Assembly: GCA_043797705.1 (NCBI GenBank)
Contig: JAZDPJ010000002.1
Location: 20,833-84,832 of the forward strand
Reading direction: 5' to 3'
Length of the DNA: 64,000 nucleotides
Source of the DNA: an archaeon
GTDB taxonomy: Archaea; Nanobdellota; Nanobdellia; SCGC-AAA011-G17; GW2011-AR17
Shown here one piece after another: positions 1 to 64,000 of the stretch. The notes beneath the pieces were generated by a model. It saw nothing but the letters and a program-made list of their open reading frames with translations. It ran no database searches and was not told the origin of the DNA. Within the stretch, counting starts at the first letter, position 1, and each line of letters starts with the position of its first letter. The position numbers and the translations under genes are program-made.

Positions 1-385
1 AACATCAAGAGGCAAATACCTCTACAAAAAATACCTAGCCATACAAGAACCCTACCAAAAACTTCTCAAAAAAGCCAGAAGCAAAGTTAAAAAAGACAAA
101 CTCCTACTATTTACATACCCCTCGACAAAACTAAGCCTAACTGGAGAGTTATCAAATGAATTACTCTACCTATACCCTGACAAAGTAATTTTAATCGGAA
201 GAGAAAAAGAAGACAGAGTGATAATGAGCATAAGAAGCCAAAAAGGAAAGCTACCAAAAATAGTAAAAAAAAGTATGGAAGGACTTGACGGCTACGGCGG
301 CGGACATGAAAACGCTTGCGGAGGAAGTGTGAGCAAAAATGATTTCAAAATATTCATAGAACGATTCAAAAAAGAGGTGAAATAA
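1..385 (+). CDS. DHH/DHHA1-family phosphoesterase, C-terminal part (5' end lies outside the window)
   Basis: Frame 2 runs open from position 2 to the TAA at 383-385. It encodes ...LDGYGGGHENACGGSVSKNDF..., and the GGGH motif is characteristic of the DHHA1 domain of RecJ/nanoRNase-like proteins. Confidence 0.5.
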   Translation, partial: TSRGKYLYKKYLAIQEPYQKLLKKARSKVKKDKLLLFTYPSTKLSLTGELSNELLYLYPDKVILIGREKEDRVIMSIRSQKGKLPKIVKKSMEGLDGYGGGHENACGGSVSKNDFKIFIERFKKEVK

Positions 386-497
386 CATAAAAAAACTATT
401 ATTCCTAGTATTCCTCCTAGTTATCCCCATAATATCTGCAAGTGAAAGCTACCTAGACCACAGCGGCCTTAAACTAACCTCTGACATTAGCGGAAAA

Positions 498-2345
498 ATG
501 AATGTAATAGAAACAGGCACAAAACCAAACTTGGAATCAATAATAGTAAACATAAGCTTCATACCCCTTGTTTCTGAATACCAAATAGGAAAAATCATAT
601 CAACAGCAATAACCCCTGCAGGACAAATAACTGAAGGCGCCGGATCACTAGTCATAAACTGGGAAAATCCCCGCCACGAACAAGAATTTTCATATCTAAT
701 AAAAACAGAAATAACAACACAGAACACCCTAAAAAAAGTATTAAACACCCAAAGATTCCCAATTTCAAATCTAGACAAAAACTATATCAGCCTCACAGAA
801 CCCACAGAATTTATAGATACAAATGAGGACATAACAAACAAAGCAGTAGAAATAATCGCCGGAGAAACCGATCTATACAAAGTGATGTTCAAGCTTGCAG
901 ACTGGGTAAAAACCAACATTAACTATGAACTAACAACACTTACCGCTGACGCTGTACAAAAATCAAGCTGGGTCCTCGAAAATAAAAGAGGAGTATGCGA
1001 TGAAATAACAAACCTATACATCTCATTACTGAGATCTGTAGGAATCCCTGCAAAATTTGTAGCAGGGCAAGCATACAGCAACATAGGCGACAGCTTCGGA
1101 AATCACGGATGGGCAGAAGCCTACTATCCTGGAAAAGGCTGGATACCCTTTGATGTAACATACGGACAATTTGGATGGGTAGACCCAACACATGTCAAAT
1201 TCAAAGAAGCAGCAGACTCAGGAGCAGCATCAGTAGACTACTCCTGGAAAGCAAGAGATATAGACCTAATATTTGATGACCTCAAAGTAGACACCAGGAT
1301 CCAAGAAGAACACAAAGACCTTGAAACATATGCAAAAATATCTGTTGAACCTATGAAATACAAAGTTGGACCCGGAAGCTATGTCCCAGTACAAGTCATA
1401 GCAGAAAACCCAAATGATTACTATGTGCCTCTTAAGATAATAGTTAAAAAAGCACCAAAACTTCTTGAAACAGAAAGCACAAAAGAAGTTCTCCTAGGAC
1501 CCCATGAAAGTACATCCGTGTTCTGGACAGTAATAATACCTGAAGAAGTTGATCCTAACTCAGTTTACTCAACTATAGTTGAAGTATACAGCCCCTTTGC
1601 CGGAACAGCAGAAAGCACAATAAAATTTGCAGAAAACTATGAAACCGTATCAAAAATGTGGGCCGAAGACATAACCGCCTCCTTAAGTGAAAGAGAAGAC
1701 AAAAGTTTCTTTCCAAACCTAGACTGGAAATGCAGCCTAAATAAAGAAACATACTACCAAGAAGAAATTGCAATACTAACCTGCAACGCAAAAAACATAG
1801 GAAACACTGTTCTGCAAAACATAAAATTCTGCTTTGAAGAAGACTGCAAAACAAAAACATTAGAAAAAGGAGTAGAAGAACAGACTACATGGAACCTCCC
1901 TCTAACAAATGAAGAAACAAGAAAAACAATCGCAACCGCTGAAAGTGAAAGCCTAATACGGTACTCGTACCCTAATCTAAAAATAATACAAGACCCTAAA
2001 GTCGAGTTAATCAATCTAAACCAAAAACCAATACCCTACAACTCAGAAGGTGAAATGACATTCACAATTAAATCAGAACACTATGCAAAAAACATAAAAC
2101 TACTGATAAACAAAGTCATACAATATGACCTCTCAGAACTAGAAGGAGATCATTCTGTAATAACAACATACCAAGGAAGATTCTTCTATACTGGGAAAAT
2201 GACAGTACAAATAATATACGAAGATGAATTAGGCAAACAATACCTAACTAATAAAGTATTTGATGTTATAATAACAGAAATCCCTTGGTATATACAACTA
2301 GTAAACTGGATAAATAACTTATTAGGTATTGAGATCCAAATTTAG
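498..2345 (+). CDS. Transglutaminase-like (Cys-His-Asp) domain protein, probably secreted
   Basis: 615-aa ORF. Core motif CDEITNLYISLLRSVGIPAKFVAG...GNHGWAEAYYPGKGWIPFDVT is typical of the transglutaminase-like cysteine protease fold. The in-frame upstream extension from 387 encodes a signal-peptide-like segment (KKLLFLVFLLVIPIISASES) with no ATG/GTG/TTG start, so the true start is uncertain. Confidence 0.6.
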   Translation: MNVIETGTKPNLESIIVNISFIPLVSEYQIGKIISTAITPAGQITEGAGSLVINWENPRHEQEFSYLIKTEITTQNTLKKVLNTQRFPISNLDKNYISLTEPTEFIDTNEDITNKAVEIIAGETDLYKVMFKLADWVKTNINYELTTLTADAVQKSSWVLENKRGVCDEITNLYISLLRSVGIPAKFVAGQAYSNIGDSFGNHGWAEAYYPGKGWIPFDVTYGQFGWVDPTHVKFKEAADSGAASVDYSWKARDIDLIFDDLKVDTRIQEEHKDLETYAKISVEPMKYKVGPGSYVPVQVIAENPNDYYVPLKIIVKKAPKLLETESTKEVLLGPHESTSVFWTVIIPEEVDPNSVYSTIVEVYSPFAGTAESTIKFAENYETVSKMWAEDITASLSEREDKSFFPNLDWKCSLNKETYYQEEIAILTCNAKNIGNTVLQNIKFCFEEDCKTKTLEKGVEEQTTWNLPLTNEETRKTIATAESESLIRYSYPNLKIIQDPKVELINLNQKPIPYNSEGEMTFTIKSEHYAKNIKLLINKVIQYDLSELEGDHSVITTYQGRFFYTGKMTVQIIYEDELGKQYLTNKVFDVIITEIPWYIQLVNWINNLLGIEIQI

Positions 2346-2465
2346 AACTACTTGGCCTGACGCTTGCGCTTCTCTTTCTTCATTCTTTTACGCTGCCATT
2401 TCCAGCGCATCTGACCTTTCTTCTTCCAACGTCTTGAGCTTCTTTTCATGGTTCTTGATATTTAA

Positions 2466-2540
2466 TGCCTCAGCCGAGATTTGAACTCGGGTCCTCGCCT
2501 CGAAAGGGCGAAATGATTGACCGGACTACACTACTGAGGC
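2466..2540 (-). tRNA. tRNA-Glu (anticodon UUC)
   Basis: 75-nt cloverleaf read on the minus strand: GCCTCAG...CTTTCGA anticodon loop (UUC)...CCGAGTTCAAATCTCGG T-arm...CTGAGGC acceptor with discriminator A. Confidence 0.85.
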
Positions 2541-2776
2541 TCGAATTCTAAAATAAAACCTGCAGTTCTTTTTAAACTTAACTGTTAGAGACTGTTTTAT
2601 TTGTTCCCAATATTTTGCACCAAATAGTAGTATTTGTAGTCTCTTTTAAGTAGTTATAAAACTATGGGTTTATAAAGAAGTAATCTGCAGGAATAATTAA
2701 AATATACAAAAAACAGGAAACTCAAAAAAAGAACAAAAAGAAGAACTAACCCCACACTACTTAGACATACTAAGAA

Positions 2777-3118
2777 ATGCAAAAAGTCAAAACCGTAAGC
2801 ATCCTTGCAAAAGAATCTCGTGAAACATGTTCTGCTTTCCCATCAAGATTAGATACAAGAACATGCCTAAAATTTACAAAACAAAACCAAAAATGCAAAA
2901 TTGATTTCAAAATAGCCTCAACAAGAGATATTGCAACAATCAAAATCAATGAATGTCTAAACATCGACAAACCTTACGAAGAATATTATAACCCCATTTT
3001 CAAAATACCTGCAACTGTAGTAGAACTAGGTCTAATTCTAAATACCAGGCCCAACAACACAGTAAAAAGATTAAATGAAGCTATGATATCCCGCCCAATG
3101 CTATACAGAACTTCCTAA
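2777..3118 (+). CDS. Hypothetical protein (weak call)
   Basis: 113-aa ORF in the gap between the tRNA and the RuBisCO gene. No recognisable motifs, and the top-strand composition bias alone favours long ORFs here. Confidence 0.2.
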   Translation: MQKVKTVSILAKESRETCSAFPSRLDTRTCLKFTKQNQKCKIDFKIASTRDIATIKINECLNIDKPYEEYYNPIFKIPATVVELGLILNTRPNNTVKRLNEAMISRPMLYRTS

Positions 3119-4386
3119 GCAGTTCCCCATTCCTTAATAGCCTTAGCCAATTCAGGATGAGTAGCAGCATACTCCCTTATAGGAACATTTCTAAGACAAG
3201 CATCCAAAGCCTGCCTAACAGCCTTAGCACCAGCTCTCGTACCATCTGGATGCGCATGAATACCGCCACCAAAATTAGCAAGAATATCCTTACCCATCCT
3301 CTTTACAAGCTCAGGAAGAACACCAGGCTGCAAACCACCTGAAGCAGTAGCAAGAACCGGCTTCAAACCATACCATTTCTGCTTTAAAACATGAGACAAC
3401 CCATCAGGCTGAACAACATCCTTTTGGATAACATTCTGTACAGCAGTAACTTCTTCCTCAGAGCCACCCATCTTACCAAGATCAACAGTACCAATATGCA
3501 AGGTATCAACACCAATCATCCTAGCAATCTTAGCCAAGAACAACATTGAAATACCGTGCTTCTCATTCCTTGTCAAAGCTCCATGCATAGCGCGATGCGC
3601 ATGAATAGGCAATGAAGAATTTCTCCTAACAGTCTGCAACGCAGACCACCCAGAAGTCAATATATCAACCATAATATAATTTCCACCCTTATCCTGAACA
3701 TATCTCAACCTCTTAATCATCTCAGAAGTCTCAGCAGTGATATTAGGCATGTAAGCCTTACGCTCACCAGTCTCAAGTTCAGCCCTGTCCTTTAATCTTA
3801 GAGTCAGATCAATACGCTCCTTAAATTTATTAAAATTCATTGAAGTAAGATTCTCATCATCCTTAACACAATCAATACCCCCCATCCAAGCCCCATAAGC
3901 AACCTGTGCATGCTGCTTAGCAGTAAGCCCCAACTTAGGCTTAACGATTGTTCCAACTAATGGCCTACTAGGAATATGAAGCAGCTTCCTTACACCTTTA
4001 ACACCAAGCCTTGGACCGTGAAATGAGGTTACTATCTTCTTGGGAAAAGTAACATCCTGCAATCTTAAATTCCTTATTGCCTTCATACCAAACACATTAC
4101 CAGCAATGCTAGAAAGAATCTGAGGTATGTTTCCAGCCTCAAACAAATCATAATGGTAAGCAATCCTCACCGCATTAGTCTTTGAGTTAATATAGAACAC
4201 ATGAGGCATTAGCTTCTGCCTTATTGTCTCATTCAAAGTATGTATGTCTGACCAAGTATCTATAGAGCTTTCGCCAGCCAAATGATTAGCTGCTTTCTGC
4301 AAAGGAATGCGATTCGGCTCCACATAATACTCACAAACAAGGTCGTTTTTCTGTGGTTCGTAGCTAAAATCAATATAATCTTTCAT
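3115..4386 (-). CDS. rbcL: Ribulose-1,5-bisphosphate carboxylase, large-subunit type III (archaeal form III RuBisCO)
   Basis: 423 aa. The carbamylated-lysine motif GGIDCVKDDENL matches GGxDxxKDDE, and the overall layout matches archaeal form III RuBisCO. Gene symbol is by family. Confidence 0.85.
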   Translation of the reverse strand: MKDYIDFSYEPQKNDLVCEYYVEPNRIPLQKAANHLAGESSIDTWSDIHTLNETIRQKLMPHVFYINSKTNAVRIAYHYDLFEAGNIPQILSSIAGNVFGMKAIRNLRLQDVTFPKKIVTSFHGPRLGVKGVRKLLHIPSRPLVGTIVKPKLGLTAKQHAQVAYGAWMGGIDCVKDDENLTSMNFNKFKERIDLTLRLKDRAELETGERKAYMPNITAETSEMIKRLRYVQDKGGNYIMVDILTSGWSALQTVRRNSSLPIHAHRAMHGALTRNEKHGISMLFLAKIARMIGVDTLHIGTVDLGKMGGSEEEVTAVQNVIQKDVVQPDGLSHVLKQKWYGLKPVLATASGGLQPGVLPELVKRMGKDILANFGGGIHAHPDGTRAGAKAVRQALDACLRNVPIREYAATHPELAKAIKEWGTA

Positions 4387-4492
4387 TATAGTTTTTCTAA
4401 TAAAAACAACTATTTAAAGAATAGGTATAAACTCCCCAGTAGTAACAGAATAGAAAGGTTTAAATACCTGCTAATGGTGTAAAAATCAAGGG

Positions 4493-4864
4493 TTGGAAAC
4501 CAAAATGAACAAAATACTAACAAGCATAATACTAGGATCAACATTACTAACAGGATGTGCAAGCAACTACTTCCTAAAAAGCTATTATATAAATGTTGGT
4601 GGAACAGAAATAACCTACCAAACAGGAACAGTACCAAACACGGGCAGAGAACTATGCATGGCAACCGAAGACAAAGAAAATTCTTATCAAAAACTAATAG
4701 ACTACCAATGTGACGAAACCGTCGAAACCTACAAAACAAGAAGACAGGACAAGACATTAAAAACAGTAAACAAAAACAAAAACAATGCAAACTGGTTTGA
4801 AACAACAATAAATACTCAATTCAAAGAACTCAAAAAAAAGGTGATAAAACAGTTGGAGGACTAA
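4493..4864 (+). CDS. Small lipoprotein (signal peptide plus lipobox LLTGC)
   Basis: N-terminus MNKILTSIILGSTLLTGCASN. Codon style matches the local plus-strand genes. Confidence 0.45.
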   Translation: METKMNKILTSIILGSTLLTGCASNYFLKSYYINVGGTEITYQTGTVPNTGRELCMATEDKENSYQKLIDYQCDETVETYKTRRQDKTLKTVNKNKNNANWFETTINTQFKELKKKVIKQLED

Positions 4865-4869
4865 AAAAA

Positions 4870-5064
4870 ATGCGAAGAAACCCACTATTATTCACCCCAG
4901 AGGAATTCAGTTTCCTACACAGCACCTTCCTGAAAGAAGGCGACGAGACAAAAGTGTTCAAGAAAATAAAATCCAAAAAAGGATACGATCTTGACAAAAG
5001 AGAGATAGACCTGATAAAAAGACGATTCCAAAAATGGAAAGGCGATAATACAGGAATGTTCTGA
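4870..5064 (+). CDS. Hypothetical small basic protein
   Basis: 64-aa ORF with local codon style and no motif. Confidence 0.3.
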   Translation: MRRNPLLFTPEEFSFLHSTFLKEGDETKVFKKIKSKKGYDLDKREIDLIKRRFQKWKGDNTGMF

Positions 5065-5069
5065 TAGAT

Positions 5070-5711
5070 TTAACCCAATAACCCATGCAGTTCAGCGACT
5101 GACTTCAGAATATAATCAGGCTTCTCCTTCTTTAGTTTCGCACGCGAATGATTACCAGTCAGAACAGCAATAACCTTTAACCCCGCACCCTTACCAGCCC
5201 GAATATCATAAACAGTATCCCCCACCATGTAACCATTCTTAATCTTAGTCTTTTTCATAGCAAGCTTCAAAGCATCAGAAGCAGGCTTAGGATGCTTAAC
5301 CTCATCATTACCAATCAGAAACCTAAAAGTAGACTTCTCAATACCAGCAGCCCTCAAAGTAGCAACCATCTCCTTATGCTTAGTATTAGAAATCAAAACC
5401 AAAGCATATTTTTTCTTAAGAAGTTTTAAAGTATGCTTAGCACCGCGAATCACACGCACATACTGAACAGTATCACCAACAACAAAACGATCATGATCAA
5501 CAACAACCTTCTCCACCTGCTTATCAGACAACTCAGGAAAAATATCCCTAACCAAAACCCTACCAACAAGACCAAACAAAGAAATAATCCTCTTAGAAGA
5601 AACTTTCGGCAAACCATTCTTCCTGAAAGCCTTATGAAACGCAGCAACATGCACACGATCAGAATAAACCAAAGTATTATCCAAATCCAAACAAATCAAC
5701 TCTTTTTTCAC
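5070..5711 (-). CDS. HAD-superfamily hydrolase (phosphatase, phosphoglycolate-phosphatase-like)
   Basis: N-terminal motif I LICLDLDNTLV matches DxDxT. Size and layout fit a HAD hydrolase. Confidence 0.7.
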   Translation of the reverse strand: MKKELICLDLDNTLVYSDRVHVAAFHKAFRKNGLPKVSSKRIISLFGLVGRVLVRDIFPELSDKQVEKVVVDHDRFVVGDTVQYVRVIRGAKHTLKLLKKKYALVLISNTKHKEMVATLRAAGIEKSTFRFLIGNDEVKHPKPASDALKLAMKKTKIKNGYMVGDTVYDIRAGKGAGLKVIAVLTGNHSRAKLKKEKPDYILKSVAELHGLLG

Positions 5712-6133
5712 TTCCTCTTCCTCTTCAAACGCTTCCTCAGACCCTTCATATGACCACGCACATACCTCAGATGTTTAGCAAATTGAGACCTGAGACCCTC
5801 AGCCACAACCCAACCTATCAAAAAAATAGCAACCAAACTAAACACAACATAAACAACAGAAGCAGTCTTCCCAACGAGACCAGCCATACGCTCCTCAGAA
5901 TCCTCCTCAGAACCCATATACCCCCTCATAGCACTCTCATTATCAAACATCACATTAACATACGCAACAGAAGGAAAATTATCAATATCAAAACACAAAG
6001 AATCCGCAGAACCTCTATGCTGCGAAACATGATACAACTCATGCGAAACAAGATTGACAAACAACATACCCGGCAACAAAACTAAAACTAGCAAAACCGC
6101 AACCCCAACCGTAATCAAAGTAAGCCTCTTCAT
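5708..6133 (-). CDS. Small membrane protein with an HExxH motif (putative membrane metalloprotease-like)
   Basis: N- and C-terminal transmembrane segments with SHELYHVSQHRG between them. Overlaps the HAD gene by 4 nt (ATGA), consistent with an operon. Confidence 0.4.
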   Translation of the reverse strand: MKRLTLITVGVAVLLVLVLLPGMLFVNLVSHELYHVSQHRGSADSLCFDIDNFPSVAYVNVMFDNESAMRGYMGSEEDSEERMAGLVGKTASVVYVVFSLVAIFLIGWVVAEGLRSQFAKHLRYVRGHMKGLRKRLKRKRK

Positions 6134-6170
6134 GAAAATAAAGGAACGATACCCTCAAAGCACCGTCCCG

Positions 6171-7091
6171 TCACCTCTTATCCCCAGAATCTCCAAGGAA
6201 AAATGATTTCTTAACCTGCCTCACAAAATCAGCAGGCCACAACACACCCAACTCCGAAACAATAGCAGTAATATGCTTCTTATCAACAATATCAAAAGCA
6301 GGATTCAAAACCTTAACCTTCGCAGGAGCATTCTTCCAAACCTCATCAGGACTACGCTGCTCAATCTCCTCCGCCTTATGAACAGTATCTGGATCAAACT
6401 TCCACGAATGAGCACAAACATAAACAGGAACATTCCTAGAAGCAGCAACCCTAGCAAACATGCCACTACCAATCTTGTTAACCACAGAACCATCAGCAGT
6501 AATAGCATCAGCACCGATAAACATAGCACTGCAATTCGAAAGAGCAACAGAAGCAGCAGAATCCACAACATAAGTCACCGGAATGTTAGCTTTACTTAGT
6601 TCAATAGCAGTTCTTCTGCCTTGGAACAAAGGCCTTGTCTCAGTATTGTAAACCCCAAACTTCTTGACACCATAAGCCTTCTTGAAAATATTCATAACAG
6701 TAGAAGCATGACAATGAGTAAACACATTAGTATTATCCCGCATCAACCCAATAGCAAAACCCTCCAGCTTCTCAGAATCAACCTTGTTATCATCAGCAAT
6801 CTTCTTAGCAGTCTCTCTAACAATCCTCTTTAAATCCTGAACCTTCTCCAAGTTAGACTCACGAACACGCTCAAGAGTAAAATTAATGAAATTACGCATC
6901 ATAGGCTCAGTAGCCCTAGTTGCGAAAAGTTCAGACTTCGCAGACCCCAACTGCTTAATAAAAACCTCCTTATTAGAAACATCAATTTTAGATGAGAAAG
7001 AAGCAAAAGCCCCCAAAGCCGCAAAAGCAACATTCTCAGCCCCCTGAATCTTGAGCTCCTTAATTCTTTTGCACACCTCTTTAAACTTCAT
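6171..7091 (-). CDS. Ribose-1,5-bisphosphate isomerase (eIF-2B alpha/beta/delta family, e2b2)
   Basis: IKELKIQGAENVAFAALGAF at the N-terminus and ...FIGADAITADGSVVNKIGSGMFA... are typical of the eIF2B/R15P isomerase family. Start set at the internal Met (MKFKEV...); the ORF track begins at 7136. Confidence 0.75.
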   Translation of the reverse strand: MKFKEVCKRIKELKIQGAENVAFAALGAFASFSSKIDVSNKEVFIKQLGSAKSELFATRATEPMMRNFINFTLERVRESNLEKVQDLKRIVRETAKKIADDNKVDSEKLEGFAIGLMRDNTNVFTHCHASTVMNIFKKAYGVKKFGVYNTETRPLFQGRRTAIELSKANIPVTYVVDSAASVALSNCSAMFIGADAITADGSVVNKIGSGMFARVAASRNVPVYVCAHSWKFDPDTVHKAEEIEQRSPDEVWKNAPAKVKVLNPAFDIVDKKHITAIVSELGVLWPADFVRQVKKSFFLGDSGDKR

Positions 7092-7173
7092 GCATAAAAC
7101 TAAGGCTATAAAGTTTATAAAGATTCTTGAAAGCAAAAATAAAGCTTATAAAATACAGAATAATCAATATAGT

Positions 7174-7578
7174 ATGCAAACGATAAAACTAAAATTCACA
7201 AAAATAGAAGTCCCAGAATTTGAAAGAAAAGGGTTCCTGCCTGTAAGGTTCCATTATGAACAGAATGGAGAAGATAAAATCCTTGAAAAGCAGTATGGAT
7301 ATGTAAAAGAAGATCCAGTAGCCTTTGCTGAAGACCTAATAGCAGAAGTGAGAAACAAATGCCGCAGAAACACAAACTCAAACTACACAGATGATGGAGT
7401 GCTATCCGGATTCATAAATGTACAACTGCAAGAAGACAGAGAAGAACTGACAGCAGAAAGAATAGCAAACGCACTAAAACAATTACGGGATAGAATAAGA
7501 AATATCAAAAACATGGCACACTCAGAGAATTACATGAACAAATATGTAGAAGTAAGAGGGATAGTACTGGAGCTGTAG
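7174..7578 (+). CDS. Hypothetical protein
   Basis: ORF 7051..7578 trimmed to the first Met that does not overlap e2b2. No motif. Confidence 0.35.
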   Translation: MQTIKLKFTKIEVPEFERKGFLPVRFHYEQNGEDKILEKQYGYVKEDPVAFAEDLIAEVRNKCRRNTNSNYTDDGVLSGFINVQLQEDREELTAERIANALKQLRDRIRNIKNMAHSENYMNKYVEVRGIVLEL

Positions 7579-7579
7579 A

Positions 7580-8458
7580 TTGACAAAAAAAATAGCTTAC
7601 ATTTACGTTGCACTAACCGTATTCTTATGGAGCTCAGTTGCAGCTGTTGGAAAAATATTACTAAAAGGCCTGGATAATTTCCAAGTACTTTTTTACATGC
7701 TAATAACTGCAATAATCGGATTGTTTATCATAATCCTATTAAAGAAAAAACTTAAAGAACTACTCAAATACAAACTAAAAGACTACTGGAGCTTCACATA
7801 TATGGGATTCCTTGGAATCTTTCTGTACAGCGCACTATTCTTCGGCGCACTAATGTTCGCACCCGCACAAGAAGCATTCATTGTCAATTATACCTGGCCA
7901 ATATGGGTAGTCATCTTTGCATCAATAATCCTCAAAGAAAAATTCACAGCAAGAAAACTAACCGCGATAATACTGGGGTTCATAGGAGTCTACACAGTAG
8001 TCACAAATGGTAAAATCCTAGAATTCACAATAACAAATGTCAAAGGAAACCTATTAGCTCTTGGAGGAGCAGTATCCTACGGGCTATTCTCAGTATTAGG
8101 GAAAAAAGACAACTATGACAAGCTAAACTCCATGTTCTTCTACCACATTTCCGGACTAATATTTGCAATACCCGCTTTACTGATATTCTCAAAAATAACC
8201 ACAATAAATCTCCCACAACTAGGAGGATTAATCTGGTTAGGAACCTTCACAACAGGAATAGCATTCACATTATGGTTCCTCGCACTAAAATACGGAGACA
8301 CGGCCAAGATGTCAAACATAATCTTCCTAACACCTCTCCTATCACTAGTATGGATATATTTTCTAATCGGAGAAAAAATATTGCCCTCCTCTGTAATAGG
8401 ACTCGTACTCATCGTAACAGGGATAATAATACAATCAGGCGACAAACTCCAGAAATGA
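7580..8458 (+). CDS. EamA/DMT-family transporter (10 transmembrane segments)
   Basis: 292 aa with two repeated 5-TM halves, typical of EamA domains. Confidence 0.75.
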   Translation: MTKKIAYIYVALTVFLWSSVAAVGKILLKGLDNFQVLFYMLITAIIGLFIIILLKKKLKELLKYKLKDYWSFTYMGFLGIFLYSALFFGALMFAPAQEAFIVNYTWPIWVVIFASIILKEKFTARKLTAIILGFIGVYTVVTNGKILEFTITNVKGNLLALGGAVSYGLFSVLGKKDNYDKLNSMFFYHISGLIFAIPALLIFSKITTINLPQLGGLIWLGTFTTGIAFTLWFLALKYGDTAKMSNIIFLTPLLSLVWIYFLIGEKILPSSVIGLVLIVTGIIIQSGDKLQK

Positions 8459-8512
8459 CCCTCAAAGATCTAACAAAAATAGAGAAAACTATTTAAATAC
8501 CCCATTATAATA

Positions 8513-8812
8513 TTGAAGAAAATGGCATATATAAAGTGTAACTACAAAGAAGCACCAGCCCCATATGGCTACTTCGTGACATTAGGACTGCCAGAAAAGG
8601 GAGGATTCTTCAAAGGCATGTTCGTAAGCAAAGAAGAGGTAATACCAACACCACTCAAAGGATACAACGGTCTGGTAAAAGCAGTCCTGCTAAGCACAAC
8701 TAAAGACCACATAGCAGTCGGAGTGAAAGATGCACTACACCATAAGGTAACAAGCATTTACATACCAAGAGACAACCTACTAGAGCATCAGAAAACTATT
8801 TTAACAGCATAA
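8513..8812 (+). CDS. Hypothetical protein
   Basis: 99-aa ORF with local codon style. Confidence 0.35.
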   Translation: MKKMAYIKCNYKEAPAPYGYFVTLGLPEKGGFFKGMFVSKEEVIPTPLKGYNGLVKAVLLSTTKDHIAVGVKDALHHKVTSIYIPRDNLLEHQKTILTA

Positions 8813-8826
8813 ACTTCTAAGAACAC

Positions 8827-9543
8827 ATGACAAAAAGCTTCTGGGAAGCAGTAAACCGAGTAATAAAAGAATCAGATGTGATAATCGAAGTACTAGACGC
8901 AAGATTCCCAGAAGAAACAAGAAACAAAGAACTTGAAGACAAAGCAAAAAAACTCGGCAAAAAGCTAATCATAGTCCTAAACAAATCAGACCTCGTAAAA
9001 AGAAAAAACCACGAAGGCATATATATATCAGCAACAAGAGAAATAGGAATTGGCAACCTAAGAAGAGAGATAAAGAAAAACCTAGAAGAAAAAGAAAGAA
9101 ACGTAATAGGCATAGTGGGATACCCTAATGTAGGAAAAAGCTCAGTCTTAAATGCTCTAGCAGAAAGAGAAGCAGCAAGAACCTCCCCTGAAAGCGGATT
9201 CACAAAAGGCATGCAACTAATAAAAGTGCAAAAAGGACTATACCTGCTGGACACACCAGGAGTAATACCCTACATGGAAAAAGACAAAGCAAAACACGCA
9301 CTAACATCAACAACAGACTTCTCAAAAATAAAAGACCCCGAAGGAGCAGCACAAGACCTAATAGACCAATTCGGCAGAGAAATAAAAAACTACTACAAAG
9401 TCAAAGGAAAAGACCCAGAAGAAATACTAGACGCAATAGCAAAAAAACTAAACAAACTAAAAAAAGGCGGAATACCAGACACAACCAACACAGCCAGAAC
9501 TATACTAATGGACTGGCAACGCGGAAAAATCAAACGCCTATAA
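8827..9543 (+). CDS. Circularly permuted GTPase (YlqF/RbgA-like ribosome-biogenesis GTPase)
   Basis: G4 (LNKSDL) precedes G1 (GYPNVGKSS) and G3 (DTPG), the order expected for a circularly permuted GTPase. Confidence 0.7.
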   Translation: MTKSFWEAVNRVIKESDVIIEVLDARFPEETRNKELEDKAKKLGKKLIIVLNKSDLVKRKNHEGIYISATREIGIGNLRREIKKNLEEKERNVIGIVGYPNVGKSSVLNALAEREAARTSPESGFTKGMQLIKVQKGLYLLDTPGVIPYMEKDKAKHALTSTTDFSKIKDPEGAAQDLIDQFGREIKNYYKVKGKDPEEILDAIAKKLNKLKKGGIPDTTNTARTILMDWQRGKIKRL

Positions 9544-9732
9544 CTTCTTAATAACTATAGCCTGAACAGGACAGATATCAGCAGCCTCTTGATTGCAACC
9601 AACCTCCTCAACTTCTGACTCCTTAGCCTTAGCCTTAGGATTGTCATCAGTAGTCATCTCAAAGTTATCACACTGAGCAGCACAAGCGCCGCAACCAATA
9701 CACAACTGCTTATCAACACTTATCTTAAACAT
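9538..9732 (-). CDS. Single-cluster 4Fe-4S ferredoxin
   Basis: CIGCGACAAQC...CPV cysteine pattern in a 64-aa protein. Confidence 0.75.
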   Translation of the reverse strand: MFKISVDKQLCIGCGACAAQCDNFEMTTDDNPKAKAKESEVEEVGCNQEAADICPVQAIVIKKL

Positions 9733-9736
9733 TCAT

Positions 9737-10048
9737 TCACCTCCCTTTAGCTGGTTTAACCTTATAAAAATTAACTGCGCAGAACAAAACATTGTCACCA
9801 AGACCAGTTCCCCAGGATAACACATAGCCTTCTGCGCCACCATACATCTTTGAATACAACTCCCAATGCTCATCAATCCATGAACCCATACATAAAGTCC
9901 CACTGTGCGCTCTCCCTGAAAGATCAGACATATGCTTATGTAATAACACAGGCTTTTTTGTAAGAAGCTTACCCAAAACCTTCTTGCCTTCAGAATCCTT
10001 AAAAGTATCCCCAGTTATATGTTCAAGCCTTCTTGATTTCATTATACC
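9737..10048 (-). CDS. Hypothetical; possibly a truncated remnant of a metallophosphoesterase-like gene
   Basis: The C-terminal ~100 aa of ORF 9737..10333 (…LHKHMSDLSGRAHSG…GDNVLFCAV…) look protein-like. The upstream part overlaps nrdG in another frame and reads as junk. Confidence 0.25.
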   Translation of the reverse strand, partial: GIMKSRRLEHITGDTFKDSEGKKVLGKLLTKKPVLLHKHMSDLSGRAHSGTLCMGSWIDEHWELYSKMYGGAEGYVLSWGTGLGDNVLFCAVNFYKVKPAKGR

Positions 10049-10091
10049 ACTGGGAAAGGAGTAGATACTGAGAACATATAAAGTTTTTGCA

Positions 10092-10787
10092 TCAAACATT
10101 CCGAACATCACACTTCTGCACAAACTGCCCGGCAAAATGAGCAAACCCCCGAAGCCGCTGCTCAGAAAAAGGCTCAACTGTTTCGTACTTTGAATCAACA
10201 AGCTTAACCTTAGGATTGAACTGCTGAATAAAATACTTCTTGGCACCAACAATCTCCTTGCAAATATGCTGCAACCTCTCCATATCAAACAAACCAGGAA
10301 CAGCAGTAGTGCGGAACTCATAATCAACATCACTCTTCAACAAAATATCAATAGACCTAAGAATATTCTTAGTATCAACATCAGCATTAACAACCTCAGG
10401 ATAACTATCAAAAGAAGACTTAATATCCATAGCGACATAATCAACAAGCTTGCGATCAATAAGATTACCCAACATCCCAGGATTAGAACCATTAGTATCA
10501 AGCTTAACCTTCAAACCCAAAGACTTCAACTCAGCAAGAAACTCAGGAAGATCACCATGAATAGTAGGCTCACCGCCACTAACACAAACACCATCAATAA
10601 ACTTCCTATGCTCCTTCAAATCCTCAAGAACCCTTGGAATCTGAATCCAATCAGAATCACCATTACCAACCAAACCAGGATTATGGCAAAAAGGACAACT
10701 AAAATTACAACCACCAACAAAAACAGTGGAAACTATATTACCTGGATAATCAACAAGCGAAGTCTTCTGAAAACCTTTTATTATCAT
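10092..10787 (-). CDS. nrdG: Anaerobic ribonucleotide reductase activating protein (radical SAM)
   Basis: CNFSCPFCHNP matches the CxxxCxxC radical SAM motif. Lies immediately downstream of nrdD. Confidence 0.8.
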   Translation of the reverse strand: MIIKGFQKTSLVDYPGNIVSTVFVGGCNFSCPFCHNPGLVGNGDSDWIQIPRVLEDLKEHRKFIDGVCVSGGEPTIHGDLPEFLAELKSLGLKVKLDTNGSNPGMLGNLIDRKLVDYVAMDIKSSFDSYPEVVNADVDTKNILRSIDILLKSDVDYEFRTTAVPGLFDMERLQHICKEIVGAKKYFIQQFNPKVKLVDSKYETVEPFSEQRLRGFAHFAGQFVQKCDVRNV

Positions 10788-10789
10788 CT

Positions 10790-11017
10790 TCAGTACTGCC
10801 TCAGAGAAGGAGACACACGCTTAACCTTATCCTTATCGCTCTTCATACTGACCTCAGTATCATAAGCCTTCCTCTGCTTAAACTCCTCGTACTTGCCCTT
10901 GTTCCAGAACTGCACAGGCCTATGGTACCCCACAACCCTGCTATAAACCTCACATGGAACAACTCTCTCGCCAGTTCTCGCCTCAACCTCTTCCTTAACA
11001 TTTTCTATTTCATACAT
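10790..11017 (-). CDS. nrdD: NrdD C-terminal glycyl-radical segment encoded in a +1 frame relative to nrdD
   Basis: EVYSRVVGYHRPVQFWNKGK is the RxxGY glycyl-radical motif of class III RNR. Its ATG overlaps the nrdD stop (GTA TGA A). Confidence 0.6.
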   Translation of the reverse strand: MYEIENVKEEVEARTGERVVPCEVYSRVVGYHRPVQFWNKGKYEEFKQRKAYDTEVSMKSDKDKVKRVSPSLRQY

Positions 11018-14000
11018 TCATATCACCCTTTATATCTCTCACAATACCATACATCTTAAGCTGCTCCTCTGTATGCTCATGAGGACACTCAAAATGTTCA
11101 CCCTTCACATAACCATGAACTGGACAGATACTGAAAGTAGGAGTCAAAGTGAAATAAGGCAGCTTGAAATTAGTAGCAATCTTCCTAACAAGTGCCTTGC
11201 ATGTCTGAATATCATCAATGCGCTCGCCAAGGAAGCCATGCAATACAGTACCACCAGTATACTTTGACTGAATCTCATCCTGCAGCTGCAACGCCTCAAA
11301 AATGTCATCAGTATAATTCACCGGAAGATGAGTCGAGTTCGTATAATAAGGCTCACCTTCGCCAGCAGTGATGATATCCTGGAACTTGCTCTTGTCAGCC
11401 TTCGCAAGACGATAAGTCGCACCCTCAGCAGGCGTGGCTTCCAAGTTATAGTTATTGCCTGTCTTCTTCTGATAATCAGCAATACGCTCAAGCATCGCAC
11501 CCATCACCCTAAGAGCAAACTTACGACCCTCCTCACTAGCGATACTCTTGCCGAACAGGTTCAAACAAGCTTCATTCATGCCAAGAATCCCGATGGTGTT
11601 AAAATGATTGGACCAATAACTACCTGAAGACTGCTTGACACCAGACAAGTAATGCTTAGCATAAGGATAAAGCCCAAATTCAGTGAACTTCTCAACAGAC
11701 TTCCTCTTAATCTCAAGGCTCAAACTAGCGAGATCCATAAGCCTGAACAACCTCTGCATGAACTCATCCTCATTCTCAGAAAGATAACCTATACGAGGAA
11801 GATTCAAAGTAACTACCCCGAGACTACCTGTCAGAGGATGCGCCCCAAAGACACCGCCCTTACGCCTGATCTCACGGTTGTCCAAACGAAGCCTGCAGCA
11901 CATCGACCTCGCATCATCAGGATCCATATCAGAATTCACAAAATTAGCGAAATAAGGCATGCCATACCGAGCAGTCATCTCCCAAATAATATCATACTCT
12001 GGATTATCCCAATCCAAATCCTTAGTCACATTATACGTGGGAATAGGAAAAGTGAAAATCCTCCCATTAGCATCTCCCGCCATCATCACCTCTGCGAATG
12101 CCCTGTTAATCATCTCCATCTCCTTCTGGAACTCGCCATACTTCTCAGGATTAGGCTTGCCTCCAATGATAACAGGCTTGTCAGCCAACGCCTTAGGACA
12201 CTTAAGATCCAAAGTAATATTTGAAAAAGGACACTGAAAACCTACTCGCGTAGGAACATTCATGTTGAACAGGAATTCCTGCATGGCTTGCTTGACTTCC
12301 TTGTAGGACAGATTGTCATAGCGAACGAATGGTGCGAGGAAAGTATCAAACCCTGAGAACGCCTGCGCCCCGGCACAATTACCACACCAACAAGCCTTTC
12401 CGTTCCTCCTAACATACAATGTATGATTAGGCACCTCCAAGCAATAGACATTCCCCGAATACCTTACTTTCTTAATATTAGACTTCGACAGCCTGAAGTA
12501 TTTAGTCCTTGAAACCCCGATGTCGTACCATCTAAATTTGCCTTTCTTCCTTTCATAGATATTAGCATTCCATCCCAGCTTCAAAACTACCTCCTGAAAA
12601 TCATCTGCCAACCTCCTGCTTTTCGTAGAATATTCCACATTTCCATTTGCAATATACCCGTCACCATTCATCATCCAATCAAATAAAATCTTTAATTGCC
12701 TAGAGGACAATGATTTAACATCATTAGGCAAAAACTTGTCTCCAGCCTTGCCAAACTTCTCCAGATAAGAAAACAATTGCTTATCACAGATAACAAATTC
12801 CAGTTTCTTGCTGTCCACAATCTTTTTATTGTAATTAAATGGCAATTTACTAAGAATGTTTTCAAAAGAATCAGCCACCTTACCCTTATTCTGGGTTATC
12901 CTAACCGCATACTCATAGAAAACCTTTTTTCTCCCTTCTCGTTTTCTTTCCCGCTTATACAAACAGCCTTCTGCTATCCAAAAGCCAAAAAAAGCTAACC
13001 AAACATCCATCGGTATCTTTTTAGGCCCTACTCTCTTTAGAACATACTTATCTCCAAAATGTTGATACTGCCTTATCTCAATGCCTGGCAGAACAAAATT
13101 GGCCTTATCCTTGGTTTTCCAGATAGAAACTTTTGGAATCCAGTTAGTATTAGGGTTAAACTCATTTGCCTTAACAAATTTTGTCGAATTATCTTTCTTG
13201 GCATGAAAATACTGCCAAACCAGCATACTATGCTCTGGAGTCACAAGAAGATCAAGTTTTTTTGTCCTAAAATTATACAGCTCCTGAGACCTTTTATATT
13301 TAAAAAATCTTAAGGGCTTATGCAAGCTTATAACCCCCCTATTGTTCCTAGTGAAGACTTTATCCACCTTCTTCACATCATAAAAATATTTCCAGCCCTC
13401 CTCAGTAAGGACTTCTGTGTCCTCTGAATAGCATTCCCCCTGCAAAGTATAAACAAAATTAGTCACCTGCCCCAAAGCAGCACGCAAGTGCTTCGGCGGA
13501 GCACTCTGAAGCTTGCCCGATACTCCCCCGAATCCCCGGATAAGAAGGTCCTGCAAGTCCCACCCACAGCAATAACTCGCAAGAATCTGCAAATCATGCA
13601 AATGGAAATCACCCTCAACATGCGCATCCCTAATCTCAGGAGGATACACCTTATGAAGCCAATAGTTCGAACTCACTATAGAAGAGATATGATTGTTCAG
13701 CCCCTGAAGAGAATAAGCCATGTTGCTGTTCTCCTTCACACGCCAATCAGTCTCACGCAAATAACCATCCATTATATCATTAGAGTTCACAAAAGACCTG
13801 AACTCCCTCAAACGCTTATGCTGCTCACGATAGATTATGAAAGCCTTAGCAGTCTTGGCATGACCCTCCTCAATAAGTATCTTCTCCACCGCATCCTGAA
13901 CATCCTCAACATTAGGCACAACCTTATCAGAGAAACCCTTGTTCTCCAGATAAGCAACAATCTTCCTTGTCAGCTCCTTCGCCTTGTCATAATCCCTTCC

Positions 14001-14114
14001 GCCAACAGACTTCGCAGCACGGAAGATAGCATCGCAAATCTTCTGAGGATTGAACAAAACAACCTCCTTGTTACGCTTCTTAACCTGAGATATTTCCGTA
14101 GATACCATAATCAC
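11010..14114 (-). CDS. nrdD: Anaerobic ribonucleoside-triphosphate reductase (class III) with N-terminal ATP-cone and one intein
   Basis: ATP-cone at the N-terminus, SMCCRLRLD thiyl-radical region, and a C-terminal zinc-ribbon half. 1034 aa, of which about 352 aa is an intein. GTG start. Confidence 0.85.
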   Translation of the reverse strand: MIMVSTEISQVKKRNKEVVLFNPQKICDAIFRAAKSVGGRDYDKAKELTRKIVAYLENKGFSDKVVPNVEDVQDAVEKILIEEGHAKTAKAFIIYREQHKRLREFRSFVNSNDIMDGYLRETDWRVKENSNMAYSLQGLNNHISSIVSSNYWLHKVYPPEIRDAHVEGDFHLHDLQILASYCCGWDLQDLLIRGFGGVSGKLQSAPPKHLRAALGQVTNFVYTLQGECYSEDTEVLTEEGWKYFYDVKKVDKVFTRNNRGVISLHKPLRFFKYKRSQELYNFRTKKLDLLVTPEHSMLVWQYFHAKKDNSTKFVKANEFNPNTNWIPKVSIWKTKDKANFVLPGIEIRQYQHFGDKYVLKRVGPKKIPMDVWLAFFGFWIAEGCLYKRERKREGRKKVFYEYAVRITQNKGKVADSFENILSKLPFNYNKKIVDSKKLEFVICDKQLFSYLEKFGKAGDKFLPNDVKSLSSRQLKILFDWMMNGDGYIANGNVEYSTKSRRLADDFQEVVLKLGWNANIYERKKGKFRWYDIGVSRTKYFRLSKSNIKKVRYSGNVYCLEVPNHTLYVRRNGKACWCGNCAGAQAFSGFDTFLAPFVRYDNLSYKEVKQAMQEFLFNMNVPTRVGFQCPFSNITLDLKCPKALADKPVIIGGKPNPEKYGEFQKEMEMINRAFAEVMMAGDANGRIFTFPIPTYNVTKDLDWDNPEYDIIWEMTARYGMPYFANFVNSDMDPDDARSMCCRLRLDNREIRRKGGVFGAHPLTGSLGVVTLNLPRIGYLSENEDEFMQRLFRLMDLASLSLEIKRKSVEKFTEFGLYPYAKHYLSGVKQSSGSYWSNHFNTIGILGMNEACLNLFGKSIASEEGRKFALRVMGAMLERIADYQKKTGNNYNLEATPAEGATYRLAKADKSKFQDIITAGEGEPYYTNSTHLPVNYTDDIFEALQLQDEIQSKYTGGTVLHGFLGERIDDIQTCKALVRKIATNFKLPYFTLTPTFSICPVHGYVKGEHFECPHEHTEEQLKMYGIVRDIKGDMNV
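12378..13433 (-). mobile_element. Intein with LAGLIDADG homing endonuclease domain inside nrdD (residues ~228-579)
   Basis: Block A CYSEDTEVLTEEG and block B LVTPEHSMLV. Two LAGLIDADG-type motifs (LAFFGFWIAEGC, LKILFDWMMNGDGY). C-terminal ...NGKACWCGN followed by Cys. More AT-rich than the flanking extein. The C-terminal boundary is approximate. Confidence 0.65.
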
Positions 14115-14145
14115 CGCTTTTTCCCCTTTTAGTCCCTTAAATCTT

Positions 14146-14153
14146 ATTTAAAC
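14146..14153 (-). promoter_or_regulatory. Putative archaeal TATA box (TTTAAATA) for nrdD, ~35 nt upstream of the GTG start
   Basis: Exact TTTAWATA-like sequence on the minus strand in the 55-bp nrdR-nrdD spacer, with GGTGA 5 nt before the start. Confidence 0.3.
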
Positions 14154-14169
14154 ATATCTGTGATGCGAA

Positions 14170-14616
14170 CTATTTCTTCAACAACTGCTTTACCTCATCC
14201 TGAAAAGAGGTTATGTCCGCAAATTCCCGATACACTGATGCGAAACGAATGTAAGCCACCTTATCAAGCCTCATCAGATGCTTCATGACCAGCTCGCCGA
14301 CAACCGCGCTCGGAACCTCATTTGACTTATAGTTCCTCAGCTTGGACTCAATCAGGCTTATCGTCTCCCCAATCTTCTCATCAGATATGCCCCTCTTCTC
14401 GCAAGCCCTAAACATGCCCTTCCTTATCTTCTCAGAATCGAAAATCTCCTTGGCACCGTTCTTCTTAACCACAAAAAGATTCAGAAGCTCAACCCGCTCA
14501 TATGTAGTGAACCTCTTCTCGCAGCCATTGCATTCCCTACGCCTGCGCGTCATCCCATTAGCATCCCGCTTATCCGTGACCTTTGTCTCTGATTTTTGGC
14601 AGAATGGACATATCAT
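14170..14616 (-). CDS. nrdR: NrdR-family transcriptional repressor (zinc ribbon plus ATP-cone)
   Basis: MICPFCQ...ECNGCEKRFTTYERVE zinc ribbon followed by an ATP-cone (VVKKNGAKEIFDSEKI...). Directly upstream of nrdD. Confidence 0.8.
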   Translation of the reverse strand: MICPFCQKSETKVTDKRDANGMTRRRRECNGCEKRFTTYERVELLNLFVVKKNGAKEIFDSEKIRKGMFRACEKRGISDEKIGETISLIESKLRNYKSNEVPSAVVGELVMKHLMRLDKVAYIRFASVYREFADITSFQDEVKQLLKK

Positions 14617-14713
14617 CTTGAATACAACCTCTTGTAGCTAACCACTTACGATTATACAAGATGTTGTGCTTTATATACATTTATATATTTCAAAATAGAA
14701 TTCAAAAAACACA

Positions 14714-15454
14714 TCATTCCATCAATATTTTCACAAGACCACTTTGATCCCTGCTGGTATTGACATCAAACACAGTCACATCAAGATCCTCAACAGGCTT
14801 ATTAGAACTCAAAATCGCGATAACACTTTTACCATGAAACCTCAAAGCAGCAACCATCTCAGCATCATAGTTAGCATCGCCCATAACACCATAATACTGA
14901 AAATGCGGACGATCCCTGACAAAATATTCTTCAACAATTGCGGCTTTCCTATATGCATTAGGATAAACACCATCAAAACCTAAAAAATCAGCATAAGCAT
15001 CTGCAACAACAGAAATATTCCCAGTAACATAATACTTCTTAGCAATCTCAACCAAAGAACAAAAATCCTCAACACCAGGATAAAAAGACCCCTTAATAGT
15101 TTCTAGAGTGAACATCTCCCTCAATTCCTCAAGAGCCTCTTCTGTATCAAGGAACCTAGAAACATAATCATCCCACATCCTACACTCAGCATCATACCTA
15201 TTAAAAGCAAGATTATAAAAAGCCTTAGCACACCAAGCAAAATAAGACAAACCAGAACGCCTAGTGCCAACAGCCTTCCTAACAATCAGCTTCGCAGAAG
15301 AAGGAGCATGAGTATCATCAAGATCAAACAACCAAGCATGCGTACTAAAAACCCTTTTTTGTAGTTCGTTACAGATTTGGTCCCGAGACCTGTCCTTGGC
15401 CAACTTGTCGCTTACTGCGACCCAAGAATCACATGAGCGGGATATAACCTTCAT
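14714..15454 (-). CDS. HAD-like hydrolase (putative)
   Basis: WLFDLDDTHAP resembles HAD motif I. Confidence 0.4.
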   Translation of the reverse strand: MKVISRSCDSWVAVSDKLAKDRSRDQICNELQKRVFSTHAWLFDLDDTHAPSSAKLIVRKAVGTRRSGLSYFAWCAKAFYNLAFNRYDAECRMWDDYVSRFLDTEEALEELREMFTLETIKGSFYPGVEDFCSLVEIAKKYYVTGNISVVADAYADFLGFDGVYPNAYRKAAIVEEYFVRDRPHFQYYGVMGDANYDAEMVAALRFHGKSVIAILSSNKPVEDLDVTVFDVNTSRDQSGLVKILME

Positions 15455-15633
15455 AAGCTAACATTTCTGCAAACCATTTTTAAGGTTTACGGAAAAATCA
15501 ACACAATCGGCAATGCCTCATCCACCCAACAGTCCTTACTAGGACATAACAGCGCAGAAACAACACTCATGTATGTGCACATGGGCAGTCCAAAAATGAT
15601 CTCTGTAAAAAGCCCCTATGACAATTAGATAGA

Positions 15634-16269
15634 TTATAACAACTTCTTCAAATCATCTAGATTAATAACCGGCTTAGAAATCCTCCTGCTGTCATCATAG
15701 CCAATCCTCGGACAAGCAGTGTTGACCCAGCACTCAATATCTGGAAAGTTCTCCAGCTCACTGAAATCCAAAGTGTCAAAAAGGAAAATGAAAGTTTCTT
15801 TTTTTGTTTCCTTCTTGAAATCCTCTGCAACTTTCAGATTATTCTGACCAGACTTCAACGATACAAGAATCCCAATCTTATCTGCGTTCATGAATTTCAA
15901 AAAAGCACCACGAGTCTTCTTCTCCTGATTTTCAAGATCAGACTTAGAAATAATCCGAACGGTAAGAGTGTAAGGATCAGCACAATAAACATCCTTGCCA
16001 GTCTCGCGAACAATCTGCAGTGGATGGAACTCTCCAGAACCAATGAAAAGAAAAGCATCAACCTTACTGTTTATCTTCTTGGCAGCAGAAACATCACAAC
16101 CAAGAACCTGCCCACCAACAACACTATCTGGAAAAACTTTCTTAACATCATCCAATGTATGCAGATGCTGAACAGTAGTCAACAAACCAAACTTCTTCTT
16201 AGCTTTGATCTTCTTAATCACCGGCAGAACATCAAGCTTCGACCTTGCATGAACAAAAATAGTCTTCAT
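15634..16269 (-). CDS. Dph2-like / 4Fe-4S-binding protein (putative, short)
   Basis: The NTACPRI motif and conserved Cys positions resemble diphthamide synthase Dph2, but at 211 aa this is shorter than canonical Dph2. Confidence 0.3.
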   Translation of the reverse strand: MKTIFVHARSKLDVLPVIKKIKAKKKFGLLTTVQHLHTLDDVKKVFPDSVVGGQVLGCDVSAAKKINSKVDAFLFIGSGEFHPLQIVRETGKDVYCADPYTLTVRIISKSDLENQEKKTRGAFLKFMNADKIGILVSLKSGQNNLKVAEDFKKETKKETFIFLFDTLDFSELENFPDIECWVNTACPRIGYDDSRRISKPVINLDDLKKLL

Positions 16270-16784
16270 TTTAACTTCTTAATCTCAGCCTTCTCAGAAA
16301 TGATAGCAGAATTGCCAGAAGGATCCTCAATAACTATCTTCAAGGGAACATCACCGCACTTGACCTTCCAAATCTTCTTCAACAGATTCTTAGCATTCTT
16401 CCTAACATCCTCCTCATCAGTACTATCGCGCTCACCCTCAATAATTGACTTGAACCTGTCAATCAAACCCTCAACATTAGAAACAAAACCAATAGAGCTC
16501 GGACCAGGAGTCATAGACATCTTCATCTGAGGAACCAAAACAGTAGCCTCAGAAGACTTAACAACCCTAACCTTAAGATCCTCCTCATTCTCAGCAGTGA
16601 AAGTAACCCTGCAAGGCTCCTTGCTCTCCTCAGCCTCAACATCAGACTTGAAATACTTACAATTAGAACAGCTCATAGAAAAAACATAAGTCTTACCAAA
16701 AAAAGGGATCTCAATCTCATCCTCAGTCAAAGTAAGATTCTTAGTCCTACAAAACGGACACAGTTCATGCTCTATCTTATCCAT
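16266..16784 (-). CDS. ZPR1-type zinc-finger protein
   Basis: CPFC...CSNC C4 finger followed by a ZPR1-like domain, as in archaeal ZPR1 homologues. Confidence 0.55.
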   Translation of the reverse strand: MDKIEHELCPFCRTKNLTLTEDEIEIPFFGKTYVFSMSCSNCKYFKSDVEAEESKEPCRVTFTAENEEDLKVRVVKSSEATVLVPQMKMSMTPGPSSIGFVSNVEGLIDRFKSIIEGERDSTDEEDVRKNAKNLLKKIWKVKCGDVPLKIVIEDPSGNSAIISEKAEIKKLK

Positions 16785-16826
16785 AACCCTAGAAAAAAGC
16801 TGATTTATTTAAAAAGCTTACGATAA

Positions 16827-17423
16827 TCAACCAGGAGAAATCTTCCCGATATGGGAGCGAATAATCTTTCTCTTCTTTTCATACAACTCGCCATAAAGCT
16901 TTCCCTTCTTTCCATCCGAGAGAAACGCCATTACCAATACAGACAAAAGCCCTATTGAAAAGAAAGCTGACCCTGCATAGGTTATCACAGACTTTACGAA
17001 AGCATAAATCTGATAGTTCTCTGTGCCCTTAATTTCATCAAGCTTTATCCCAAGATAACCAGACATATTATCAACAGCCTCACCCTTGATCTCATCGGCA
17101 GACTTTGCGACCCTTAAGCTATCTTCCAAGAACCTAGACTCATAAGGCAACTCATAAACATAAGACTCAAGATTCTTTTTAGCAGTATCAACCTTTCTCA
17201 AACTTCTCTCTAACTTAGCAACTTCTCCTAATGGAACAGACTTGGCATAAGGATTCAAGTAACCTTCAAAACAAAAAGCAGACAACCCTCCTGCAGCCAG
17301 AACGAGAGACACAGCAGCACATTTCACAAACCGCCTCTTAACTGATTTAACTTTCTGAAAATACATATCATCTATGCTTTTCAGGTTCTCGTCAAGGCTT
17401 CCAGAATATTCTTCGTCAGTTGC
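16827..17423 (-). CDS. Hypothetical membrane protein with coiled-coil region
   Basis: Two TM segments. Start trimmed to avoid overlap with the SepF-like gene. Confidence 0.35.
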   Translation of the reverse strand, partial: ATDEEYSGSLDENLKSIDDMYFQKVKSVKRRFVKCAAVSLVLAAGGLSAFCFEGYLNPYAKSVPLGEVAKLERSLRKVDTAKKNLESYVYELPYESRFLEDSLRVAKSADEIKGEAVDNMSGYLGIKLDEIKGTENYQIYAFVKSVITYAGSAFFSIGLLSVLVMAFLSDGKKGKLYGELYEKKRKIIRSHIGKISPG

Positions 17424-17439
17424 CATATAGTAAAAAAAA

Positions 17440-17835
17440 TTATAATGCATCAGTTTGAACTGCTGCATTTCTGTGTATCTGCGCAAATGACGGAGTCACA
17501 ATCAGCCAGTTCTCATCAAAGCCAGCAATATCTCCCTCAATAGCCTCACAAGTCTTTCTCAACTTGTTGACCACACGCTTCAACTCTATAAGATCCTCAT
17601 TCCTTATAGGACCAATATTGATAAGAGCAATAGTATAACCCTCTCTCAGTGCTTCCAAAGGCGCCTTAACATCACTAAACTCGTTAATAACAAAAGGTTT
17701 GACAACAATCTTCTGCTTAGGCTGCTCCTTAGTCTGGTTTGTGTCTATCTCTAAATAATCTTCGCCAAATTCGTCTGGATAATCATTTGTAGAGCCAATG
17801 ATTTTGTCTCTAAGTTTTAATAATCTTTCACGCAT
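17440..17835 (-). CDS. SepF-like (DUF552) cell-division protein (putative)
   Basis: FSDVKAPLEALREGYTIALINIGPI...VNKLRKTCEAIEGDIAG resembles archaeal SepF. Confidence 0.45.
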   Translation of the reverse strand: MRERLLKLRDKIIGSTNDYPDEFGEDYLEIDTNQTKEQPKQKIVVKPFVINEFSDVKAPLEALREGYTIALINIGPIRNEDLIELKRVVNKLRKTCEAIEGDIAGFDENWLIVTPSFAQIHRNAAVQTDAL

Positions 17836-17914
17836 TTTTTAGCCCCCTTTTTCTACTAGGTAGGATATACCTTTGATATATAAGCATTTCTGTAATCCAG
17901 TAGTATTTTCGCTG

Positions 17915-18157
17915 CTAAGCACTCTCAAGCATACTAACAACATTCCAAATCTGAGGTCGGATATAAGAAGGCACATTAGGATTATCAGAGATATCATCAA
18001 GCTCTTGCAAAGCCTTATTTGCCTTGATCTTGAACTCTTTTTCCTCCTCTAAAGCAGCTATAGCCTTTCGGATCTTCTCTCGGATATTACGAGGAACTGC
18101 CGTATCCTCCTCAATCTGAGTAAGATGCTCAATCAAATCAAGAATTCTTTCCTCCAT
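17915..18157 (-). CDS. UPF0147-family small archaeal protein
   Basis: 80 aa; ...DTAVPRNIREKI...DDISDNPNVPSYIRPQIWNV resembles UPF0147. Confidence 0.5.
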   Translation of the reverse strand: MEERILDLIEHLTQIEEDTAVPRNIREKIRKAIAALEEEKEFKIKANKALQELDDISDNPNVPSYIRPQIWNVVSMLESA

Positions 18158-18489
18158 TATTTCTCCTCTTTAAGCTTTTTCACCACTTCCACCTGAATCT
18201 TATCTGCCTTTTCCTTAACACTATCTTCCTGCTTCTGCAGATTCTTAATCCTTAATTCTAAAACTTCCTTCTTCTCTTCAAGATCCTTAATCAACTTATC
18301 ATGATCCGAAGCAATCATAATAGCGCCAACAATTCTATAAGCAGTACCTTTAGAAATCTTCAACTCCTTCAAAGCATTCTCAACCTCAAACAAATGCGCC
18401 TGAAAATTCTGCTTCTGTGAAATAAAACTCTGAAGATTCTGCTCCAACAATTGAAGCTGTGAAATCTGCTGCTCAGTTTCTTTATCCAT
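18157..18489 (-). CDS. pfdB: Prefoldin beta subunit
   Basis: Coiled coil - beta hairpin (TAYRIVGAIMIASD) - coiled coil, about 110 aa. Sits in the conserved position after rpoP. Gene symbol is by family. Confidence 0.65.
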   Translation of the reverse strand: MDKETEQQISQLQLLEQNLQSFISQKQNFQAHLFEVENALKELKISKGTAYRIVGAIMIASDHDKLIKDLEEKKEVLELRIKNLQKQEDSVKEKADKIQVEVVKKLKEEK

Positions 18490-18508
18490 ATCAATTCCCC
18501 CTAAAAAA

Positions 18509-18646
18509 CTATCTTGCCTTAACATGCGTAGGAACAGTTCTTACCTTGAAAAGAATCTTGCTGCCACAATAAGGACACCTTACTTTTTTCCGGACATAAT
18601 CCGGCTTAACTTCCCGCTCGCAATTGAAACATTTATACGCCGCCAT
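18509..18646 (-). CDS. rpoP: DNA-directed RNA polymerase subunit P (Rpb12/RpoP)
   Basis: MAAYKCFNCEREV...RCPYCGSKILFKVR is a zinc ribbon typical of RpoP. The internal Met of ORF 18509..18781 was used as start. Confidence 0.7.
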   Translation of the reverse strand: MAAYKCFNCEREVKPDYVRKKVRCPYCGSKILFKVRTVPTHVKAR

Positions 18647-18647
18647 T

Positions 18648-18860
18648 TTATTCCACCTTGTAAGCTTTGCTAGTAAACTTACTCTCACACTTTCCGCAAT
18701 GCCAAATACCTGCGGACAATCTCTTAACAGTTCTTCTATTACAATAAGGGCATTGCTGCTGCTTTCTCTGAATCTTCTCAACAGTAACTATCTTCTGCCT
18801 CAACCTCTTACCGTAACGTGCGCCGAAACGGCCTGCAGAACCAACTTTCTTAGTAGCCAT
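18648..18860 (-). CDS. rpl37ae: Ribosomal protein L37Ae (L43e)
   Basis: MATKKVGSAGRFGARYG...CPYCNRRTVKRLSAGIWHCGKC matches the L37ae zinc-ribbon protein. Confidence 0.85.
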   Translation of the reverse strand: MATKKVGSAGRFGARYGKRLRQKIVTVEKIQRKQQQCPYCNRRTVKRLSAGIWHCGKCESKFTSKAYKVE

Positions 18861-18989
18861 ATTAAAACTCCTGTTTATGCTTCAAAAAGCTAGTTTATTT
18901 ATAAATCTTTTGATATTATCCCAGTTGATTGGAAAATGTTTTTATATGCTCCCAAACAGTAATACCATTAAATAATTATAATAAAAAAA

Positions 18990-19063
18990 TGGGACTGCCC
19001 GGATTTGAACCGGGATCGTCCGCTCCCAAAGCGGAAAGTATAGCCAAGTTAGCCCACAGTCCC
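18990..19063 (-). tRNA. tRNA-Pro (anticodon UGG)
   Basis: 74-nt cloverleaf on the minus strand: GGGACTG acceptor, anticodon arm TCCGC-TTTGGGA-GCGGA (UGG), T-arm CCCGG-TTCAAAT-CCGGG. Confidence 0.85.
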
Positions 19064-19101
19064 TAATAACCTAATTAGTGACCTTAACTGCTTTATAAGT
19101 T

Positions 19102-19782
19102 TTACTTCTTAACTTCCTCTTTCTTAACAGGGCCAGCAACTTTCTTAGCCTCTTCTTCAGACTTCTTAGCTGCTTCCTTAGCCTCTGTTGCTGCTTCCTG
19201 CTCAGCCTTTCTCTTCGCCGATACACTAGCGTAAGCCAACTGCTCCTTAGCAAGAACCTCTTTCAAAAGAGTTGCTTTCTCAGAAGAAACTTCAGTAACC
19301 TCATTCTTAATAAGACTATCATACTTACCAGAATCAACATCAGCCTCAATTTCCTTAGCAGGCTTACTCTCAACCATGACACCCATAGAATGACAAGAAC
19401 CAATAACAGACTTAACCGCTGACTTAAGATTATTAACAATCATCGCATCTTGCTTCATCAAAGCAATTTTGATAACCTGTTCAATAGCAATATTACCAAC
19501 CTTATTCTCATGAGCAGCACCAGAACCAGTATCAATACCTATCTCCTTCTTAATCAACTGCGAAACAGGAGGAGTACCAACAGTAATCTCAAACTCCTTA
19601 GTCTCAGTATCAACAACCAGCTTAACAGGAACCTTCATTCCTGCAAAAGACTTAGTCTTCTCATTTATCGCCGCAATAACTTCACCAATATTAATCTTCA
19701 ACGGCCCGAGAGCCGGACCCAATGGGGGAGCAGCTGTTGCCTTACCGCCTTCAACCATTACTTCTACCTTTTCTTTGCTCAT
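19102..19782 (-). CDS. rpl11: Ribosomal protein L11 with a Lys/Ala/Glu-rich C-terminal extension
   Basis: MVEGGKATAAPPLGPALGPLKINI... is the L11 N-terminal domain. The last ~60 aa are a low-complexity extension. Confidence 0.85.
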   Translation of the reverse strand: MSKEKVEVMVEGGKATAAPPLGPALGPLKINIGEVIAAINEKTKSFAGMKVPVKLVVDTETKEFEITVGTPPVSQLIKKEIGIDTGSGAAHENKVGNIAIEQVIKIALMKQDAMIVNNLKSAVKSVIGSCHSMGVMVESKPAKEIEADVDSGKYDSLIKNEVTEVSSEKATLLKEVLAKEQLAYASVSAKRKAEQEAATEAKEAAKKSEEEAKKVAGPVKKEEVKK

Positions 19783-20270
19783 TCTTCCTCCTCCTCCTCG
19801 TTTTCCCTTCTAATGACCTTAACAGAATCCAACTTCAAAGTAATCGGTATCGGAACAGCAGCCTCAAGAAGCTCGACAACAACCTCTTCTTTCTGCTCAT
19901 CAATCCTTGAAATCTTAGCTTTCTCCCTCTTGAAAGGGCCTGAAATAATCTCAACAATATCGTTCTTCTTAATGTTAACCTTAACTTTTACCTGCTCCAA
20001 CATTGACTCAATCTCTGCATACCGAACAGGTTTTGAAAGCAAATCCTTAGCATAAGGAACACCATAAAAAGCTTCCTCTGCGCTCTGCCTATCCTTAGCC
20101 TCAACAAAAATATAACCCCTCAAACCATGAGGCCTGACAACACTGTAAACTTCCAATTTTTTCTTGATAGCATTAGCTGTAATAAAATCCATAACCTGCT
20201 CTTCACGATTCGCGGTTGTCTTCAAAGCGAAAATCTGTGATGCTGGTGCCTGCTCTGTTTGTTCTTCCAT
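19779..20270 (-). CDS. spt5: Transcription elongation factor Spt5 (NusG homologue) with KOW domain and acidic tail
   Basis: NGN domain (YIFVEAKDRQ), KOW (KNDIVEIISGPFKREKAKISRI), and an EEEEE tail. In the conserved secE-spt5-rpl11 order. Confidence 0.8.
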   Translation of the reverse strand: MEEQTEQAPASQIFALKTTANREEQVMDFITANAIKKKLEVYSVVRPHGLRGYIFVEAKDRQSAEEAFYGVPYAKDLLSKPVRYAEIESMLEQVKVKVNIKKNDIVEIISGPFKREKAKISRIDEQKEEVVVELLEAAVPIPITLKLDSVKVIRRENEEEEEE

Positions 20271-20271
20271 T

Positions 20272-20463
20272 TTACCAACTAAGCAATTTTCCAAGCATGT
20301 TAATCACGAAACCAATTAACCCAATCAACACCATGCCTGCAGCGGTAACCTTAACTATAATCTTAAACTCCTCTTTTGAAGGTTTCTTTGTCAGTAAAAG
20401 CACTCTTTTACATTCCTTAACAAAGGATTTAGTTTTAATCCCAAGCTCCGCTAACTTACTCAT
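20272..20463 (-). CDS. secE: Preprotein translocase subunit SecE (Sec61 gamma)
   Basis: Single TM helix (VTAAGMVLIGLIGFVINMLG) in a ~63-aa protein in the conserved position. Confidence 0.7.
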   Translation of the reverse strand: MSKLAELGIKTKSFVKECKRVLLLTKKPSKEEFKIIVKVTAAGMVLIGLIGFVINMLGKLLSW

Positions 20464-20509
20464 ATTACAGTCCAAAAACACTAAATCATTTAAAAAGGTT
20501 GTGGTTCTA

Positions 20510-20788
20510 TTAAGAGAATAAACTTGTTAATACATATATGCCTGCCAAAATACCGGAAGCATGAAACATCTGTAAATCCAGCTTTCTTGTTATAACTTTA
20601 TTCCCAATTGAACTAAATTTTTTGAGTTCCCTGTTAAACACGTCTCTATCATCTAAAGTAGTAATATAATCAATATGCTCTTCCAGCTTTTTATCTGTTC
20701 GAGAAACATAATTGAAATACCCATAACCAAGGATGAAATCCTTTGCCTCAAGTTTGTAATAGTCAGTTTTCTGCTCTAAGTTTTCCAT
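20510..20788 (-). CDS. Hypothetical protein
   Basis: 92-aa ORF with a C-terminal TM segment. Confidence 0.3.
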   Translation of the reverse strand: MENLEQKTDYYKLEAKDFILGYGYFNYVSRTDKKLEEHIDYITTLDDRDVFNRELKKFSSIGNKVITRKLDLQMFHASGILAGIYVLTSLFS

Positions 20789-20791
20789 TTC

Positions 20792-21325
20792 TTATTCCCC
20801 TTTAATCCAACGCAACTCATACCCGCCAGTAGCCCTAGAGATATAACTGCCACCTGGTAATTCTAAACAATAAGCAATCTCTTCTTCTCCAAATTTTCTA
20901 AGAATACCTTCAGCTTCTTTTTGAGAAAAATCTAGTTGTATCATTGTAGGGTCCCATGCCCTTTTATGTCTTCCAAGATCTTCAGGAAGCAAACAATCTC
21001 TTAATTTAACTACTTCCTTGCCTTTAGCAGACCAACGAAGAGTCTCATACCAGCAGGCAGTAAACATCTCAGTTTCAAGCCTAACACGAGTCTTCTCCAA
21101 ACCTTCCGGACTAGGAGAACTGAAACTATCGCGGATATCATCCATCAGGATCTTCATGATGCCCTTGTCAGGCTCTACTGAAGAGATTTCCTCTTCAATC
21201 TCCTTAAGTGCACTCTCGTCAATAATATCTACCTGAGGTTCCATCGGCTTCCCTTCCAAAGCAGAGCGAACATAAGGCTCTATCCTTCTACACAAGCTAT
21301 CAAGCTGATCACTGAAATCTTCCAT
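20792..21325 (-). CDS. Hypothetical acidic protein
   Basis: 177-aa ORF with no motif recognised. Confidence 0.35.
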   Translation of the reverse strand: MEDFSDQLDSLCRRIEPYVRSALEGKPMEPQVDIIDESALKEIEEEISSVEPDKGIMKILMDDIRDSFSSPSPEGLEKTRVRLETEMFTACWYETLRWSAKGKEVVKLRDCLLPEDLGRHKRAWDPTMIQLDFSQKEAEGILRKFGEEEIAYCLELPGGSYISRATGGYELRWIKGE

Positions 21326-21374
21326 TAAAAAAGGGATTACTTCGAGGTTGCTTAAAAAGATTGTGGTAATTTAG

Positions 21375-21640
21375 TTTCCGACAAAAGAAACGCATTTAAA
21401 TGATTGGTGCTTTCTATATGTATTCATACTCGATAATGCGGGATTTCACAAAACAGATGTTGTAAAAAGCCTAATAGAAGAACAAAACAAATGGATTGCT
21501 CTTGAATACATCCCGCCATACTCACCAGAACTAAATCCGACTTAAACGAACTGGAAAGTCACAAAAAATGCTGTAACAAAAAATCACAGCATTTCAAAAC
21601 AATCGAATCAATGCAAGAGACACTGGAATCATTTTGGAAA
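21375..21640 (+). mobile_element. IS630/Tc1-mariner-family transposase gene remnant (C-terminal DDE fragment, interrupted by a stop)
   Basis: Translation ...FILDNAGFHKTDVVKSL...WIALEYIPPYSPELNPT*...VTKNAV reproduces the IS630 DDE tail (LDNAxxH ... LPPYSPELNPIE) but is truncated and interrupted by a stop. Confidence 0.55.
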
Positions 21641-21699
21641 GAACATATTTTTATGCAAGACTTTATGCATTATTCATGTCGTTAACTAGTTTAATGGTA

Positions 21700-22299
21700 T
21701 CAGCAGCTTGTGGAGAGTGTGAGGCCGTCCGGTATTTCTGCTTTACTTTTGAAGCACAGCAGGTTCTCTGGTTTTATCTTCTTCGCATATTTGCAGTCGG
21801 GCTTGTAGTAGACTTTGGAGTTTTTGCTTGCTACGTATGCGCATCCTTCTTTCGGATCTTCGCAGGACCATACTCCGAGGTTCTGGCTCTTGGCTATTGC
21901 TTCTGCTTCTTTCAGTTGGTCGTATCTTTTGGTGTCGTCCTTGTATTTGTCGTACACTTTTGCGTAGCCTTCTTTGACTATCTCCTCGTTTATCATCATG
22001 TCGTCTAGGTAGAGGTATCTGAGGTATCTTCCGTACGCTCCTTTGTCTGACTTGTCTCTTTCTGTGTATACTTCCTTGTTTAGTATGAGCTCTTTCAGTC
22101 GGTCTTTGGCTTCTTGGTAGTAGCATTCTCCTGTCTCAGGCGTGTTTATTCCGCTGAATCTTATTCTTTGTCCGTTGTCCAGGTCTAGTGTGTCTCCGTC
22201 TACTACTTTGGTTACTATGTATGGTCCTTCTTTTGTTATGTTACCTGTTGTGCATCCGCTGATTAAAACTATCAACAATAGGAATAGTAGTTTGTTCAT
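21700..22299 (-). CDS. Thermonuclease (staphylococcal-nuclease-like, SNc) lipoprotein
   Basis: Lipobox LISGCTTG, then VVDGDTLDLDNGQRIRFSGINTPE...YGRYLRYLYLD, typical of the SNase fold. Confidence 0.8.
   Translation of the reverse strand: MNKLLFLLLIVLISGCTTGNITKEGPYIVTKVVDGDTLDLDNGQRIRFSGINTPETGECYYQEAKDRLKELILNKEVYTERDKSDKGAYGRYLRYLYLDDMMINEEIVKEGYAKVYDKYKDDTKRYDQLKEAEAIAKSQNLGVWSCEDPKEGCAYVASKNSKVYYKPDCKYAKKIKPENLLCFKSKAEIPDGLTLSTSC
22131..22299. repeat. Direct repeat copy A (5' end of the nuclease gene); partner at 27075-27249
   Basis: About 60 bp are nearly identical (gtttattccgctgaatcttattctttg.ccgttgtccaggtct..tgtgtctccgtcta), followed by ~100 bp that have diverged but still align. Confidence 0.7.
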
Positions 22300-22405
22300 G
22301 TCTTTTGTTTTAGAAATTTGTTCTATATAACTTTAACTTAGTTTTTTTCGGAAGGTTTGCGGTATAGTGAACAATAATCTAAGAAAAATAGTTGGCACAT
22401 AATTC

Positions 22406-23239
22406 TTATCTTACTTTTATTAATTCATTAAGGTTTTCATCAATTTTTTCACAGTCTTTATTTGTTAGTTGGAAATCTGTTGCTTCGTAGTTTTCTCTTA
22501 GGTGATTTACTGATTTAAAGATTGTTACTATATTTTTCTTTGATATTAACCAATTAAGTGTTATTTGTGCTTCTGTTTTTCCGTATTTTTTAGATAGTTT
22601 TGCTAGTATTTTTATTTTTTCTGTGTTTATTTTTCCTCGTCCGAAAGGTTTATGGGCTATAATAAGTATATCGTTGTTTTGGCAGTATTCAATTGTTGAG
22701 AATCTTACACGTTCTGACCAGGGGGAGTAATTTATCTCATTAGCTACTATTTTATTTTTTGTATATTTTTGTGCTTCTTTTATTTGTTCAATATTGAAGT
22801 TACTTACACCTATATTTTTTACTAGTCCTTGTTCTATTAAGAAGTCCATTGATGCCATTGTTTCTTTAAGGGGTATTTCTGGATTGTAATGGTGTATGAG
22901 GTAAAGATCAATATATCCTATCTTTAATCTTTTAAGACTATTTTTGGCTGAGTTAATTACATCTTCGTATTTTAGATTTTTCCCATGTACTTTGGTTGTT
23001 ATTATTAGTTTTGTTCTATCAAATTCTTTGATAGCTTTTCCTAAGAGTTCTTCTGAGTGTCCTCTGCCATATCTTTCTGCTGTATCTATATGTCTAAATC
23101 CTACTTTGATGGCTTTTTTAATTGCACTTATATTTTCTTTATCATGAGCATAATCTGGCTCTCTATTGCCACCCAATCCGTAAGTTCCTATCCCTATTGC
23201 TGGTAGTTTAAAGCCATTTTGGAGTTCTTTGGTTCTCAT
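22406..23239 (-). CDS. Aldo-keto reductase family oxidoreductase
   Basis: LPAIGIGTYGLGG...IDTAERYGRG...IGVSNF are AKR signature blocks. Confidence 0.85.
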   Translation of the reverse strand: MRTKELQNGFKLPAIGIGTYGLGGNREPDYAHDKENISAIKKAIKVGFRHIDTAERYGRGHSEELLGKAIKEFDRTKLIITTKVHGKNLKYEDVINSAKNSLKRLKIGYIDLYLIHHYNPEIPLKETMASMDFLIEQGLVKNIGVSNFNIEQIKEAQKYTKNKIVANEINYSPWSERVRFSTIEYCQNNDILIIAHKPFGRGKINTEKIKILAKLSKKYGKTEAQITLNWLISKKNIVTIFKSVNHLRENYEATDFQLTNKDCEKIDENLNELIKVR

Positions 23240-23371
23240 AGTTTTTAGTTTGTTTGTAATTATATAACTTTTTTGGAGTTGTAAGCGCTTTTTTATCGAA
23301 AAGTTTATAAGCGAGAACTATCGCAAAGTAGTAACAGTTTCTAGCTTTTGAAGCTAGAAGGGAGATAAAAA

Positions 23372-23563
23372 ATGAAACAAATATACCCAAAAAATTCAGA
23401 TAGAAGTTTAGAACCAGTAATTTCCAAGGAAGAACTAAAAGAAGGTCTTAGTAAAAAGGTCAGCAAACTAATAGAGAACGCTACTGAAAAAGTAGGTCTA
23501 GAGTCCAATAGCAAAAACAGACCATATGATTTGAGTTCAGCAGGACCTTATCCGGACTACTAA
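23372..23563 (+). CDS. Small peptide ORF immediately upstream of the rSAM/SPASM gene (candidate precursor peptide)
   Basis: 63 aa with no Cys, ending ...DLSSAGPYPDY. Its stop is 1 nt before the rSAM start. Confidence 0.35.
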   Translation: MKQIYPKNSDRSLEPVISKEELKEGLSKKVSKLIENATEKVGLESNSKNRPYDLSSAGPYPDY

Positions 23564-23564
23564 A

Positions 23565-24614
23565 TTGAATCCGAGAATTGTTTCTGTAATAGCAAAGGTT
23601 ACTGAGAGGTGTAATCTGAACTGCAAGTATTGCCATCTCGATAAAATTAAGTGTAAGGATATGTCAAAAGAAACCCTAAAATCCATACTTGATAATTTTT
23701 CAAGCAAAGATGGTGAATATGTACATTTCAATTGGAGTGGGGGTGAGCCATTGCTCCAAGGAGATCTTTTTTTTGAAGAGGTAAATAGGCTTGTTACTGA
23801 AAAAGGAGCGAATGTTGATTATTCTATCCAAACCAATGGTGTGCTTTTAACAGATGAGAAATTAGAGAAATTAAGAAAGCTAAACTTCAATGTCGGAGTC
23901 AGTTTTGATGGCACCGTAGGTCTGCATGTAAAACAAAGAAGGGTTCCAGAAAAGGTTGCAAAGAGAATTTATGAAACTCTTAAACAAAGGGGCAGGGATA
24001 TGAATAATATAATCTCGGTTTTAACCAGACATGGTCTTGGGATGGAAAAAGAGATATACGATAACCTCAAAGGGTTAGCAAAAAATGCCTCTGTGAATGT
24101 ATATATCCCTACAGGTAATGGCCGTAAGAATTCTTCTGAATTATTGGCTTCTCCAAAAGAAATGGGTAATATGCTTATAAAATTTTATGATTTATGGAGT
24201 CAGGATGAAAGTAATTTTATGTTAAGTCCTTTTACTCGTATTCTCCAGTCTCTAGTTAATCCTAAAGGGAACCATATATGCGAGTATTCTGCAGAGGCAT
24301 GCAATCAAGTTGTAGGGTTGGATCCTGAAGGGAATGTATATTTTTGTGCAAGGGCAACATCTGATCCTAATTTTTATATGGGTAGTTTAAAGACTCAGAG
24401 CTTGGATGAGATATTATCTAATCCCATACGTGAAAAGGTTTATGAGAGGCGTGAGGAGTTGAGAAAAGAATGTAACTGCGAATATTTTGATATTTGTAAT
24501 GGCGGTTGTCCTCAGGAGGCTGCTGTTAATGGAGATTTTTTTAGTAAGACCTACTATTGCGAGTCTAGAAAAATGCTCTTTGATTATATGGTGGGGTCTC
24601 TCAAAAATGAGTAG
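23565..24614 (+). CDS. Radical SAM enzyme with C-terminal SPASM domain (peptide/protein-modifying maturase family)
   Basis: CNLNCKYC matches CxxxCxxC at the N-terminus. The C-terminal Cys-rich SPASM-like region reads C..C...C...CNCEYFDICNGGC...YC. Confidence 0.8.
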   Translation: MNPRIVSVIAKVTERCNLNCKYCHLDKIKCKDMSKETLKSILDNFSSKDGEYVHFNWSGGEPLLQGDLFFEEVNRLVTEKGANVDYSIQTNGVLLTDEKLEKLRKLNFNVGVSFDGTVGLHVKQRRVPEKVAKRIYETLKQRGRDMNNIISVLTRHGLGMEKEIYDNLKGLAKNASVNVYIPTGNGRKNSSELLASPKEMGNMLIKFYDLWSQDESNFMLSPFTRILQSLVNPKGNHICEYSAEACNQVVGLDPEGNVYFCARATSDPNFYMGSLKTQSLDEILSNPIREKVYERREELRKECNCEYFDICNGGCPQEAAVNGDFFSKTYYCESRKMLFDYMVGSLKNE

Positions 24615-25455
24615 AATAGATGATTTAATTGATAGAGAGTCTCTTGAATTTGTTGCAGCTTCAAAAATTTCTTATAATGACTGTTATGTTTTAATGCAAT
24701 CTGGAGAACCAAGGTATTTTTTGAAAAAAACTGGGGAAGCTGAAAAGGAAGCTACTGTATACGAAGTTTTCAAGAAAGCTAAGCTTGGAGAAACTTTAAA
24801 ACTTGTTGATCACGGTACTGATTTTATCTTAACAGAATACTATCCAAACCTTACGGAATACAGCACTGTTTTTGGTACAATCTATGAAATAGCAAGATTT
24901 CATAACGCTGGAATAGAAAATGCAAATTATATAAAAGCAAAGTTGAAAGATTCAAAATTTTTAAATCTTGATAGAACAAGGGCTATTGCCAGAATCAATA
25001 AGCATCCAGAATTGGTTAGAAAATTTTATTCCAACTCAGAGTCTTTAATTAAGTGGATTGAAAAAAATCAAGACCTACCTAAAAATCAAACAAAAATCCT
25101 AGTTCACGGAGATTTTAATGAACATAACCTTGTGAGATCTTCAGATAAAGATTTTATCTTTTTAGATTTTGAATCAGCTATGTATGATTATCCTTCTTGG
25201 GATATTTGCAGACCAATGCTGAATACAGATAGTTTTGAAACTGCAGAAGATCTAGCAAAAGAATATTTAAAGGGCAGAGGCATAAAATCAAACTTAACAG
25301 AAGATTTAGTTAAAATAAAAGTTGATTGTGTACTTAAGTATGTAAGCCTCGGACTTACAGTACTACTGAGAGATACACCTCAGATAAGGGCAAGGAGAGA
25401 TTGGTACCTATCAAAAACAAGTAACTTTATTGGGAGGATAATAGATGAGATTTGA
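24607..25455 (+). CDS. Aminoglycoside/choline-kinase-like phosphotransferase (APH family)
   Basis: Brenner motif LVHGDFNEHNL plus a DFE Mg site. Start taken at the Met overlapping the rSAM stop by 8 nt. Confidence 0.65.
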   Translation: MSRIDDLIDRESLEFVAASKISYNDCYVLMQSGEPRYFLKKTGEAEKEATVYEVFKKAKLGETLKLVDHGTDFILTEYYPNLTEYSTVFGTIYEIARFHNAGIENANYIKAKLKDSKFLNLDRTRAIARINKHPELVRKFYSNSESLIKWIEKNQDLPKNQTKILVHGDFNEHNLVRSSDKDFIFLDFESAMYDYPSWDICRPMLNTDSFETAEDLAKEYLKGRGIKSNLTEDLVKIKVDCVLKYVSLGLTVLLRDTPQIRARRDWYLSKTSNFIGRIIDEI

Positions 25456-26176
25456 AATGTCTAAAATTAAGAATTTTGTATTTTTCTTGTATATCGCTAA
25501 TAAGGACCATAAGGGTTTGAAAGCATGGGAAGAAGCTAGACATATACTTGGAGATTTTTATCTAGATAATTGTAATGTTAAGGTGCTTCCTTATTTGATG
25601 ACTCTTTCAGATGAAGTTCTTGAGTCTGTTTTAGTAGATGACCCTGCTTTGAAGGAGCATTATGATCGCTCTTTTGCTAGGTTTAGTGAGTATTTTGATA
25701 AGAACGTTAGGCTTCTTGAAAAACGTAAGGGGGAACTTAAGAAAGCGTGGTCTAATTTTGATAAGAGCAAACTTGAGGTTATGTACGATTTTTATGGTTC
25801 TGAGAAGAAAGAGCCTAAAGTGGTTTACTTGTTTGCTGGAAACTTTCATGATCAAGGTCTTGGTTACCATTACCATGGACACGCTTTTTTGTTTTGTTCC
25901 AATCTTGGAAAAGAGGGTGTGACTCGGGATTTAAGGATACTTATGCACGAATTCTGCCATCTTATAGAACATAATTTAGGTGTGGAAGATAAAAATCTCA
26001 AGCAGAATATAGCTTTCTGTTTTGCGCCTTACGGGTATTTGTTTGAGGATTTGGAGAAGATACAGAATAAGGAATTATACTTGGTTGTGAAAAAAGCTAT
26101 TCAAAATAGGAAGACTTTCAAAGATATTGAATCAGAGATTGTAAAGATTTACTCTAAGAAGGATGGAACTTATTAA
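25445..26176 (+). CDS. HExxH-motif protein (putative zinc metallopeptidase)
   Basis: RILMHEFCHLIEH. Overlaps the kinase gene by 11 nt. Confidence 0.45.
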   Translation: MRFEMSKIKNFVFFLYIANKDHKGLKAWEEARHILGDFYLDNCNVKVLPYLMTLSDEVLESVLVDDPALKEHYDRSFARFSEYFDKNVRLLEKRKGELKKAWSNFDKSKLEVMYDFYGSEKKEPKVVYLFAGNFHDQGLGYHYHGHAFLFCSNLGKEGVTRDLRILMHEFCHLIEHNLGVEDKNLKQNIAFCFAPYGYLFEDLEKIQNKELYLVVKKAIQNRKTFKDIESEIVKIYSKKDGTY

Positions 26177-26248
26177 TTTAAAAAAAATTTATCTAAATTG
26201 GGTAGAAATTGCATTAGAATCCGGAAAAGATGCTGCTAACCATCAGGT

Positions 26249-26995
26249 ATGAAAATGGAACTAAAGGTAATGACCAATAATATCTGGAGATATTATGAAT
26301 GGGAAAACCGAAAAGAGAAACTAATTAAATTTTTTAAAGAACAAGCTGCTGATGTAGTTTTCTTACAAGAAGTAGTTTTTGATGAAAGAAAGAAGTGGGA
26401 AAATCAAGTTCATGAAATTAACGAAGAATTGAATTACAAATATTTTGCTTTTGGAAAGTTAACTCAATTAACTAATTGGCATAAAGAACCTATTGATTGG
26501 ACTATGTACCTTGGTCTCGGGATACTTTCAAGGCACCCAATAAAACATTCAGGAGTTATTCTCTTACCAATACATAAAGAGCATGGCGATAAAAAGCAAC
26601 TAGGATTTCATCATGTAGTTATTGAGACTCCTGAAGGAGATGTTGATTTAATCAATGTTCACTTTTCTAATAATAACATATCCGCTAAGTTACATTTGAA
26701 AGAAACTTTGAAATGGTGTAAAGAAAAAGGGATTAAACCAATAATTGCAGGAGATTTTAACATAAAAATTGTTAAAGATTTGTTAGGTGAAGCTCAAGAA
26801 GATTATCATATTTCATACTCAATTAAGCATTACAAATCATTCTATCCAACAAAATTTTCTCATGACTCAGTACCAATAACTCTAGACTATATAATTGCAC
26901 ATAAAGGTAAGTTTGAAATGGCCGAAGTGGAATGTATAGATACTGATGTTTCAGACCATAAACCTGTAAAAGCAAATATTGAAATAAAGGAATAA
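26249..26995 (+). CDS. Endonuclease/exonuclease/phosphatase (EEP) family protein
   Basis: Conserved N-terminal Asn/Glu region (MTNNIW...FLQE), internal GDFN, and C-terminal SDHKPV motif. Confidence 0.7.
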   Translation: MKMELKVMTNNIWRYYEWENRKEKLIKFFKEQAADVVFLQEVVFDERKKWENQVHEINEELNYKYFAFGKLTQLTNWHKEPIDWTMYLGLGILSRHPIKHSGVILLPIHKEHGDKKQLGFHHVVIETPEGDVDLINVHFSNNNISAKLHLKETLKWCKEKGIKPIIAGDFNIKIVKDLLGEAQEDYHISYSIKHYKSFYPTKFSHDSVPITLDYIIAHKGKFEMAEVECIDTDVSDHKPVKANIEIKE

Positions 26996-27074
26996 CTCTT
27001 TCCAAAATCTTATAGATAAAACCTGAGGTCTTGGGTTTTAATGGTTACAAAAATCGAGTAGTTCTTTACTTAAC

Positions 27075-27248
27075 TTAGACTATGTTGTTGTTTATTCCGC
27101 TGAATCTTATTCTTTGCCCGTTGTCCAGGTCTGCTGTGTCTCCGTCTATCACATAAGTTACGAGGTATGGCCCTTCCTTAGTGACATTACCTGTTGTGCA
27201 TCCGCTGAGGGATAGTACAAGCAATATTAGTGCTATTATTTTTTTCAT
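27075..27248 (-). pseudogene. Truncated duplicate of the thermonuclease 5' end (signal peptide plus first ~35 mature residues, then stop)
   Basis: Encodes MKKIIALILLVLSLSGCTTGNVTKEGPYLVTYVIDGDTADLDNGQRIRFSGINNNIV*. This parallels 21700-22299 up to ...RIRFSGIN, where the homology ends. Confidence 0.6.
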
Positions 27249-27334
27249 AGAAGCTGTTCTAGAATTTGTTTTTTATAAGTTGTACTTAGAAATTTTCGTA
27301 AGTTTTATAAAATACTGGTTTTTACTTTCGAGGT

Positions 27335-27532
27335 ATGACTGATTTAGAGTATAGGATATGCCCGAAGGATCATGCGGTTTGGTATTCTAGTGAGAATTAC
27401 GCGCAGGACTTTTCTGATGGGAATGTTGATGTTATGACTTTGCAGCCTATGTATGAGCCAGGTTTGTATTGCTCTCAGTGCGGCAGGGCTTATGGCATTA
27501 GCAAGCTGAAGGATCCTGAGATTAAAAAATAA
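27335..27532 (+). CDS. Hypothetical small zinc-ribbon-like protein
   Basis: 65 aa with C..H...CSQC. Confidence 0.3.
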   Translation: MTDLEYRICPKDHAVWYSSENYAQDFSDGNVDVMTLQPMYEPGLYCSQCGRAYGISKLKDPEIKK

Positions 27533-27942
27533 AAAAAAAAGAAGCTGTAAGGTAGGCTTGTGTTTACTTCTTTCCTAAGGTTCTTCTTTGGGAAGCTTTA
27601 CATTTCCTTTTGTTGGCAGTTTCAGCAATATTTGGCTGAAAAGAATGCCGATTGTTTCAAGGTCTACTATTTATCTCACCCCTATTATGTCAGTTCTTTT
27701 AGAAAGATTGGTTTTTCTTTCCAAGGTTTGACTTTTTTTTAGGCAGAACACATAACAAATAATCTTCAGCGGTTATCTGCTCCACCCCCTAATTCTTCTT
27801 TGAGAAAAATTAGTCCAGAGTATTATAGGGGTTAAGGGTATTTAAATATGGCTTTATTCAAAAGCTACTTTCAAAATTTATAAATATTTATAAATGCTAC
27901 TCATAGAAACCTTTAAAAGCTAGTTAAAAAGGGGGTTTATGG

Positions 27943-28653
27943 ATGGAAAGATATTGCAGACAAGCACCAATGATTGGGGGGGAAGGGCAGAAAAAGCTTT
28001 TAGCTAGTACTGTCGCTATTGTGGGTTGCGGAGGCCTCGGATCTGTGTGTGGGGAATTGCTGGCTAGGGCTGGTGTTGGTTCTTTGATTCTTATAGACAA
28101 TGATGTTGTTGATATTACTAATTTGCAGCGTCAGGCTCTGTATAATGATTCGGATATTGGGAAGAGCAAGGCTTTGTGCTTGAAGGATCATCTTGAGTCT
28201 GTGAACAGTGATGTCAAGGTTTCTGCTCATGAGCTTAGATTGGATGATGATAATGTATCTGAAATCCTGAAGGCGGATGTTGTCTTGGATTGCACTGACA
28301 GGGTTGATAGCCGTAGGCTGATAAACAGGTTCTGCGTCAAGAATGGGATCCCTTGGGTGCATGGTGCTGCTGTTCAGAGCAAGGGGGAGGTTATGAATGT
28401 TCTTCCTGGCGGCCCTTGTTTTGAGTGTATCTTCCCAAATATCTCACAGGCGCCTTCTTGCGCTGAGGTCGGCATCTTGAATTCCACCCCTCATGTTGTT
28501 GCTTCTTTGCAGGTTGTTGAGACAATAAAGCTTTTGCTTGGTGAGTCTCCTGAGAGGGATTTGTTGAGGCTGGATGTTTATAACTATTTTATTGATAGGA
28601 TTAAGATAAAGAGAAATCCGAGTTGTTCTGTTTGTGGGGGAGAAAATGTTTGA
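27943..28653 (+). CDS. ThiF/MoeB/E1-like adenylyltransferase
   Basis: Rossmann VAIVGCGGLGS, then CFEC...CSVCGG zinc motif. Overlaps thiI by 20 nt. Confidence 0.8.
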   Translation: MERYCRQAPMIGGEGQKKLLASTVAIVGCGGLGSVCGELLARAGVGSLILIDNDVVDITNLQRQALYNDSDIGKSKALCLKDHLESVNSDVKVSAHELRLDDDNVSEILKADVVLDCTDRVDSRRLINRFCVKNGIPWVHGAAVQSKGEVMNVLPGGPCFECIFPNISQAPSCAEVGILNSTPHVVASLQVVETIKLLLGESPERDLLRLDVYNYFIDRIKIKRNPSCSVCGGENV

Positions 28654-29791
28654 TTCTGTTGTTGTTCATTATGCTGAGATTGCTTTGAAGGGGAATAACA
28701 GGTCTACTTTTGAGAAGCTTTTGATTGATAATATTAGGAAGAAGGTTGATGCGGAATCTGTTAAGAGGGATGATGGCCAGATAACTATTAATTTGAATGA
28801 GGGTTTTGATTATGAAAAAGTTAAAACTTCTTTGAAGAAGATTCCAGGTATTGCTTATTTTTCTTTTGCTAGGAGTTGTGATTCAGAATTAGAAGTTTTG
28901 AAAAAGGAAGTTGTTGATTTCATAAAGGATGAGGATTTTTCTACTTTTAAGATTGATGCGCAGAGACGTGATAAGAGATATGGGGTGAAGTCTACAGAGT
29001 TGAATGCGTTGTTGGGGTCGGTTGTTATTGATGTTTATGGCAAGAAGGTAAAAATGAAGACTCCGGATCTTGTTTTGAGGGTGGAGGTTACAGGCAATGG
29101 GGCATACCTGTCTAAGGAATCTGTTCAGGGTGTTGGCGGTTTGCCTACGAATCCTAAGCAGAAGGTTGTTGCTCTTCTTTCAGGTGGTTTTGACAGTCCT
29201 GTTGCTGCTTACATGTTGATGAGGCGTGGCTGCGAGGTTATTCTTGTTCATTTTAAGAATGAGAATCAGATGGCTTCTTCTGTTGAGGGTAAGATTGTTG
29301 ATCTTGCAGGGCAGTTATCTTGCTTCCAGATTAAGACTGTGCTGTACATTGTGCCGTTCGGTAGAATTCAGAAAGAAATTATCATGCGTGTTAAGGCTGA
29401 GAGTAGGATGCTTGTTTACAGGAGGTTTATGCTTAAGATTGCTTCGAAGGTTGCCGAGGTTAATGGCGCTAGGTTTTTGGTTGTTGGTGATAGTTTGTCG
29501 CAGGTTGCTTCCCAAACAATAGAAAACTTAGAGGCTACTTATGCTGATGCTGGTGCGCATGTGCTTTCTCCTTTGATTGGTTTGAACAAGGAGGAGATAA
29601 TCAATATTTCTAGGGGGATTGGCACTTATGATATTTCTGCGCAGCCTTATGGGGATTGTTGCAGTTATTTCCTGCCTAAGCATCCTTCTTTGAAGGTTAA
29701 TGTTGGGATTTTGAGGGATATGGAGTCTCAGTTTGATGTTGGTTCTTTGGTTGGTGATGCTGTTAAGTCTGCAGAAATAAGGAAGTTTTAG
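28634..29791 (+). CDS. thiI: tRNA 4-thiouridine synthase ThiI (THUMP plus PP-loop ATPase)
   Basis: PP-loop LLSGGFDSPVAAYMLMRRG with an N-terminal THUMP-like region. Confidence 0.8.
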   Translation: MGEKMFDSVVVHYAEIALKGNNRSTFEKLLIDNIRKKVDAESVKRDDGQITINLNEGFDYEKVKTSLKKIPGIAYFSFARSCDSELEVLKKEVVDFIKDEDFSTFKIDAQRRDKRYGVKSTELNALLGSVVIDVYGKKVKMKTPDLVLRVEVTGNGAYLSKESVQGVGGLPTNPKQKVVALLSGGFDSPVAAYMLMRRGCEVILVHFKNENQMASSVEGKIVDLAGQLSCFQIKTVLYIVPFGRIQKEIIMRVKAESRMLVYRRFMLKIASKVAEVNGARFLVVGDSLSQVASQTIENLEATYADAGAHVLSPLIGLNKEEIINISRGIGTYDISAQPYGDCCSYFLPKHPSLKVNVGILRDMESQFDVGSLVGDAVKSAEIRKF

Positions 29792-30124
29792 TTATTTTTT
29801 TTTCTTCGTAATGACGCCCATTTCTCCTTGTCTGTATCTCAGGCCCATTCTTAATAGGTAGGTTCCGCTGATTATCATTCCGAGTATTGAGGCTATGTAT
29901 TCTATTAGGAAGGTTCCGAGTAGGAATGTTATGGCTAATAAGGATATGCTTGGTATTAGTCCTTTTGTTTTGTTGATAAACAGTAATACTATGTTTGCTA
30001 TTACAAGCAGTATGATCAGATATCTAATGAAACTGGAGGCTGTGATGAATACTAGGATTAAGAATGATAGGAATATTGCTCCGATGATTCCTAATTGTAT
30101 TTGTAGTAGTTTTTTTGTTTCCAT
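29792..30124 (-). CDS. Small membrane protein (3 TM)
   Basis: Hydrophobic 110-aa ORF immediately downstream of the Cys-rich protein gene. Confidence 0.35.
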   Translation of the reverse strand: METKKLLQIQLGIIGAIFLSFLILVFITASSFIRYLIILLVIANIVLLFINKTKGLIPSISLLAITFLLGTFLIEYIASILGMIISGTYLLRMGLRYRQGEMGVITKKKK

Positions 30125-30126
30125 TT

Positions 30127-32211
30127 TTATTCATCCTTATCAAAGATTACTTTGCCTGTTGTTTCTATTGCCATTGTTTCTTTTTGGTATTGTACTGGTA
30201 CGGGGCTAGATGTGACTTCTGATTCGCCCATTATGCTTATGAGTGTTTTTGAGTTGAATATTATTTTTAGTAGTGAGTATCTTGGTTTGATTGTTACTCC
30301 TTCTCTCCAGAATTTTGATATTGCTCCAAGTGCGCTGAAGAATTTTCCTGGTCCTCCTTGGTCTGTGTGTACCCAGTGCGGTCCTTGTATGTCTCGTCCT
30401 TCCATTTGGAATGTCATGTAGTTGATGAAATTGTATAGGGAGTCGTAGTCTATTGTTACTGAGATGTCTGGGTTTTCATTTATTTGGTCTGATAATGTGA
30501 ATACTACATCTGGGTTTATTTGCAGGTATTTTAGGATGACTGGTATGTCTTTTTCATTGAGTTCTAGTTTGATGTCTAATGATCCTCCATATTTGTCTGC
30601 TATTCTTTGGACTAGTTCCATTTTTCCTTCGTCTGCTTTGATTGCTGCTATTTCGTCTGCACTTGGTCCGAAGGTTCCGTGTTCTTCTATTTCGTAGAGT
30701 ATCAGGTCTTTCATGAGTTCTTGGTCTGGTATCCAAGAGTATTCGTAGAGTGTTGTCCAGTATTTTGCGTTTTGCCATTCAATTGGTATGAATTTTTCCC
30801 AGACTTCTACGCGTGCGTTGTTTTTGTTGTAGGTTATTTCTATTTTTTCAAATCCTTCTGGCCATGTTGGTGTTTCTGAGCAGTATAGTGTTTCTGAGAT
30901 TTTTTCTTCGTTTTTTATTAGGAGTGCTAGTAGTTTTTTGAATCCTTGGTCTCCGTTTACTATTTTTTCTGGGTCGCTTTTTAGGAATTCTTCAAAGTAC
31001 CATATCGCGAATTCGTTATTTATTGATGGTTGTAGTGCTTTTCTTATAGCTACTAGTGATGTTAGGTCTTCTTCGCACCACCTATCACCATGTTGGAAGT
31101 TGTTTAGTTCGTTGTAGTATTCTAGCCCTTGTCCCCAGGAGTTTATGCGTATGTCTTGGTAGTCTTTTCCGCATCTTCCTTCTATTTGTGCTTCTCCGTC
31201 TGTTCTGTTTTCGCATCTTTGTGAGGGTTGGCAGTCTTGATGGCAGTTAGGACGATCTTTGCATACTTCGCTGCATTCTTGGTCCCATCGGCAGTTTTGT
31301 TTTGAGCATTCTTCGTCGCAGACTTGTTCTGTTTGGCATACTCCGGTTGTGCATAATGTTTCATTTGTGGAGGGATCTAGTGTACAGTTTTCTTCGCATA
31401 CTTCTTCTTCACGGCAGTTTACTTGGTTGCATAGGTCTTCGCATATTTCTTTTGGTTGGCAGTCTTGCCAGCAGTTTTGTTGTGTGTCGCATTTTTCTTC
31501 GCATTTTTGGTCGTCCCAGCATTCTTGTTTTATTGTTTCTTTTAGTTTTGCTCTGTATACTGTTTCGAATATTCTTTCTTCATTTTCAGCCCTATCAAGT
31601 ACTTTTTCCATGAATTCTTCGCATTTTTCTTTGTTTTGCATTTTGTTGACTTGCATTTTTAGTTCTGAGAATCTTTCTTGTAGTGCTTCCCATTCTTCTA
31701 TTGTGGGTTTTTCTTCGAATGATACTGCTTTTAGGTCTTCTATGAACTTAGCAAGTTCTGTTTCTAGGTCTGTTGTTATTGCTATCCCTTTTAGTGGTGC
31801 TATTTCATAGTCTATTTGGTAATATGCTTGTGCTTCGTATTCTCTTTTTTCATAGTATTCTCTGTCGCTTCTGTAGAAGTGCTGTGCGTTGAATAATATT
31901 GTGAAGTCTTTTGTTAGGAATTTTTTTTCATAGCGGTTGCTCCAGTCTTGGTTTTGGTCGTCTTGTGGGGATTTTGTGAATATTGTTTCTATCTCTGATT
32001 CTGTGAATGCTTTTTGGCCTTTTTGCTCCAGTTCTTCGTACATTTTGTTTTTTGTGTATTCAATGTAGACTACCAATTTGGCTGCGTCTAGTTCGCCGTT
32101 GTCGTATTGTGTTGCATATGTCTGCACTTGGTCCATGTGTTCTTGCAGTGTTGCGGAGCATAGGGGGGTTAGTAGTAATAGTGTTGCTAGAATTATTATT
32201 CCTCTTTTCAT
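30127..32211 (-). CDS. Secreted cysteine-rich repeat protein (694 aa), function unknown
   Basis: Signal peptide MKRGIIILATLLLLTPLCSAT. The central region is densely packed with Cys in CxxxC/CxxC-type spacing (CEEKCDTQQNCWQDCQPKEICEDLCNQVNC...). Confidence 0.5.
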   Translation of the reverse strand: MKRGIIILATLLLLTPLCSATLQEHMDQVQTYATQYDNGELDAAKLVVYIEYTKNKMYEELEQKGQKAFTESEIETIFTKSPQDDQNQDWSNRYEKKFLTKDFTILFNAQHFYRSDREYYEKREYEAQAYYQIDYEIAPLKGIAITTDLETELAKFIEDLKAVSFEEKPTIEEWEALQERFSELKMQVNKMQNKEKCEEFMEKVLDRAENEERIFETVYRAKLKETIKQECWDDQKCEEKCDTQQNCWQDCQPKEICEDLCNQVNCREEEVCEENCTLDPSTNETLCTTGVCQTEQVCDEECSKQNCRWDQECSEVCKDRPNCHQDCQPSQRCENRTDGEAQIEGRCGKDYQDIRINSWGQGLEYYNELNNFQHGDRWCEEDLTSLVAIRKALQPSINNEFAIWYFEEFLKSDPEKIVNGDQGFKKLLALLIKNEEKISETLYCSETPTWPEGFEKIEITYNKNNARVEVWEKFIPIEWQNAKYWTTLYEYSWIPDQELMKDLILYEIEEHGTFGPSADEIAAIKADEGKMELVQRIADKYGGSLDIKLELNEKDIPVILKYLQINPDVVFTLSDQINENPDISVTIDYDSLYNFINYMTFQMEGRDIQGPHWVHTDQGGPGKFFSALGAISKFWREGVTIKPRYSLLKIIFNSKTLISIMGESEVTSSPVPVQYQKETMAIETTGKVIFDKDE

Positions 32212-32287
32212 ATGGTAATTGGGTTTTTTTGTCTTTATATAATTTTTTATTGCTCAATTTTAAATACCTCTGTGATATTCCGGTTGT

Positions 32288-32974
32288 ATGCTGTCTGATT
32301 TGAAGGAAGATTTGGAAAAGCTTGCTAGTTCTGAGAAGGCTGAGGTTCTTTCTGGTTTTTTCAAGACTGGTAAGGGTCAGTATGCTGAGGGTGATAAGTT
32401 TATTGGGGTTATGGTTCCTTTTCAGAGGAGGATTGCTAAGAAGTACATGGACTTGCCTATGTTTGATTTGCAGGAGTTGATTTCGAGTGACATTCATGAG
32501 CACAGACTGACTGCTGTTTTTATTTTGATTGCGAAGTATGAAAAGACTTGTGATAGGTCTTTCGTTGATTTTTACTTGAAGAATCTGAAGTACATTAATA
32601 ATTGGGACTTGGTTGACCTTTCTGCTCCTAAGATATTGGGCCATTACCTGTTGGAAGACAAGAGGGATATTCTTTATAGGCTAGTTAAATCCAAAAGTTT
32701 GTGGGAGCGTCGTGTTGCTGTTCTTTCAACATTCGCTTTTATTAAGAAAGGGGATTTTGGAGATGCATTGAATATTTCTGAGTTGCTTCTGAAAGATCGG
32801 CATGATCTTATACACAAGGCTGTTGGGTGGATGTTGAGGGAGGTTGGCAAGAGGAATCAGGAAGTTGAGGAGCAGTTTCTAAATAAGTATTACAAGAGGA
32901 TGTCTCGTACTATGTTAAGGTATTCTATTGAGCGTTTTAGTTCTGAAAAGAAGCAGTTTTACATGAAAAAGTAG
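32288..32974 (+). CDS. DNA alkylation repair enzyme family (AlkC/AlkD-like HEAT-repeat glycosylase)
   Basis: Length and the ...WDLVDLSAPKILG...LWERRVAVLS...HKAVGWMLREVGKR blocks resemble the DNA_alkylation family. Confidence 0.6.
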   Translation: MLSDLKEDLEKLASSEKAEVLSGFFKTGKGQYAEGDKFIGVMVPFQRRIAKKYMDLPMFDLQELISSDIHEHRLTAVFILIAKYEKTCDRSFVDFYLKNLKYINNWDLVDLSAPKILGHYLLEDKRDILYRLVKSKSLWERRVAVLSTFAFIKKGDFGDALNISELLLKDRHDLIHKAVGWMLREVGKRNQEVEEQFLNKYYKRMSRTMLRYSIERFSSEKKQFYMKK

Positions 32975-33020
32975 TTTTTGTAATCATTTTATCTTTTGAT
33001 TTACTTCACGGTTAGTGAGG

Positions 33021-33911
33021 TTATCTTAGTTTTTCGAGTAGTTTAAGAGATTCTTTATCAAATTTGGAGAATGCAAACCATTTCTTGCCCAAATCTTTCA
33101 ATGAGGCTCCGAAATGGTATGCCTCTTTATCATCAACTATTAGAAATCTGTCGTGGGAATTTTTGAATTCCTTAATGACAATTGGAGAATACTGCGAGTT
33201 ATATTTTTTTAAATCAAGGGATAATTGCTTTGAAATTTCTTTGGTAAAAATTGTAACAGTAACATTCTTCTTTCTTTTGTTAAAAAGAATCAAAATAGAG
33301 TCATCTACATAGTTATCCACTAAAACAATTGATTTCTCGGCGTTTCTTATGATATCTGAAACAAAGTTATAGGCGTCAAACACTTGTCCGTCAAAAAATA
33401 TGCCTTTCTTAGGTTTAATATCTCTGCTTTCAAGTGCATCAAAAAGCTGATCAAATCGTTTGTTAGTCTTAATTTCATAGTTTAACTGCTTTTTCTCAAC
33501 ATAGTATAGCTTTTGAAATATCTGAGCATTTGATGCAATGAACCTCCTCATAGCAACGAATGCATCTATTATTTTTATACTTATTTCAACAGCAGTATCA
33601 CTTTTTAGAGTGCCTGAAAGCATAGCAACACCTTGTTCTGTAAAGGCTAAAGGCCTTTTTCTCAAGCCCATTTTGATGGAATTGGATATCACAAATTGTG
33701 ATTTCCAATTTTCAAATTCTTCTTTGTCTAATTTAAACATAAACTTGTCTGGGAAACGATTAATATTTCTCCTAACTGCTTGATTTAAAACTCTTGTTTC
33801 TACTTGATAAAGGGCGGCTAAATCACTATCTATCATTACCTGTAGTCCCCGGATAGTGTAAATCTTATTTTTTATCTGGTTTTCATTTAGGACAGTTAAT
33901 TCATTAGTCAT
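33021..33911 (-). CDS. ORF6N-domain (KilA-N/Bro-N-like) protein with a degenerate PLD/HKD-like C-terminal region
   Basis: N-terminal IRGLQVMIDSDLAALYQVETRVLNQAVRRNINRF... matches the ORF6N domain. C-terminal HDRFLIVDD...GASL resembles an HxK(x)4D...GSxN motif. Confidence 0.55.
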   Translation of the reverse strand: MTNELTVLNENQIKNKIYTIRGLQVMIDSDLAALYQVETRVLNQAVRRNINRFPDKFMFKLDKEEFENWKSQFVISNSIKMGLRKRPLAFTEQGVAMLSGTLKSDTAVEISIKIIDAFVAMRRFIASNAQIFQKLYYVEKKQLNYEIKTNKRFDQLFDALESRDIKPKKGIFFDGQVFDAYNFVSDIIRNAEKSIVLVDNYVDDSILILFNKRKKNVTVTIFTKEISKQLSLDLKKYNSQYSPIVIKEFKNSHDRFLIVDDKEAYHFGASLKDLGKKWFAFSKFDKESLKLLEKLR

Positions 33912-33990
33912 GGCATTCAGTCTATTTCTTTGATTTTATAACTTCTTGCAAGAAAATTCCGAAAAATTTACGGAGAACCTAAAATAGATA

Positions 33991-34109
33991 AGGGTTGCTA
34001 AAGAAGCAGTTTTACATGAGAAGCATTGTCGGGTTATGCCTCGTACCATGTTGCGTTATTTGATTGAGAAGTTCAGCTCTGGAAGGAGGAAGTTCTATAG
34101 GGGTGGTTA
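33991..34109 (+). pseudogene. Displaced duplicate of the 3' end of the alkD-like gene
   Basis: Translates KEAVLHEKHCRVMPRTMLRYLIEKFSSGRRKFYRGG*, which matches MSRTMLRYSIERFSSEKKQFYMKK* of 32288-32974. The first 23 nt are identical to 32948-32971. Confidence 0.55.
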
Positions 34110-34112
34110 GCT

Positions 34113-35813
34113 TCACATGGATATTGAGCCTTGTCTGAAGTTTGTTTTGCCTATTATTGCGTTAATTATGTAGGGGGTTCCTTTTTTTGCTTTTGCTTTT
34201 GCTGTTTTTACGGTTTTGATGAAGTCTTCAATGGTTTCTACTTTTTTTCCGTCGCCGCCATATGCTTTTGCGATTAAGTGATAATCAGAGTGTTTTAGAT
34301 TGGTTGCGACTTCGTCTTTTAGCGCTTTGATTTGGTCTCTGGCTATTTGGGACCAGCATGCGTCATTTCCTATTACTGAGATGATGGGTGTTTTGTGTCG
34401 TACGAATGTGTCGTATTCTTGGAGGCTGTATGCTGAGGATCCATCGCCGTAGATTATCCATACTTCAGATTCTGGGTGGCAAAGTTTTGCTCCTAGTGCG
34501 AATCCTGCGCCTACTCCGAGTGTGCCGAATACTCCTGGGTCGATCCAGCTTAATGGTCTCCGGGGCTGTAGTATGTAAGAGCCTGTTGCGACAAAGTCTC
34601 CTCCGTCAGCTATGATTATGCTGTTGTCTGAGAGTTGTGAGTTTAGTTCTTTGAAGAGGCTGATGGGATTTATTTTTGTTTTTGTTTTTGTCGCTGACAT
34701 TTTTTTGCTCTGCTTGCTATCGCGTTTTTGCAGGTGTTGTAGCCAGTTAGGATTATTGTTTTGCGCATATGTTGCGAGTTCTTGTAGGAATTGGTTTGGA
34801 TCTGCGAGGATTGCTTTGTTGGGTTTTTTGTTCTTGTAGAGGTCTGGTTTGCTTATGTTTATTGATACATATGTGCTTTTGATGTGTTGTCCGTAATTTA
34901 GTCTGAAGTCGCATGGAACGCCTGCCAGGATTACGAGATCTGCTTCTTTGAGTGCATCTTTTCGTTTGTGTATTAGTTGTAAGGGCTGTGTTGGGCCGAG
35001 TAGCCCTCGTGCCATGCCGGATAGGTATACTGGGATGTTTAGTTTTTCAACTTTTTCTGCAAGTTTTTCAACTGCATTTGTTCTCAGCATTGCTTGACTG
35101 CCGATTAAAAGTAGGGGTCGTTCAGATTTTTTTAGGAGTTTTTGTACATCGTTGATGTCAGCATAGGAATGTTGTTGGTATTCAGCAGTTATTTTGTCTT
35201 CTAGTGTGTATTCTTTGCTTGCAAACATGTTGTTTAGGTGGTGTTCTAGGTATTGCTGCTGGATTTTTCCAATTAGTGTGTTCGTGGAGGAGTTCCCGTA
35301 CCATTCGCGTACAGTATACTCGCCATATAGTAGGTCTATTGGGCATTCGATAAACACTGGGCCTGGTACTCCTGATTGGGAGATTCTGAATGCTTTTTCT
35401 ACTTTTGGGGCAATGTCTTTGTATCTTTTTATTGTAGTTGCCCATTTCACATGAGGGTTCATAAGCTTCATCTGGTTGATGTCTTGTAGTGAGCCGCGTC
35501 CTTTCAGGACAGTTGCTGTTGCTCCTCCGAATAGGATTAATGGGGATTGTGCAAGGTGCGCGTTTTTTACTGCTGTTATTGTGTTCGTTAGGCCTGGTCC
35601 TGCTGTTACTGCTGCTACGCCTGGTGTTCCAGAAAGCCTTGATACTGCGTCTGCTGCAAAGACTGCATTTGCTTCATGTCTTACATCGATGACTCGTATG
35701 CCTTCTTGTTTTGCTCCGACCAGAATTGGGGATATGTGCCCTCCGCATAGTGTGAATAGGTATTTTACGCCTTGTTTTTTTAGGATTTTTGATATAAGTT
35801 GTCCGCCGTGCAT
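34113..35813 (-). CDS. Thiamine-pyrophosphate enzyme, acetolactate-synthase-large-subunit-like
   Basis: 566 aa with three-domain TPP enzyme layout. The N-terminal pyrimidine-binding domain reads [17 protein letters not shown]... Confidence 0.7.
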
Positions 35814-36096
35814 TTTAAGGGAGTGTCCGGGAGGTCTTTTATAAGACTTGTGAAGCTTAATTTAAGGGAGGATAGCATCCTTGATTTTAAGCCTGTTTAC
35901 AGCACTTTACTGAACCGGAAGCTTTATAAGTAACCTCACTTGCTGATTGTATATAAAATTGGAAGGCAGAGACAGAGGGTAAAGATTATGCTCATTCTGT
36001 TTCACGTGAATAACCCTCAACCGATGTTATCATTGGAAAAAACTCCTTAGCAAGAGAAGAGAGTAGCACAGTATGTTCCAAAGGAGATAAAAAAAT

Positions 36097-37419
36097 ATGA
36101 GTTTCGAAAAATTAAATGTAAGGCCGGAGACAATTACGGCATTGAAAGAGATGGGGATAGAAGCCCCTACAAAGATACAAAGTGAAGCAATTCCTTTGAT
36201 TAAGGCAGGTGAGGATGTTATTGGTATGTCAAATACTGGTTCTGGAAAGACTGCTGCTTTTGGCATTCCAATTATAGAGAGGATTGTGCCTAGGGCAGGT
36301 GTTCAGGTGTTGATTATGGCGCCTATTAGGGAGCTTGCTGCTCAGATAGCTGAGGAGCTTAAGAAGTTTGGTAAGTACCAGAGATTTAGGGTTACTACTA
36401 TTTTTGGCGGTGTTGGATTTGGTCCGCAGATTAGAAACATGTCTGAGGCAGATATCATTGTTGGTACTCCTGGCAGGTTGCTTGATCATTTAGAGAAGGG
36501 GAATCTTAATTTATCGTCTATTAATTGTATTGTTCTTGATGAGGCTGATAAGATGGTTGAGATGGGTTTCATTGAGGATGTTGAGCGTATAATTCAGGCT
36601 ATGCCTGATAAGAAGCAGGTTCTCCTGTTTGGCGCGACAATTTCTGATGAGATTGAAAAGATAAAGAATAGGTATATGCATGATCCTAAAGTTGCCAAGG
36701 CAGATAAGCTTGTTAAGCAAGAGTTTCTTTCACAATATTATTATGATATTGAGGCGCATGAGAAGTTCTCTTTGCTTGTTCATCTTTTGAGGCAGGAGGA
36801 TATCGGTCGTGCTATTGTTTTCTGTGAGAAGCGTAACACCGTGGATATTCTTATGCGTAATTTAAGAAGTCAGGGTATTAGTGTTGAGATGATTCATGGT
36901 AAATTGAATCAGAATAGGCGTCTTAAGGTTATTAATGATTTTAAGAATGGCAAACCTAAGATTCTTGTGGCGTCTTCAGTTGCTGCTCGTGGTATTGATA
37001 TTAGGGATTTGACTCATGTGTTTAATTATGAGCTTTCCAGGGATCCGCAGGAGTACATACATCGTGTAGGTAGGACTGCAAGAGCAGGGGATAAAGGTAG
37101 GGCTATAACTTTGTTAAGTAGGCAGGATCATGATACATTTAATAGTATTCTTGGGTATTATGATGTTTCTGTTGAGATTCTTCCGAATGGCGAGTTTCCT
37201 AGGTTGAAGTTTGATGCTGGTAGAAGAGATTCTGGCAGAAGGAATTTCCGTGGTCCTCCTAGAGGATTTAATGGGAATAGGGGTGGCCGTTTCAGTGGCA
37301 GGTCTAATAGGAGTAGTGGGTCTGAAGATAATTCTGCAAGGCCTGCTTGGAATAGGAATTCTTCAAGGTCTAACTCTTCGAGACCTGCGTGGAATAAGAA
37401 GCCTGTGTGGAACCATTAA
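36097..37419 (+). CDS. DEAD-box ATP-dependent RNA helicase with RGG/Ser-rich C-terminal tail
   Basis: Q-motif, GSGKTAAF, DEAD, SAT and HRVGRTARAG motifs are all present. Confidence 0.9.
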   Translation: MSFEKLNVRPETITALKEMGIEAPTKIQSEAIPLIKAGEDVIGMSNTGSGKTAAFGIPIIERIVPRAGVQVLIMAPIRELAAQIAEELKKFGKYQRFRVTTIFGGVGFGPQIRNMSEADIIVGTPGRLLDHLEKGNLNLSSINCIVLDEADKMVEMGFIEDVERIIQAMPDKKQVLLFGATISDEIEKIKNRYMHDPKVAKADKLVKQEFLSQYYYDIEAHEKFSLLVHLLRQEDIGRAIVFCEKRNTVDILMRNLRSQGISVEMIHGKLNQNRRLKVINDFKNGKPKILVASSVAARGIDIRDLTHVFNYELSRDPQEYIHRVGRTARAGDKGRAITLLSRQDHDTFNSILGYYDVSVEILPNGEFPRLKFDAGRRDSGRRNFRGPPRGFNGNRGGRFSGRSNRSSGSEDNSARPAWNRNSSRSNSSRPAWNKKPVWNH

Positions 37420-37698
37420 GTTGTGGGGAAATATAAAAAAAATAAAGATGCTGTGTTTTTACGAAGATATTTTTTTATTCTTCGTCGTCTTCATCTTCGT
37501 CATCATCGTAATATGTGCCTTTTCTTTTCATGGGTATTACCTCCTGAAAGTTTTGAATAGCCTGTAGTTTTGCGGGATGTATTTATAAACATTTTGTATT
37601 TTTTTCTATATCTGGTTATTTTAGTGGTTTTTTATCAGTTTTTTGGGTTTTAGGGCTTTTTTATTGGTAGGAGGGTATATTTTATAAATTGTAGAGTA

Positions 37699-38319
37699 AT
37701 GGGTATATTCATGAATAAGGCGATTAAGTATCTGATAATATCGGATATTTTTATTTTCACTGGTTTCGGTTTGATTAATCCGATTTTGGCTATTTTTGTT
37801 AAGGAGAATCTTATTGGTGGTACGATTTTTGCTGCTGGTTTGGCTAGTATGATTTTTATGCTTACTAAGTCTCTTGTGCAGCTTCCGTTTTCAAGGTATA
37901 TTGATAGTCATGATAGTCGAATTAAGTGGCTGATTCTTGGTACTTTTATCATTGCTTTTGTGCCTGTTATCTATCTTCTATCGAGCAATATAAAGCATAT
38001 TTATCTTGCTCAGTTCTTGTATGGTATTGGAAGTGGTTTGGCTTTCCCTGCTTGGCTTGGGATTTGGAGCTTTAATCTTGATAAAGGCCATGAGAGTTTT
38101 GAGTGGAGTCTTTATTCTACGCTTGTCGGTGTTGGCACTGCTGTTAGTGCTGCTGTTGGGGCAACTATTGCTGGGCTTTTTGGGTTTAAGTATACTTTTG
38201 TTTTTGTTGGTGTGATGTCTATGGTTGGTTGTGGTGTGTTGTTTAATTTAGAGAAGAAATACGGTAAGGGTGTTACCCAGTATAGGCATCATCGTCGTAA
38301 GAATCATAAGTCTCATTGA
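37699..38319 (+). CDS. Membrane protein (6 TM, MFS-like half)
   Basis: Hydrophobicity pattern and Gly-rich helices. The C-terminus is basic. Confidence 0.45.
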   Translation: MGIFMNKAIKYLIISDIFIFTGFGLINPILAIFVKENLIGGTIFAAGLASMIFMLTKSLVQLPFSRYIDSHDSRIKWLILGTFIIAFVPVIYLLSSNIKHIYLAQFLYGIGSGLAFPAWLGIWSFNLDKGHESFEWSLYSTLVGVGTAVSAAVGATIAGLFGFKYTFVFVGVMSMVGCGVLFNLEKKYGKGVTQYRHHRRKNHKSH

Positions 38320-38327
38320 TTTTTGGT

Positions 38328-39527
38328 TCACATATATTGTTGTAGGGCATACGCACCTATTCCTGCTGCTACTCCGACACCAAGTGCAAGGAATGCTGTC
38401 CCTCCGGCGCTTGTTCTCTGATCCATGTTTATTGTGGAGTCTGGGAATGATGCTAGGTATGATTCAACTGCTATGTCCAGTGATTTTTGTGCTACTTTTT
38501 TAGATCCGGTTTCAGGAAGGTTTAGGAAGTATTTGGTTTTGTCAATGACTTCGTGTATTGATGAGTCTAGGTTGTGTATATTGCTTGATATCTCTCGGCA
38601 GGTATTTCTTAGTTTTTCTGAGGCTCTATATCCTGCTGGTCCGTTATGGTTTCTTGAAGAGGTATTGAAGTGGTAGTGTGCTTCTGAATTGTTTATTGTG
38701 AAGAATAGTCCTGGTGAGGAGTTTATTAGGTAACTTAGCTGGTTATTGACTTCTCCAAGTGTCACATTTGCTCTTGCTTTGCTTGCCCATTGTGTGAATA
38801 TTTCATTTAGCTCTTCAGGTGTGGCTATTCTGCTCTCATCTTCAAAAACTGTTTTTTGTATTGCTTTTATATCCTGTGAATTGGGGGTTAGTTGGACTGT
38901 GAAGTCTGGGTTGTGTAGGGTTTTAGGAGTGTGTATTTTTAGCATATTTTCAAGCATCTTTTGTGCGACTTCTGCTTTCTCAGAATCAAAATCAAAGTTG
39001 TGGTCAGTATTGCTGTATGTTCTTTTCATGGTAATTTTTGTGCCGCCCTTTCCGTTGGATACAACAGAGGGTACATATATGTAGTTGTCGTGACTGTGAT
39101 AATCCCATGATTGATTTAATGCTTCAGCTGTTTCTGCTACACTATCTCTCAGTTCACAATGCCTTCTTAGTTTTTTAAGGAGTTTGTTGCCTATTTCATC
39201 AATCGCTACTGCATGTATCTCTATTCTTCCCTGTTTTAGTTCGCGTACAAATCCGGAGTATGATTTTGCTTCTCTGGATAAGTTCCATGCATTTGTTACT
39301 GTCATGCATAGGTCATTGATTGTGGAATAGAATCTTAAGGCTTCATTTCTGCCATACACACTCTCTGATTTTGATAGTACTGCTGGAAACACATTTGCTT
39401 CTCTTTGCTGTACATAGTTTGCTATTGTTCCGGTTATGATTGCGGCTGCTGATCCAGAACCTATTGCAATACCTACTGGCGAGGTGATTAGGTGTTGTGC
39501 TTCGTTTATTATTTCTGTGAGGTCCAT
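38328..39527 (-). CDS. Hypothetical membrane-anchored protein (N- and C-terminal TM, large extracytoplasmic domain)
   Basis: 399 aa with no motif recognised. Confidence 0.4.
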   Translation of the reverse strand: MDLTEIINEAQHLITSPVGIAIGSGSAAAIITGTIANYVQQREANVFPAVLSKSESVYGRNEALRFYSTINDLCMTVTNAWNLSREAKSYSGFVRELKQGRIEIHAVAIDEIGNKLLKKLRRHCELRDSVAETAEALNQSWDYHSHDNYIYVPSVVSNGKGGTKITMKRTYSNTDHNFDFDSEKAEVAQKMLENMLKIHTPKTLHNPDFTVQLTPNSQDIKAIQKTVFEDESRIATPEELNEIFTQWASKARANVTLGEVNNQLSYLINSSPGLFFTINNSEAHYHFNTSSRNHNGPAGYRASEKLRNTCREISSNIHNLDSSIHEVIDKTKYFLNLPETGSKKVAQKSLDIAVESYLASFPDSTINMDQRTSAGGTAFLALGVGVAAGIGAYALQQYM

Positions 39528-39638
39528 TGTCTATTCTATCGACCTCTTTTAGCCTCAAAAACTGACAGTTATTTATAAACATTCCTGCCAGAACAAGGTA
39601 TCAAGAGCGGGTTCCGCAAAATCAAGGACAGATTCTGC

Positions 39639-40874
39639 TTAGTTTATTTTTTTTCCATTTTCAAAGACTGCCATATGTCTTTTTCTCAGTTCTTTGAAGA
39701 ACGGTTTTGGTGGTACGGAGATTTCTGGGGCTGTGCTTCCTCTTGCTGTTATTGTCCCGTTTTTTATCATTTGGGCCATTATGCTTGCAGGCATGCCGGT
39801 GTCTATGTTGCATCCTGCGTCTTCCCAGCCTTTTAGTGTGTGGACTATGCATTCCATAAGTATCTTTTTGTTTTTTCCATTTTTCTTTCCTCGGATGTCT
39901 ACCCATAGGTTTTCTTTTTCTTTGTAGCCTTTGGGTTTTTTTATTTTTTTTAGTGCTTCTGTGAGGAATTCTGCGGGTTTTATTTTCTGTCCCATATAGT
40001 CTATGGCTTTTTTGCTTCCCATCCCGGTGTTAATCAGTACAAGTATTGTATTGAATGAGTGTTCTGGGAATCCTGCGTAGAATCTTATGTTTTTTAATCC
40101 TTTGTTCTTGAAGTAGTGGTGGAATGTGTATAGTTCTGGATGTGTTACTGGGAATTCTTTTTGTTTCCCTATGGTCTTGTGGTTTGATACTCTTATGTTC
40201 TCTAATGGCAGTTTGCATTTTATGCGCCCGTTTTCTATTATCGGGGCGAGTTCTATGAATTCTCGGATTATGCTGCTTATTGAGAATGGGACGACAAAGG
40301 TTTTTATGTTTGAATCCCATGCGAATCCTGCCTCTATTGTGTTTATGCTGTCAAATTTTTCTGCGGCGTGTTTTAGCATGACATTACCTATGCCGGGTAC
40401 TGATCCGGAGCTTGTTATGCTTATGAGGTCTTTGCGTTTGAGCATTTTGTCCATGCTTAGTTGCTTTTTTGTTATGGATATATCTGATCCCAGGTCAATA
40501 CAGTTCATGTTGTTTTTTGTGCATGCTTTTAGTATCTGCAGGTTCCAGTCTCCTTCTACGCAGTTGATTGCAGTTTTGGCTCCGCTGTCTTTTAGTGTTT
40601 TGAGCAGGAGTTTTTCGTCTCTGACATCAAGGTGTTTGAATGCGGTTTTCTTGAATTCTTTTAATAGATGTAGCACTTTTGATTTGTCTCTTCCGCACAA
40701 GAGTACTGAGTAATTGTTCTTTAGTAGGTCTTTTGTCGCTATGTTTCCTTGTAGTCCTGTCGCTCCCAGTACTACGAAGTCATATGTCATGTCATAATCC
40801 TTGTTTTTAAGATATTTAAAGTTAGCTCTTTGGGAAGTTTCTATTTTTATTTCTCCAAGTATTGGTTTTGACAT
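39639..40874 (-). CDS. Saccharopine-dehydrogenase-like NAD(P)-binding oxidoreductase
   Basis: N-terminal Rossmann FVVLGATGLQGNIATKDLL plus the ~400-aa two-domain size. Confidence 0.55.
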   Translation of the reverse strand: MSKPILGEIKIETSQRANFKYLKNKDYDMTYDFVVLGATGLQGNIATKDLLKNNYSVLLCGRDKSKVLHLLKEFKKTAFKHLDVRDEKLLLKTLKDSGAKTAINCVEGDWNLQILKACTKNNMNCIDLGSDISITKKQLSMDKMLKRKDLISITSSGSVPGIGNVMLKHAAEKFDSINTIEAGFAWDSNIKTFVVPFSISSIIREFIELAPIIENGRIKCKLPLENIRVSNHKTIGKQKEFPVTHPELYTFHHYFKNKGLKNIRFYAGFPEHSFNTILVLINTGMGSKKAIDYMGQKIKPAEFLTEALKKIKKPKGYKEKENLWVDIRGKKNGKNKKILMECIVHTLKGWEDAGCNIDTGMPASIMAQMIKNGTITARGSTAPEISVPPKPFFKELRKRHMAVFENGKKIN

Positions 40875-40924
40875 TTTTTTAGATTGTATAAACTTACTGT
40901 GGGGAAATGAGTTATACTGATTTT

Positions 40925-41140
40925 TTACTTATTTGAAGATGCCCTGGTTAGAAGAACTATCATGGTTGCTGCAAAGAGAGTTATGCCTATTGAGTATATC
41001 AGCATTCCAAGGATGTTTGTTGGTGTTTCAGAAAAATTATGAATGATCATTTTGATTGTGTCATTCCATGCTAGTGCTGCAATTAGTCCGAATGACGCTG
41101 TTACTATTGTTATTAGTTTTTCTATGACTTCTTTTTTCAT
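40925..41140 (-). CDS. Small membrane protein (2 TM)
   Basis: 71-aa hydrophobic ORF. Confidence 0.3.
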   Translation of the reverse strand: MKKEVIEKLITIVTASFGLIAALAWNDTIKMIIHNFSETPTNILGMLIYSIGITLFAATMIVLLTRASSNK

Positions 41141-41178
41141 ATATACCCTCTTAAAAATATAAATAAAATAAAAAAAGT

Positions 41179-41460
41179 TTATTTTAATAGTTTTTTGACG
41201 AATTTTTTGCCAGTGTCTGTTGCTATCTTGTTTGTGTTGTGTACTGTTTTGACTACTGCTCTTTCAAGGTCTATTGCGCTGACTACTCCGCCTTTTGTTA
41301 GGTTTTTTGCTTCTTTGAATAGATCACCTGTTGCTTTTGTCAGTAGTTTTCCAGTAAATCCTATTCCTAAGAATAGTTGTTTTACTTTTGTCACCGGGTA
41401 TACGATAACTTTTCCGGCTTTTGTTTTTACTTTTAATTTTTTTGTTGCCAAGATGTTCAC
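41179..41460 (-). CDS. Small basic (Lys-rich) protein, possibly nucleic-acid binding
   Basis: 93 aa, about 25% Lys, no motif. Confidence 0.3.
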   Translation of the reverse strand: MNILATKKLKVKTKAGKVIVYPVTKVKQLFLGIGFTGKLLTKATGDLFKEAKNLTKGGVVSAIDLERAVVKTVHNTNKIATDTGKKFVKKLLK

Positions 41461-41576
41461 CTCCGTTACTTTTTTAAAGGGTTTTTCATTTAAAAGTGTT
41501 GTGTTTATATTTTGAAGTAGATTACAAATGTTTAAAAAGTTTTAATGGCTATAAAATTTTCAGGAGGTGAGATATT

Positions 41577-41786
41577 ATGGCTAAGAAAGGTATGAGCACT
41601 CTTGATTGGGTCGCAGTTGTTCTTGTGGTTGTTGGTGGCTTGAACTGGGGTCTTATTGGAGCTTTTGGTTTTGACCTTGTTGAGTTTTTGCTTGGAAGCA
41701 TTCTTGCCTTGCAGAGGGTTGTTTATAGTTTGGTTGGTATAGCTGCTGTTTATAGCATATACAGTCTTGCGAAGGCAAAAGTTTAG
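41577..41786 (+). CDS. DUF378-family small membrane protein
   Basis: LDWVAVVLVVVGGLNWGLIGAFGFDLV... matches the DUF378 signature. Confidence 0.65.
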   Translation: MAKKGMSTLDWVAVVLVVVGGLNWGLIGAFGFDLVEFLLGSILALQRVVYSLVGIAAVYSIYSLAKAKV

Positions 41787-41826
41787 AATATAAGTTTTTT
41801 TTTAATTAACTTTTAGGTTAATCAGA

Positions 41827-42393
41827 TTATTTTGCTTTTCTGCCCATGCTAAATAGTCTTTTTTTTGCTTCGTGGTTCATTGGTTCGTAGGCGTATCTTA
41901 CATCTTCTATTGTGTATACTGCTTTGTGATCGTATTTTTTTAGTAGGTCTATTATATTTTTTACATCTTTTTTTGGCAGCACCATATGGATTATTCTTAC
42001 TTTTCCTGTCATTCCTTCTGCGTATGCGCTTGTTTGTGAGTATTCTGTTTTTTTTAGCTGTTTGGTTAGCTCTTTTGCATCTTTGCTTGCTGTGATTCTT
42101 AGCATTACTTTTCCTAGTGCTATTTTTGATTCGAGTTCTATTCCCACATATGTTCCGAATGCGAATCCTGCTGCGTATCCAAAGTATGCCATGGGGTTTG
42201 TTAGGCTTGATAGTATCTCTCTTATTGCCAGTAGCCAGACTGTTACTTCGAAGAATCCTAGTATTGGCGCTATTTTTTTATGGCCTTTTGATGCAAGTAT
42301 TACTCTTATCGTTCCAAGGCTTACATCTATTATTCTTGCTAGGAATATCAGGAGGGGTATTATGACCCAAGTATAGATGCTTACTGGTTCCAC
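41827..42393 (-). CDS. UPF0316/DUF2179-family membrane protein
   Basis: N-terminal TM region TIRVILASKGHKKIAPILGFFEVTVWLLAI plus a C-terminal soluble domain; layout as in Bacillus UPF0316 proteins. Confidence 0.55.
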   Translation of the reverse strand: MEPVSIYTWVIIPLLIFLARIIDVSLGTIRVILASKGHKKIAPILGFFEVTVWLLAIREILSSLTNPMAYFGYAAGFAFGTYVGIELESKIALGKVMLRITASKDAKELTKQLKKTEYSQTSAYAEGMTGKVRIIHMVLPKKDVKNIIDLLKKYDHKAVYTIEDVRYAYEPMNHEAKKRLFSMGRKAK

Positions 42394-42448
42394 GTCATGA
42401 TAATGTCAGAATCTGTTTATAAATTCTTTTATTTGGGGTCTGTTTGGT

Positions 42449-43381
42449 TTATTGTTTCTTGATATTTTTGATGGCTTCTGTGAGTTCTTTATTTGTGTTT
42501 ATGCTTCCAATTTTTCTTCTTTTATTTGTTGCATTTTTCATGCCTTTGCAAAACCACATTGATTGTTGTTTGAGTTCTGTTAATGTTATTTCATATTTTT
42601 TTTGGAGATTGATAAATGTTTTTAGCTGTTCTTCTTTTTCTTTATCTGTGAGCTCTGGTATCTTCTTGTTGTTCTGTATTAGCTCTGCGCATTGTTTAAA
42701 GATATGGGGGTTTCCTATTGCTGCTCTTCCTATCATTATCATGTCGCATCCTGTTTCTTGAAGCATTCTTTTTGCGTCTTCTGCTGTCCAGATGTCTCCG
42801 TTTCCTATGATTGGTATGTTTGTTTTTTGCTTTAGTTTTCTTATTTTGTTCCAGTCTGCTTTTCCAGAGTATCTCTGTTCTTTTGTTCTTGCGTGTAGGG
42901 TTATTGCTGCGACTCCGGCGTCTTCTGCTGTTTTGCCTATTTTTAGGTAGTTTTGTGTTTTGTCATTCCAGCCGGATCTTATTTTGATTGTTATTGGTTT
43001 GTTTGTTGCGTTTGTTGCTGCGTTTATCATTTGTCTTATCTTGTCTGGGTGTTTTGAGAACCATGCGCCCATTTTTTGTTTTATTATGTTGTGTTCTGGG
43101 CATCCGAAGTTGAGATCTATTATGTTTGCGTGTCTTTCTATTTTTTTTATGGCTTCTTTTATTTGTTTTGGTTCTGATCCTATAAGTTGTATCGATAATG
43201 GTTTGTCTTCTTTTATGAATTTTGGTATTTTTCCTTGTATTATTGGGATTGCATATAGCATCTGGGTTGTTGCTAGTGCTGCTCCTTGTTGTCTGCATTG
43301 TATTCTAAATGCTGTGCAGTTTATTCCGTGCATGGGGGCGAGAATTAGCGGATTTTTTAGTTTTAGGGTTCCTATTTTCAT
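42449..43381 (-). CDS. tRNA-dihydrouridine synthase (Dus family, TIM barrel)
   Basis: LILAPMHGINCTAFR...IDLNFGCPEH...ITLHARTKEQRYSGKADW are Dus blocks. Confidence 0.75.
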   Translation of the reverse strand: MKIGTLKLKNPLILAPMHGINCTAFRIQCRQQGAALATTQMLYAIPIIQGKIPKFIKEDKPLSIQLIGSEPKQIKEAIKKIERHANIIDLNFGCPEHNIIKQKMGAWFSKHPDKIRQMINAATNATNKPITIKIRSGWNDKTQNYLKIGKTAEDAGVAAITLHARTKEQRYSGKADWNKIRKLKQKTNIPIIGNGDIWTAEDAKRMLQETGCDMIMIGRAAIGNPHIFKQCAELIQNNKKIPELTDKEKEEQLKTFINLQKKYEITLTELKQQSMWFCKGMKNATNKRRKIGSINTNKELTEAIKNIKKQ

Positions 43382-44925
43382 GTTGTTTTTCTCAAGGGAT
43401 GGGTTTGGGGGGTATAGATTTTATTTTTGAAGATTATTTCTTTTTGTTTCTTTTTTTCAGAGTAGGTGTATGGTACATATATTTTTTTCTTAGTTTTTGG
43501 GTCAAGTGATGTGTAGTACATGCAGGTTGATACTGTCATTGGTGTTGGTATGAATACTTGTACTGAGTCTGCGTTTTCTAGATGTTTTATTTGTTCTGCT
43601 AGTTCTTCAGCTTCTTTCATGCTTGACCCGGGGTGTGCTGTTATGAAGTAGAATGCAAGTTTTTTCCCTGTTGTTTTGAATTTTTTTATGAATTCTTTTA
43701 GGTTGCCTTGGTCTTTGTTCATTAGTTTTAGCACTTTTTTGTTTACATGTTCTGGCGCTATTTTGAGTGTTCCTGATATGTGGTGTTGTGCTATCTCTTT
43801 TATGTATTTGTCTGTTGTAAGTGAGTAGTGTATTCCGCTCCGTATATAGACTTTTTTTACGCCAGGTACTTTTCTTGCTTGTCTTAGCAGGTTTATCAGT
43901 CTTTCATTGCTTCTGTCGAGTTTGTTGCAGGTGATGCATTTGCCTTGGCATTTGTTGCAGTCCATGCCATACATGTTTGCTGATGGTCCTCCTAGGTCGT
44001 CTATGTTTCCTCTGAAGTGTTTTAGTTTGGTTATTTTTTTTATTTCTTTTAGGATTGATTCTTCGCTTCGGGATATTATTCTGTTTCCTTGTGTTAGTGT
44101 TAGTGAGCAGAAGTTGCATTCTCCTATGCATCCTCTGTGTGTTACTACGCTGAATTCGAATCCTCTTAGGTGTTTGCTGGGTATTTTTCTTGTGAATTCT
44201 AGTTCGTAGTATTCGTCTAGGTCTTTTGGTGTGTATTTTGGGATTTTGTATTGCAGTAGGTATCTGTTGTCTATTTTTTGTGCTAGGTTTTTATTGTTGC
44301 TTAGTTGGTTTTGCATATCGCAGAATTTTTCTTTGGATGTGCTGACTTCTTCATGGCTTGGTAGTTCTGTGAAGTTTTTGGGTAGGTTTTTGCTTGTTAT
44401 GCATGTTCCTTCTATTTCAGTTAGGTCTTCGTTGTTTTTGATTCTTTTTGCTATTTCGAGTATTTGTTTTTCTGCATTTCCGTATGCTAGTATGTCTGCT
44501 CTTGAGTCGAGTAGTATGGGCTTTCTTAGTTTGTTGTCCCAGTAGTCGTAGTGTGTGAATCTTCTTAGTGTTGCTTCTGTTCCTCCAATTACCATTTTTG
44601 TGTCTTTGTATTTTTGTCTTACCCAGTTGCTGTAGGTTATCACTGCTCTGTTTGGTACATTTTCATTGTAATCAAGGTTTTTGTCGTCTTTTCTTAGTCT
44701 TTTTTGTGGCGTGTAGTTTCTGATCATTGAGTCTATGCTTCCGGAGCTTATTGCGAAGAATAGTTTTGGTGTTCCTAGTTGTGTTATGTCTTCGGGTTTT
44801 TGCGGCATTTCTATTATGCCTATATTGTATCCGTTTTTTTCTAGCAGTCTTTTTAGTATTGCTGCTCCGCTTAGTGGATGGTCAAAGAATAATTCTCCTA
44901 GTAGGAATATTATGTCGTATTGCAT
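43378..44925 (-). CDS. Radical SAM protein, YgiQ/UPF0313-like
   Basis: N-terminal B12-like/Rossmann region, then HRGCIGECNFCSLT radical SAM motif. Overlaps the Dus gene by 4 nt. Confidence 0.6.
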   Translation of the reverse strand: MQYDIIFLLGELFFDHPLSGAAILKRLLEKNGYNIGIIEMPQKPEDITQLGTPKLFFAISSGSIDSMIRNYTPQKRLRKDDKNLDYNENVPNRAVITYSNWVRQKYKDTKMVIGGTEATLRRFTHYDYWDNKLRKPILLDSRADILAYGNAEKQILEIAKRIKNNEDLTEIEGTCITSKNLPKNFTELPSHEEVSTSKEKFCDMQNQLSNNKNLAQKIDNRYLLQYKIPKYTPKDLDEYYELEFTRKIPSKHLRGFEFSVVTHRGCIGECNFCSLTLTQGNRIISRSEESILKEIKKITKLKHFRGNIDDLGGPSANMYGMDCNKCQGKCITCNKLDRSNERLINLLRQARKVPGVKKVYIRSGIHYSLTTDKYIKEIAQHHISGTLKIAPEHVNKKVLKLMNKDQGNLKEFIKKFKTTGKKLAFYFITAHPGSSMKEAEELAEQIKHLENADSVQVFIPTPMTVSTCMYYTSLDPKTKKKIYVPYTYSEKKKQKEIIFKNKIYTPQTHPLRKTT

Positions 44926-44984
44926 TGTTTAGACTTAGTTTTTGGTTGTTTTTAATTCTTTTGAAATTGTTTTTTAGATTAGGG

Positions 44985-45518
44985 TTATTCAAGTTCTCTT
45001 TTCAGCATTTTGTGGGCTCTGTTTAATATTTGGAATTTTTCTGTGTTGCCGCCTTTATCTGGGTGGCATTCTTTTGCCAGTTCCTTGTATTTTTTGTTGA
45101 TTTCTTCTAGGTCTGTGCAGTTTTCGTCGATTCCTAGGAGTTCTCTTGCTTCTTTTCTTTTTTCTTCGATGTCTGTGTCTTCTGTGAATTCTCTTATGAA
45201 TTCTTCTTTTGTTTTTTTGTTATTTAGTAGTGCTTGTGTTTCTAGTTCGATTATTTTTGAGACTATGTGTAAGTTTTCGATGAAGGTTGAGTTTTTGTAG
45301 CTGAAGTAGAGGTAGTTGTCCTCCTGGTACCATGAGGCTGATGCTGGGACTTTCTTTATGACGACGGTTTCTAGTGGGATTTCTATGTCGTCTTCTTTTA
45401 CTCCTAGTTTCTTTAGGTTGCTTATTATTTTGTTTTTGAATTGAATTGCTTTCCTTGCAGAGTATCCTTTCTGTTGGAATGAGCTGAATTCGTGCCCTTT
45501 TACGTTTATTATTGTCAT
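44985..45518 (-). CDS. J-domain (DnaJ-like) protein
   Basis: C-terminal KYKELAKECHPDKGGNTEKFQILNRAHKML carries the HPD motif. Confidence 0.55.
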   Translation of the reverse strand: MTIINVKGHEFSSFQQKGYSARKAIQFKNKIISNLKKLGVKEDDIEIPLETVVIKKVPASASWYQEDNYLYFSYKNSTFIENLHIVSKIIELETQALLNNKKTKEEFIREFTEDTDIEEKRKEARELLGIDENCTDLEEINKKYKELAKECHPDKGGNTEKFQILNRAHKMLKRELE

Positions 45519-45563
45519 GATTTTAGCTTAAAACTGGGTTTTGTTTATAAAGGTAGGTATTTT

Positions 45564-46433
45564 TTATCCTGTCTCAGATTTTACATTTGCGAAGTGTTTG
45601 AAGATATTTTTTTGATATTTCGGGTGTGCATTCCTTTCTTTTAGGAGCTTTTCGTATTCTTCTTTTATTTTGCTTGGTGGCGGTGTCTTTAGCCCTTTCA
45701 GTTCGGCGAATATTAATGGGTTTCTTATCGCTTCCCTACCTATCATGACTCCTTTGCAGTCTTTCATTTTTTCAATGTCTTCTTTGGTTTTTATGTCTCC
45801 GTTCGCTATGATGTTCTTTCCTGTTTTCACGCATTCTGGGAAGACGCTCCAGTCTGCTTTGTCTGCATAGGTTTGTTTGCCGTGTCTTGCGTGGACCACG
45901 AAGAATTCTGCGTCGACATTGTTTATCAGGTTGAGATAGGCTTTTTTGTCTTTTTCGTATTTGTTCAGGCCAAGGCGCATCTTTATGCTTGTCTCGTAGC
46001 CTTGGTCCTTGATGATGTTAACCATTCTTTTTATTTTTGTTACTCTTTTGATCATTGCGCAGCCGAGGCCTTCTTTTATGAATCTTGGGTCAGGGCATCC
46101 TAGGTTCAGGTTGAATCCTTTAAATCCTTTTTCTGGTGAGAATCTTGATAGGTATTTGCTGAGCGATTGCTCCTTTTGTCCTATGATTTGTATTGCTGTT
46201 GGTGTGCTGTCGTGGAGCTTTGCTCTTGTCATGGCGGATTCGTTGTTTTTTGCCAGCGCTTCCAGGCTGATCAGTTCTGTGAATGTTAGGTCTGCTCCGT
46301 GGCAGAGGGTTCTGAAGCTTGAGTCGGTCATGCCCTCTATCGGCGCGAGCATGTAGTAGAACTTCTTTTCCATTGTGAATGAAGTGTATTCTTTGGTTTT
46401 TATATTTTCTTGTGAGAGTTCAGCTCGATTCAT
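45564..46433 (-). CDS. Second Dus-family tRNA-dihydrouridine synthase paralogue
   Basis: MLAPIEGMTDSSFR...NLNLGCPD...HARHGKQTYADKADW parallel the blocks of the first Dus. Confidence 0.7.
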   Translation of the reverse strand: MNRAELSQENIKTKEYTSFTMEKKFYYMLAPIEGMTDSSFRTLCHGADLTFTELISLEALAKNNESAMTRAKLHDSTPTAIQIIGQKEQSLSKYLSRFSPEKGFKGFNLNLGCPDPRFIKEGLGCAMIKRVTKIKRMVNIIKDQGYETSIKMRLGLNKYEKDKKAYLNLINNVDAEFFVVHARHGKQTYADKADWSVFPECVKTGKNIIANGDIKTKEDIEKMKDCKGVMIGREAIRNPLIFAELKGLKTPPPSKIKEEYEKLLKERNAHPKYQKNIFKHFANVKSETG

Positions 46434-46815
46434 ATGTGTAGTCGCACATGGTGCTATGGCAGTTGGTGCATATGATGTCGTATCCTCTTCTTCCGGATAG
46501 TGTACCGTTGCTTATTGAGTCCTCATCCTTGAAGTCTGGTGGACCGATGACTATCTTCTTGCATTCTCCGCATTCATAGGCGAGCTTTTGCTCTAGGAAG
46601 TAGCTGTAATTTTTATGGCTCCGGACATATTCTGTATAACCATGCAGGTCTCTGTTGGGTTTTACTGTCTTTCCGGCTCTCACTTTGTAGAACATGCTGT
46701 TCTCTGGGAAGGATTCCATGAGTTCATCGAGCGTGACTACATTTCCTCTCAGTTTGGATGGTATGCTGTCCCATCTTATTCTTTCAAAGTCGCTGTCTTT
46801 TGTGTCAGGCACCAT
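46420..46815 (-). CDS. Hypothetical Cys-rich (zinc-ribbon-like) protein
   Basis: CGEC...CTNC in 131 aa. Confidence 0.3.
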   Translation of the reverse strand: MVPDTKDSDFERIRWDSIPSKLRGNVVTLDELMESFPENSMFYKVRAGKTVKPNRDLHGYTEYVRSHKNYSYFLEQKLAYECGECKKIVIGPPDFKDEDSISNGTLSGRRGYDIICTNCHSTMCDYTYESS

Positions 46816-47223
46816 ATTTCCTTGTTTTTGCGGTAATCATTTATAAGTCTTTCCCATTTCTTTTTTTCTCTGTATGCTGCGGTGGAACTGCACCAGTTGT
46901 GTAGATTGTTTCTGGCTTCAAACACCTATCGAATTTTGTAACCAGTATGGCTCTGAGTGTTCTGTTTATAAGATTTGGGTGTCTGCAAAAATCAGTTAAA
47001 ATGTAGACTTTCGAAATGTGTATCAGACGGTTCTAGCTTCAAAAGAACTTTAGTTTATATTTGTCTTCTAGAAATTCGTGACATTTATCAATTAAATTGC
47101 AAATTTTCTTGGCTTTTGTAAGGGTCTTTCTTTTCCATTTTTGTATAGTTCTCCCAAGAAACCATTTATTATAAACAACTTGTATGAAAGTTGTAATCCC
47201 TGTAATATGCCAAGAATGTTCTA

Positions 47224-47235
47224 TGCGCCGGCTGG
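47224..47235. repeat. Short exact copy (12-14 nt) of the 3' end of tRNA-Gly
   Basis: tatgcgccggctgg at 47222-47235 equals 47855-47868, the 3' acceptor/T-stem of the tRNA-Gly gene. Confidence 0.3.
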
Positions 47236-47387
47236 ATACTTTCAATCTCGCTTCAAATCCCCTACTTGATTTTTGTAACCTGAATAATCCGGAACCCTCG
47301 GTTTCGTTTATAAGTTTTGAGGGGTAGTTGTTCCGGTTTATATACAAAACAATTAAGTTTATTAGTTTTCTAGTATTAAGTAATGCT

Positions 47388-47852
47388 ATGAATATAACTT
47401 GGAAAGTGCTAGTAGTGAGTTTGCTCGTAGTATTTCTTACGGGGTTTTTAGGAACTCTGGCAATGAAGGATAGTGTAAATACGCAATGGTATCTTGATAA
47501 TAAACCGAGTTTCACACCGCCAAATTATGTTTTTGGACCTGTGTGGACAACTCTTTACATTCTTATTGCCGGAGCCTTGTATCTTTCTTGGACAAAAGCT
47601 AAAAAGAAAGAGAAGAAAAAAGTTGCATGGGCTTATGGAACTAATCTGATTTTGAATGCATTATGGAGTTTTCTTTTCTTTGGACTTTTAAATCCTCTTT
47701 TAGCATTGCTTGAGATAGTGATTCTTTGGATGACAATTTTTTGGATGATTAAGGTAAGTTATAAGATAGATAAGAGAGCTGCTTGGATGTTGGTTCCTTA
47801 CTTGTTGTGGGTTGCAGTAGCTATTTTATTGAATGCAGGTTTTTTGTTTTAG
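47388..47852 (+). CDS. TspO/MBR (tryptophan-rich sensory protein) family membrane protein
   Basis: WYLDNKPSFTPPNYVFGPVWTTLYILIAGALYLSW and Trp-rich TM helices. Confidence 0.65.
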   Translation: MNITWKVLVVSLLVVFLTGFLGTLAMKDSVNTQWYLDNKPSFTPPNYVFGPVWTTLYILIAGALYLSWTKAKKKEKKKVAWAYGTNLILNALWSFLFFGLLNPLLALLEIVILWMTIFWMIKVSYKIDKRAAWMLVPYLLWVAVAILLNAGFLF

Positions 47853-47856
47853 AATA

Positions 47857-47928
47857 TGCGCCGGCTGGGATTTGAACCCAGGTCATCGGCTTGGAAGGCC
47901 GAGATACTAACCACTGTACTACCGGCGC
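47857..47928 (-). tRNA. tRNA-Gly (anticodon UCC)
   Basis: 72-nt cloverleaf: GCGCCGG acceptor, anticodon arm TCGGC-CTTCCAA-GCCGA (UCC), T-arm CTGGG-TTCAAAT-CCCAG. Confidence 0.85.
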
Positions 47929-47970
47929 GGTATTACAAGTATTTTTTGCACTTTTTACTTATAAGCTTTT

Positions 47971-48405
47971 CTAAAGTCCGCAGTTTTTGCATTTGGCTGG
48001 GTGTAGTATTTTGGTTTTTTTGCTTATCAAGTAGAGTATCAGTAGGCCTAGTGATCCTCCTAGTACTGTGACTACTATATCGAAGAATCCGTCCCAGAAG
48101 AATATGTCTTGGAGGTATGGAGGGTTTTCTACGACTAGCTCTTCTAGTGTTTCGAGTACTTCCCAGATTAGTGCTCCTGCGAGTGTGAATGTCATTGTGA
48201 GTCCTTGTCTTTTGGGTATGTGTTCTATGTTTAGTATCCAGTAGATTCCTATTCCGAGTGCTATTCCTGCGAATAGGTGGCTTGGCACATCCACTAGTGG
48301 CAGTTCTTTGTATAGGTTGTAGATTCTTATCGTTAGCTCTACGAGTAGGAATACTATGACTGATATTAGTGATATTACGAATAGTTTGTCGCGGTTCCAT
48401 GCCAT
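47971..48405 (-). CDS. Hypothetical membrane protein (4 TM) with C-terminal CxxC
   Basis: Chosen over the overlapping low-complexity frame 47933..48400. Confidence 0.4.
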   Translation of the reverse strand: MAWNRDKLFVISLISVIVFLLVELTIRIYNLYKELPLVDVPSHLFAGIALGIGIYWILNIEHIPKRQGLTMTFTLAGALIWEVLETLEELVVENPPYLQDIFFWDGFFDIVVTVLGGSLGLLILYLISKKTKILHPAKCKNCGL

Positions 48406-48414
48406 ATGTTTATC

Positions 48415-48621
48415 CTATTTATTTTTGGTTTTTAACGGTTTCGTCTTCTTGCTTATTTCTATTGCTTCGCTTGTTATTGCTCTTAGTAGTATGTTGACTC
48501 CTGCGAGTATCCATATTTGCATTTTTTGGCTGAGTGGCAGTCCTAGTCCTGGGATTGCTATTGCTATTCCTGCTAGTATGTTTATCCAGAAGGTTTTTGA
48601 TTTGAATATTGTTTTTGTCAT
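48415..48621 (-). CDS. Small membrane protein (2 TM)
   Basis: 68-aa hydrophobic ORF. Confidence 0.3.
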   Translation of the reverse strand: MTKTIFKSKTFWINILAGIAIAIPGLGLPLSQKMQIWILAGVNILLRAITSEAIEISKKTKPLKTKNK

Positions 48622-48705
48622 GGTATTTTATGTGTATAAACAGGTATTTAAATTTGTTTATGTTCGGGAAATGTTTATATAGCAGCTAATTATATATTTT
48701 TTATT

Positions 48706-49137
48706 ATGAGAACTTTCAAGATTGTGACGGCGTCTGTGTTGTTCATTTTTGCTTCTTTGTTCATTTTTGGTTCTCAGGCTCCTATGACTGGTGCTGTTGT
48801 TGGTGTTGCTGGTAGCGGTTCTTTGTCTATTTTTGGTTTTGTTGTTGCTTTGGTTTCTGGTATTATTTTTGCTTCTGGTTTGGAGGAGAGGGTTAATGAT
48901 AATCCTGCTGCTAAACTTTTGAAGGGAGGTACTGTTTACACGAAGAGTAAGGAGTTGGTGAGCCTTGCTAGAGATTGCGGTTATACTCTTGAACCTGGGA
49001 GGAAGGAGGGCACTGTTGTTCTTAAGGAAGGTAAGATTATTGCTGTTATTCCAAATCATAAGTCTCTTAATAAATATACTGCTAAGGGTATTATGAAGGC
49101 ATATGCTAGTGGCGAGTCTTCTTTCAGGAAAAAATAG
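48706..49137 (+). CDS. Hypothetical membrane-anchored protein
   Basis: N-terminal TM pair with Gly-rich stretch, then a soluble C-terminal domain. Confidence 0.35.
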   Translation: MRTFKIVTASVLFIFASLFIFGSQAPMTGAVVGVAGSGSLSIFGFVVALVSGIIFASGLEERVNDNPAAKLLKGGTVYTKSKELVSLARDCGYTLEPGRKEGTVVLKEGKIIAVIPNHKSLNKYTAKGIMKAYASGESSFRKK

Positions 49138-49220
49138 TTTTTTTACGGAATTTTTAGTTAATTACTGTAAGTTGTTAAAATCGCATCCTTAGCTTTATAA
49201 CTTATCATTTATTATAAAAT

Positions 49221-50120
49221 TTGATGAAAATAAGTAATGGACGTTTTAAAAAAGGAAGTATCCCTTGGAATAAGAACTCCATTAGGAAAGTATGTTTAAA
49301 TTGTGGAAAAGAATTTTTCATTTCTAAAAGTAGGAATCTAGAAGGGAGGGGTAAATTTGATTCAATAAAATGTAAGAAGGGATATAAGTATAAGCTTGCT
49401 AAAGAATTTTTCATTAATGGAGATATGGCAGAACTTATAGGGATTATTATTGGGGATGGTTGCATCAGTAGGGTACGCAATCGGAATGATTATAGGATTC
49501 AAATTTCAGGTAATAAAATTGAAGATAAGTTCTATATGGAAGATTATTTACCAAGCTTGGTATTTAGATGTTTAAAAATAAAGTCTAAACCCTTTTTGGC
49601 AAAGAACGGTGCGTTGATATTGCAATTTCAATCTGAACCATTTAGAATCTTTTTACATTCGTTAGGTATATGTTCACCAAAAGCTAAGACTGTTTGCATA
49701 CCGGAGATTATCAAATCTAATAGATGTCATTTAAAGAGGTGTATAAGGGGTATAGCTGATACGGATTTTACTTTGATATTTACTAAACGGAAAAAAGCGG
49801 GTTTGAATTATTACCCAAGGATTTGTGCACAATTTGCTTCAGAGTCATTAGTTAAGGATTTGGAGACAAGCTTACATATAATGGGATTTACTTTAAATGT
49901 TAAGTATAATTATTTAAGAAATGATAAACGCGGTTTTAAGTACACAACAAATTTTATAAACTTAGACGGCCCAATTAATTTAAATAGATGGATAGATTTA
50001 ATTGGCTTTTCAAATATGAGAATAAAGACAAGGTATCAAGTATGGCAAGAATACAAACATCTAAAACCAAAATCGACTATCTCAGAAAGAATAGCTCTAT
50101 TAGAGGGCGCAAGGGGGTGA
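49221..50120 (+). CDS. Free-standing LAGLIDADG-family homing endonuclease with N-terminal CxxC zinc-finger-like region
   Basis: Two LAGLIDADG-type motifs, LIGIIIGDGCI and CIRGIADTDFTL, about 100 aa apart. Codon style is A-rich, unlike its T/G-rich plus-strand neighbours. Confidence 0.6.
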   Translation: MMKISNGRFKKGSIPWNKNSIRKVCLNCGKEFFISKSRNLEGRGKFDSIKCKKGYKYKLAKEFFINGDMAELIGIIIGDGCISRVRNRNDYRIQISGNKIEDKFYMEDYLPSLVFRCLKIKSKPFLAKNGALILQFQSEPFRIFLHSLGICSPKAKTVCIPEIIKSNRCHLKRCIRGIADTDFTLIFTKRKKAGLNYYPRICAQFASESLVKDLETSLHIMGFTLNVKYNYLRNDKRGFKYTTNFINLDGPINLNRWIDLIGFSNMRIKTRYQVWQEYKHLKPKSTISERIALLEGARG

Positions 50121-50150
50121 GGGGTATATGGGCGGCAATATTTTAGTTTT

Positions 50151-50765
50151 TTGTGCCCATTCGTAGCGGACGATGAGGCCGTTGGGATGGCGGGTACTAT
50201 TGCTAAGTATGTGAAAGAAGGAAAAAATGTAATCAAGGTTGTTTTCAGTTATGGTGAATCTTCTCATCCTCATTTTCAGGAGAGGATAGTTAAGAAGAAC
50301 AGGCTTAAGGAGACTGATAAGGCAAGTAGTTTTCTTGGGATAAAGGAGACTATGTTTTTGGGTATGCGTGATACTAAGGTTACTGAGGATATTTCTAAGA
50401 ATGGTATTGCTAGGGTTGTTACAATTATTAAGAAGTATAACCCTGAAAAAATTTATATCCCTTCTGCGCAGGATCCTCATCCGGATCATCAGGCTGTTCA
50501 TGCTGCGGTTTTGGAGGCTGTGGACGCTTCAAAAAGGGGTTATCATGTTTTTGCTTATGAGGTTTGGAATTTGATGAAAGAGCAGCAGCCGTTCCTTTAT
50601 ATGGATATTACTCCTTATTTCAAGAAGAAGCTTGAATATATTCGCTTTTTCAAGAGCCAATGGCAGTACATGTATGCGTTGTGGCTGCCGGTGCATGTTC
50701 GTTCGATGTTGTATGGTTATAGGGAGGGTTGCAGGTATGCTGAGAGGTTTTATAAGATAAGATGA
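50151..50765 (+). CDS. PIG-L/LmbE-family N-acetylglucosaminyl deacetylase (5' end apparently frameshifted)
   Basis: ...DDEAVGMAGTIAKYVKEG... and HPDHQAVH motifs. The canonical N-terminus MGGNILVFCAHS is in another frame (50128-50166), so the ORF as drawn uses a TTG start. Confidence 0.55.
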   Translation: MCPFVADDEAVGMAGTIAKYVKEGKNVIKVVFSYGESSHPHFQERIVKKNRLKETDKASSFLGIKETMFLGMRDTKVTEDISKNGIARVVTIIKKYNPEKIYIPSAQDPHPDHQAVHAAVLEAVDASKRGYHVFAYEVWNLMKEQQPFLYMDITPYFKKKLEYIRFFKSQWQYMYALWLPVHVRSMLYGYREGCRYAERFYKIR

Positions 50766-51877
50766 GAGTGCTTTTTTTTGTTACTGGTGTTGGGTATGGG
50801 GATGCTACTAGGGAGCATGCCCATATTGAGGCTTTGTTGAAGAGGGAGCCTAAGACTAAGATTATGATTGCTGCTTATCAGAATTCTTATGAGTATTTTA
50901 AGGGTAAGTTTCCGGTTTTTAAGATTCGTGGTTATAATATTAAGGATGTGGCTATGAAGTTCAAGGTTATTCCTTTTATTTTCAATAATATGGTTCTTCC
51001 TTTTTTTTGGATTTCTACTGCTATTAGTATGAGGAAGCAGATTAAGAAGTTTAATCCTGATTTGATTGTTTCTGATTTTGAGCCTGCGGGTATTACTGCT
51101 GCTAAGATTACTGGCAGAAAGTGTATTATGGTTTTTGGTTATGATCCTAAGACTAGGAAGGAGTATTCGAAGAAGAATAAGCTGAGCAAGAAGTGTTGGT
51201 TGGAGGCTAAGTATTTTGAGAGTTTGTATGACAGGGCGGATTTTGTTGTTATCCCTACTTTGTTTGGTGTGAAGGGGCAGAGTGTTTTGTATCATTATGT
51301 GAATCCTGTTGTTAGGAAGATGCCTTCTGATTTGCCTGATAGTAAGAAGTTGATGAAGAAGTGGGGTTTGAGGAGGGCTCCTGTTGTTGTTATGCTTGGG
51401 GGTTCTGATTTTGGTTTGAAGCTTGCTAGGAATTTGCAGAGGGCTGCTCATAGGTTTGATGAGGATTTTCTTGTTTTTGGTTCTAGTCAGCAGTTGAAGT
51501 CAAGCAAGAATTTTAGGCATATTCGTTTTAGTGATAGCTTCTTGGATTACTTGAAGGTTTCTAAGGGAGTTATTACTCTTGGTGGTCAGAAGATGCTTAC
51601 TGAGGCTCTCGCTTTCAAGAAGCCTTTGCTTGTTTTTCCTGTTGAGAATCATGTTGAGCAGTTGATGAATGCTTATAGTATTCGTAAGGTTGCTATTGTT
51701 GGAACTAATACTAATCAGAGGGAGTTTGAGAGGCAGTTGAGGAAGTTTTTGAGGAATTTGCCTGATTTGCAGAGAAGGATGGACAAGTTGGATATTGAGT
51801 TTGATGGTGCTGGGCAGATGGCTAAGCTGTTGATTGATCTTAAGAAGAATCCTTTAGGATTGAAAGCCATGCGTTAG
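50762..51877 (+). CDS. Glycosyltransferase (MurG/GT28- or GT1-like, UDP-sugar dependent)
   Basis: N-terminal MRVLFFVTGVGYGDATREHA and a C-terminal nucleotide-sugar-binding-like region (VVMLGGSDFG). Start overlaps the LmbE stop by 4 nt. Confidence 0.55.
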   Translation: MRVLFFVTGVGYGDATREHAHIEALLKREPKTKIMIAAYQNSYEYFKGKFPVFKIRGYNIKDVAMKFKVIPFIFNNMVLPFFWISTAISMRKQIKKFNPDLIVSDFEPAGITAAKITGRKCIMVFGYDPKTRKEYSKKNKLSKKCWLEAKYFESLYDRADFVVIPTLFGVKGQSVLYHYVNPVVRKMPSDLPDSKKLMKKWGLRRAPVVVMLGGSDFGLKLARNLQRAAHRFDEDFLVFGSSQQLKSSKNFRHIRFSDSFLDYLKVSKGVITLGGQKMLTEALAFKKPLLVFPVENHVEQLMNAYSIRKVAIVGTNTNQREFERQLRKFLRNLPDLQRRMDKLDIEFDGAGQMAKLLIDLKKNPLGLKAMR

Positions 51878-52700
51878 GGTTTTTTCTTTTCATTATTGCG
51901 TCGATAGAATACACTGCTATGTTTTTGAATCCTTTTGATTGTGCGTATTTCATGTCTGTTGCTAATTCTTTTGTGTTGTTATAGTGGGGTTCGTTTCCGA
52001 ATATTCCGGAGTGTATGAGTCCTACTGAGCACATTTTTGCTTTTCTTTTTAGGGCTATGCGGAAGTTCCACCATCTTAGCAGACTTCTGAAGTGTAATAG
52101 TGATGTGTAGCACATTATGTTTTTGTTGTGTGTAGGATAATAGCAGCCCCAGTTTTTCAACATAAACTTTGGTAGTGGGAACTCGTTTATTAGTACATCG
52201 TTATTTTGTGATATTTCTTTTATTGTTTTTAATAGATACTTGCTGTTTTTTCCTTTCTTGAATGCTATTCCGAGTATGTATTTGAGAACTCCTAGGTTGG
52301 AGTATTTGTATTTTGGTAGAGGGGGTTCTAAGTCTATTTTGAGTTTTGTTTTTTTGAACTCCAATAATCTGTCTATGCAGTATCTGCTTGTGAATCCTGA
52401 GAACCAGTATCCTTCAGCTTTTGTGAGCACTGGCCACGCATTCACTTCTGAAATGTTTTTGCATGCTTTCTTTATTTCCCTTACCCACCAGTTATAATTA
52501 GAATAGCTTGTGCAGGCAACATAGATCTCTGGTTTGTAGTTGATTTCTTTCAGTAGTTTGTCTAGTTTTTTCCAGTCTACTTTGTGTGGAAATTCGCACC
52601 AGAGTATTATTCTTTCAAACATATCTATAGAGATAGTGGGGGTATATAAATAAGATTCTGTTTTTTTACAAAATCTTTTTAAATTGCATCTAATTACCAT
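51840..52700 (-). CDS. Hypothetical protein
   Basis: 286 aa, Cys/Trp/Tyr-rich, no motif. Confidence 0.35.
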   Translation of the reverse strand: MVIRCNLKRFCKKTESYLYTPTISIDMFERIILWCEFPHKVDWKKLDKLLKEINYKPEIYVACTSYSNYNWWVREIKKACKNISEVNAWPVLTKAEGYWFSGFTSRYCIDRLLEFKKTKLKIDLEPPLPKYKYSNLGVLKYILGIAFKKGKNSKYLLKTIKEISQNNDVLINEFPLPKFMLKNWGCYYPTHNKNIMCYTSLLHFRSLLRWWNFRIALKRKAKMCSVGLIHSGIFGNEPHYNNTKELATDMKYAQSKGFKNIAVYSIDAIMKRKNPNAWLSILKDSS

Positions 52701-52711
52701 ATCTGATAAAA

Positions 52712-53755
52712 GTGGACGAAGCGCAAAAAGAGGGTTCTAAGCTGGAAAAGATGCTATTTTCAGCAGGTAGGATTACAAAGAAAGGTTTGAGAGCTGGATT
52801 GATATGTAGTGTCCTATTTGGTAATGTCTTTGGGTTATTTAATTTGTATGCAAAATGGGTGTATCAAGTAAAGACTAATTATGGTGTTGTAATTACGCAG
52901 GCTGATGGTGAGAGGGTTGCTATCACAGAGTCAGGATGGCATATGCGGATACCTTTACTTTCAACGTATGAGAATGATAGAGAGCAATATGCTCTGGCGA
53001 ATCAAGTATTATTTTTGGATGGAAAGACTGATATGCATGAGGTTATCGCAAGGGATGAGGTTACTATGGCGGCGGCGGTAACATATTATGAGATAACGGA
53101 TTTGCGTCAATACGCTATAGAGAATGTTAAGGCAGAAATGAGAACATTTGAAGAGACCGAGATGATGCGGGGGGTAACAAAATTTTCTATGACTCCTAGG
53201 GGTATGCTCCAGAAAAAACTTGACTCTATAATAGGCACCAATATCCAAAAAACAGAGCAGGAGGATCTGATTCATAACAGGGGTAAGGTTGAAGATAAGA
53301 TCTTTCAGGATTTACTTGATTCTGATATCTCTAAGAGATTTGGAATAAAATTCAACGGTTTCAATTTTTCTAATACTAGCTATATGCCTGATGTTGTGAA
53401 GGCTAATGCGGAAAAACAAACCTTGCGGGCTATTGCAGAAGGGAAAAATGCTGCGGCAGAGGTGGAGAGGAAAACAATAGAGGTATTGGCGAAAGCTGAT
53501 GCGAATAAGATAGAGATTTTGGCTGAGGCTGATGCTAATAAAATAAAGATATTGGCGAAAGCTGATGCAAATAAATATTATATCCTTGAGAAGGCATTGA
53601 ATCCGCAGACTCCTGAGGAGAAAAAACATGTACAAGACATATTCAGAGCTTTAGTGAAATACAAGACAATTCAAGAAAAAGCTGGTAGTACTGTCTGGGT
53701 AGTTCCAGATTCAGCCAGCCCAATTCCTACATATAACCCCGGATCATTGAAATAA
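52712..53755 (+). CDS. SPFH/band-7 (stomatin/HflK/C/flotillin-like) membrane protein
   Basis: N-terminal TM, SPFH core, and C-terminal repeats ILAKADANKIEILAEADANKIKILAKADANK typical of flotillin/HflC-like tails. Confidence 0.7.
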   Translation: MDEAQKEGSKLEKMLFSAGRITKKGLRAGLICSVLFGNVFGLFNLYAKWVYQVKTNYGVVITQADGERVAITESGWHMRIPLLSTYENDREQYALANQVLFLDGKTDMHEVIARDEVTMAAAVTYYEITDLRQYAIENVKAEMRTFEETEMMRGVTKFSMTPRGMLQKKLDSIIGTNIQKTEQEDLIHNRGKVEDKIFQDLLDSDISKRFGIKFNGFNFSNTSYMPDVVKANAEKQTLRAIAEGKNAAAEVERKTIEVLAKADANKIEILAEADANKIKILAKADANKYYILEKALNPQTPEEKKHVQDIFRALVKYKTIQEKAGSTVWVVPDSASPIPTYNPGSLK

Positions 53756-53757
53756 TC

Positions 53758-56700
53758 ATGCCCATTCACAAGACTCAAGAGCCAATTACTGTAATATTAG
53801 AGAAAGATAGGAAACTTTTATTGGATGAGTTAGCTGATTCTTGGTCTATGGACCATAAAAAGTTTATTCTGCAGTCTTTGAGAAAGTATGCTCCTTCAGT
53901 GATAAAGCCTACAAAAACTAATCTTGATAGTATGCGGGACTTATTGTTTGGTAAGGATAAGAAGGTGGATAAGAGGGAGATCTTGCATCTTGCAAACCCG
54001 GAGATTTTTAAAAACCCTTCGGAGAGGTATAAGATTACTGGGGAGAAGGATCCTACAAAGGCATTGCATAGGATATTTGATGAGGAGATAACTTCAAATG
54101 ATCGGACTTATCTTATTCATTTACTTGACAAGGAGACAGATGATGTTTTTATCCCTCCAGAATTGATAGAAGAGTTTGCGATAGGTCACAGGAGGCATCA
54201 TCAGAATCTTCTTCTTGAGGAAAGAGCTCCTAAGGCTCCTTTTTATCTTTTTCTTGGACCGACTGGTTCTGGGAAAACAAAGACTGTTAATAGGGCAATT
54301 GAGCGTGCATTGTTTAATCAGGAGTTGGAGATAAAGTATAAGGTGGATGAGGACCTTGAGGGGATTATTGAGAGGCATCCTATCATGGCTAGGATTGATT
54401 TGGCTGCAGTTGCCCCTGAGGCTGCTGAGCGTATTGGGAAGGAAAAGCGTAGGAAGAAGTTAAAGTTTTTTTCTACGATTCCGATACTTAAGGATTTTTA
54501 CAAAGAAGAGACAGCAGAGGTGTTAAAGGAAGAGAAAAAAGAGTTTGGAATGTCTATTGATAAGGACCAGATTAATCCGAATAATGTTCAGACAATGTGG
54601 TATGGTGAGACTGGTAACAAGATGATGACTTCATTTGGGTCAAAGGGAGCTATTAGTATAAGGGTGTTGGAGGAGGCGCATGCTTTATTGCGTGTCCATG
54701 AGAGCCGTAGTGCGCAAGTGCAGGAAGATACTTTGGTGTCTACATTTAACATAATTATGGATGAGATAGAAAAGGGTGAACGGAATTGTATGGTTGTTGC
54801 ATTGACTAGGAGGGGTGAAGAGTTTCATGAGGATATTTTTAGACGTTTTCAGGAGAAGGGAAGGATCATTGATATGAGCGACTATTGGAAGAATCCTGAA
54901 ACTATCGAGGAGCTTATCAAGATAGAGGTGAAACAGCAGGATGTTGAGATGCCGGGGGATGTTGAACGTAAGGATCTTGCAAATAAGGTGTTGCAGATAT
55001 TTGAGTATCGTGATTTGGATTTGACGCCTGCGTATGTGCGGAAGCTTTTGGCGTCTATTATTGAGGAGAAGAAACAGTTGCTGAATGAATACTTGGATGA
55101 TGGGGTTCTTGTGCGGCGGGCGTTTGTGAATGTTGCGAGAAATCTTTATCCTGAAATGTTCAAAAAGACGTATAATAAAATGGTGAGGAATGTTGAGTGG
55201 GGTGATTATGTTGGGGATATTAAGGAAGAATTCCAGCGTTCGGCAAATCAGCGTCTTATTCATAACTTATCAACAGAAAAAGGAGTTATATTGGCTGGGC
55301 CTCCTGGATCTGGAAAAACATTTCTTGCAAGGGCTTATCTTTCACGTAACAAGGATATTGCGGATATAACTCTTAGTATTGAGGATTTGCAGGATGATAG
55401 GGATCCTATAGACGGGCCTGTTAGGAAATTGGCTGAGTCGATTGACATAGCGAAGATGTGTGCTCCGAGTGTGTACTTTGTTGATGAGGGGGATACTATT
55501 GCTATGGAGCGTCAGGGTAATTCGATACAGGATAGGATTCCGAATAAGCTTCTTAATGCTATTTCTGGTGAGAATGAGATTAAGGGGGTATTTTTTGCAT
55601 TGACAACGAATAATCCTGAGCGTCTTGCAGAGGCGGCTAAAAGGTCGGGTAGGTTGAGGGTGATGACAATAACTGGAAAGCTTACTGAGCGTGATATCTA
55701 TAAGTTGTTGGGTAATTATTTGAAAGGGGAGGTTGTTTCACCTGAGATAAGTGAGCAGAGGGTTTATTCTATTGCTAGGAAGATTTGTTCTACGCCTGCT
55801 GATTATAGTGCGTTTTTTGAGACTATTGTTAATTTTAAGAATGAGGAGCGTGAGATTATTAAGTTTGCTTCTAAAACTGAAGAGAGGGGTCTTGATGATT
55901 TTATAATTTCTAATTATAAGGCTTTGATAGGGATTGTTGAGAGTCTTGGTTTTTCGTCGGGTTTTGTGAATGATGCGAGGAGGGATATTTCTTTTCTTAT
56001 TAATAATAAGGATGTGTTAATGGTGAAGGTTAGGGAGGCAGTTGAAAAAAATGACTACCCGATAACTATTGCTCATCTGGATAGGGCGCATAATGATAGG
56101 ATGCAGGCGCCTAGGTTGAAGGGTAAGATTAGTTTGGATGATTATCTTGAGAGTCAGCTTTCTTCAGAGCCTCAGGTGGGTATGGTGATTGGTGCTGGGG
56201 CATCTGATACAAGTGGTTTGTTGGTGCCTATAAGGTCGTCTATTATTTATGATGGGGATAACTTGAATGAGAAGACTGTTGTTACAGGGGCTGTTCCTGT
56301 TAATGCTCCGCAGGCCGCAGAATTGAATGCTGCTGTTGAGATGGTGAAGCAGTCAGCTAAGGAGGCTTTGACACTTGTGTTGAATTATTTGGATTCTTTG
56401 TTTCTTGAGAAGGATGTAAAACGTGTTATTGGTACTTATTTGAAGAACAGGCATTTTCATCATCAGTTCCTTACAGCGCAGTATATGAGTGGGGGGCCTA
56501 GTGCGGGTATGGCTTTGGCGATAAATACTTTGTCTTCTATATTGGAGCTTCCGGTGAGGCATGATTTTGGGATTACTGGTGCTCCTTGGAGTGGTGGCAA
56601 GACTAAGAAGGATACTGGTTCTGCTGTTATTATTGGTGGTGCGGATAATAAGTCTCAGATTGTTTTGAGTTATCTTAATAGGATGTATATTCCTGTGCAA

Positions 56701-57054
56701 AATATGAAGGACATAAATCTTTTGACTCTTGAGGGTTTTTGGAAAAATGGGAAGGATATTGTTGGTTATGAGAATTTTCCGTCAATTATTGGTGAGGTGT
56801 ATTGTCTGGATAATTTAGTGACAAATTCGGCTGAGGAACTATTTGAGAAACGTATTGAGGCAAAGAGGCTTGATCTTGTTGCTGTGGATGATGCGAGGGT
56901 GTTGTTCAGTGAGGTTGATGCTCTTAGTGCGATATTAAGAAAAAATGCTGAGAAGGTTATAACCGATCGTGTAGGCTGTATAGAGAGATATATTCGTGAT
57001 GGTAATGCTGATGAGTTTATGAGTTTGGAGGGTATTTTTAAAAAGTATAATTAA
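53758..57054 (+). CDS. Large ATP-dependent protease-like protein: two AAA+ modules plus a C-terminal Lon (S16) protease domain
   Basis: Walker A FLGPTGSGKT (module 1). Module 2 has ILAGPPGSGKTF, Walker B VYFVDEGD and sensor ALTTNNPERL. The C-terminal Lon domain has the Ser motif GGPSAGMA and a Lys (VIIGGADNK) at the spacing of the E. coli Lon S679/K722 dyad. Starts 3 nt after the SPFH gene. Confidence 0.7.
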   Translation: MPIHKTQEPITVILEKDRKLLLDELADSWSMDHKKFILQSLRKYAPSVIKPTKTNLDSMRDLLFGKDKKVDKREILHLANPEIFKNPSERYKITGEKDPTKALHRIFDEEITSNDRTYLIHLLDKETDDVFIPPELIEEFAIGHRRHHQNLLLEERAPKAPFYLFLGPTGSGKTKTVNRAIERALFNQELEIKYKVDEDLEGIIERHPIMARIDLAAVAPEAAERIGKEKRRKKLKFFSTIPILKDFYKEETAEVLKEEKKEFGMSIDKDQINPNNVQTMWYGETGNKMMTSFGSKGAISIRVLEEAHALLRVHESRSAQVQEDTLVSTFNIIMDEIEKGERNCMVVALTRRGEEFHEDIFRRFQEKGRIIDMSDYWKNPETIEELIKIEVKQQDVEMPGDVERKDLANKVLQIFEYRDLDLTPAYVRKLLASIIEEKKQLLNEYLDDGVLVRRAFVNVARNLYPEMFKKTYNKMVRNVEWGDYVGDIKEEFQRSANQRLIHNLSTEKGVILAGPPGSGKTFLARAYLSRNKDIADITLSIEDLQDDRDPIDGPVRKLAESIDIAKMCAPSVYFVDEGDTIAMERQGNSIQDRIPNKLLNAISGENEIKGVFFALTTNNPERLAEAAKRSGRLRVMTITGKLTERDIYKLLGNYLKGEVVSPEISEQRVYSIARKICSTPADYSAFFETIVNFKNEEREIIKFASKTEERGLDDFIISNYKALIGIVESLGFSSGFVNDARRDISFLINNKDVLMVKVREAVEKNDYPITIAHLDRAHNDRMQAPRLKGKISLDDYLESQLSSEPQVGMVIGAGASDTSGLLVPIRSSIIYDGDNLNEKTVVTGAVPVNAPQAAELNAAVEMVKQSAKEALTLVLNYLDSLFLEKDVKRVIGTYLKNRHFHHQFLTAQYMSGGPSAGMALAINTLSSILELPVRHDFGITGAPWSGGKTKKDTGSAVIIGGADNKSQIVLSYLNRMYIPVQNMKDINLLTLEGFWKNGKDIVGYENFPSIIGEVYCLDNLVTNSAEELFEKRIEAKRLDLVAVDDARVLFSEVDALSAILRKNAEKVITDRVGCIERYIRDGNADEFMSLEGIFKKYN

Positions 57055-57057
57055 AAC

Positions 57058-57411
57058 TTATTTCTTTTTTTTCTTGTATATGTAGATGAATGCTATTGCC
57101 ATTACTGTTATGTTTATTAGCATGAAGTATCCGTTTCCCCAGCTCGTTCCGGGGAATTTCCATTCTGATATTGGCCAGAGGAATGGTGTTGGGAGGAATT
57201 CTCTTGTGTGGGTGAAGAGATCCATTGTTATTGCTACTGGCCAGGCTAGCATGTACCAATGTATTTTTTTTAGGTATAGGCTGATAAGTATTATTGCTAT
57301 TGCTGCGAGTATTAGGCTGTGGCTTACATTGTATAGTGTGAACACCCATTCCGGCATATTCGTTAGGTGTGGCTCTCCGAATTCTCGTATGAATAGCAGG
57401 TTGTAGAACAT
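57058..57411 (-). CDS. Small membrane protein (start uncertain; in-frame upstream extension lacks a start codon)
   Basis: Three TM segments. The upstream in-frame sequence WIKKPWKAVAFGLLPDTASWAVY also looks protein-like. Confidence 0.3.
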   Translation of the reverse strand: MFYNLLFIREFGEPHLTNMPEWVFTLYNVSHSLILAAIAIILISLYLKKIHWYMLAWPVAITMDLFTHTREFLPTPFLWPISEWKFPGTSWGNGYFMLINITVMAIAFIYIYKKKKK

Positions 57412-57558
57412 ATAGACTGCCCAGGATGCTGTGTCTGGTAGAAGCCCGAAAGCTACTGCTTTCCATGGTTTTTTTATCCAGTGAAAAAGTATATAGCTTC
57501 AGATTCCGTGTGAAAAATAGTCCATATCCTATCAGGAGGTCTTTTTTTGTATAAATAC

Positions 57559-58020
57559 TTAGTGGATTGTGTCTGCTACTGCTGCGCTCATTGATGCTGG
57601 GAATGTTACTAGTGCTACTCTTTTTAATGCGAGCAGGCTGTCTGTTGCCCATGGTGTTTTTTGTATGAGTGTCAAAATAATCGCTACTACTATGAATGAC
57701 AGCACATAGGTTAGTGCTGTTCTTTTGAAGTATCCTTCCCATGTTTCTTTGATTTTTTCTTTGTGGTAGTTGTAATATACGAATATTGATATGAATAAGA
57801 TGGATAATGCTACGAATCCGAGGACATTTGCGAGGGGTAGTGTTTCTGCTAGCTTCCAGGACTCTTCTGTGAACCCAACAGGTATTGCTAGTATTGATGC
57901 TCCGATTATTACTTGTAAGACATCTTTGAGGTGGAACTCTGTCCTGAGCGGGGACAATAGTTTTACCAGTGCTTTGCCGGTTTGGTCTACTATGATTACC
58001 TCTCTATGTTTTTTCAGCAT
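57559..58020 (-). CDS. Hypothetical membrane protein (4 TM)
   Basis: 153-aa hydrophobic ORF. Confidence 0.35.
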   Translation of the reverse strand: MLKKHREVIIVDQTGKALVKLLSPLRTEFHLKDVLQVIIGASILAIPVGFTEESWKLAETLPLANVLGFVALSILFISIFVYYNYHKEKIKETWEGYFKRTALTYVLSFIVVAIILTLIQKTPWATDSLLALKRVALVTFPASMSAAVADTIH

Positions 58021-58071
58021 GCTATTATTATAGTGTTTGTTATTTTTATTCTTTTGGTTTTAGAAGTTTAG

Positions 58072-58146
58072 CGGACCTGATGGGATTTGAACCCACGACC
58101 TACTGCTTAGGAGGCAGTCGCGCTATCCAGTCTGCGCTACAGGTCC
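58072..58146 (-). tRNA. tRNA-Arg (anticodon CCU)
   Basis: 75-nt cloverleaf: GGACCTG acceptor, D-arm GCGC-AGACTGGATA-GCGC, anticodon arm ACTGC-CTCCTAA-GCAGT (CCU), T-arm GTGGG-TTCAAAT-CCCAT. Confidence 0.8.
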
Positions 58147-58184
58147 ATTAGCTAATCTAATTCAGGAATTCTTTATAAAATTAC

Positions 58185-58946
58185 TTATTTTATCTCGTAT
58201 ACTACTGTTACTGTTGCTGTTATGTCTAGTGTTTGTGGTTCTATGTTTGTTGTTGCTACTTTTGCTTCTGCTACATCTTCCATGACTGCTAGCCCTATTC
58301 CTCTGTATATTGGGTAGGGTGTCCAGCCGAAGTCTGATGATGATACGCTGACTAGGTCTCCTAGTTCTTTTCCTAGTCCGGAGGTTATTGATTCTGCTTT
58401 CATTTTTGCGTCTTGTGATGCTTGTGCTAGTACCATTGCTTTGTATTCGTTTTCTTGTTTGTTTGATAGTTCAAAGTTAATAGAACTAATCAATGCTCCT
58501 TCGTCTGCTCCTGCGTCTATTATTTTTCCTATGATTTCAAAGTTTTCTGTGCTTACTTTGATGTTGTTGGATGCTACGAATCCTTTTGATGTTCTTTCTC
58601 CTTCTTTCCAGTCAAAGTCTTCGTAGATGTTGAAGTTTTGTGTTTCTATGTCTCCTTTTCCTATGCCTATTGTGTCTAGATTTTTAAGAACTGCATCCAT
58701 GATTTTTGTGTTCTCGTTTTTTGCTTGGTCTGCTGAGTCTGCTTTGGTTTCTACATTGAGGTATACTACTGCTTCATCAGGCATTACTGTCATTTCTGCG
58801 TCCCCTACTGATTGTATTGTCTCGCCAGTTAGGCTTCCTCCGAACATTGAGCTTAGAAGCCAGATTCCGGTTAAGATTCCTAGGACAATTATTGTTGATA
58901 CTATGATCGGTGTTGCGTTTAATTTTTTAATCATTATCTTATTCAA
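58185..58946 (-). CDS. SIMPL/DUF541-family secreted protein
   Basis: N-terminal TM/signal anchor. The size and overall sequence pattern resemble the 26-kDa periplasmic immunogenic-protein family. Confidence 0.55.
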   Translation of the reverse strand: MNKIMIKKLNATPIIVSTIIVLGILTGIWLLSSMFGGSLTGETIQSVGDAEMTVMPDEAVVYLNVETKADSADQAKNENTKIMDAVLKNLDTIGIGKGDIETQNFNIYEDFDWKEGERTSKGFVASNNIKVSTENFEIIGKIIDAGADEGALISSINFELSNKQENEYKAMVLAQASQDAKMKAESITSGLGKELGDLVSVSSSDFGWTPYPIYRGIGLAVMEDVAEAKVATTNIEPQTLDITATVTVVYEIK

Positions 58947-59015
58947 TTGCTTTAGTGATATTTAAATATTTCCAACTGAAAAACTATTTAAGTGAACCAT
59001 TCCTTTATGTAGTGT

Positions 59016-61574
59016 ATGCACAGTTATAGTGTAAAAGAGGTTATGAAGAATCTGAAGACTTCTGAGAAGGGTCTTAAGTCTAGTGAGATTGCTAATCGTT
59101 TCAAGAAGTATGGTCGGAATGAGATTAAGAAGAAGGATAGTATTAATGCTTTTAGGATTCTTCTTTCACAATTTACGGATCCTATTATTTATGTTTTGAT
59201 TGCTGCGGTTATTCTTTCTGCGGTTGTGCATGAGACCACTAATGCAATTGTTATTGGTGCTATCATTTTGCTTAACGCGGCTTTCGGGTTTGTGCAGGAG
59301 TACAAGGCAGAGAAAGCTATAGAGCTTTTGAAGAAGTTTGAGACAGTTAGGACGAGGGTTATTCGGAATGGTATGGAGCAGGAGGTTGATGCTGTTGAGC
59401 TTGTTCCTGGTGATATCATTGTTATTAATGCAGGTGATAAGATTCCTGCTGATGCTAGATTGATTTGGAATCTTAATCTTAAGACTAATGAGGCTGTTCT
59501 CACTGGTGAGTCTGAGCCTGTGAATAAGACAGTGAATGTTTTGCCTCCTAAGACTCCTTTGGCTGATAGAGTTAATATGGTTTTTGCTGGTACGATTGCT
59601 GTTGATGGCCGTGCTAAGGCTGTTGTTATTGCGACTAATGAGTATACTGAGATAGGTAAGATTGCTAAATTAGTAAAAGAGACTGTGGATGCTCCTACCC
59701 CTTTGCAAAATAGATTGAAAGAGCTTGGAAAGTGGATTACTATTTTCTCTATCGTGGCTGCGGCGATTATTATACCTGTTGGGTTATTTAGGAATCTTCT
59801 TTTTTATGATGTTTTCATGCAGACTATTAGTCTTGCTGTGTCTGCGATTCCTGTAGGTTTGCCTGCTGTTGTCACTATTTGTCTTGCTCTTGGTGTGAGG
59901 CGTATGATTAAGCGTAAGGCTATTATTAAGAGGTTGAAGTCTGTGGAGACTCTTGGTAGTGTTACTGTTATTTGTTCTGATAAGACGGGCACTATAACTA
60001 AGAATGAGATGACTGTTACTGACATTTTTGCTAATGATAAACTGATAAAGGTTACTGGTTCTGGTTATAAGACTAAAGGAGATTTTCTCGTTAATGGCCG
60101 AAAGGTAAGTGCAAAGAATATTGAGCTTCTTTTGCGTGCTTCTTCTTCTTGTAATAATGCTACTTTGAAGGTTGGTGATCCCACTGAGATTGCTTTGTTG
60201 GTTGCTGCTGAGAAGGCTGATGTGAAGCGAGATGAGAATCGTTTGGATGAGGTGCCCTTTAGTTCTGAGAAGAAGTATATGTTGACTAGGCATGTTGGTG
60301 TTATTTATGTTAAGGGTGCTTTGGAGAAGGTTCTCAGTATGTGTAATTTTATCATTATTGATGGTAAGAAGAGAAGATTGATTAAGAGGGATGTTGAGAA
60401 GATTATGAAGGTTAATGAGGATATGGCTGATAGGGCTTTGAGGGTTTTGGCTGTTGCTTCTGGTAAGTCTGAGAAGGATCTTGCGTTTCTTGGTTTGATT
60501 GGTATGATTGATCCTCCTAGATCAGAGGTTAAGGATGCAATTAAGCTTTGTAGGCTCGCTGGTATAAGGCCTATTATTATTACTGGAGATCAAAAATTAA
60601 CCGCCCTGGCAGTTGCAAAGGGTATTGGTATTGATAGTGGGGCTTTGGTTGGTGATGAGATTGATAAGTTGAGTGATGATAAGTTGAAGAAGGTTGTTAA
60701 GGAGGTTTCTATTTTTTGCAGGACTACTTCTGAGCATAAGGTCAGGATTTTGAACGCATTGCAGGAGAATGGTGAGGTTGTTGCTATGACTGGTGATGGT
60801 GTGAATGATGCTCCTGCTTTGAAGAAGGCTGATGTTGGTGTGGCTATGAATATCAAGGGTACTGATGTTAGTAAGGAGGTTGCTGATATTGTTCTTGTTG
60901 ATGATAATTTTGCTAGTATTGTTAGTGCTGTGAAAGAAGGCAGGGGTATTTATGATAATATTAAGAAGTTCATCAAGTTTCAGTTGTCTGCTAATTTTGA
61001 TGAGATTGCTTTGGTTTTGACTGCTATTTTTTTTGGTCTTCCTTTGCCTTTGTTGCCTATTCATATTTTGTGGATTAATTTTGTTACTGATAGTTTTCCT
61101 GCGTTGGCTTTGGGTGTTGATCCTCCTGAGAGGGATATCATGTCTCGAAAGCCTAGGCCTCCTAAAGAAGGTATTCTTAAGGGTGTTTGGGGTTTCTTGG
61201 TAATAGCAACTATCCTTGCTTTTGTAATCTCGATAGTTACTTTTTTGGTGGGTTTGAAGACTGGTAGTATTGAGCGTGCTAGGACTCTTACTCTTACTGC
61301 TGCTATTGTTGTTGAGATGTTTATTGCCTTTGCTGCTAGGACTGATAAGAGTGTGTTTAAGGTTAGTCCTTTTGAGAATAAGTGGTTGTTGGGAGCAGTG
61401 TTTTTGGCTCTTGCTTTGCATTTCACAGTGGTTTATTCGCCTTTGAACATACCGTTCGGGTTGGTGCCTTTGACTTTTCTAGAAGTGTTAGCAATCTTCG
61501 GAGCTTCTGCTTTGGTGTTCGTTATTTTTGAGTCTACAAAATTATTAAAAGAAATAAAAAAATCAAAGGTTTAG
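59016..61574 (+). CDS. P-type cation-transporting ATPase (Ca2+/Mg2+ type, P2)
   Basis: Phosphorylation site CSDKTGTIT, hinge MTGDGVNDAPALKKADVGVAM, and a 10-TM layout. Confidence 0.9.
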   Translation: MHSYSVKEVMKNLKTSEKGLKSSEIANRFKKYGRNEIKKKDSINAFRILLSQFTDPIIYVLIAAVILSAVVHETTNAIVIGAIILLNAAFGFVQEYKAEKAIELLKKFETVRTRVIRNGMEQEVDAVELVPGDIIVINAGDKIPADARLIWNLNLKTNEAVLTGESEPVNKTVNVLPPKTPLADRVNMVFAGTIAVDGRAKAVVIATNEYTEIGKIAKLVKETVDAPTPLQNRLKELGKWITIFSIVAAAIIIPVGLFRNLLFYDVFMQTISLAVSAIPVGLPAVVTICLALGVRRMIKRKAIIKRLKSVETLGSVTVICSDKTGTITKNEMTVTDIFANDKLIKVTGSGYKTKGDFLVNGRKVSAKNIELLLRASSSCNNATLKVGDPTEIALLVAAEKADVKRDENRLDEVPFSSEKKYMLTRHVGVIYVKGALEKVLSMCNFIIIDGKKRRLIKRDVEKIMKVNEDMADRALRVLAVASGKSEKDLAFLGLIGMIDPPRSEVKDAIKLCRLAGIRPIIITGDQKLTALAVAKGIGIDSGALVGDEIDKLSDDKLKKVVKEVSIFCRTTSEHKVRILNALQENGEVVAMTGDGVNDAPALKKADVGVAMNIKGTDVSKEVADIVLVDDNFASIVSAVKEGRGIYDNIKKFIKFQLSANFDEIALVLTAIFFGLPLPLLPIHILWINFVTDSFPALALGVDPPERDIMSRKPRPPKEGILKGVWGFLVIATILAFVISIVTFLVGLKTGSIERARTLTLTAAIVVEMFIAFAARTDKSVFKVSPFENKWLLGAVFLALALHFTVVYSPLNIPFGLVPLTFLEVLAIFGASALVFVIFESTKLLKEIKKSKV

Positions 61575-61799
61575 TGCTTTTTTTAGTTTTTCTTGATCGA
61601 ACCCGATTATGATTTCTTCGCCGACTTCTATTACTGGCACTCCCATCTGTCCTGATTTCTCTACCATTTCTTTTGCTTTTTCTTGGTCTTTGCTGACATC
61701 AATATGTTCGAATTTTATTTTGTGTTCTTTCAGGAAGTCTTCTGCCATCACGCAGTATGGGCATGAGGGTGTGCTGTATACGATTACTTTTTTTGCCAT
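61563..61799 (-). CDS. Glutaredoxin/NrdH-like redoxin
   Basis: KVIVYSTPSCPYCVMAEDFL carries the CPYC active site in a 78-aa protein. Confidence 0.75.
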   Translation of the reverse strand: MAKKVIVYSTPSCPYCVMAEDFLKEHKIKFEHIDVSKDQEKAKEMVEKSGQMGVPVIEVGEEIIIGFDQEKLKKALNL

Positions 61800-61894
61800 T
61801 TTAGGATTTCAGTAGCTTGTAGGTATAAATAGTTTGTGATGCTCGGGAATATTTTTGCGCAAGATATATAAACGCAGTATTATTACTAGGTTGC

Positions 61895-62521
61895 GTGGCA
61901 GATAATAAGATTAAGATTACGATAGAGAGCTACAACCAAACTGCTTCTGAATATGCGAATAAAACGGCAGATTTGCGTCCTGAGGGTCTTGAGAAATTTC
62001 TTGATTATCTTAAGCCGTGTTCTTATGTTCTTGATTTGGGCTGCGGGGCTGGTAGGGATGCGAGGAGGTTCCTTGATAAGGGGCATAGGGTTGTTGGCAT
62101 TGACTTGTCATCCGGCTTGCTGGGTATTGCGAGGAGAGATGTGCCTGAGGCTGAATTCAAATTAATGGATATAACCAATCTTGAGTTTGCGCCGGATACT
62201 TTTGATGGTATATGCGCTCTTGCTTCCATGGTGCATGTCCCGAAATCCTGTATGTTTTCTGCTTTGCGGGGATGCTATAGGATATTATCTGATAAGGGCA
62301 TTATGTATGTCTCTGTCAAGCGTGGAGACGGCGAAAGTATGACTCCTGATGCGAGGTATGGCGGTGTGCAGAAATTCTGGTCATTTTTTCAGCAGGATGA
62401 GATTGAGGGACTGCTGCATGCAACTGGTTTTGAGGTTGTGGACTCTATGTCTATAAAGAAGCATGATTCTTATGCAACTAATCCTTGGATCGATATTGTC
62501 TGCAGAAAGATTGGTATGTGA
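61895..62521 (+). CDS. Class I SAM-dependent methyltransferase
   Basis: Motif I VLDLGCGAGRD and motif post-I VVGIDLS. Confidence 0.7.
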   Translation: MADNKIKITIESYNQTASEYANKTADLRPEGLEKFLDYLKPCSYVLDLGCGAGRDARRFLDKGHRVVGIDLSSGLLGIARRDVPEAEFKLMDITNLEFAPDTFDGICALASMVHVPKSCMFSALRGCYRILSDKGIMYVSVKRGDGESMTPDARYGGVQKFWSFFQQDEIEGLLHATGFEVVDSMSIKKHDSYATNPWIDIVCRKIGM

Positions 62522-62559
62522 GAAAGATTTTTATAGTATCATATTTATGTTCTGGTTTT

Positions 62560-63258
62560 ATGTTCGATGAATCAATTGTTTGGGCAAAGTTCGCAGAAGA
62601 CTATGATACAAAGGTGTTCTCTTTGACAAGGTTTCCTGAGAGGAGAAAGCAGGTTCTTGATGAGGTTAAGGGAGAAAGGATACTTAATATGGGCACTGGT
62701 TCTGCTGCTTATTTGAATGAGGACTTGGTTGCTGCAGGCAAGCATGTCGTCGCGAGTGATTTTTGCAGGGAGATGCTTGATGTGGCAGAAAAGAATTTCG
62801 TGCATCCGAGCTTGGAGTATGTTCTGGCTGATTCAACCCATCTTCCTTTTGAGACTGGCAGTTTTGACAGTGTTGTTTCAGTGAATTCGATATTGCCTAT
62901 TGAGAGGAAAAATGTGGGCTTGATGTTCAAGGAGGCGTTCAGGGTTTTGAAGCCATTCGGTTTTTTTGTTGCGTTCTTGTGCTCTTATGACAGCGCTGAG
63001 AGGTATGCAAAGACTTTAGCAGGATATCTTAAGTTTGACAAGAAGCAGTTTAGGTTGAATGACACGTCTGGGTGGCAGTGTTTCCATAGTCCTATTAGCA
63101 TAGGAAATGAGATTGTTGATGCTGGTTTCAGGAGTTATTCGTATGAGAGAGTTGATCTTGATACTTCTGCGGAGATTATAGACTTGAAGAGGCTTTATGG
63201 TATTAACACAAGTGCTCTTCCGATTTATGAGTACTTGCTTACGGCGAGAAAGATCTAG
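62560..63258 (+). CDS. Second SAM-dependent methyltransferase (putative)
   Basis: ILNMGTGSAAY (motif I-like) ... VVASDF ... FRVLKPFGFFV. Start set at an internal Met of ORF 62485..63258. Confidence 0.5.
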   Translation: MFDESIVWAKFAEDYDTKVFSLTRFPERRKQVLDEVKGERILNMGTGSAAYLNEDLVAAGKHVVASDFCREMLDVAEKNFVHPSLEYVLADSTHLPFETGSFDSVVSVNSILPIERKNVGLMFKEAFRVLKPFGFFVAFLCSYDSAERYAKTLAGYLKFDKKQFRLNDTSGWQCFHSPISIGNEIVDAGFRSYSYERVDLDTSAEIIDLKRLYGINTSALPIYEYLLTARKI

Positions 63259-64000
63259 ATTCCCCAGACTGGGTTCTCTTTTCTTTTTAGTTCAGCGAAT
63301 TCTTTCAATAGCTCTATGTCTTCTTCTGTTAGGAATTTCTTACTTAATTTTAGAGCTTTGAAATCTCTTTCAGGCACATCAACAATCAAAACATCTTCTT
63401 CTTTGATTTGTCTTCCGGCTGTTATTCCTGGTAGTGAGATTGCTACTTGGTCTCCTCTTTTTGCTTCGTCTACTTCTTTTTGGTTGAGCTGCATTCCTTT
63501 GATGTATCCTGCGTTGGAGCCGTCCATTTTAATCAGTTCAACATCTTTTCTTAGCTTCCCACCCAGGATTTCTACTCCGACTACTGCGGGGTTGTTTTGT
63601 CTGAAGATGCATCCTTGTAGGATTCGTATTTTGGCTGGTTTTGTCAGTTTCTCTAGTTCTTCTTTTTCTTGTCTCTTTTTTTCTGCTTCTTTCCATGCTT
63701 TCAGGGTTTCTATTATTTTGTAGATGATTGGGCTTATTATAATCTTGACTTCGTCTGTTTCTATTTCTTTTATGTTGAATCCGAGTATTACTTTGTTTGG
63801 TTCTTCTGGGTCTGATGATGCGTCTGCTATGTCTTTTTTTGTTATTTCTCCTACTGATGCTTTTTTGACTTGTATCCCTTCTTGTCTTAGCATTCCGGAT
63901 AGCGCTTCTAGTGATCCTAGTGAGTCTGCTTTTATTACTACTCCTTCTTCATCGGTTTCTATGACTACTTCGTCCACTTCTTGTTGTACTTCTTCTTTTG
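63255..64000 (-). CDS. infB: Translation initiation factor aIF5B (IF2-like), C-terminal domains; gene continues beyond the window end
   Basis: VILGFNIKE...KPAKIRILQGCIFRQNNPAVVGVEILGGKLRKDVELIKMDG...GDQVAISLPG matches the domain IV beta-barrel of IF2/eIF5B. The ORF is open at position 64000. Confidence 0.65.
   Translation of the reverse strand, partial: KEEVQQEVDEVVIETDEEGVVIKADSLGSLEALSGMLRQEGIQVKKASVGEITKKDIADASSDPEEPNKVILGFNIKEIETDEVKIIISPIIYKIIETLKAWKEAEKKRQEKEELEKLTKPAKIRILQGCIFRQNNPAVVGVEILGGKLRKDVELIKMDGSNAGYIKGMQLNQKEVDEAKRGDQVAISLPGITAGRQIKEEDVLIVDVPERDFKALKLSKKFLTEEDIELLKEFAELKRKENPVWGI

Follow-up and report, generated by a model that had tools for sequence, protein, structure and literature searches.

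A compositionally foreign block between two nuclease gene starts in a DPANN archaeon carries a conserved, putatively RiPP-type radical SAM cassette

The window, a stretch of 64,000 nucleotides, derives from a Woesearchaeota-like DPANN archaeon and contains a 4.9-kb block that sits between two diverged copies of the start of a staphylococcal-type nuclease (SNase) gene. As the original prediction had it, an intact nuclease gene and a truncated duplicate lie here in direct orientation, and the genes between them encode an aldo/keto reductase (AKR), a 63-aa peptide, a radical SAM (rSAM)/SPASM enzyme, an APH-like kinase, an HExxH protein and an EEP phosphoesterase; all of these were found where the prediction placed them. 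The features of the locus are the following.

21700-22299, minus strand: intact SNase gene, lipoprotein staphylococcal-type nuclease of 199 aa (PF00565, E=3e-24); codons 1-52 form the left repeat copy
22143-22361, minus strand: left direct-repeat copy, covering codons 1-52 of SNase and some 62 nt of its promoter region (repeat alignment)
22406-23239, minus strand: AKR, 277 aa (PF00248, E=3e-61)
23372-23563, plus strand: precursor peptide gene, 63 aa (homologous short ORF in all six cassettes)
23565-24614, plus strand: rSAM/SPASM enzyme, 349 aa (PF04055 and PF13186)
24607-25455, plus strand: APH-fold kinase, 282 aa (PF01636, E=8e-10)
25445-26176, plus strand: HExxH protein, 243 aa (novel, putatively zincin-like family)
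26204-26248, plus strand: 45-nt 3'-terminal relic of an NTase-like gene (tblastn and blastn against L064/L065)
26249-26995, plus strand: EEP phosphoesterase, 248 aa (PF03372)
27075-27248, minus strand: truncated SNase 5' ORF, 57 aa, lipobox intact (right repeat copy)
27089-27310, minus strand: right direct-repeat copy, truncated SNase 5' end plus promoter region (repeat alignment)

The rSAM and kinase genes overlap by 8 nt and the kinase and HExxH genes by 11 nt, as originally noted, which points to co-translation of the three, the kinase gene being translationally coupled to that of the rSAM enzyme. Every ORF from 22300 to 27075 could be assigned, the widest intergenic gap measuring 132 bp, and Pfam and NCBIfam searches with every ORF of the block revealed no integrase, excisionase, transposase or remnant of these, in line with what had been stated about the integrase. 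Another three contigs, independent of one another (L001, L002 and L151), show the same junction at the SNase fragment, and the contigs encoding the exact window proteins all have the same arrangement.

The cargo between the SNase copies is compositionally foreign, as had been argued before. Pooled over the block, GC3 is 0.258, GC3 skew 0.28 and TA3 skew 0.18, compared to minima of respectively 0.332, 0.426 and 0.335 in 59 control blocks of comparable size from the rest of the window, which puts the block at the window's extreme in GC3 as well as in both third-position skews; by these measures the cargo differs from the host in the way expected of an integrative element. The very strong replication-strand skew of the genome is much weaker within the block. 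Its tetranucleotide distance reaches a z-score of only 2.2, with one other 4.7-kb window equally distant. Unlike the cargo, both SNase copies look native: the intact gene is host-like at third positions (GC3 0.515, TA3 skew 0.88) and the fragment in the right copy has a host-like third-position skew, while the gene at 27335-27532, beyond the right copy, has a host-like composition as well. An ORF6N gene of the mobile-element type (33021-33911) also lacks the skew and served as an internal control. The AKR gene has the lowest GC3 of the window (0.198), yet a near-normal, host-like skew, and the skew of the HExxH gene is also near-normal, so that the modules of the block may differ in age. The block directly adjoins the point at which the strand skew of the window changes sign, and its low GC3 could partly be due to other constraints.

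We consider the block to be probably a horizontally acquired mosaic, given its extreme composition, a gene relic inside it, the six contexts in which its central cassette occurs and an identity peak at the truncation point of the SNase copies. It would consist of at least three modules, namely the AKR, a four-gene cassette, and the EEP gene with what is left of the gene that usually precedes it. In a tblastn search with a 479-aa protein from L064, the best match of the window lies exactly at the relic (15 of 25 residues), where 13 of the last 15 residues are identical (EIALESGKDAANHQV*), and blastn homology to L064 and L065 starts at 26204-26206 and continues through the EEP gene at 75-77%. 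The NTase-like gene of the relic is the one preceding EEP in other DPANN genomes, and the relic marks what these alignments indicate to be a secondary recombination joint. More than 150 EEP homologues were found (46-79% identity), usually preceded by the NTase-like gene and, where the source is named, mostly from DPANN archaea; an EEP gene also lies downstream of the cassette in L039. The EEP model (pLDDT 94.4) has a generic EEP fold that matches TDP2, LINE-1 endonuclease and sphingomyelinase at about 1e-13. Being a widespread DPANN gene that usually occurs in other contexts, EEP is a doubtful member of the pathway.

Alignment of the nuclease 5' ends established 22143-22361 and 27089-27310 as direct copies, 4946 bp apart. 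Over codons 1-52, 127 of 156 nt are identical (81%), with one in-frame 3-nt indel. Mismatches are concentrated in codons 1-33 (26/99, or 74% identity) compared to codons 34-52 (3/57; Fisher p=0.001), and identity is thus highest (54/57 nt) at the inner end, at the truncation point, the likeness breaking off sharply past codon 52. A near-identical core of about 60 bp had been predicted and is present in codons 34-52, but the homology is not confined to that extent: it continues for about 62 nt ahead of each ATG, where identity is about 70% and a TATA-like element is included, and together with codons 1-52 this stretch makes up a repeated unit of about 220 bp. Next to the indel, the copies differ by 9 synonymous and 12 mostly conservative replacement codons, a pattern that suggests two once-functional homologues.

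How the block arrived can be read from these copies in several ways. We slightly favour an integrase-independent insertion, in which circularised DNA with a homologous SNase 5' segment would have entered by a single homologous crossover (Campbell-type) within codons 34-52, the only near-identical stretch. A Campbell-type insertion or a truncated paralogue fits the locus equally well as an integrative element does. The native look of both copies is predicted by neither a foreign-element nor a Campbell model, except where the donor is taken to have been closely related and to have shared the replication architecture of the host. Host-like skew on both sides would be accounted for if two old tandem SNase paralogues had existed and the incoming cassette and EEP module had replaced the 3' two-thirds of the second one. 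The promoter regions are homologous too, the synonymous and conservative codon differences and in-frame indel suggest long divergence under selection, and the relic at 26204-26248 testifies to insertion-with-deletion events in the block, all of which agree with such an origin. However, at none of 25 SNase loci of related DPANN genomes is there a second SNase within 10 kb, the patch of best identity exactly at the break requires the extra assumption of a gene-conversion tract running up to the end of the remaining homology, and between the copies lies the AKR with its extreme GC3. We therefore regard ancient paralogues as possible, though rather unlikely.

The conserved unit within the block is a cassette of precursor, rSAM/SPASM, APH-like kinase and HExxH genes. 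A search for the gene set elsewhere yielded six distinct cassettes including that of the window (the others being L004, L036, L039, L147 and L148), each in a different genomic context. Since none of these five has an AKR gene beside it and EEP is mostly found in other contexts, the conserved pathway comprises these four genes only; of the five enzymes in the gene set as originally proposed, three (rSAM, kinase and HExxH) stand, joined by the precursor, and the AKR and EEP drop out.

A short precursor ORF (54-65 aa) lies beside the cassette genes in all six cases, and a short ORF with a variable leader and a conserved core next to a maturase is what characterizes RiPP clusters. The precursor of the window has the leader motif LEPVIS...LKEGL and the C-terminal core NRPYDLSSAGPYPDY. 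In the six-way alignment R50, P51, L54, S55, Y60 and D62 are invariant, and the common C-terminal core reads RP(Y)[DE]LS(S)-x2-3-Y-x-D. Y60-x-D62 is thus present in 6/6 precursors and a second motif, Y-[DE]-L, in 5/6, the first core Tyr being Thr in L147; the cores accordingly contain the aromatic-X-X motif of triceptide-type substrates. S-x-[A/P] is found in four of the six cores, those of the window and L004 end in a Tyr that is not conserved across the six, and none of the six contains Cys. HopA1 or LanL-type lyases are encoded in none of the cassettes, which therefore lack the kinase-lyase pair for dehydration of lanthipeptides and thioamitides. The genes of a sister rSAM clade are accompanied by those for histidine phosphatases, an APH kinase and another kind of short peptide (..YSEAYGGE).

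The rSAM enzyme has a CX3CX2C motif (C16/C20/C23) and seven conserved C-terminal cysteines, and seven sequences show no variation at C16, C20, C23, C239, C246, C261, C305, C311, C315 and C332. It thus combines the radical SAM motif with the SPASM auxiliary-cluster cysteines of RiPP-cluster maturases. Its top NCBIfam matches are DynA (NF041298; 173.7 bits, cut-off 450) and anSME (TIGR03942; 171.4 bits, cut-off 349.45), so that it is an equivalog of neither, and assignment to a named 3-CyFE family was rejected likewise (GrrM 108 bits, cut-off 310; YhhB 107, 445; FxsB 69, 370; XyeB 65, 450). The L036, L039 and P0005 rSAM enzymes also score below the named-family cut-offs. The best PDB match is anSME (4k37, 1.6e-19), followed by the rSAM domain of ChlB (9gm3, 1.8e-14). 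With scores far below every named-family cut-off, the chemistry can be proposed by analogy only, the nearest named families, DynA and anSME, being peptide or protein maturases. The kinase residues K40, E48, H167-G-D169, N174 and D187-F-E189 do not vary among the six cassettes.

In the HExxH protein H168, E169 and H172 are invariant and D162 nearly so, and the window protein has Gln where most relatives have a downstream Glu. Neither Pfam nor NCBIfam gave a match for the window protein or that of L039, and NCBIfam gave none for P0055. Membership by sequence of the aKG-HExxH beta-hydroxylases (IPR026337; ChlH, PflC, PesO) was rejected for want of a family match, and a profile search of PDB sequences did not recover 8s5f even at E<=10. 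Its matches to Wss1 and M1 peptidases are no worse than those to ChlH-type enzymes. It belongs to a novel, probably zincin-like family and is putatively either a leader peptidase or a tailoring enzyme of the aKG-HExxH type. HMM searches with the proteins of the peptide-modification gene set gave no named family above its curated threshold, and the set was not found in the literature searched, which bears out the remark that it has no obvious described counterpart in archaea.

Several known systems share parts of the cassette. aKG-HExxH enzymes that hydroxylate Asp within rSAM-made cyclophanes are documented (PMC12636437, PMC13060819), and ChlB/ChlH is, in the accounts citing it, a triceptide system in which the rSAM and aKG-HExxH enzymes are fused (Morishita et al. 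2024, cited in PMC12636437, PMC12912966). In contrast to ChlB/ChlH, the HExxH protein of the window is a separate gene product whose sequence matches neither 8s5f nor any family, the APH kinase is an obligatory third partner, and the host is a DPANN archaeon. Like DynA, to which it aligns end to end (profile positions 4-354 of 356), the rSAM enzyme is a compact rSAM and SPASM protein without N-terminal extension, but its score stays well under the DynA cut-off and the precursor core is unrelated to those of DynA/DarE systems. Products of DynA and DarE have aromatic-to-C-beta cross-links over three residues; the known dynobactin and darobactin systems are bacterial (Gammaproteobacteria) and, to our knowledge, have no kinase or HExxH partner. 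The likeness to anSME lies in the 4k37 match, the near-equal NCBIfam score and the conserved Ser of the core, whereas the substrate is a dedicated small peptide instead of a sulfatase and the Arg of the sulfatase motif is missing. Pathways to class III-V lanthipeptides and thioamitides use an APH-type kinase together with a lyase, and kinases also figure in those to phosphorylated lasso peptides such as paeninodin. The cassette resembles these in having a kinase in a RiPP-type cluster and a conserved core Ser, but it lacks the lyase, cyclase and core Cys of the former and the lasso cyclase and B protein of the latter; the literature searched yielded no case of a kinase paired with an rSAM/SPASM enzyme.

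A peptide pathway is suggested by the conserved-core ORF in 6/6 cassettes, the rSAM/SPASM cysteines, the maturase kin and ChlB match, the invariant kinase residues, the gene overlaps, the sister clade and the documented aKG-HExxH enzymes. In such a pathway, the leader of the precursor would bind the enzymes and the C-terminal core would be modified. The three-cluster rSAM/SPASM enzyme would abstract a hydrogen atom from the core, resulting most likely, by analogy with dynobactin or triceptides, in a three-residue Tyr-X-Asp cross-link or, alternatively, in anSME-like oxidation of the conserved Ser. The APH-fold kinase may then O-phosphorylate a hydroxyl group, either that of the conserved Ser or Tyr or one that another enzyme has introduced, and the HExxH metalloenzyme would either remove the leader or act as an aKG-HExxH-type hydroxylase. 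The cassette might instead serve protein maturation (anSME-like conversion of Ser to formylglycine) or make a peptide-derived cofactor, in which case proteolysis would release a product with a Tyr/acidic cross-link, as with PQQ and mycofactocin, and the substrate of the kinase would be a small molecule. The rSAM enzyme matches anSME as well as DynA, the core S-x-[A/P] recalls the sulfatase motif S-x-P/A-x-R, the terminal Tyr of two cores is reminiscent of MftA, which ends in Tyr, and an antibiotic-type product is less obvious in small DPANN genomes. Nevertheless, every cassette has a dedicated 55-65-aa precursor with conserved leader, the cores lack the sulfatase-motif Arg, the terminal Tyr is not conserved, and the oxidase, dehydrogenase or carrier protein typical of PQQ/mycofactocin pathways is missing, which makes a function outside RiPP biosynthesis unlikely.

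The least probable origin is the originally predicted one, a classical integrative element with attP beside its own SNase 5' part that recombined with attB in the host SNase and later lost its integrase: the direct repeats, the 57-nt stretch with three mismatches adjoining the truncation point like an att core, the foreign cargo and the restored intact SNase gene are in keeping with it, but there is no recombinase or remnant among the fully assigned ORFs, the supposedly element-borne SNase part has the host-like skew that the cargo lacks, the copies diverge like homologues over about 220 bp instead of sharing a short identical core, neither an integrase nor an SNase lies beside any of the other five cassettes, and no copy was found on the viral contigs or plasmids searched. 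Nor do the collections searched contain a syntenic relative or empty site, the closest SNase (67% identity) and ThiI (61%) relatives having no neighbouring genes in common with the window; together with the missing integrase, this leaves the mechanism a candidate only. Genomic islands at gene ends offer the nearest parallel, with foreign cargo between direct repeats of a gene end and an intact target gene. The block differs from them in that it has no integrase, its repeats are about 220 bp long and only 81% identical in their coding part, both copies look native and the cargo is itself a mosaic with an internal gene relic.

From the gene content, conservation, catalytic residues and foreign composition, which are observed directly, we infer every chemical step as well as the mode of insertion, and give a probability of about 0.6 to the whole best explanation: a foreign mosaic with a RiPP-type cassette that arrived by integrase-independent insertion. 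As judged from its sequences, the cassette is most likely a variant of rSAM-type RiPP clusters with which this DPANN archaeon would make a modified peptide.

By an exhaustive profile search of 1.8 billion representatives, we found 25 relatives of the HExxH protein encoded in the block between the two nuclease repeats, where a word-indexed search had yielded only one; the family amounts to about 25 clusters at 50% identity. In every neighbourhood inspected (the window itself and the related contigs L004, L036-38, L039, L147 and L148-150) the HExxH gene is accompanied by genes for a radical SAM (rSAM)/SPASM enzyme and an APH-like kinase and by a short ORF; the genomic context differs for each copy and no integrase lies beside the cassettes in these neighbourhoods. 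All genes that the original prediction had named in the block were found, overlapping as it described, and its grouping of them into one pathway could be retained in part: the precursor, rSAM, kinase and HExxH genes recur in six contexts, whereas the aldo/keto reductase (AKR), absent from the other cassette neighbourhoods inspected, is not linked to them and the EEP (endonuclease/exonuclease/phosphatase-fold) phosphoesterase is doubtful. The four genes constitute a mobile and so far undescribed cassette, probably for peptide maturation, whose precursor motif is well defined, a variant of the rSAM/SPASM clusters for ribosomal peptide products (RiPPs). The features of the block referred to below are:

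22144-22299, codons 1-52 of the staphylococcal-type nuclease (SNase) gene, first repeat copy
25445-26176, gene of the HExxH protein
26204-26248, remnant of a nucleotidyltransferase-like (NTase-like) gene, the 45 nt before the EEP start codon
27090-27248, codons 1-53 of a 57-aa ORF (the SNase fragment), second repeat copy
27335-27532, next gene beyond the block

Alignment of the short ORFs reveals a leader motif, LE.(I/V)LS, and a C-terminal core in which R, P, L, S, Y and D are invariant (for example NRPYDLSSAGPYPDY, LRPYELSSAPSYGDIT, QRPYELSSAPSYTDIS and QRPYELSSSPDYIDGGYTD). The cassette rSAM enzymes retain the CX3CX2C motif and seven more cysteines; DynA and anSME are their best-scoring families, well below the cut-off, and their PDB matches are anSME and the cyclophane synthase ChlB. 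In all six cassettes the kinase keeps the ATP-binding Lys, the HGDxxxxN loop and the DFE motif. A sister rSAM clade (30-35% identity) is found with a peptide ending in ..YSEAYGGE, a methyltransferase, an APH kinase and two histidine phosphatases, and since a kinase is present there as well, this rSAM lineage is repeatedly associated with kinase-linked chemistry. In this sister cluster (L030-L035, e.g. L030 4567-8324) the peptide measures 33-41 aa, with the ending ..M.YSEAYGGE, next to His_Phos_1 phosphatases and a SAM methyltransferase; it adjoins restriction-modification genes in three contigs, and in L032 also TIR-domain genes. A defence system was considered and rejected, as the sole PADLOC match was to the rSAM core of pVip, which is generic.

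The HExxH protein has no match among Pfam, NCBIfam or the PDB sequences. HExxH partners of cyclophane-forming rSAM enzymes can be Fe/αKG β-hydroxylases instead of proteases, acting on Asp, His, Gln or Pro residues (PMC12636437, PMC13060819). A logic like that of ChlB/ChlH, the fused rSAM and αKG-HExxH triceptide system, is attractive because of the invariant Y-x-D, the likeness of the rSAM enzyme to ChlB and the separate small gluzincin-like gene that follows the HExxH gene in L036. However, by sequence the window protein falls outside the αKG-HExxH (ChlH) family, and its fold does not discriminate. It may be a peptidase or a hydroxylase. In L147 (6001-7128) the HExxH domain is fused to an N-terminal domain of about 125 aa with a C-X5-R-S motif (CGLGLNRS) that resembles a Cys-phosphatase loop; assignment of this domain to the LMW-PTP family finds no Pfam or NCBIfam support.

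The block itself is a mosaic. The codons directly upstream of the EEP gene encode ..EIALESGKDAANHQV followed by a stop, the C-terminus (roughly 15 codons) of an NTase-like protein of 479 aa whose gene sits immediately before the EEP gene in the DPANN contigs L064 (8559-9998) and L065 (1-1149). Blastn homology to these contigs begins at 26204-26206 and extends through EEP at 75-77%. The remnant shows that a gene was cut short in the joining of cassette and EEP module. The EEP family counts more than 150 members (46-79% identity), of which those with a named source are mostly DPANN, and the window EEP is 75-79% identical to copies outside cassettes versus 57% to the cassette-linked copy of L039. 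Together, the spread of this family, the relic and the closer non-cassette copies indicate that the HExxH-EEP adjacency is a secondary joint. EEP comes after the cassette at two of the five loci with a visible downstream gene, an arrangement that may be functional or coincidental; its candidacy as the pathway phosphatase is weakened by the wide distribution of the family, its usual NTase-like partner and the relic, and its fold search was unspecific. The unit of an NTase-like (~480-aa) and an EEP gene recurs in DPANN contigs (L064 8559-10738, L065 1-1898), lying in L064 among HEPN/NTase, PIN and RHH toxin-antitoxin genes.

The organism is a DPANN archaeon; identical DNA is present in GCA_043811045.1, labelled 'archaeon', and for SNase and EEP the closest relatives carry the labels Woesearchaeota, Nanoarchaeota or Nanoarchaeia. 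Its window displays an extraordinary strand bias, independent of gene orientation, with GC and AT skews at third codon positions of about 0.5-0.7. Left of about 21.3 kb the plus-strand GC3 skew is about -0.6 and the AT3 skew about +0.6, and right of 21.7 kb both signs are opposite. The flip falls within the 374-bp intergenic region 21326-21699, which borders the SNase gene on the left, and the cumulative GC skew reaches its minimum at about 22 kb. This sign change makes 21326-21699 a candidate replication origin, with a strand bias unusually strong for an archaeon. A search of 21250-21750 for origin-recognition-type repeats gave none that were convincing, and the NCBI contig JBDRNM010000043.1 terminates at window position 21228, so that an assembly join at the skew switch needs excluding. 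The ribosomal protein L11 homologue at 19102-19782 (226 aa) carries a long Lys/Glu/Ala-rich C-terminal tail.

The strand bias is a sensitive gauge of a gene's residence time in the genome. When the six genes flanked by the repeats are pooled at third codon positions, with skews expressed on the leading strand, the block has a GC3 of 0.258, a GC3 skew of 0.28 and a TA3 skew of 0.18, all below the minima of 59 similar-size blocks elsewhere in the window (0.332, 0.426 and 0.335, respectively), which bears out the predicted foreign composition. GC3 of the kinase, EEP, AKR and short precursor ORF each lies below that of all 62 background genes. The tetranucleotide distance (z=2.2) is less decisive than these third-position measures. 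As the ORF6N gene (33021-33911) also lacks skew, weak skew does mark imports. The cargo is likely of foreign origin. The near-normal skew of the AKR and HExxH genes implies that modules of the block may differ in age. Host-like composition is seen in the SNase gene, in its fragment and in the gene beyond the block; both SNase repeat copies also carry a host-like skew. Other right-half genes without strand skew are 49221-50120, 47933-48400 and 57038-57742, none with a Pfam match; like 33021-33911, which encodes an ORF6N/Rha-type (mobile-element) protein, they are probably additional recent acquisitions or else inversions.

The predicted direct repeat is real: the two copies, 4946-4948 bp apart, share 81% identity with one in-frame 3-nt indel. 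Most of their mismatches fall in codons 1-33 (26/99, against 3/57 in codons 34-52; Fisher p=0.001) and similarity stops sharply past the GIN codons. Homology (about 70% identity) runs on for about 62 nt upstream of both start codons and takes in a TATA-like element, so the repeated unit comprises promoter and 5' coding region, about 220 bp. Besides the indel, the copies differ by nine synonymous codons and twelve mostly conservative replacements, a pattern that looks like homologues diverged while both were functional and not like a recent in-place duplication. Neither of two approaches singled out a foreign copy: mismatches showed no significant direction with respect to host bias (12 vs 7; third positions 9 vs 2, p=0.065), and the difference in GC3 between the 5' and 3' parts of SNase (p=0.035) recurs in the fragment and therefore probably reflects the signal-peptide region. 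Past its nuclease domain, SNase has a Cys-containing C-terminal extension (residues ~146-199, window 21700-21860; ..CAYVASKNSKVYYKPDCKYAKKIKPENLLCF..).

How the block was inserted can be read in several ways. That identity peaks at the truncation point agrees with an att core, with a single homologous crossover of Campbell type in the sole sufficiently similar stretch, or with a gene-conversion tract ending where the homology of old paralogues ends. An element-borne SNase copy sharing the history of the cargo is harder to reconcile with the host-like skew of both copies, unless donor and host were related and shared their replication architecture. Of the predicted integrative element, the foreign cargo and the flanking by direct SNase copies hold, but the block contains no integrase and both repeat copies are host-like, leaving this mechanism unproven. 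The 25 SNase loci from a scan of GTDB species genomes have no neighbours in common with the window (best match 67% identity), and the best ThiI relative in JGI metagenomes (61% identity) likewise had no shared neighbours. Exact look-ups of the HExxH protein and the 27335-27532 gene returned only contigs with the same arrangement and junctions, and the collections searched contain no close relative. Viral contigs yielded only generic rSAM/SPASM proteins (≤27% full-length identity) and plasmid blastn returned nothing for cassette carriage.

DPANN archaea are regarded as symbionts, and their genomes are tiny. Characterised archaeal RiPP products are few: PMC12144867 counts no more than two haloarchaeal lanthipeptides prior to its own work, and for DPANN the literature searched yielded none. 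We consider it possible, at a probability of roughly 30%, that the cassette, with its ~25 clusters largely on DPANN-type archaeal contigs, defines a new class of ribosomally made product, a Tyr-X-Asp cross-linked, O-phosphorylated peptide or peptide-derived cofactor, in which rSAM cross-linking would be combined with kinase tailoring, a combination undescribed in any RiPP, and which would be encoded by a small integrase-free module moving between genomes. The kinase alongside a DynA/anSME-like rSAM enzyme is a possible lead for enzymology, and a new zincin-like HExxH family, peptidase or oxygenase, a possible second one. Moreover, the exceptionally strong replication-strand skew offers a built-in clock to spot recently acquired genes, and a conserved mobile cassette with a defined precursor motif provides a testable entry into archaeal peptide chemistry.

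Follow-up and report, generated by a model that had tools for sequence, protein, structure and literature searches.

A probable RiPP-type peptide maturation cassette in DPANN archaea, encoding a radical SAM/SPASM enzyme and an APH-fold kinase

As a compact and directly testable four-gene system, a small peptide gene and the genes for a radical SAM (rSAM)/SPASM enzyme, an APH-fold kinase and a HExxH metalloprotein lie together in the window (the whole 64,000-nucleotide stretch of archaeal DNA analyzed here), and we consider it fairly probable that they form a cassette for RiPP-type maturation that is specific to DPANN archaea. A search for homologous peptide-rSAM pairs in other archaea, suggested along with the original prediction of such a pair, returned ~30 related loci in which a small peptide accompanies this rSAM clade, all of them in DPANN archaeal metagenome-assembled genomes (MAGs) or metagenomes. 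The cassette is real, RiPP-like and undescribed, with a chemistry that is deduced here. Given the very small genomes of DPANN archaea, and the general view that they are poor in secondary metabolism, one would not expect several of their lineages to carry a conserved and apparently mobile cassette for peptide maturation.

The precursor peptide gene (positions 23372..23563, plus strand; 63 aa) encodes a leader of ~48 aa followed by the conserved core NRPYDLSSAGPYPDY, whose codons occupy 23516-23560 (plus strand), and the peptide has GPYPDY as its C-terminal end. Its TAA stop codon (23561-23563) is followed by a single base and then, in a different reading frame, by the TTG start of the rSAM gene at 23565 (23565..24614, plus strand; 349 aa); the ORF thus ends 1 nt before the rSAM gene on the same strand, as originally described. 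The kinase gene (24607..25455, plus strand; 282 aa) and the HExxH gene (25445..26176, plus strand; 243 aa), which had been described as following in apparent translational coupling, do overlap their upstream neighbors: the ATG of the kinase gene (24607) lies 8 nt into the end of the rSAM gene, and that of the HExxH gene (25445) 11 nt into the end of the kinase gene, counted to the respective stop codons. Next to them lies a gene for an endonuclease/exonuclease/phosphatase-family (EEP) protein (26249..26995, plus strand; 248 aa; Pfam Exo_endo_phos, 2.2e-11). Upstream of the peptide gene are a candidate archaeal TATA-like box (TTTATAAG, 23304..23311, plus strand), picked out by eye ~60 nt 5' of the peptide ATG; an 8-bp perfect hairpin, TCTAGCTT-TTG-AAGCTAGA (23340..23358, plus strand), lying in what is presumably the 5' leader; and an AGGGAG Shine-Dalgarno-like element (23359-23364, plus strand) 8 nt 5' of the ATG, with GGAG-type elements also found 5' of the peptide ATG in the related loci L001 and L091. 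The TTG start of the rSAM gene is adopted because L001 and L091 have GTG and ATG starts at that position; the public gene call for the same enzyme (P0001, 317 aa) begins at Met33 and thus lacks the CxxxCxxC motif.

The cassette sits in a 4.95-kb block, of lower GC content than its flanks, between two 138-nt direct repeats (repeat family D1) that are 83% identical to each other. The left copy (22143..22280) lies at the 5' end of an SNase-lipoprotein gene, and the right copy (27089..27226) inside a truncated fragment of such a gene (27075-27248, minus strand; 57 aa). The copy in the window apparently lies within an inserted block, and the cassette is apparently mobile. The cassette has neither a transporter gene nor an immunity gene, and among the PADLOC defense-system models the rSAM enzyme matched pVip by its generic rSAM core only (residues 10-130), with zero matches for the kinase, the HExxH protein and the EEP protein.

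A peptide gene was found at nearly every locus with sufficient flanking DNA, giving 29 distinct precursors, and peptides related to the one in the window (type A, see below) were found in L091, L092-94, L111, L171 and L174. Conservation among the precursors peaks in a short C-terminal stretch, the N-terminal part being more variable. In L001, a 60%-identical relative, 13 of the 15 core residues are the same as in the window, the last 15 codons differ by six synonymous and two non-synonymous changes, and dN/dS is ~0.02 in the core and 0.38 in the leader. The small ORF exceeds what chance would give, since relatives retain it under a signature of purifying selection that peaks in the core, and we judge it from these comparisons to be a real gene under selection. 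The proposal that it is a candidate precursor has gained accordingly in substance, and the ORF very probably encodes the precursor on which the neighboring rSAM/SPASM enzyme acts.

The cassettes differ in composition among loci. Those of type A combine the rSAM enzyme with the kinase and the HExxH protein, and have the core RP[YT][DE]LSS..YxD; those of type B combine it with the kinase, a histidine phosphatase and in some cases a methyltransferase, and have the core YS[ED]xYGGE; and in type A2 the peptide gene is located 3' of the HExxH gene and not 5' of the rSAM gene. The type of peptide, the rSAM subclade (as defined by clustering) and the accessory genes vary together, and the synteny of peptide, rSAM and APH-fold kinase genes is conserved across loci apart from some kinase-less outliers. 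The hosts of the clade are Woesearchaeota, Pacearchaeota and unclassified 'archaeon' MAGs only, and the next relatives are bacterial, with at most 29% identity. The distribution of the cassette is rare and patchy. It is very unlikely, in our judgment, that the small ORF is no substrate at all, and encodes a regulator, a chaperone or an unrelated protein while the rSAM enzyme and the kinase act on some other protein or metabolite: the link between peptide and enzyme is drawn here from sequence, anSME-type enzymes can work in trans on large proteins, and the placement of the A2 peptide gene would fit, yet the near-constant presence of the peptide, the short, core-like and C-terminal location of its most conserved part, and the way in which peptide classes follow rSAM subclades all argue for a substrate.

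Both the CxxxCxxC motif and the multi-cysteine SPASM-type C-terminus that had been noted in the rSAM enzyme are present. The cluster motif is C16-x3-C20-x2-C23, preceded by ~15 residues, and eight further cysteines (C239, C246, C261, C303, C305, C311, C315 and C332) form the SPASM pattern CX9GX4C ... CxCX5CX3C ... C; Pfam matched Radical_SAM (3.6e-18) and SPASM (1.2e-5), both of which pass their cut-offs. The best NCBIfam matches were DynA (NF041298; 173.7 bits, cut-off 450) and anSME (TIGR03942; 171.4 bits, cut-off 349.45), and relatives of the enzyme scored 137-233 bits against the anSME model. The XyeB, GrrM/OscB, FxsB, YhhB and AmcB models gave 65-108 bits (cut-offs 310-450) and the MftC model (TIGR03962) 72 bits (cut-off 265), and PqqE was not among the best 25 NCBIfam matches. 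Judged by these profiles, the enzyme groups with peptide-modifying SPASM enzymes and not with cofactor or tRNA enzymes, and, while belonging to no named family, has its closest models in DynA, anSME and the cyclophane synthases. The general part of the placement first suggested, among peptide-modifying maturases, thus stands, and the two named families anSME and MftC are ones whose models score far under their cut-offs.

The enzyme matches the DynA, anSME, DarW, YhhB and GrrM models over their full length, from model position 4-5, an onset that indicates the lack of an RRE extension; its alignments to RRE-bearing models start only at about position 66-100. The PqqD-like RRE domain that the original prediction had proposed to look for was found by neither Pfam nor NCBIfam in the enzyme or in the neighboring genes. 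The best relatives in the PDB are anSMEcpe (3e-48 with the family profile), then CteB and the triceptide synthase ChlB. Cysteine ligands for both auxiliary clusters are present in the A1 and B enzymes, and those for Aux II are missing from the A2 enzymes, which suggests that the clade may not share a single mechanism. A basic residue (R263), two positions past the Aux I cysteine aligned to anSME C276, is conserved in 23/23 rSAM enzymes, in support of the maturation reading favored below. At the position aligned to anSME D277, which Goldman and colleagues are said to have proposed in 2013 as the catalytic base, 22/23 have A, S, L, M, I or G, and only the outlier L105 has D.

The cores have neither cysteine nor the sulfatase motif C/S-x-P/A-x-R, in keeping with the earlier view that sulfatase-type chemistry is unlikely. 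A partial sulfatase motif, S-x-(A/P), was considered and rejected: it fits SSAGP, SSPGP and SEAYG, and is broken by the SESYG and SDHYG cores. These observations bear on an anSME-like reaction, in which the rSAM enzyme would oxidize a Ser within the LSS (type A) or YSE (type B) of the core, yielding a formylglycine-type aldehyde and no cross-link. That the anSME score is nearly level with that of DynA, that anSMEcpe is the top solved relative over the full length and that every core has a Ser close to its conserved Tyr would speak for such a reaction; however, the score is half of the curated cut-off, the full motif is absent, the partial one fails, and the residue equivalent to D277 is not D in nearly all members, and we regard this reading as unlikely.

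Tyr-x-Asp/Glu is the only feature common to all cores (27/27 tabulated precursors, among them those of the kinase-less outliers, which carry WSD/WSE/YSD repeats, and two more); the motif was picked post hoc, with a chance expectation of 0.2-0.7 per independent group and a product of ~2e-3 over six groups. An X-Y-G motif, which would have pointed to splicease logic, was also rejected: YG is found in most type B cores, and not in the window (YPD), in A2 (YVD) or in L101 (ASGG). A C-terminal Tyr, from which the original prediction had derived a mycofactocin- or PQQ-like logic, is present in only 3/29 precursors (the window, its closest relative L001 and one of type B, L014), the others ending in ...YGDIT, ...YVDITD, ...YGGE(RA) and the like. 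The peptide could still serve as a scaffold that is sacrificed to make a Tyr-derived small molecule, as happens in such cofactor-type pathways, given the C-terminal Tyr of the window and L001 peptides, the Tyr and acidic residues of the cores and the presence of a possible peptidase. We consider this the least probable of the readings weighed here, against which stand the 26/29 precursors with other ends, the results for MftC and PqqE, the lack of a PqqD/MftB-type RRE, the absence of the E-x3-Y spacing, the rarity and patchiness of the cassette and the location of the window copy in an apparently inserted block.

In the reading that we favor, a RiPP-type maturation, the rSAM enzyme would bind the peptide directly, as anSME, DynA and the triceptide synthases do, and would abstract a side-chain hydrogen in Tyr-x-Asp/Glu (Y60-P-D62 in the window). 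The most likely outcome would be a three-residue carbon cross-link from Tyr to Asp/Glu (a cyclophane, -2 Da); since the enzyme scores equally on anSME and DynA, and far under all family cut-offs, the reaction could also be one without a cross-link.

The kinase matched Pfam APH (PF01636; 5.9e-10, 39.8 bits, cut-off 23.2), and its HGDxxxxN and DFE motifs are unvarying in type A; hhalign shows the type A kinases to be homologous to those of type B (probability 97.7%, E 1.6e-12), both having intact catalytic motifs, and PDB sequence searches with the kinase found nothing. Most cassettes are accompanied by a phosphatase whose family differs by lineage, which implies reversible phosphorylation: a histidine phosphatase (His_Phos_1) in type B cassettes and in L174, and, in L092/L093, an LMW-PTP-fold domain that the HExxH protein carries as a fusion. 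The cassette in the window has no clear phosphatase. The EEP protein, encoded within the same repeat-bracketed block, is a possible phosphoesterase partner of the kinase, and its membership of the cassette is uncertain; no EEP gene lies beside the cassette in any other locus inspected, and the protein was rejected as a conserved member, as it adjoins the cassette in the window only. The kinase would phosphorylate a hydroxyl of the core, on Ser55/Ser56 of the LSS sequence or on Tyr, and the phosphate would be removed later by the cassette phosphatase, possibly the EEP protein in the window.

Phosphorylation of the core could alternatively lead to dehydration, with the Ser phosphate eliminated to give dehydroalanine and the rSAM enzyme acting on or beside the dehydro residue. 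The APH fold of the kinase, like that of LxmK/TvaC-type kinases, and the SS pair, unvarying among type A cores, are compatible with this route, which we hold to be quite unlikely: there is no HopA1-type lyase and no core cysteine, the co-encoded enzymes are phosphatases (hydrolases of the His_Phos_1 and LMW-PTP folds) and not lyases, and the type B cores have a single Ser, within YSE.

The HExxH protein is one of 26 members of an orphan family whose fold appears zincin-like, and may act either as a leader peptidase or as an oxygenase/hydroxylase; in the RiPP-type maturation proposed here, it would cleave off the leader or hydroxylate the cross-linked Asp. No NCBIfam match at E <= 0.01 placed the window protein or its L093 homologue in IPR026337/TIGR04267, a Foldseek search of the PDB with the model gave nothing significant, and PDB sequence searches with the protein found nothing. 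Candidate rSAM-HExxH fusions among the nearest relatives, which could have tied the window to ChlB-type enzymes, were rejected: P0156, P0167, P0170, P0195 and P0284 (670-784 aa) are double-rSAM fusions according to NCBIfam, the metagenome loci L112 and L114 matched rSAM models only, over a single stretch, and the NCBIfam scan found no HExxH-domain model in any of these.

A more far-reaching reading, speculative and rather doubtful, is that of a new DPANN RiPP class, in which rSAM cross-linking is coupled to a cycle of core phosphorylation and dephosphorylation, and the orphan HExxH protein adds proteolysis or oxygenation, giving a phospho-regulated cyclophane peptide. The role of the Tyr or Ser phosphate would then be that of a protecting group, of an on/off switch or of a handle, and these episymbionts might use the product in their dealings with competitors or hosts. 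The gene set could reveal new peptide chemistry, such as an acidic-residue cyclophane or a phosphate-dependent maturation, and a product that mediates symbiont-host interaction would offer a molecular handle on DPANN biology.

Among the RiPP classes and families that could be searched, none that is described matches the gene set of the cassette, and literature searches on DPANN RiPPs, on archaeal SPASM enzymes with a phosphotransferase and on RiPP kinases and phosphatases found the system undescribed. LxmK and TvaC, of class V lanthipeptides and thioamitides, are APH-fold kinases within RiPP clusters; unlike those clusters, the cassette has no lyase and no Cys, and pairs its kinase with phosphatases and an rSAM enzyme. 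In mycofactocin the C-terminal Tyr is decarboxylated, and in PQQ a Glu-Tyr cross-link is made; the cassette resembles both pathways (MftA/MftB/MftC and PqqA/D/E) in having a small peptide with a Tyr near the C-terminus beside a SPASM rSAM enzyme, and differs from them in the unconserved C-terminal Tyr, the missing RRE partner, the weak HMM scores and the other accessory genes. With anSME (PDB 4K36-39) the enzyme shares its length, domain layout, auxiliary-cluster cysteines (A1 and B) and lack of an RRE, whereas the cassette has no sulfatase or sulfatase motif, the D277 equivalent is unconserved and the enzyme is tied to a dedicated small peptide. Also compared were the pathways that join an rSAM enzyme with an alpha-KG-dependent HExxH beta-hydroxylase (ChlBH, BpmH, PflC; IPR026337/TIGR04267). 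What defines the triceptides is the Omega1-X2-X3 motif and its aromatic-to-C-beta link (PMC11499958). The cassette differs from them in scores far under the cut-offs, in its archaeal (DPANN) hosts and in an X3 residue that would be acidic, and no counterpart of the obligatory APH-fold kinase, the phosphatases or the orphan HExxH protein was found in described triceptide pathways. Like the triceptide/3-CyFE systems (XyeB, GrrM/OscB, YhhB, ChlB) and DynA (dynobactin), it has an RRE-less rSAM/SPASM enzyme of ~350 aa adjoining a small precursor, and it is triceptide-like in that all cores contain an aromatic-x-x motif (Y-x-D/E) and that ChlB is among the closest solved structures.

The peptide ORF (63 aa; 23372-23563) begins with an ATG preceded by AGGGAG, has NRPYDLSSAGPYPDY as its C-terminus and stops at TAA; one base past this stop codon lies the TTG start of the radical SAM/SPASM enzyme (rSAM; 349 aa; 23565-24614), whose stop overlaps by 8 nt with the gene of an APH-fold kinase (24607-25455), which in turn overlaps at its stop by 11 nt with the gene of a 243-aa HExxH protein (25445-26176). 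The rSAM carries C16-x3-C20-x2-C23 and eight more cysteines in a SPASM arrangement, and Pfam finds both Radical_SAM and SPASM domains; the sequence agrees exactly with the predicted layout of a peptide ORF, a 1-nt gap, and an rSAM with CxxxCxxC and SPASM. The public gene call P0001 (23661-24614) starts at Met33, is 317 aa long and lacks the CxxxCxxC motif, and is an annotation error because the rSAM has a TTG start. A perfect 8-bp hairpin, TCTAGCTT-TTG-AAGCTAGA (23340-23358), lies directly 5' of the peptide gene's Shine-Dalgarno-like AGGGAG and might serve as an operator or as a structured element of the 5' UTR.

Relatives retrieved by searching with the window rSAM comprised one at 60% identity and a handful at 30-35%, and a small ORF adjoins the rSAM in every one of them. 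In the 60%-identical relative (L001, from a metagenome assembly at NCBI) all four genes are likewise present, and the peptide ends in DRPYDLSSPGPYPDY; over the last 15 codons the two peptide genes differ by six synonymous and two non-synonymous changes (dN/dS ~0.02), as against dN/dS ~0.38 in the leader. Together with GGAG-type ribosome-binding sites 5' of the peptide start codon (ATG) in L001, L091 and the window, this core under purifying selection indicates that the small ORF, whose conservation the original prediction depended on, is a selected, translated gene with its C-terminus as the constrained part, the pattern expected of a RiPP core. Set beside this, it is very unlikely that the peptide is not the substrate of the rSAM.

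A scan of one genome per species found only four close loci, all DPANN (two Woesearchaeota, one Pacearchaeota and one unclassified archaeon); after these, identity falls abruptly to 29% or less, in bacterial proteins resembling anSME. A metagenome scan added about 20 further loci, and look-ups of HExxH homologues two more informative ones. Labelling of ORFs by phmmer and clustering of the rSAMs lead to one coherent grouping: type A1 (window, L001, L091) has the order peptide, rSAM, kinase, HExxH; type A2 (L092-94, L111, L171, L174) has rSAM, kinase and HExxH with the peptide gene directly after; type B (about 20 loci) has peptide, rSAM, an optional methyltransferase plus histidine phosphatase, kinase and histidine phosphatase; and the outliers (L104-L107, 28-32% identity) are without kinase, with a Tyr/Trp-rich peptide still nearby. 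Homologous peptide-rSAM pairs thus do exist in other archaea, at DPANN MAG and metagenome loci of types A and B. When 1.84 billion representatives were searched with a profile, the clade topped a smooth continuum of anSME/DynA-like enzymes (2073 matches below 1e-30), the clade proper amounting to only about ten representatives.

The cores follow the pattern R-P-[Y/T]-[D/E]-L-S-[S/T]-x2-3-Y-x-D in type A and x-Y-S-[E/D]-x-[Y/S]-[G/Q/S]-[G/A]-E in type B; in A2, Thr replaces the first Tyr found in the window core (RPY), and in L101 Ser replaces the second type B Tyr. The C-terminal Tyr, originally read as reminiscent of MftA, is not conserved, being kept in just 3 of 29 peptides (window, L001 and one of type B). 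The one element common to all 29 is Tyr-x-Asp/Glu (YPD, YGD, YVD, YID or YAD in type A, YSE or YSD in type B, and among the outliers YNE, YCD, WSD, WSE and YSD). Composition-preserving shuffles gave 0.2-0.7 per independent group and a product of ~2e-3 over six groups, for a motif chosen post hoc from inspection of the data; the motif is suggestive but falls short of proof. In the kinase-less L104 (31% identity), a 77-aa peptide gene (1375-1608) directly 3' of the rSAM ends in GWSDNAHSDYGWSEHSDFYSDRY, with repeated aromatic-Ser-Asp/Glu units.

The top NCBIfam models for the rSAM are DynA (174 bits, cut-off 450) and anSME (171 bits, cut-off 349), followed by an uncharacterised methanogen peptide maturase, PapB, DarW, GrrM/OscB, DarE and YhhB; all match at full length with scores far under their cut-offs, and the relatives behave likewise. 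The kinship with MftC or PqqE implied by the original prediction finds little in this comparison (MftC 72 bits, cut-off 265; PqqE outside the best 25 models), and a cofactor pathway is the least probable of the alternatives. Alignments to RRE-bearing maturase models do not start before about model position 66-100, and only 15 residues precede the cluster motif; the rSAM therefore lacks the PqqD-like RRE domain raised in the original prediction, and the products of neighbouring genes have none either (NCBIfam/Pfam). Among solved structures, those nearest to the rSAM are anSMEcpe, CteB and the triceptide synthase ChlB. Model scores, lack of an RRE, closest structures and the weak MftC/PqqE matches together place the rSAM, as judged from sequence, as a probable peptide-modifying SPASM enzyme in the RRE-less anSME/DynA/cyclophane-synthase neighbourhood, in no named family.

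Goldman et al. reportedly proposed in 2013 that D277 is the catalytic base of anSME. At the position aligned with it, the outlier L105 alone has D, and the other 22 of the 23 enzymes have A, S, L, M, I or G; beside this, an rSAM that oxidises Ser as anSME does is unlikely. Two positions further on, all 23 enzymes have Arg or Lys, which by analogy could pair with an acidic residue of the substrate; in HtkB, Asp214 pairs with a substrate Lys (PMC11499958). Type A2 rSAMs (L092, L093, L094, L171, L174) no longer have the first three Cys of CX2CX5CX3C, and usually the last Cys is gone as well; the only one retained is the Cys that aligns with a ligand of Aux I in anSME, so these enzymes may hold just one auxiliary cluster and be twitch-like in arrangement.

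Kinases of types A and B show weak pairwise similarity, their profiles align over 189 columns (probability 97.7%), and the catalytic HGD...N/H and DF[E/G/A] motifs are kept in both. A phosphatase of a different family each time accompanies many cassettes: one or two histidine phosphatases (His_Phos_1) in type B, and in the A2 locus L174 a His_Phos_1 gene that faces the peptide gene in convergent orientation. The window's sole candidate is an endonuclease/exonuclease/phosphatase (EEP) family gene (26249-26995; Pfam), 72 nt 3' of the HExxH gene and inside the same inserted block, whose membership is uncertain because no other cassette locus has a counterpart. That the phosphatases recruited are non-homologous is an argument that the phosphate added by the kinase, which may sit on Tyr or on Ser (invariant LSS or YSE), is destined to come off later; that the kinase drives dehydration of Ser is, alongside this, quite unlikely.

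The HExxH protein, publicly annotated as a hypothetical protein (V1914_00365), has no sequence match in Pfam, NCBIfam or PDB, and a profile run against 5.8 billion proteins returned just 26 family members, all strong matches and none remote. Its AlphaFold model is confident (pLDDT 88), and the most plausible third metal ligand is E187 in most members, replaced by Gln in the window and L001. The family is not strictly tied to the cassette because one member (P0142; L172, 5138-8121) has no rSAM or kinase nearby, its neighbours including TspO and small membrane proteins. L091 encodes after its main HExxH gene a second, smaller HExxH protein (2893-3342; 149 aa, HEIVH) with weak BSP/SprT-like matches, possibly a separate peptidase.

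The genes flanking the cassette region encode L11 and Spt5/NusG-like, SecE-like, ThiF and ThiI-like proteins, which together with the low GC content indicate an archaeal genome of small size. The cassette shares a 4.95-kb block, lower in GC than its surroundings, with the gene of an aldo-keto reductase and the EEP gene. On either side of the block stands a copy of a 138-nt direct repeat (22143-22280 and 27089-27226; 83% identity), with a second matching pair (22317-22346 and 27265-27294), which suggests acquisition by insertion. The left repeat copy is the 5' end of a staphylococcal-nuclease (SNase) lipoprotein gene (21700-22299, minus strand); the right one lies in a truncated 57-aa copy (27075-27248, minus strand). 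Elsewhere, type B cassettes (L002, 96-4012; L004, 205-3453) lie directly 3' of restriction-modification genes (N6_N4_Mtase, HinfI, NmeDI), L004 also having ThsB-type (Thoeris) TIR genes, a defence-island-like neighbourhood; in PADLOC the cassette has no match other than one to the generic rSAM core. In L092 the A2 cassette is followed (4596-7603) by genes that may form a second modification module; they encode an orphan protein of 479 aa containing an FSCGATC motif, another small rSAM whose SPASM domain is partial, and PEP-utilising-enzyme domains in split form.

In the pathway that we propose, the leader would dock straight onto the rSAM, whose 5'-deoxyadenosyl radical would take a side-chain hydrogen from Asp62, and a C-C bond to the Tyr60 ring would form; the kinase would phosphorylate a core hydroxyl before or after cross-linking, a phosphatase would take the phosphate off, and the HExxH enzyme would cut the leader or hydroxylate the ring. 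HExxH proteins of rSAM-RiPP clusters can be Fe/alpha-KG beta-hydroxylases that target Asp or His in a pre-formed cyclophane, some also cleaving the backbone (PMC12636437); the constant Y-x-Asp of type A cores would suit such a role, but by sequence the window's HExxH protein falls outside that family, and it may be a peptidase or an oxygenase. The peptide family, rSAM clade, kinase/phosphatase pairing and HExxH family are undescribed in NCBIfam, Pfam and the searchable literature, and the interest of the cassette lies in its DPANN host range, phosphate cycle and orphan metalloenzyme. As a system it is a variation within the familiar rSAM/SPASM RiPP theme and does not stand for a kind of its own.

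What the first reader, a model, noticed from the sequence alone, without database searches (positions are those of the whole stretch)
32948..34109. ORF6N/PLD-like gene inserted behind the AlkD-like gene, flanked by a duplicated gene 3' end
The last 23 nt of the alkD-like gene (aagaagcagttttacatga.aag) recur at 33991-34013. They are followed by a diverged second copy of the gene's final ~25 codons (…MPRTMLRYLIEKFSSGRRKFY vs …MSRTMLRYSIERFSSEKKQFY).

The ~1 kb between them contains a single minus-strand gene. It encodes an ORF6N (KilA-N/Bro-N-type, phage-associated DNA-binding) domain fused to a degenerate PLD/HKD-like region (HDRFLIVDD…GAS). The layout fits site-specific insertion of a small mobile gene that regenerated the host gene's C-terminus and displaced the original end.

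This is the same integration signature as the nuclease island at 22-27 kb.
Basis: seen in the sequence. Interest (0 to 1): 0.55.

Follow-up and report, generated by a model that had tools for sequence, protein, structure and literature searches.

The report
Defence gene inserted behind alkD
A roughly 1 kb piece of foreign DNA carrying one known candidate anti-virus gene has been spliced in just behind a DNA-repair gene of an uncultivated archaeon; it left the repair gene's old tail and a 20-base repeat as scars, which is a real but fairly ordinary trace of gene transfer.

Summary
A 29-30-codon alkD 3' remnant (34020-34110) follows the second repeat and ends 2 nt from the convergent TPP-enzyme gene.

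The gene is a full-length member of PADLOC candidate defence family PDC-S05. It has an ORF6N domain, a helical linker and a C-terminal PLD-fold domain with an invariant non-canonical H-x-R...D...G-A-S-x-K motif.

It is low-GC foreign DNA (0.32 against about 0.40). It has no recombinase, and homologous loci share no DNA outside the ORF, so 'site-specific mobile gene' is not supported.

The 20-mer is out of register with the duplicated tails, so a simple att or target-site-duplication model fails. I favour recombination-mediated acquisition from a related genome that already carried the cassette behind alkD.

Two other assemblies are 100% identical from alkD codon 26 through the cassette into TPP but only about 85% identical outside. 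This shows recent spread by homologous recombination.

Similar gene-end duplications flank two other islets in this lineage and about 10% of PDC-S05 loci. Verdict: a new member of a known kind, of moderate interest.

The parts
32288..32974 (+). Intact alkD-like DNA glycosylase gene (228 aa); its last 29 codons are the 'new' tail
   Evidence: Pfam DNA_alkylation, E 1e-60, residues 6-217. The ending ...FYMKK* matches the family consensus.
32342..32363 (.). Recombination breakpoint inside alkD relative to assemblies L168/L170: all differences lie at or left of 32362, and identity is 100% from 32363 to at least 35854
   Evidence: The 11 mismatches cluster at 32306-32362, and the flanking ThiI gene is only 83-85% identical.
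32947..32966 (+). Direct repeat, copy 1 (AAAGAAGCAGTTTTACATGA), inside alkD codons 220-226
32975..33020 (.). 46-nt AT-rich spacer between the convergent stops of alkD and the inserted gene (GC 0.28)
33021..33911 (-). Inserted gene, 296 aa, PDC-S05 family: ORF6N domain (residues 15-99), long helices (105-161), PLD-fold domain (about 165-290) with H253-x-R255...D260...H266-x-G268-A-S270-x-K272-D273
33912..33999 (-). 88-nt upstream region of the inserted gene, with a TATA-like TTATAAAA (33934-33941 on the minus strand) 23-30 nt before the ATG
   Evidence: Read directly from the sequence; GC 0.318; not conserved in relatives.
34000..34019 (+). Direct repeat, copy 2, abutting the truncated edge of the alkD remnant
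34020..34110 (+). Displaced alkD 3' end (pseudogene fragment, about 30 codons: (E)KHCRVMPRTMLRYLIEKFSSGRRKFYRGG*); its stop lies 2 nt from the TPP stop
   Evidence: GC 0.456.
34113..35813 (-). Convergent thiamine-pyrophosphate enzyme gene; the right-hand anchor of the locus and part of the segment shared at 100% identity with L168/L170
   Evidence: Pfam TPP_enzyme_N/M/C.

Best explanation
The gene at 33021-33911 is a horizontally acquired single-gene antiviral defence candidate of PADLOC family PDC-S05.

Its likely mode of action is inferred, not shown. The N-terminal ORF6N (KilA-N/Bro-N-type) domain would recognise nucleic acid or a phage factor. The long central helices would dimerise the protein. 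Two C-terminal single-motif PLD-fold domains would then form one phosphodiesterase or nuclease-like site, as in Nuc and BfiI, that damages invading or host DNA.

The gene did not insert itself. It entered this archaeal genome by recombination at the 3' end of alkD. The incoming DNA came from a related genome in which the cassette already sat behind an alkD gene and was followed by a short repeat of that gene's end.

One crossover fell in register inside alkD. The other fell out of register, between the donor's right-hand copy of the alkD end (KKQFYM, AAGAAGCAGTTTTACATG) and the similar internal stretch of the resident gene (EEQFL-type, compare GAGGAGCAGTTTCTAAAT in the present gene).

This left an intact alkD, the cassette, the 20-mer, and the resident gene's last 29-30 codons stranded next to the TPP gene.

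The whole block now spreads between lineages that are about 15% diverged, by ordinary homologous recombination in the flanking genes.

Shown: family membership, fold, foreign composition, the remnant, the repeat, the lack of conserved ends, and the recent recombinational transfer. Inferred: the order of events, the donor structure, and the biochemical activity.
For: Identity of the gene:
- PADLOC PDC-S05, E 8e-125 over residues 4-295.
- Pfam ORF6N, 116 bits against a cut-off of 27.8.
- Motif residues invariant in 22 sequences from archaea and bacteria.
- More than 8000 homologues at 60-74% identity across phyla and both domains.
- A PDC-S05 representative cut T7 and T5 plating about 1000-fold (preprint 10.1101/2024.09.26.614923).
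- S05 is judged bacterial in origin and acquired by Archaea through HGT (PMC12988326).

Insertion:
- Cassette GC is 0.316 against about 0.40 for the host.
- The remnant's stop is 2 nt from the TPP stop.
- The only two long-range direct repeats in the 64 kb window both bracket low-GC segments.

Not self-mobile:
- DNA similarity between loci stops inside the ORF.
- Genomic contexts are unrelated.

Recombinational spread:
- L168 and L170 are 100% identical to window 32363-35854. Their 11 mismatches cluster at 32306-32362, and ThiI is 83-85% identical.
- L170 carries a 9-mismatch conversion patch at 33648-33734.

Out-of-register junction:
- Remnant homology begins at 34021, directly after the 20-mer.
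- Both tails look like native alkD tails.

Recurrence:
- Gene-end duplications flank the 22-27 kb islet and a TPP+Bro-N islet in L169.
- They flank 7 of 69 PDC-S05 loci, against 2 of 137 control genes once one control that is itself a second PDC-S05 copy is dropped (Fisher p = 0.007). Examples are L053, L051 and L056.
Against: - No cassette-free relative exists in the collections searched. The best alkD relative is 66% identical and the best TPP relative 70%. The pre-insertion state is therefore inferred.
- The model needs a donor in which the cassette was already flanked by a repeat of the alkD end, which only pushes back the question of how that first repeat arose.
- Composition does not clearly mark the present alkD tail as donor DNA. 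Its GC3 is 0.50, like the alkD body at 0.45.
- The enrichment of flanking duplications is modest: p = 0.08 against same-locus control ORFs alone.
- The PDC-S05 protein tested experimentally was described as carrying a RhuM domain and is not this protein.
- The catalytic Lys and Asn of the canonical HKD motif are replaced by Arg and Lys, and no sequence-level hit to any solved PLD enzyme was found.
Confidence: 0.55

Rival explanations
1. This is a site-specific integrative mini-element. A 1053-bp circle with a 20-bp core integrated at the alkD 3' end, supplied a replacement end, and displaced the original end.
For: - An exact 20-bp direct repeat brackets the insert.
- The inferred circle junction would read ...LKKQFYMKK*, an alkD-like end.
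- The 22-27 kb islet, L051 and L056 each show an exact block at the truncated edge of a displaced gene end.
Against: - No integrase or other recombinase lies in or beside the insert.
- The core is out of register with the duplicated tails.
- The implied target would be an alkD already fused out of frame to the old tail.
- Homologous genes have no conserved flanks and no shared target.
- The 20-mer was not found in 2.9 million viral contigs.
Confidence: 0.1
2. The remnant is what is left of a second, tandem alkD paralogue. The defence gene landed between the two copies, and a later deletion between similar short sequences removed most of the second copy.
For: - Both tails look like native alkD ends.
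- The alkD internal quasi-repeat offers short homology for such a deletion (and direct reading of the sequence).
- The remnant is more diverged from all homologues (at most 69% identity) than the live tail appears to be (my by-eye count against the tails listed). This fits a decaying copy.
Against: - None of 80 alkD loci from metagenomes carries a second alkD within 3.5 kb.
- No alkD 5' fragment exists anywhere in the window.
- The model needs three events.
Confidence: 0.12
3. The remnant travelled with the insert. The cassette, or a cassette+TPP islet, was cut out of an earlier host together with the end of that host's alkD, and was then pasted next to this genome's own alkD.
For: - In L169 the TPP gene is itself part of an inserted islet with a Bro-N gene.
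- The next TPP relatives are Bacteroidota, so the TPP gene is also foreign.
- The segment shared at 100% identity with L168/L170 includes the TPP gene.
Against: - The remnant and the TPP gene have host-like GC (0.46 and 0.43), unlike the cassette (0.32).
- Landing next to a second alkD by chance is unlikely unless homology guided it, which merges this model with the best explanation.
- No repeat links the alkD end to the far side of the TPP gene.
Confidence: 0.1
4. The ORF6N-PLD protein mobilises its own gene. It would act as a PLD-type nuclease or transesterase, in the manner of a homing enzyme or recombinase, producing the flanking duplications.
For: - PLD enzymes work through a covalent phospho-histidine intermediate, and BfiI can transfer DNA strands (established knowledge, not tested here).
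- The protein has a DNA-binding N-terminal domain.
- Flanking duplications are enriched at this family's loci.
Against: - The duplications vary from about 16 to about 290 nt and differ in sequence, and no conserved ends exist.
- The same kind of scar flanks islets that lack this gene.
- In Bacteroidota the gene is passive cargo of conjugative-transposon-like elements.
- About 90% of loci show no duplication.
Confidence: 0.03

Closest known systems
PADLOC phage-defence candidate PDC-S05 (single-gene candidates found by 'guilt by embedding'; ORF6N/RhuM-type proteins)
   Same: Full-length match to model PDLC04869 (E 8e-125). It has the same length and architecture as thousands of 'ORF6N domain-containing proteins'. 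Relatives sit beside or within restriction-modification-type genes: hsdM in L051, a DUF1156 gene in L053, an HNH gene in L056.
   Different: Here the gene lies in a DPANN-type archaeal genome between housekeeping-type genes (alkD and a TPP enzyme), not in a defence system. Activity has been reported only for another representative, described as RhuM-type.
Single-HKD PLD-superfamily nucleases (Nuc of pKM101, NucT, Zucchini, the BfiI and SauUSI nuclease domains, DISARM DrmC)
   Different: The motif is H-x-R-x4-D-x5-H-x-G-A-S-x-K, not H-x-K-x4-D-x6-G-S-x-N. There is no sequence-level match to any solved structure. The top fold hits include the catalytically inactive FAM83 and MITD1 domains, so activity is unproven.
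Integrative elements that regenerate the end of their target gene (tRNA-, tmRNA- or dusA-targeting islands)
   Same: There is an intact target gene, a displaced gene end on the far side of the insert, and a short exact repeat at the boundary.
   Different: There is no integrase. The repeat is out of register with the duplicated ends. Neither attachment site nor target is conserved among homologous cassettes.
Insertion-duplication by single-crossover (Campbell-type) or homology-facilitated illegitimate recombination
   Same: There is one complete and one truncated copy of the target segment around foreign DNA. Duplication lengths vary between loci (about 16-360 nt). Mosaic identity patterns occur. 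Frequent homologous recombination is demonstrated in this population.
   Different: A plain single crossover predicts in-register copies, but here the exact block is offset by 26 codons. No circular intermediate or donor has been observed.

Membership tests
PDC-S05 (PADLOC-DB v2) | Full-length match to a PDC-S05 profile HMM | tested here: met
   PDLC04869, E 8.4e-125, protein residues 4-295 on profile positions 8-300 of 306. Three further S05 models match at 1e-35 to 1e-56.
PDC-S05 (PADLOC-DB v2) | Protects cells against virus infection | not testable with these tools
   The only evidence is literature on another representative: about 1000-fold drop in plating for T7 and T5. Nothing is known for this protein or for any archaeal host.
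ORF6N domain (Pfam PF10543, KilA-N/Bro-N-like) | Score above the Pfam gathering threshold | tested here: met
   116.4 bits against a cut-off of 27.8, residues 15-99, profile positions 1-84 of 86. PHROG anti-repressor families also match the N-terminus.
PLD superfamily | PLD fold (beta-alpha-beta sandwich of the HKD domain) | tested here: met
PLD superfamily | Canonical catalytic motif H-x-K-x4-D-x6-G-S-x-N | tested here: not met
   The sequence is H253-D-R255-FLIV-D260-DKEAY-H266-F-G268-A-S270-L-K272. His, Asp, Gly and Ser are kept. Lys is replaced by Arg, Asn by Lys, and the spacer is one residue longer. These positions are invariant or at least 90% conserved in the family, so the site is probably functional, but activity is unproven.
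PLD superfamily | Pfam or PDB sequence-level match to a PLD family | tested here: not met
   No Pfam PLD hit at E < 0.1. The profile search found no PDB hit at E <= 10. The only signal is a weak DrmC hit, E 0.0018.
Site-specific integrative element | Element-encoded integrase or recombinase | tested here: not met
   The 1053 bp between the repeats holds one ORF of at least 100 aa, with no recombinase domain. The neighbours are alkD and a TPP enzyme.
Site-specific integrative element | Conserved attachment site or element ends among related copies | tested here: not met
   blastn similarity between the window and 80 loci is confined to the ORF. The flanks of the closest relatives score at null level.
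Site-specific integrative element | Direct repeat at both boundaries that reconstitutes a plausible empty site | tested here: inconclusive
   The 20-bp repeat is present. However, the reconstituted empty site would be an alkD frameshifted into ...FYMRSIVGLCLVPCCVI* (frames).
Insertion-duplication by homologous or homeologous recombination | One intact and one truncated copy of the target segment flanking foreign DNA | tested here: met
   An intact alkD plus a 29-30-codon 3' remnant at 67% nt identity. The cassette's composition is foreign.
Insertion-duplication by homologous or homeologous recombination | Donor or cassette-free allele, or a circular intermediate, observed | not testable with these tools
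   No relative closer than 66-70% identity lacks the cassette. The only related genomes (L168, L170) already carry it.

The most novel reading that the evidence does not exclude
Small defence genes such as PDC-S05, and other islets in DPANN-type archaea, may become embedded beside or inside resident genes by an integrase-independent insertion-duplication process. In this process the incoming DNA carries a replacement copy of the interrupted gene end, so the neighbour stays intact and the old end is left as a scar. That would be a general route by which 'embedded' defence genes enter operons without breaking them. The supporting cases are three islets in this lineage (alkD, SNase, and the L169 helicase) and about 10% of PDC-S05 loci in unrelated bacteria (next to a DUF1156 gene, hsdM and an HNH gene).
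Probability: 0.15. Interest if true: 0.6.

Novelty: new member of a known kind. Interest (0 to 1): 0.35.

Why it matters
The gene belongs to one of the commoner but uncharacterised single-gene defence candidates. This locus gives an archaeal example with a datable insertion scar. It also gives direct evidence that the cassette moves between roughly 15%-diverged lineages by homologous recombination in flanking genes: 3.5 kb at 100% identity against 85% outside.

The recurring signature of an intact gene plus a displaced gene end, seen around integrase-less islets, would explain how defence genes get embedded next to essential or operonic genes without damage, if it proved general. As a single locus it is a tidy case study, not a surprise.

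Tried and rejected
1. Chance repeat: rejected. Zero matches are expected in shuffles, and only two such long-range repeats exist in the 64 kb window.
2. Assembly artefact: rejected. Four assemblies share the arrangement.
3. Cassette-free relatives. I searched with a metagenome scan using alkD and protein searches with alkD and the TPP enzyme. Nothing closer than 66-70% identity turned up. The 90% clusters hold only the L168/L170 variants.
4. Other alkD fragments in the window that would mark a larger element: none.
5. Conserved element ends: none.
6. Compositional test for a chimeric alkD: ambiguous.
7. In-register exact block at the remnant edge, as in the SNase islet: absent. Only AGCAGTTT is shared in register (reading).
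8. Extending the remnant to the left of the 20-mer in any frame: no alkD-like sequence (frames; most tblastn alignments start at remnant residues 11-12).
9. Phage origin: INPHARED has no full-length match. IMG/VR has only about 15-20 near-full-length relatives among 2.9 million contigs. PLSDB has 7.
10. The 20-mer in viral contigs: none.
11. Sequence-level link to solved PLD structures: none.
12. An rRNA operon as the reason for the conserved 4 kb upstream in Flavobacteriia: rejected. The conserved genes are topoisomerase III and DUF3945/DUF4099 genes.
Full report
WHAT IS THERE

The region holds four features:
- an intact alkD-like gene, 32288-32974 (+), Pfam DNA_alkylation, E 1e-60;
- a 296-aa gene on the minus strand, 33021-33911;
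- a short alkD-like fragment;
- a convergent thiamine-pyrophosphate enzyme gene, 34113-35813 (-).

The 20-mer AAAGAAGCAGTTTTACATGA occurs exactly twice in the 64 kb window, at 32947-32966 and 34000-34019. It is 22/23 identical over 23 nt, and none is expected by chance.

Directly after the second copy, 34020/34021-34110 encodes (E)KHCRVMPRTMLRYLIEKFSSGRRKFYRGG*.
- This matches alkD residues 200-225 at 57.7% identity.
- 34036-34110 matches 32900-32974 at 50/75 nt.
- It matches the C-termini of all 80 alkD relatives fetched.
- Its stop codon is 2 nt from the stop of the TPP gene. This is the tight convergent junction expected if it is the original alkD end, still in place.

The 20-mer is not in register with the duplicated tails.
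- In the intact gene it covers codons 220-226 (EKKQFYM), just before KK*.
- In the second copy it abuts the equivalent of codon 199/200.
- Both tails look like genuine alkD ends. Relatives end ...MPRTMLRYAIEKFxExKRKFYLKK* or ...EFYMKK*, so the AAAAGTAG after the first repeat is native alkD sequence.
- Nothing to the left of the second 20-mer resembles alkD in any frame.
- alkD has an internal quasi-repeat: codons 193-199, GAGGAGCAGTTTCTAAAT (EEQFLN), against codons 220-226, AAGAAGCAGTTTTACATG (KKQFYM). This offers short homology for an out-of-register crossover.

THE INSERTED GENE

Domains and fold:
- Pfam ORF6N at residues 15-99 (E 7e-34).
- PHROG 'anti-repressor' families match the N-terminus only.
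- PADLOC gives a full-length hit to PDC-S05 (PDLC04869, E 8e-125) and a weak hit to the DISARM PLD protein DrmC.
- An AlphaFold model built from a 22-sequence alignment is poor in the N-terminal part. It is confident (pLDDT about 90) for residues about 165-290.
- The motif is H253-x-R255-x4-D260-x5-H266-x-G268-A-S270-x-K272-D273. These residues are invariant or at least 90% conserved across archaeal and bacterial members. The site is therefore non-canonical but clearly under selection, not degenerate.
- No sequence-level match to a solved structure exists.

Distribution:
- The family is very large: more than 8000 hits, with 60-74% identity across Woesearchaeota, Nanoarchaeota, Methanosarcinales, Campylobacterota, Bacteroidota and CPR bacteria.
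- It is essentially cellular. There are 0 full-length matches in 50,697 phage records, 7 in 72,556 plasmids, and about 15-20 in 2.9 million viral contigs.
- In Flavobacteriia it follows topoisomerase III and DUF3945/DUF4099 genes in a block conserved at 77-92% nt identity, consistent with conjugative-transposon-type cargo (my reading).

Literature:
- PDC-S05 is a 'guilt-by-embedding' candidate (10.1101/2024.01.29.577857).
- One representative, described as RhuM-type, reduced T7 and T5 plating about 1000-fold (10.1101/2024.09.26.614923).
- S05 is considered bacterial in origin and acquired by Archaea through HGT, and DPANN genomes are rich in such single-gene candidates (PMC12988326).
- The C-terminal domain is shared with annotated RhuM-family proteins.

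IS IT AN INSERTION, AND HOW DID IT GET THERE

- The cassette and its two spacers have GC 0.28-0.32, against 0.39-0.43 for neighbouring genes.
- The cassette carries a TATA-like box 23-30 nt before its ATG.
- There is no recombinase.
- DNA similarity between this locus and 80 genome loci, or the closest relatives (70-74% aa identity), stops inside the ORF, and their contexts are unrelated.
- A site-specific or self-mobile element is therefore not supported.
- Read as an att core or target-site duplication, the 20-mer would imply an empty site in which alkD runs out of frame into the old tail. It would also require the insert to supply the consensus KK* by chance. I reject that reading as unlikely.

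DIRECT EVIDENCE FOR THE MODE OF SPREAD

Two short contigs from other assemblies (L168 from JGI, L170 from ENA) carry TPP, the cassette and alkD.
- They are 100% identical to window 32363-35854.
- All 11 differences cluster in the first 75 nt of alkD (32306-32362).
- The next gene, ThiI, is only 83-85% identical.
- 2.46 kb present in the window (29792 to about 32255) is absent from them.
- L170 also has a 9-mismatch patch at 33648-33734.

A block containing most of alkD, the cassette, the remnant and the TPP gene was therefore recently exchanged between diverged lineages by homologous recombination, with one crossover inside alkD. Short conversion tracts are common in this population.

RECURRENCE OF THE SCAR

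The only other long-range direct repeat in the window is 22143-22358 against 27089-27306.
- It covers the SNase promoter plus the first 53 codons.
- It is 28 nt exact (44/45) at the truncated edge.
- It brackets a 4.7 kb low-GC, integrase-less islet.

In L169, the nearest TPP relative, TPP plus a Bro-N gene lie between two copies of a helicase promoter and its first ~88 codons.

Among PDC-S05 loci, 7 of 69 have significant flank-to-flank duplications. The comparison set is 2 of 137 control genes, after dropping one control that is itself a second PDC-S05 copy (Fisher p = 0.007; p = 0.08 against same-locus controls alone). Examples:
- the start of a DUF1156 gene (L053);
- the end of hsdM (L051);
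- the 3' part of an HNH gene (L056).

Other loci carry tandem or fragmentary extra copies of the gene.

BEST EXPLANATION AND ITS LIMITS

I favour acquisition by recombination from a related genome that already had the cassette behind alkD, followed by a short repeat of the alkD end. One crossover would be in register inside alkD. The other would be out of register, between that repeat and the EEQFL-type stretch of the resident gene, stranding the resident tail.

This accounts for the intact gene, the offset 20-mer, and the in-situ remnant. It also accounts for the sharp age contrast between a perfect 20-mer and a 67%-identical remnant.

It remains an inference:
- No cassette-free allele was found.
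- Composition is ambiguous about the origin of the live tail.
- The origin of the first repeat in the donor is unexplained.

Rivals are listed with probabilities in the rival-explanations section: a mini integrative element, a decayed tandem paralogue, a remnant imported with the islet, and self-mobilisation by the PLD protein.

VERDICT

The gene is a new archaeal member of a known candidate defence family, and the scar is a well-preserved but not extraordinary product of horizontal transfer. The broader pattern of gene-end-regenerating insertions around integrase-less islets is the part worth following up.

Noticed in passing
window 22143-22358 and 27089-27306 (islet 22359-27088): A 216-nt direct duplication of the SNase gene's promoter and first 53 codons, with 28 nt exact (44/45) at the truncated edge. 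It brackets a 4.7 kb low-GC (0.30-0.36) islet with aldo-keto reductase, radical SAM, kinase-like and EEP genes and no integrase. The intact gene's N-terminal part has GC 0.376, against 0.458 for the rest of the gene.
   Followed up: partly
window 29792-32255 vs L168/L170: The 110-aa and 694-aa (Cys-rich, no Pfam) ORFs between ThiI and alkD are absent in two related assemblies, where the ThiI stop lies 25 nt from the alkD ATG. The window keeps a relic (AATTTTAAATA) resembling the ThiI end just upstream of alkD.
   Followed up: partly
L169:2967-3325 and 6148-6504 (GCA_017973895.1 contig): In the closest TPP relative (70% aa identity), the TPP gene plus a 289-aa Bro-N gene sit between two copies of a DEAD/ResIII helicase promoter and its first ~88 codons. 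The first 190 nt are identical and the rest about 88% identical. This is another gene-end-duplicating insertion.
   Followed up: partly
window 33648-33734 vs L170: Nine mismatches in 87 nt inside the ORF6N domain of an otherwise identical cassette. This is a short gene-conversion tract from another allele.
   Followed up: no
L025-L044 (Flavobacteriia/Sphingobacteriia), about 4 kb upstream of the gene to about 27 nt past its stop: The PDC-S05 gene directly follows DUF4099/DUF3945 and topoisomerase III genes in a block conserved at 77-92% nt identity across genera. In several pairs the homology ends about 25-35 nt after the gene's stop. It looks like cargo lying near one boundary of this conserved, conjugative-transposon-like block.
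   Followed up: partly
L006, L036, L054 (two full copies); L049, L055, L068, L077 (extra fragments): Tandem duplicates and N- or C-terminal fragments of the PDC-S05 gene lie next to full copies, suggesting frequent cassette turnover or recombination between alleles.
   Followed up: no
window 34113-35813: After one archaeal-type contig at 70% identity, the nearest relatives of the TPP enzyme are Bacteroidota (59-63%). This gene is probably also horizontally acquired.
   Followed up: no
window 53455-53574: Three overlapping 54-nt copies at 33-nt spacing (69-78% identity): an 11-codon tandem repeat inside a coding region.
   Followed up: no
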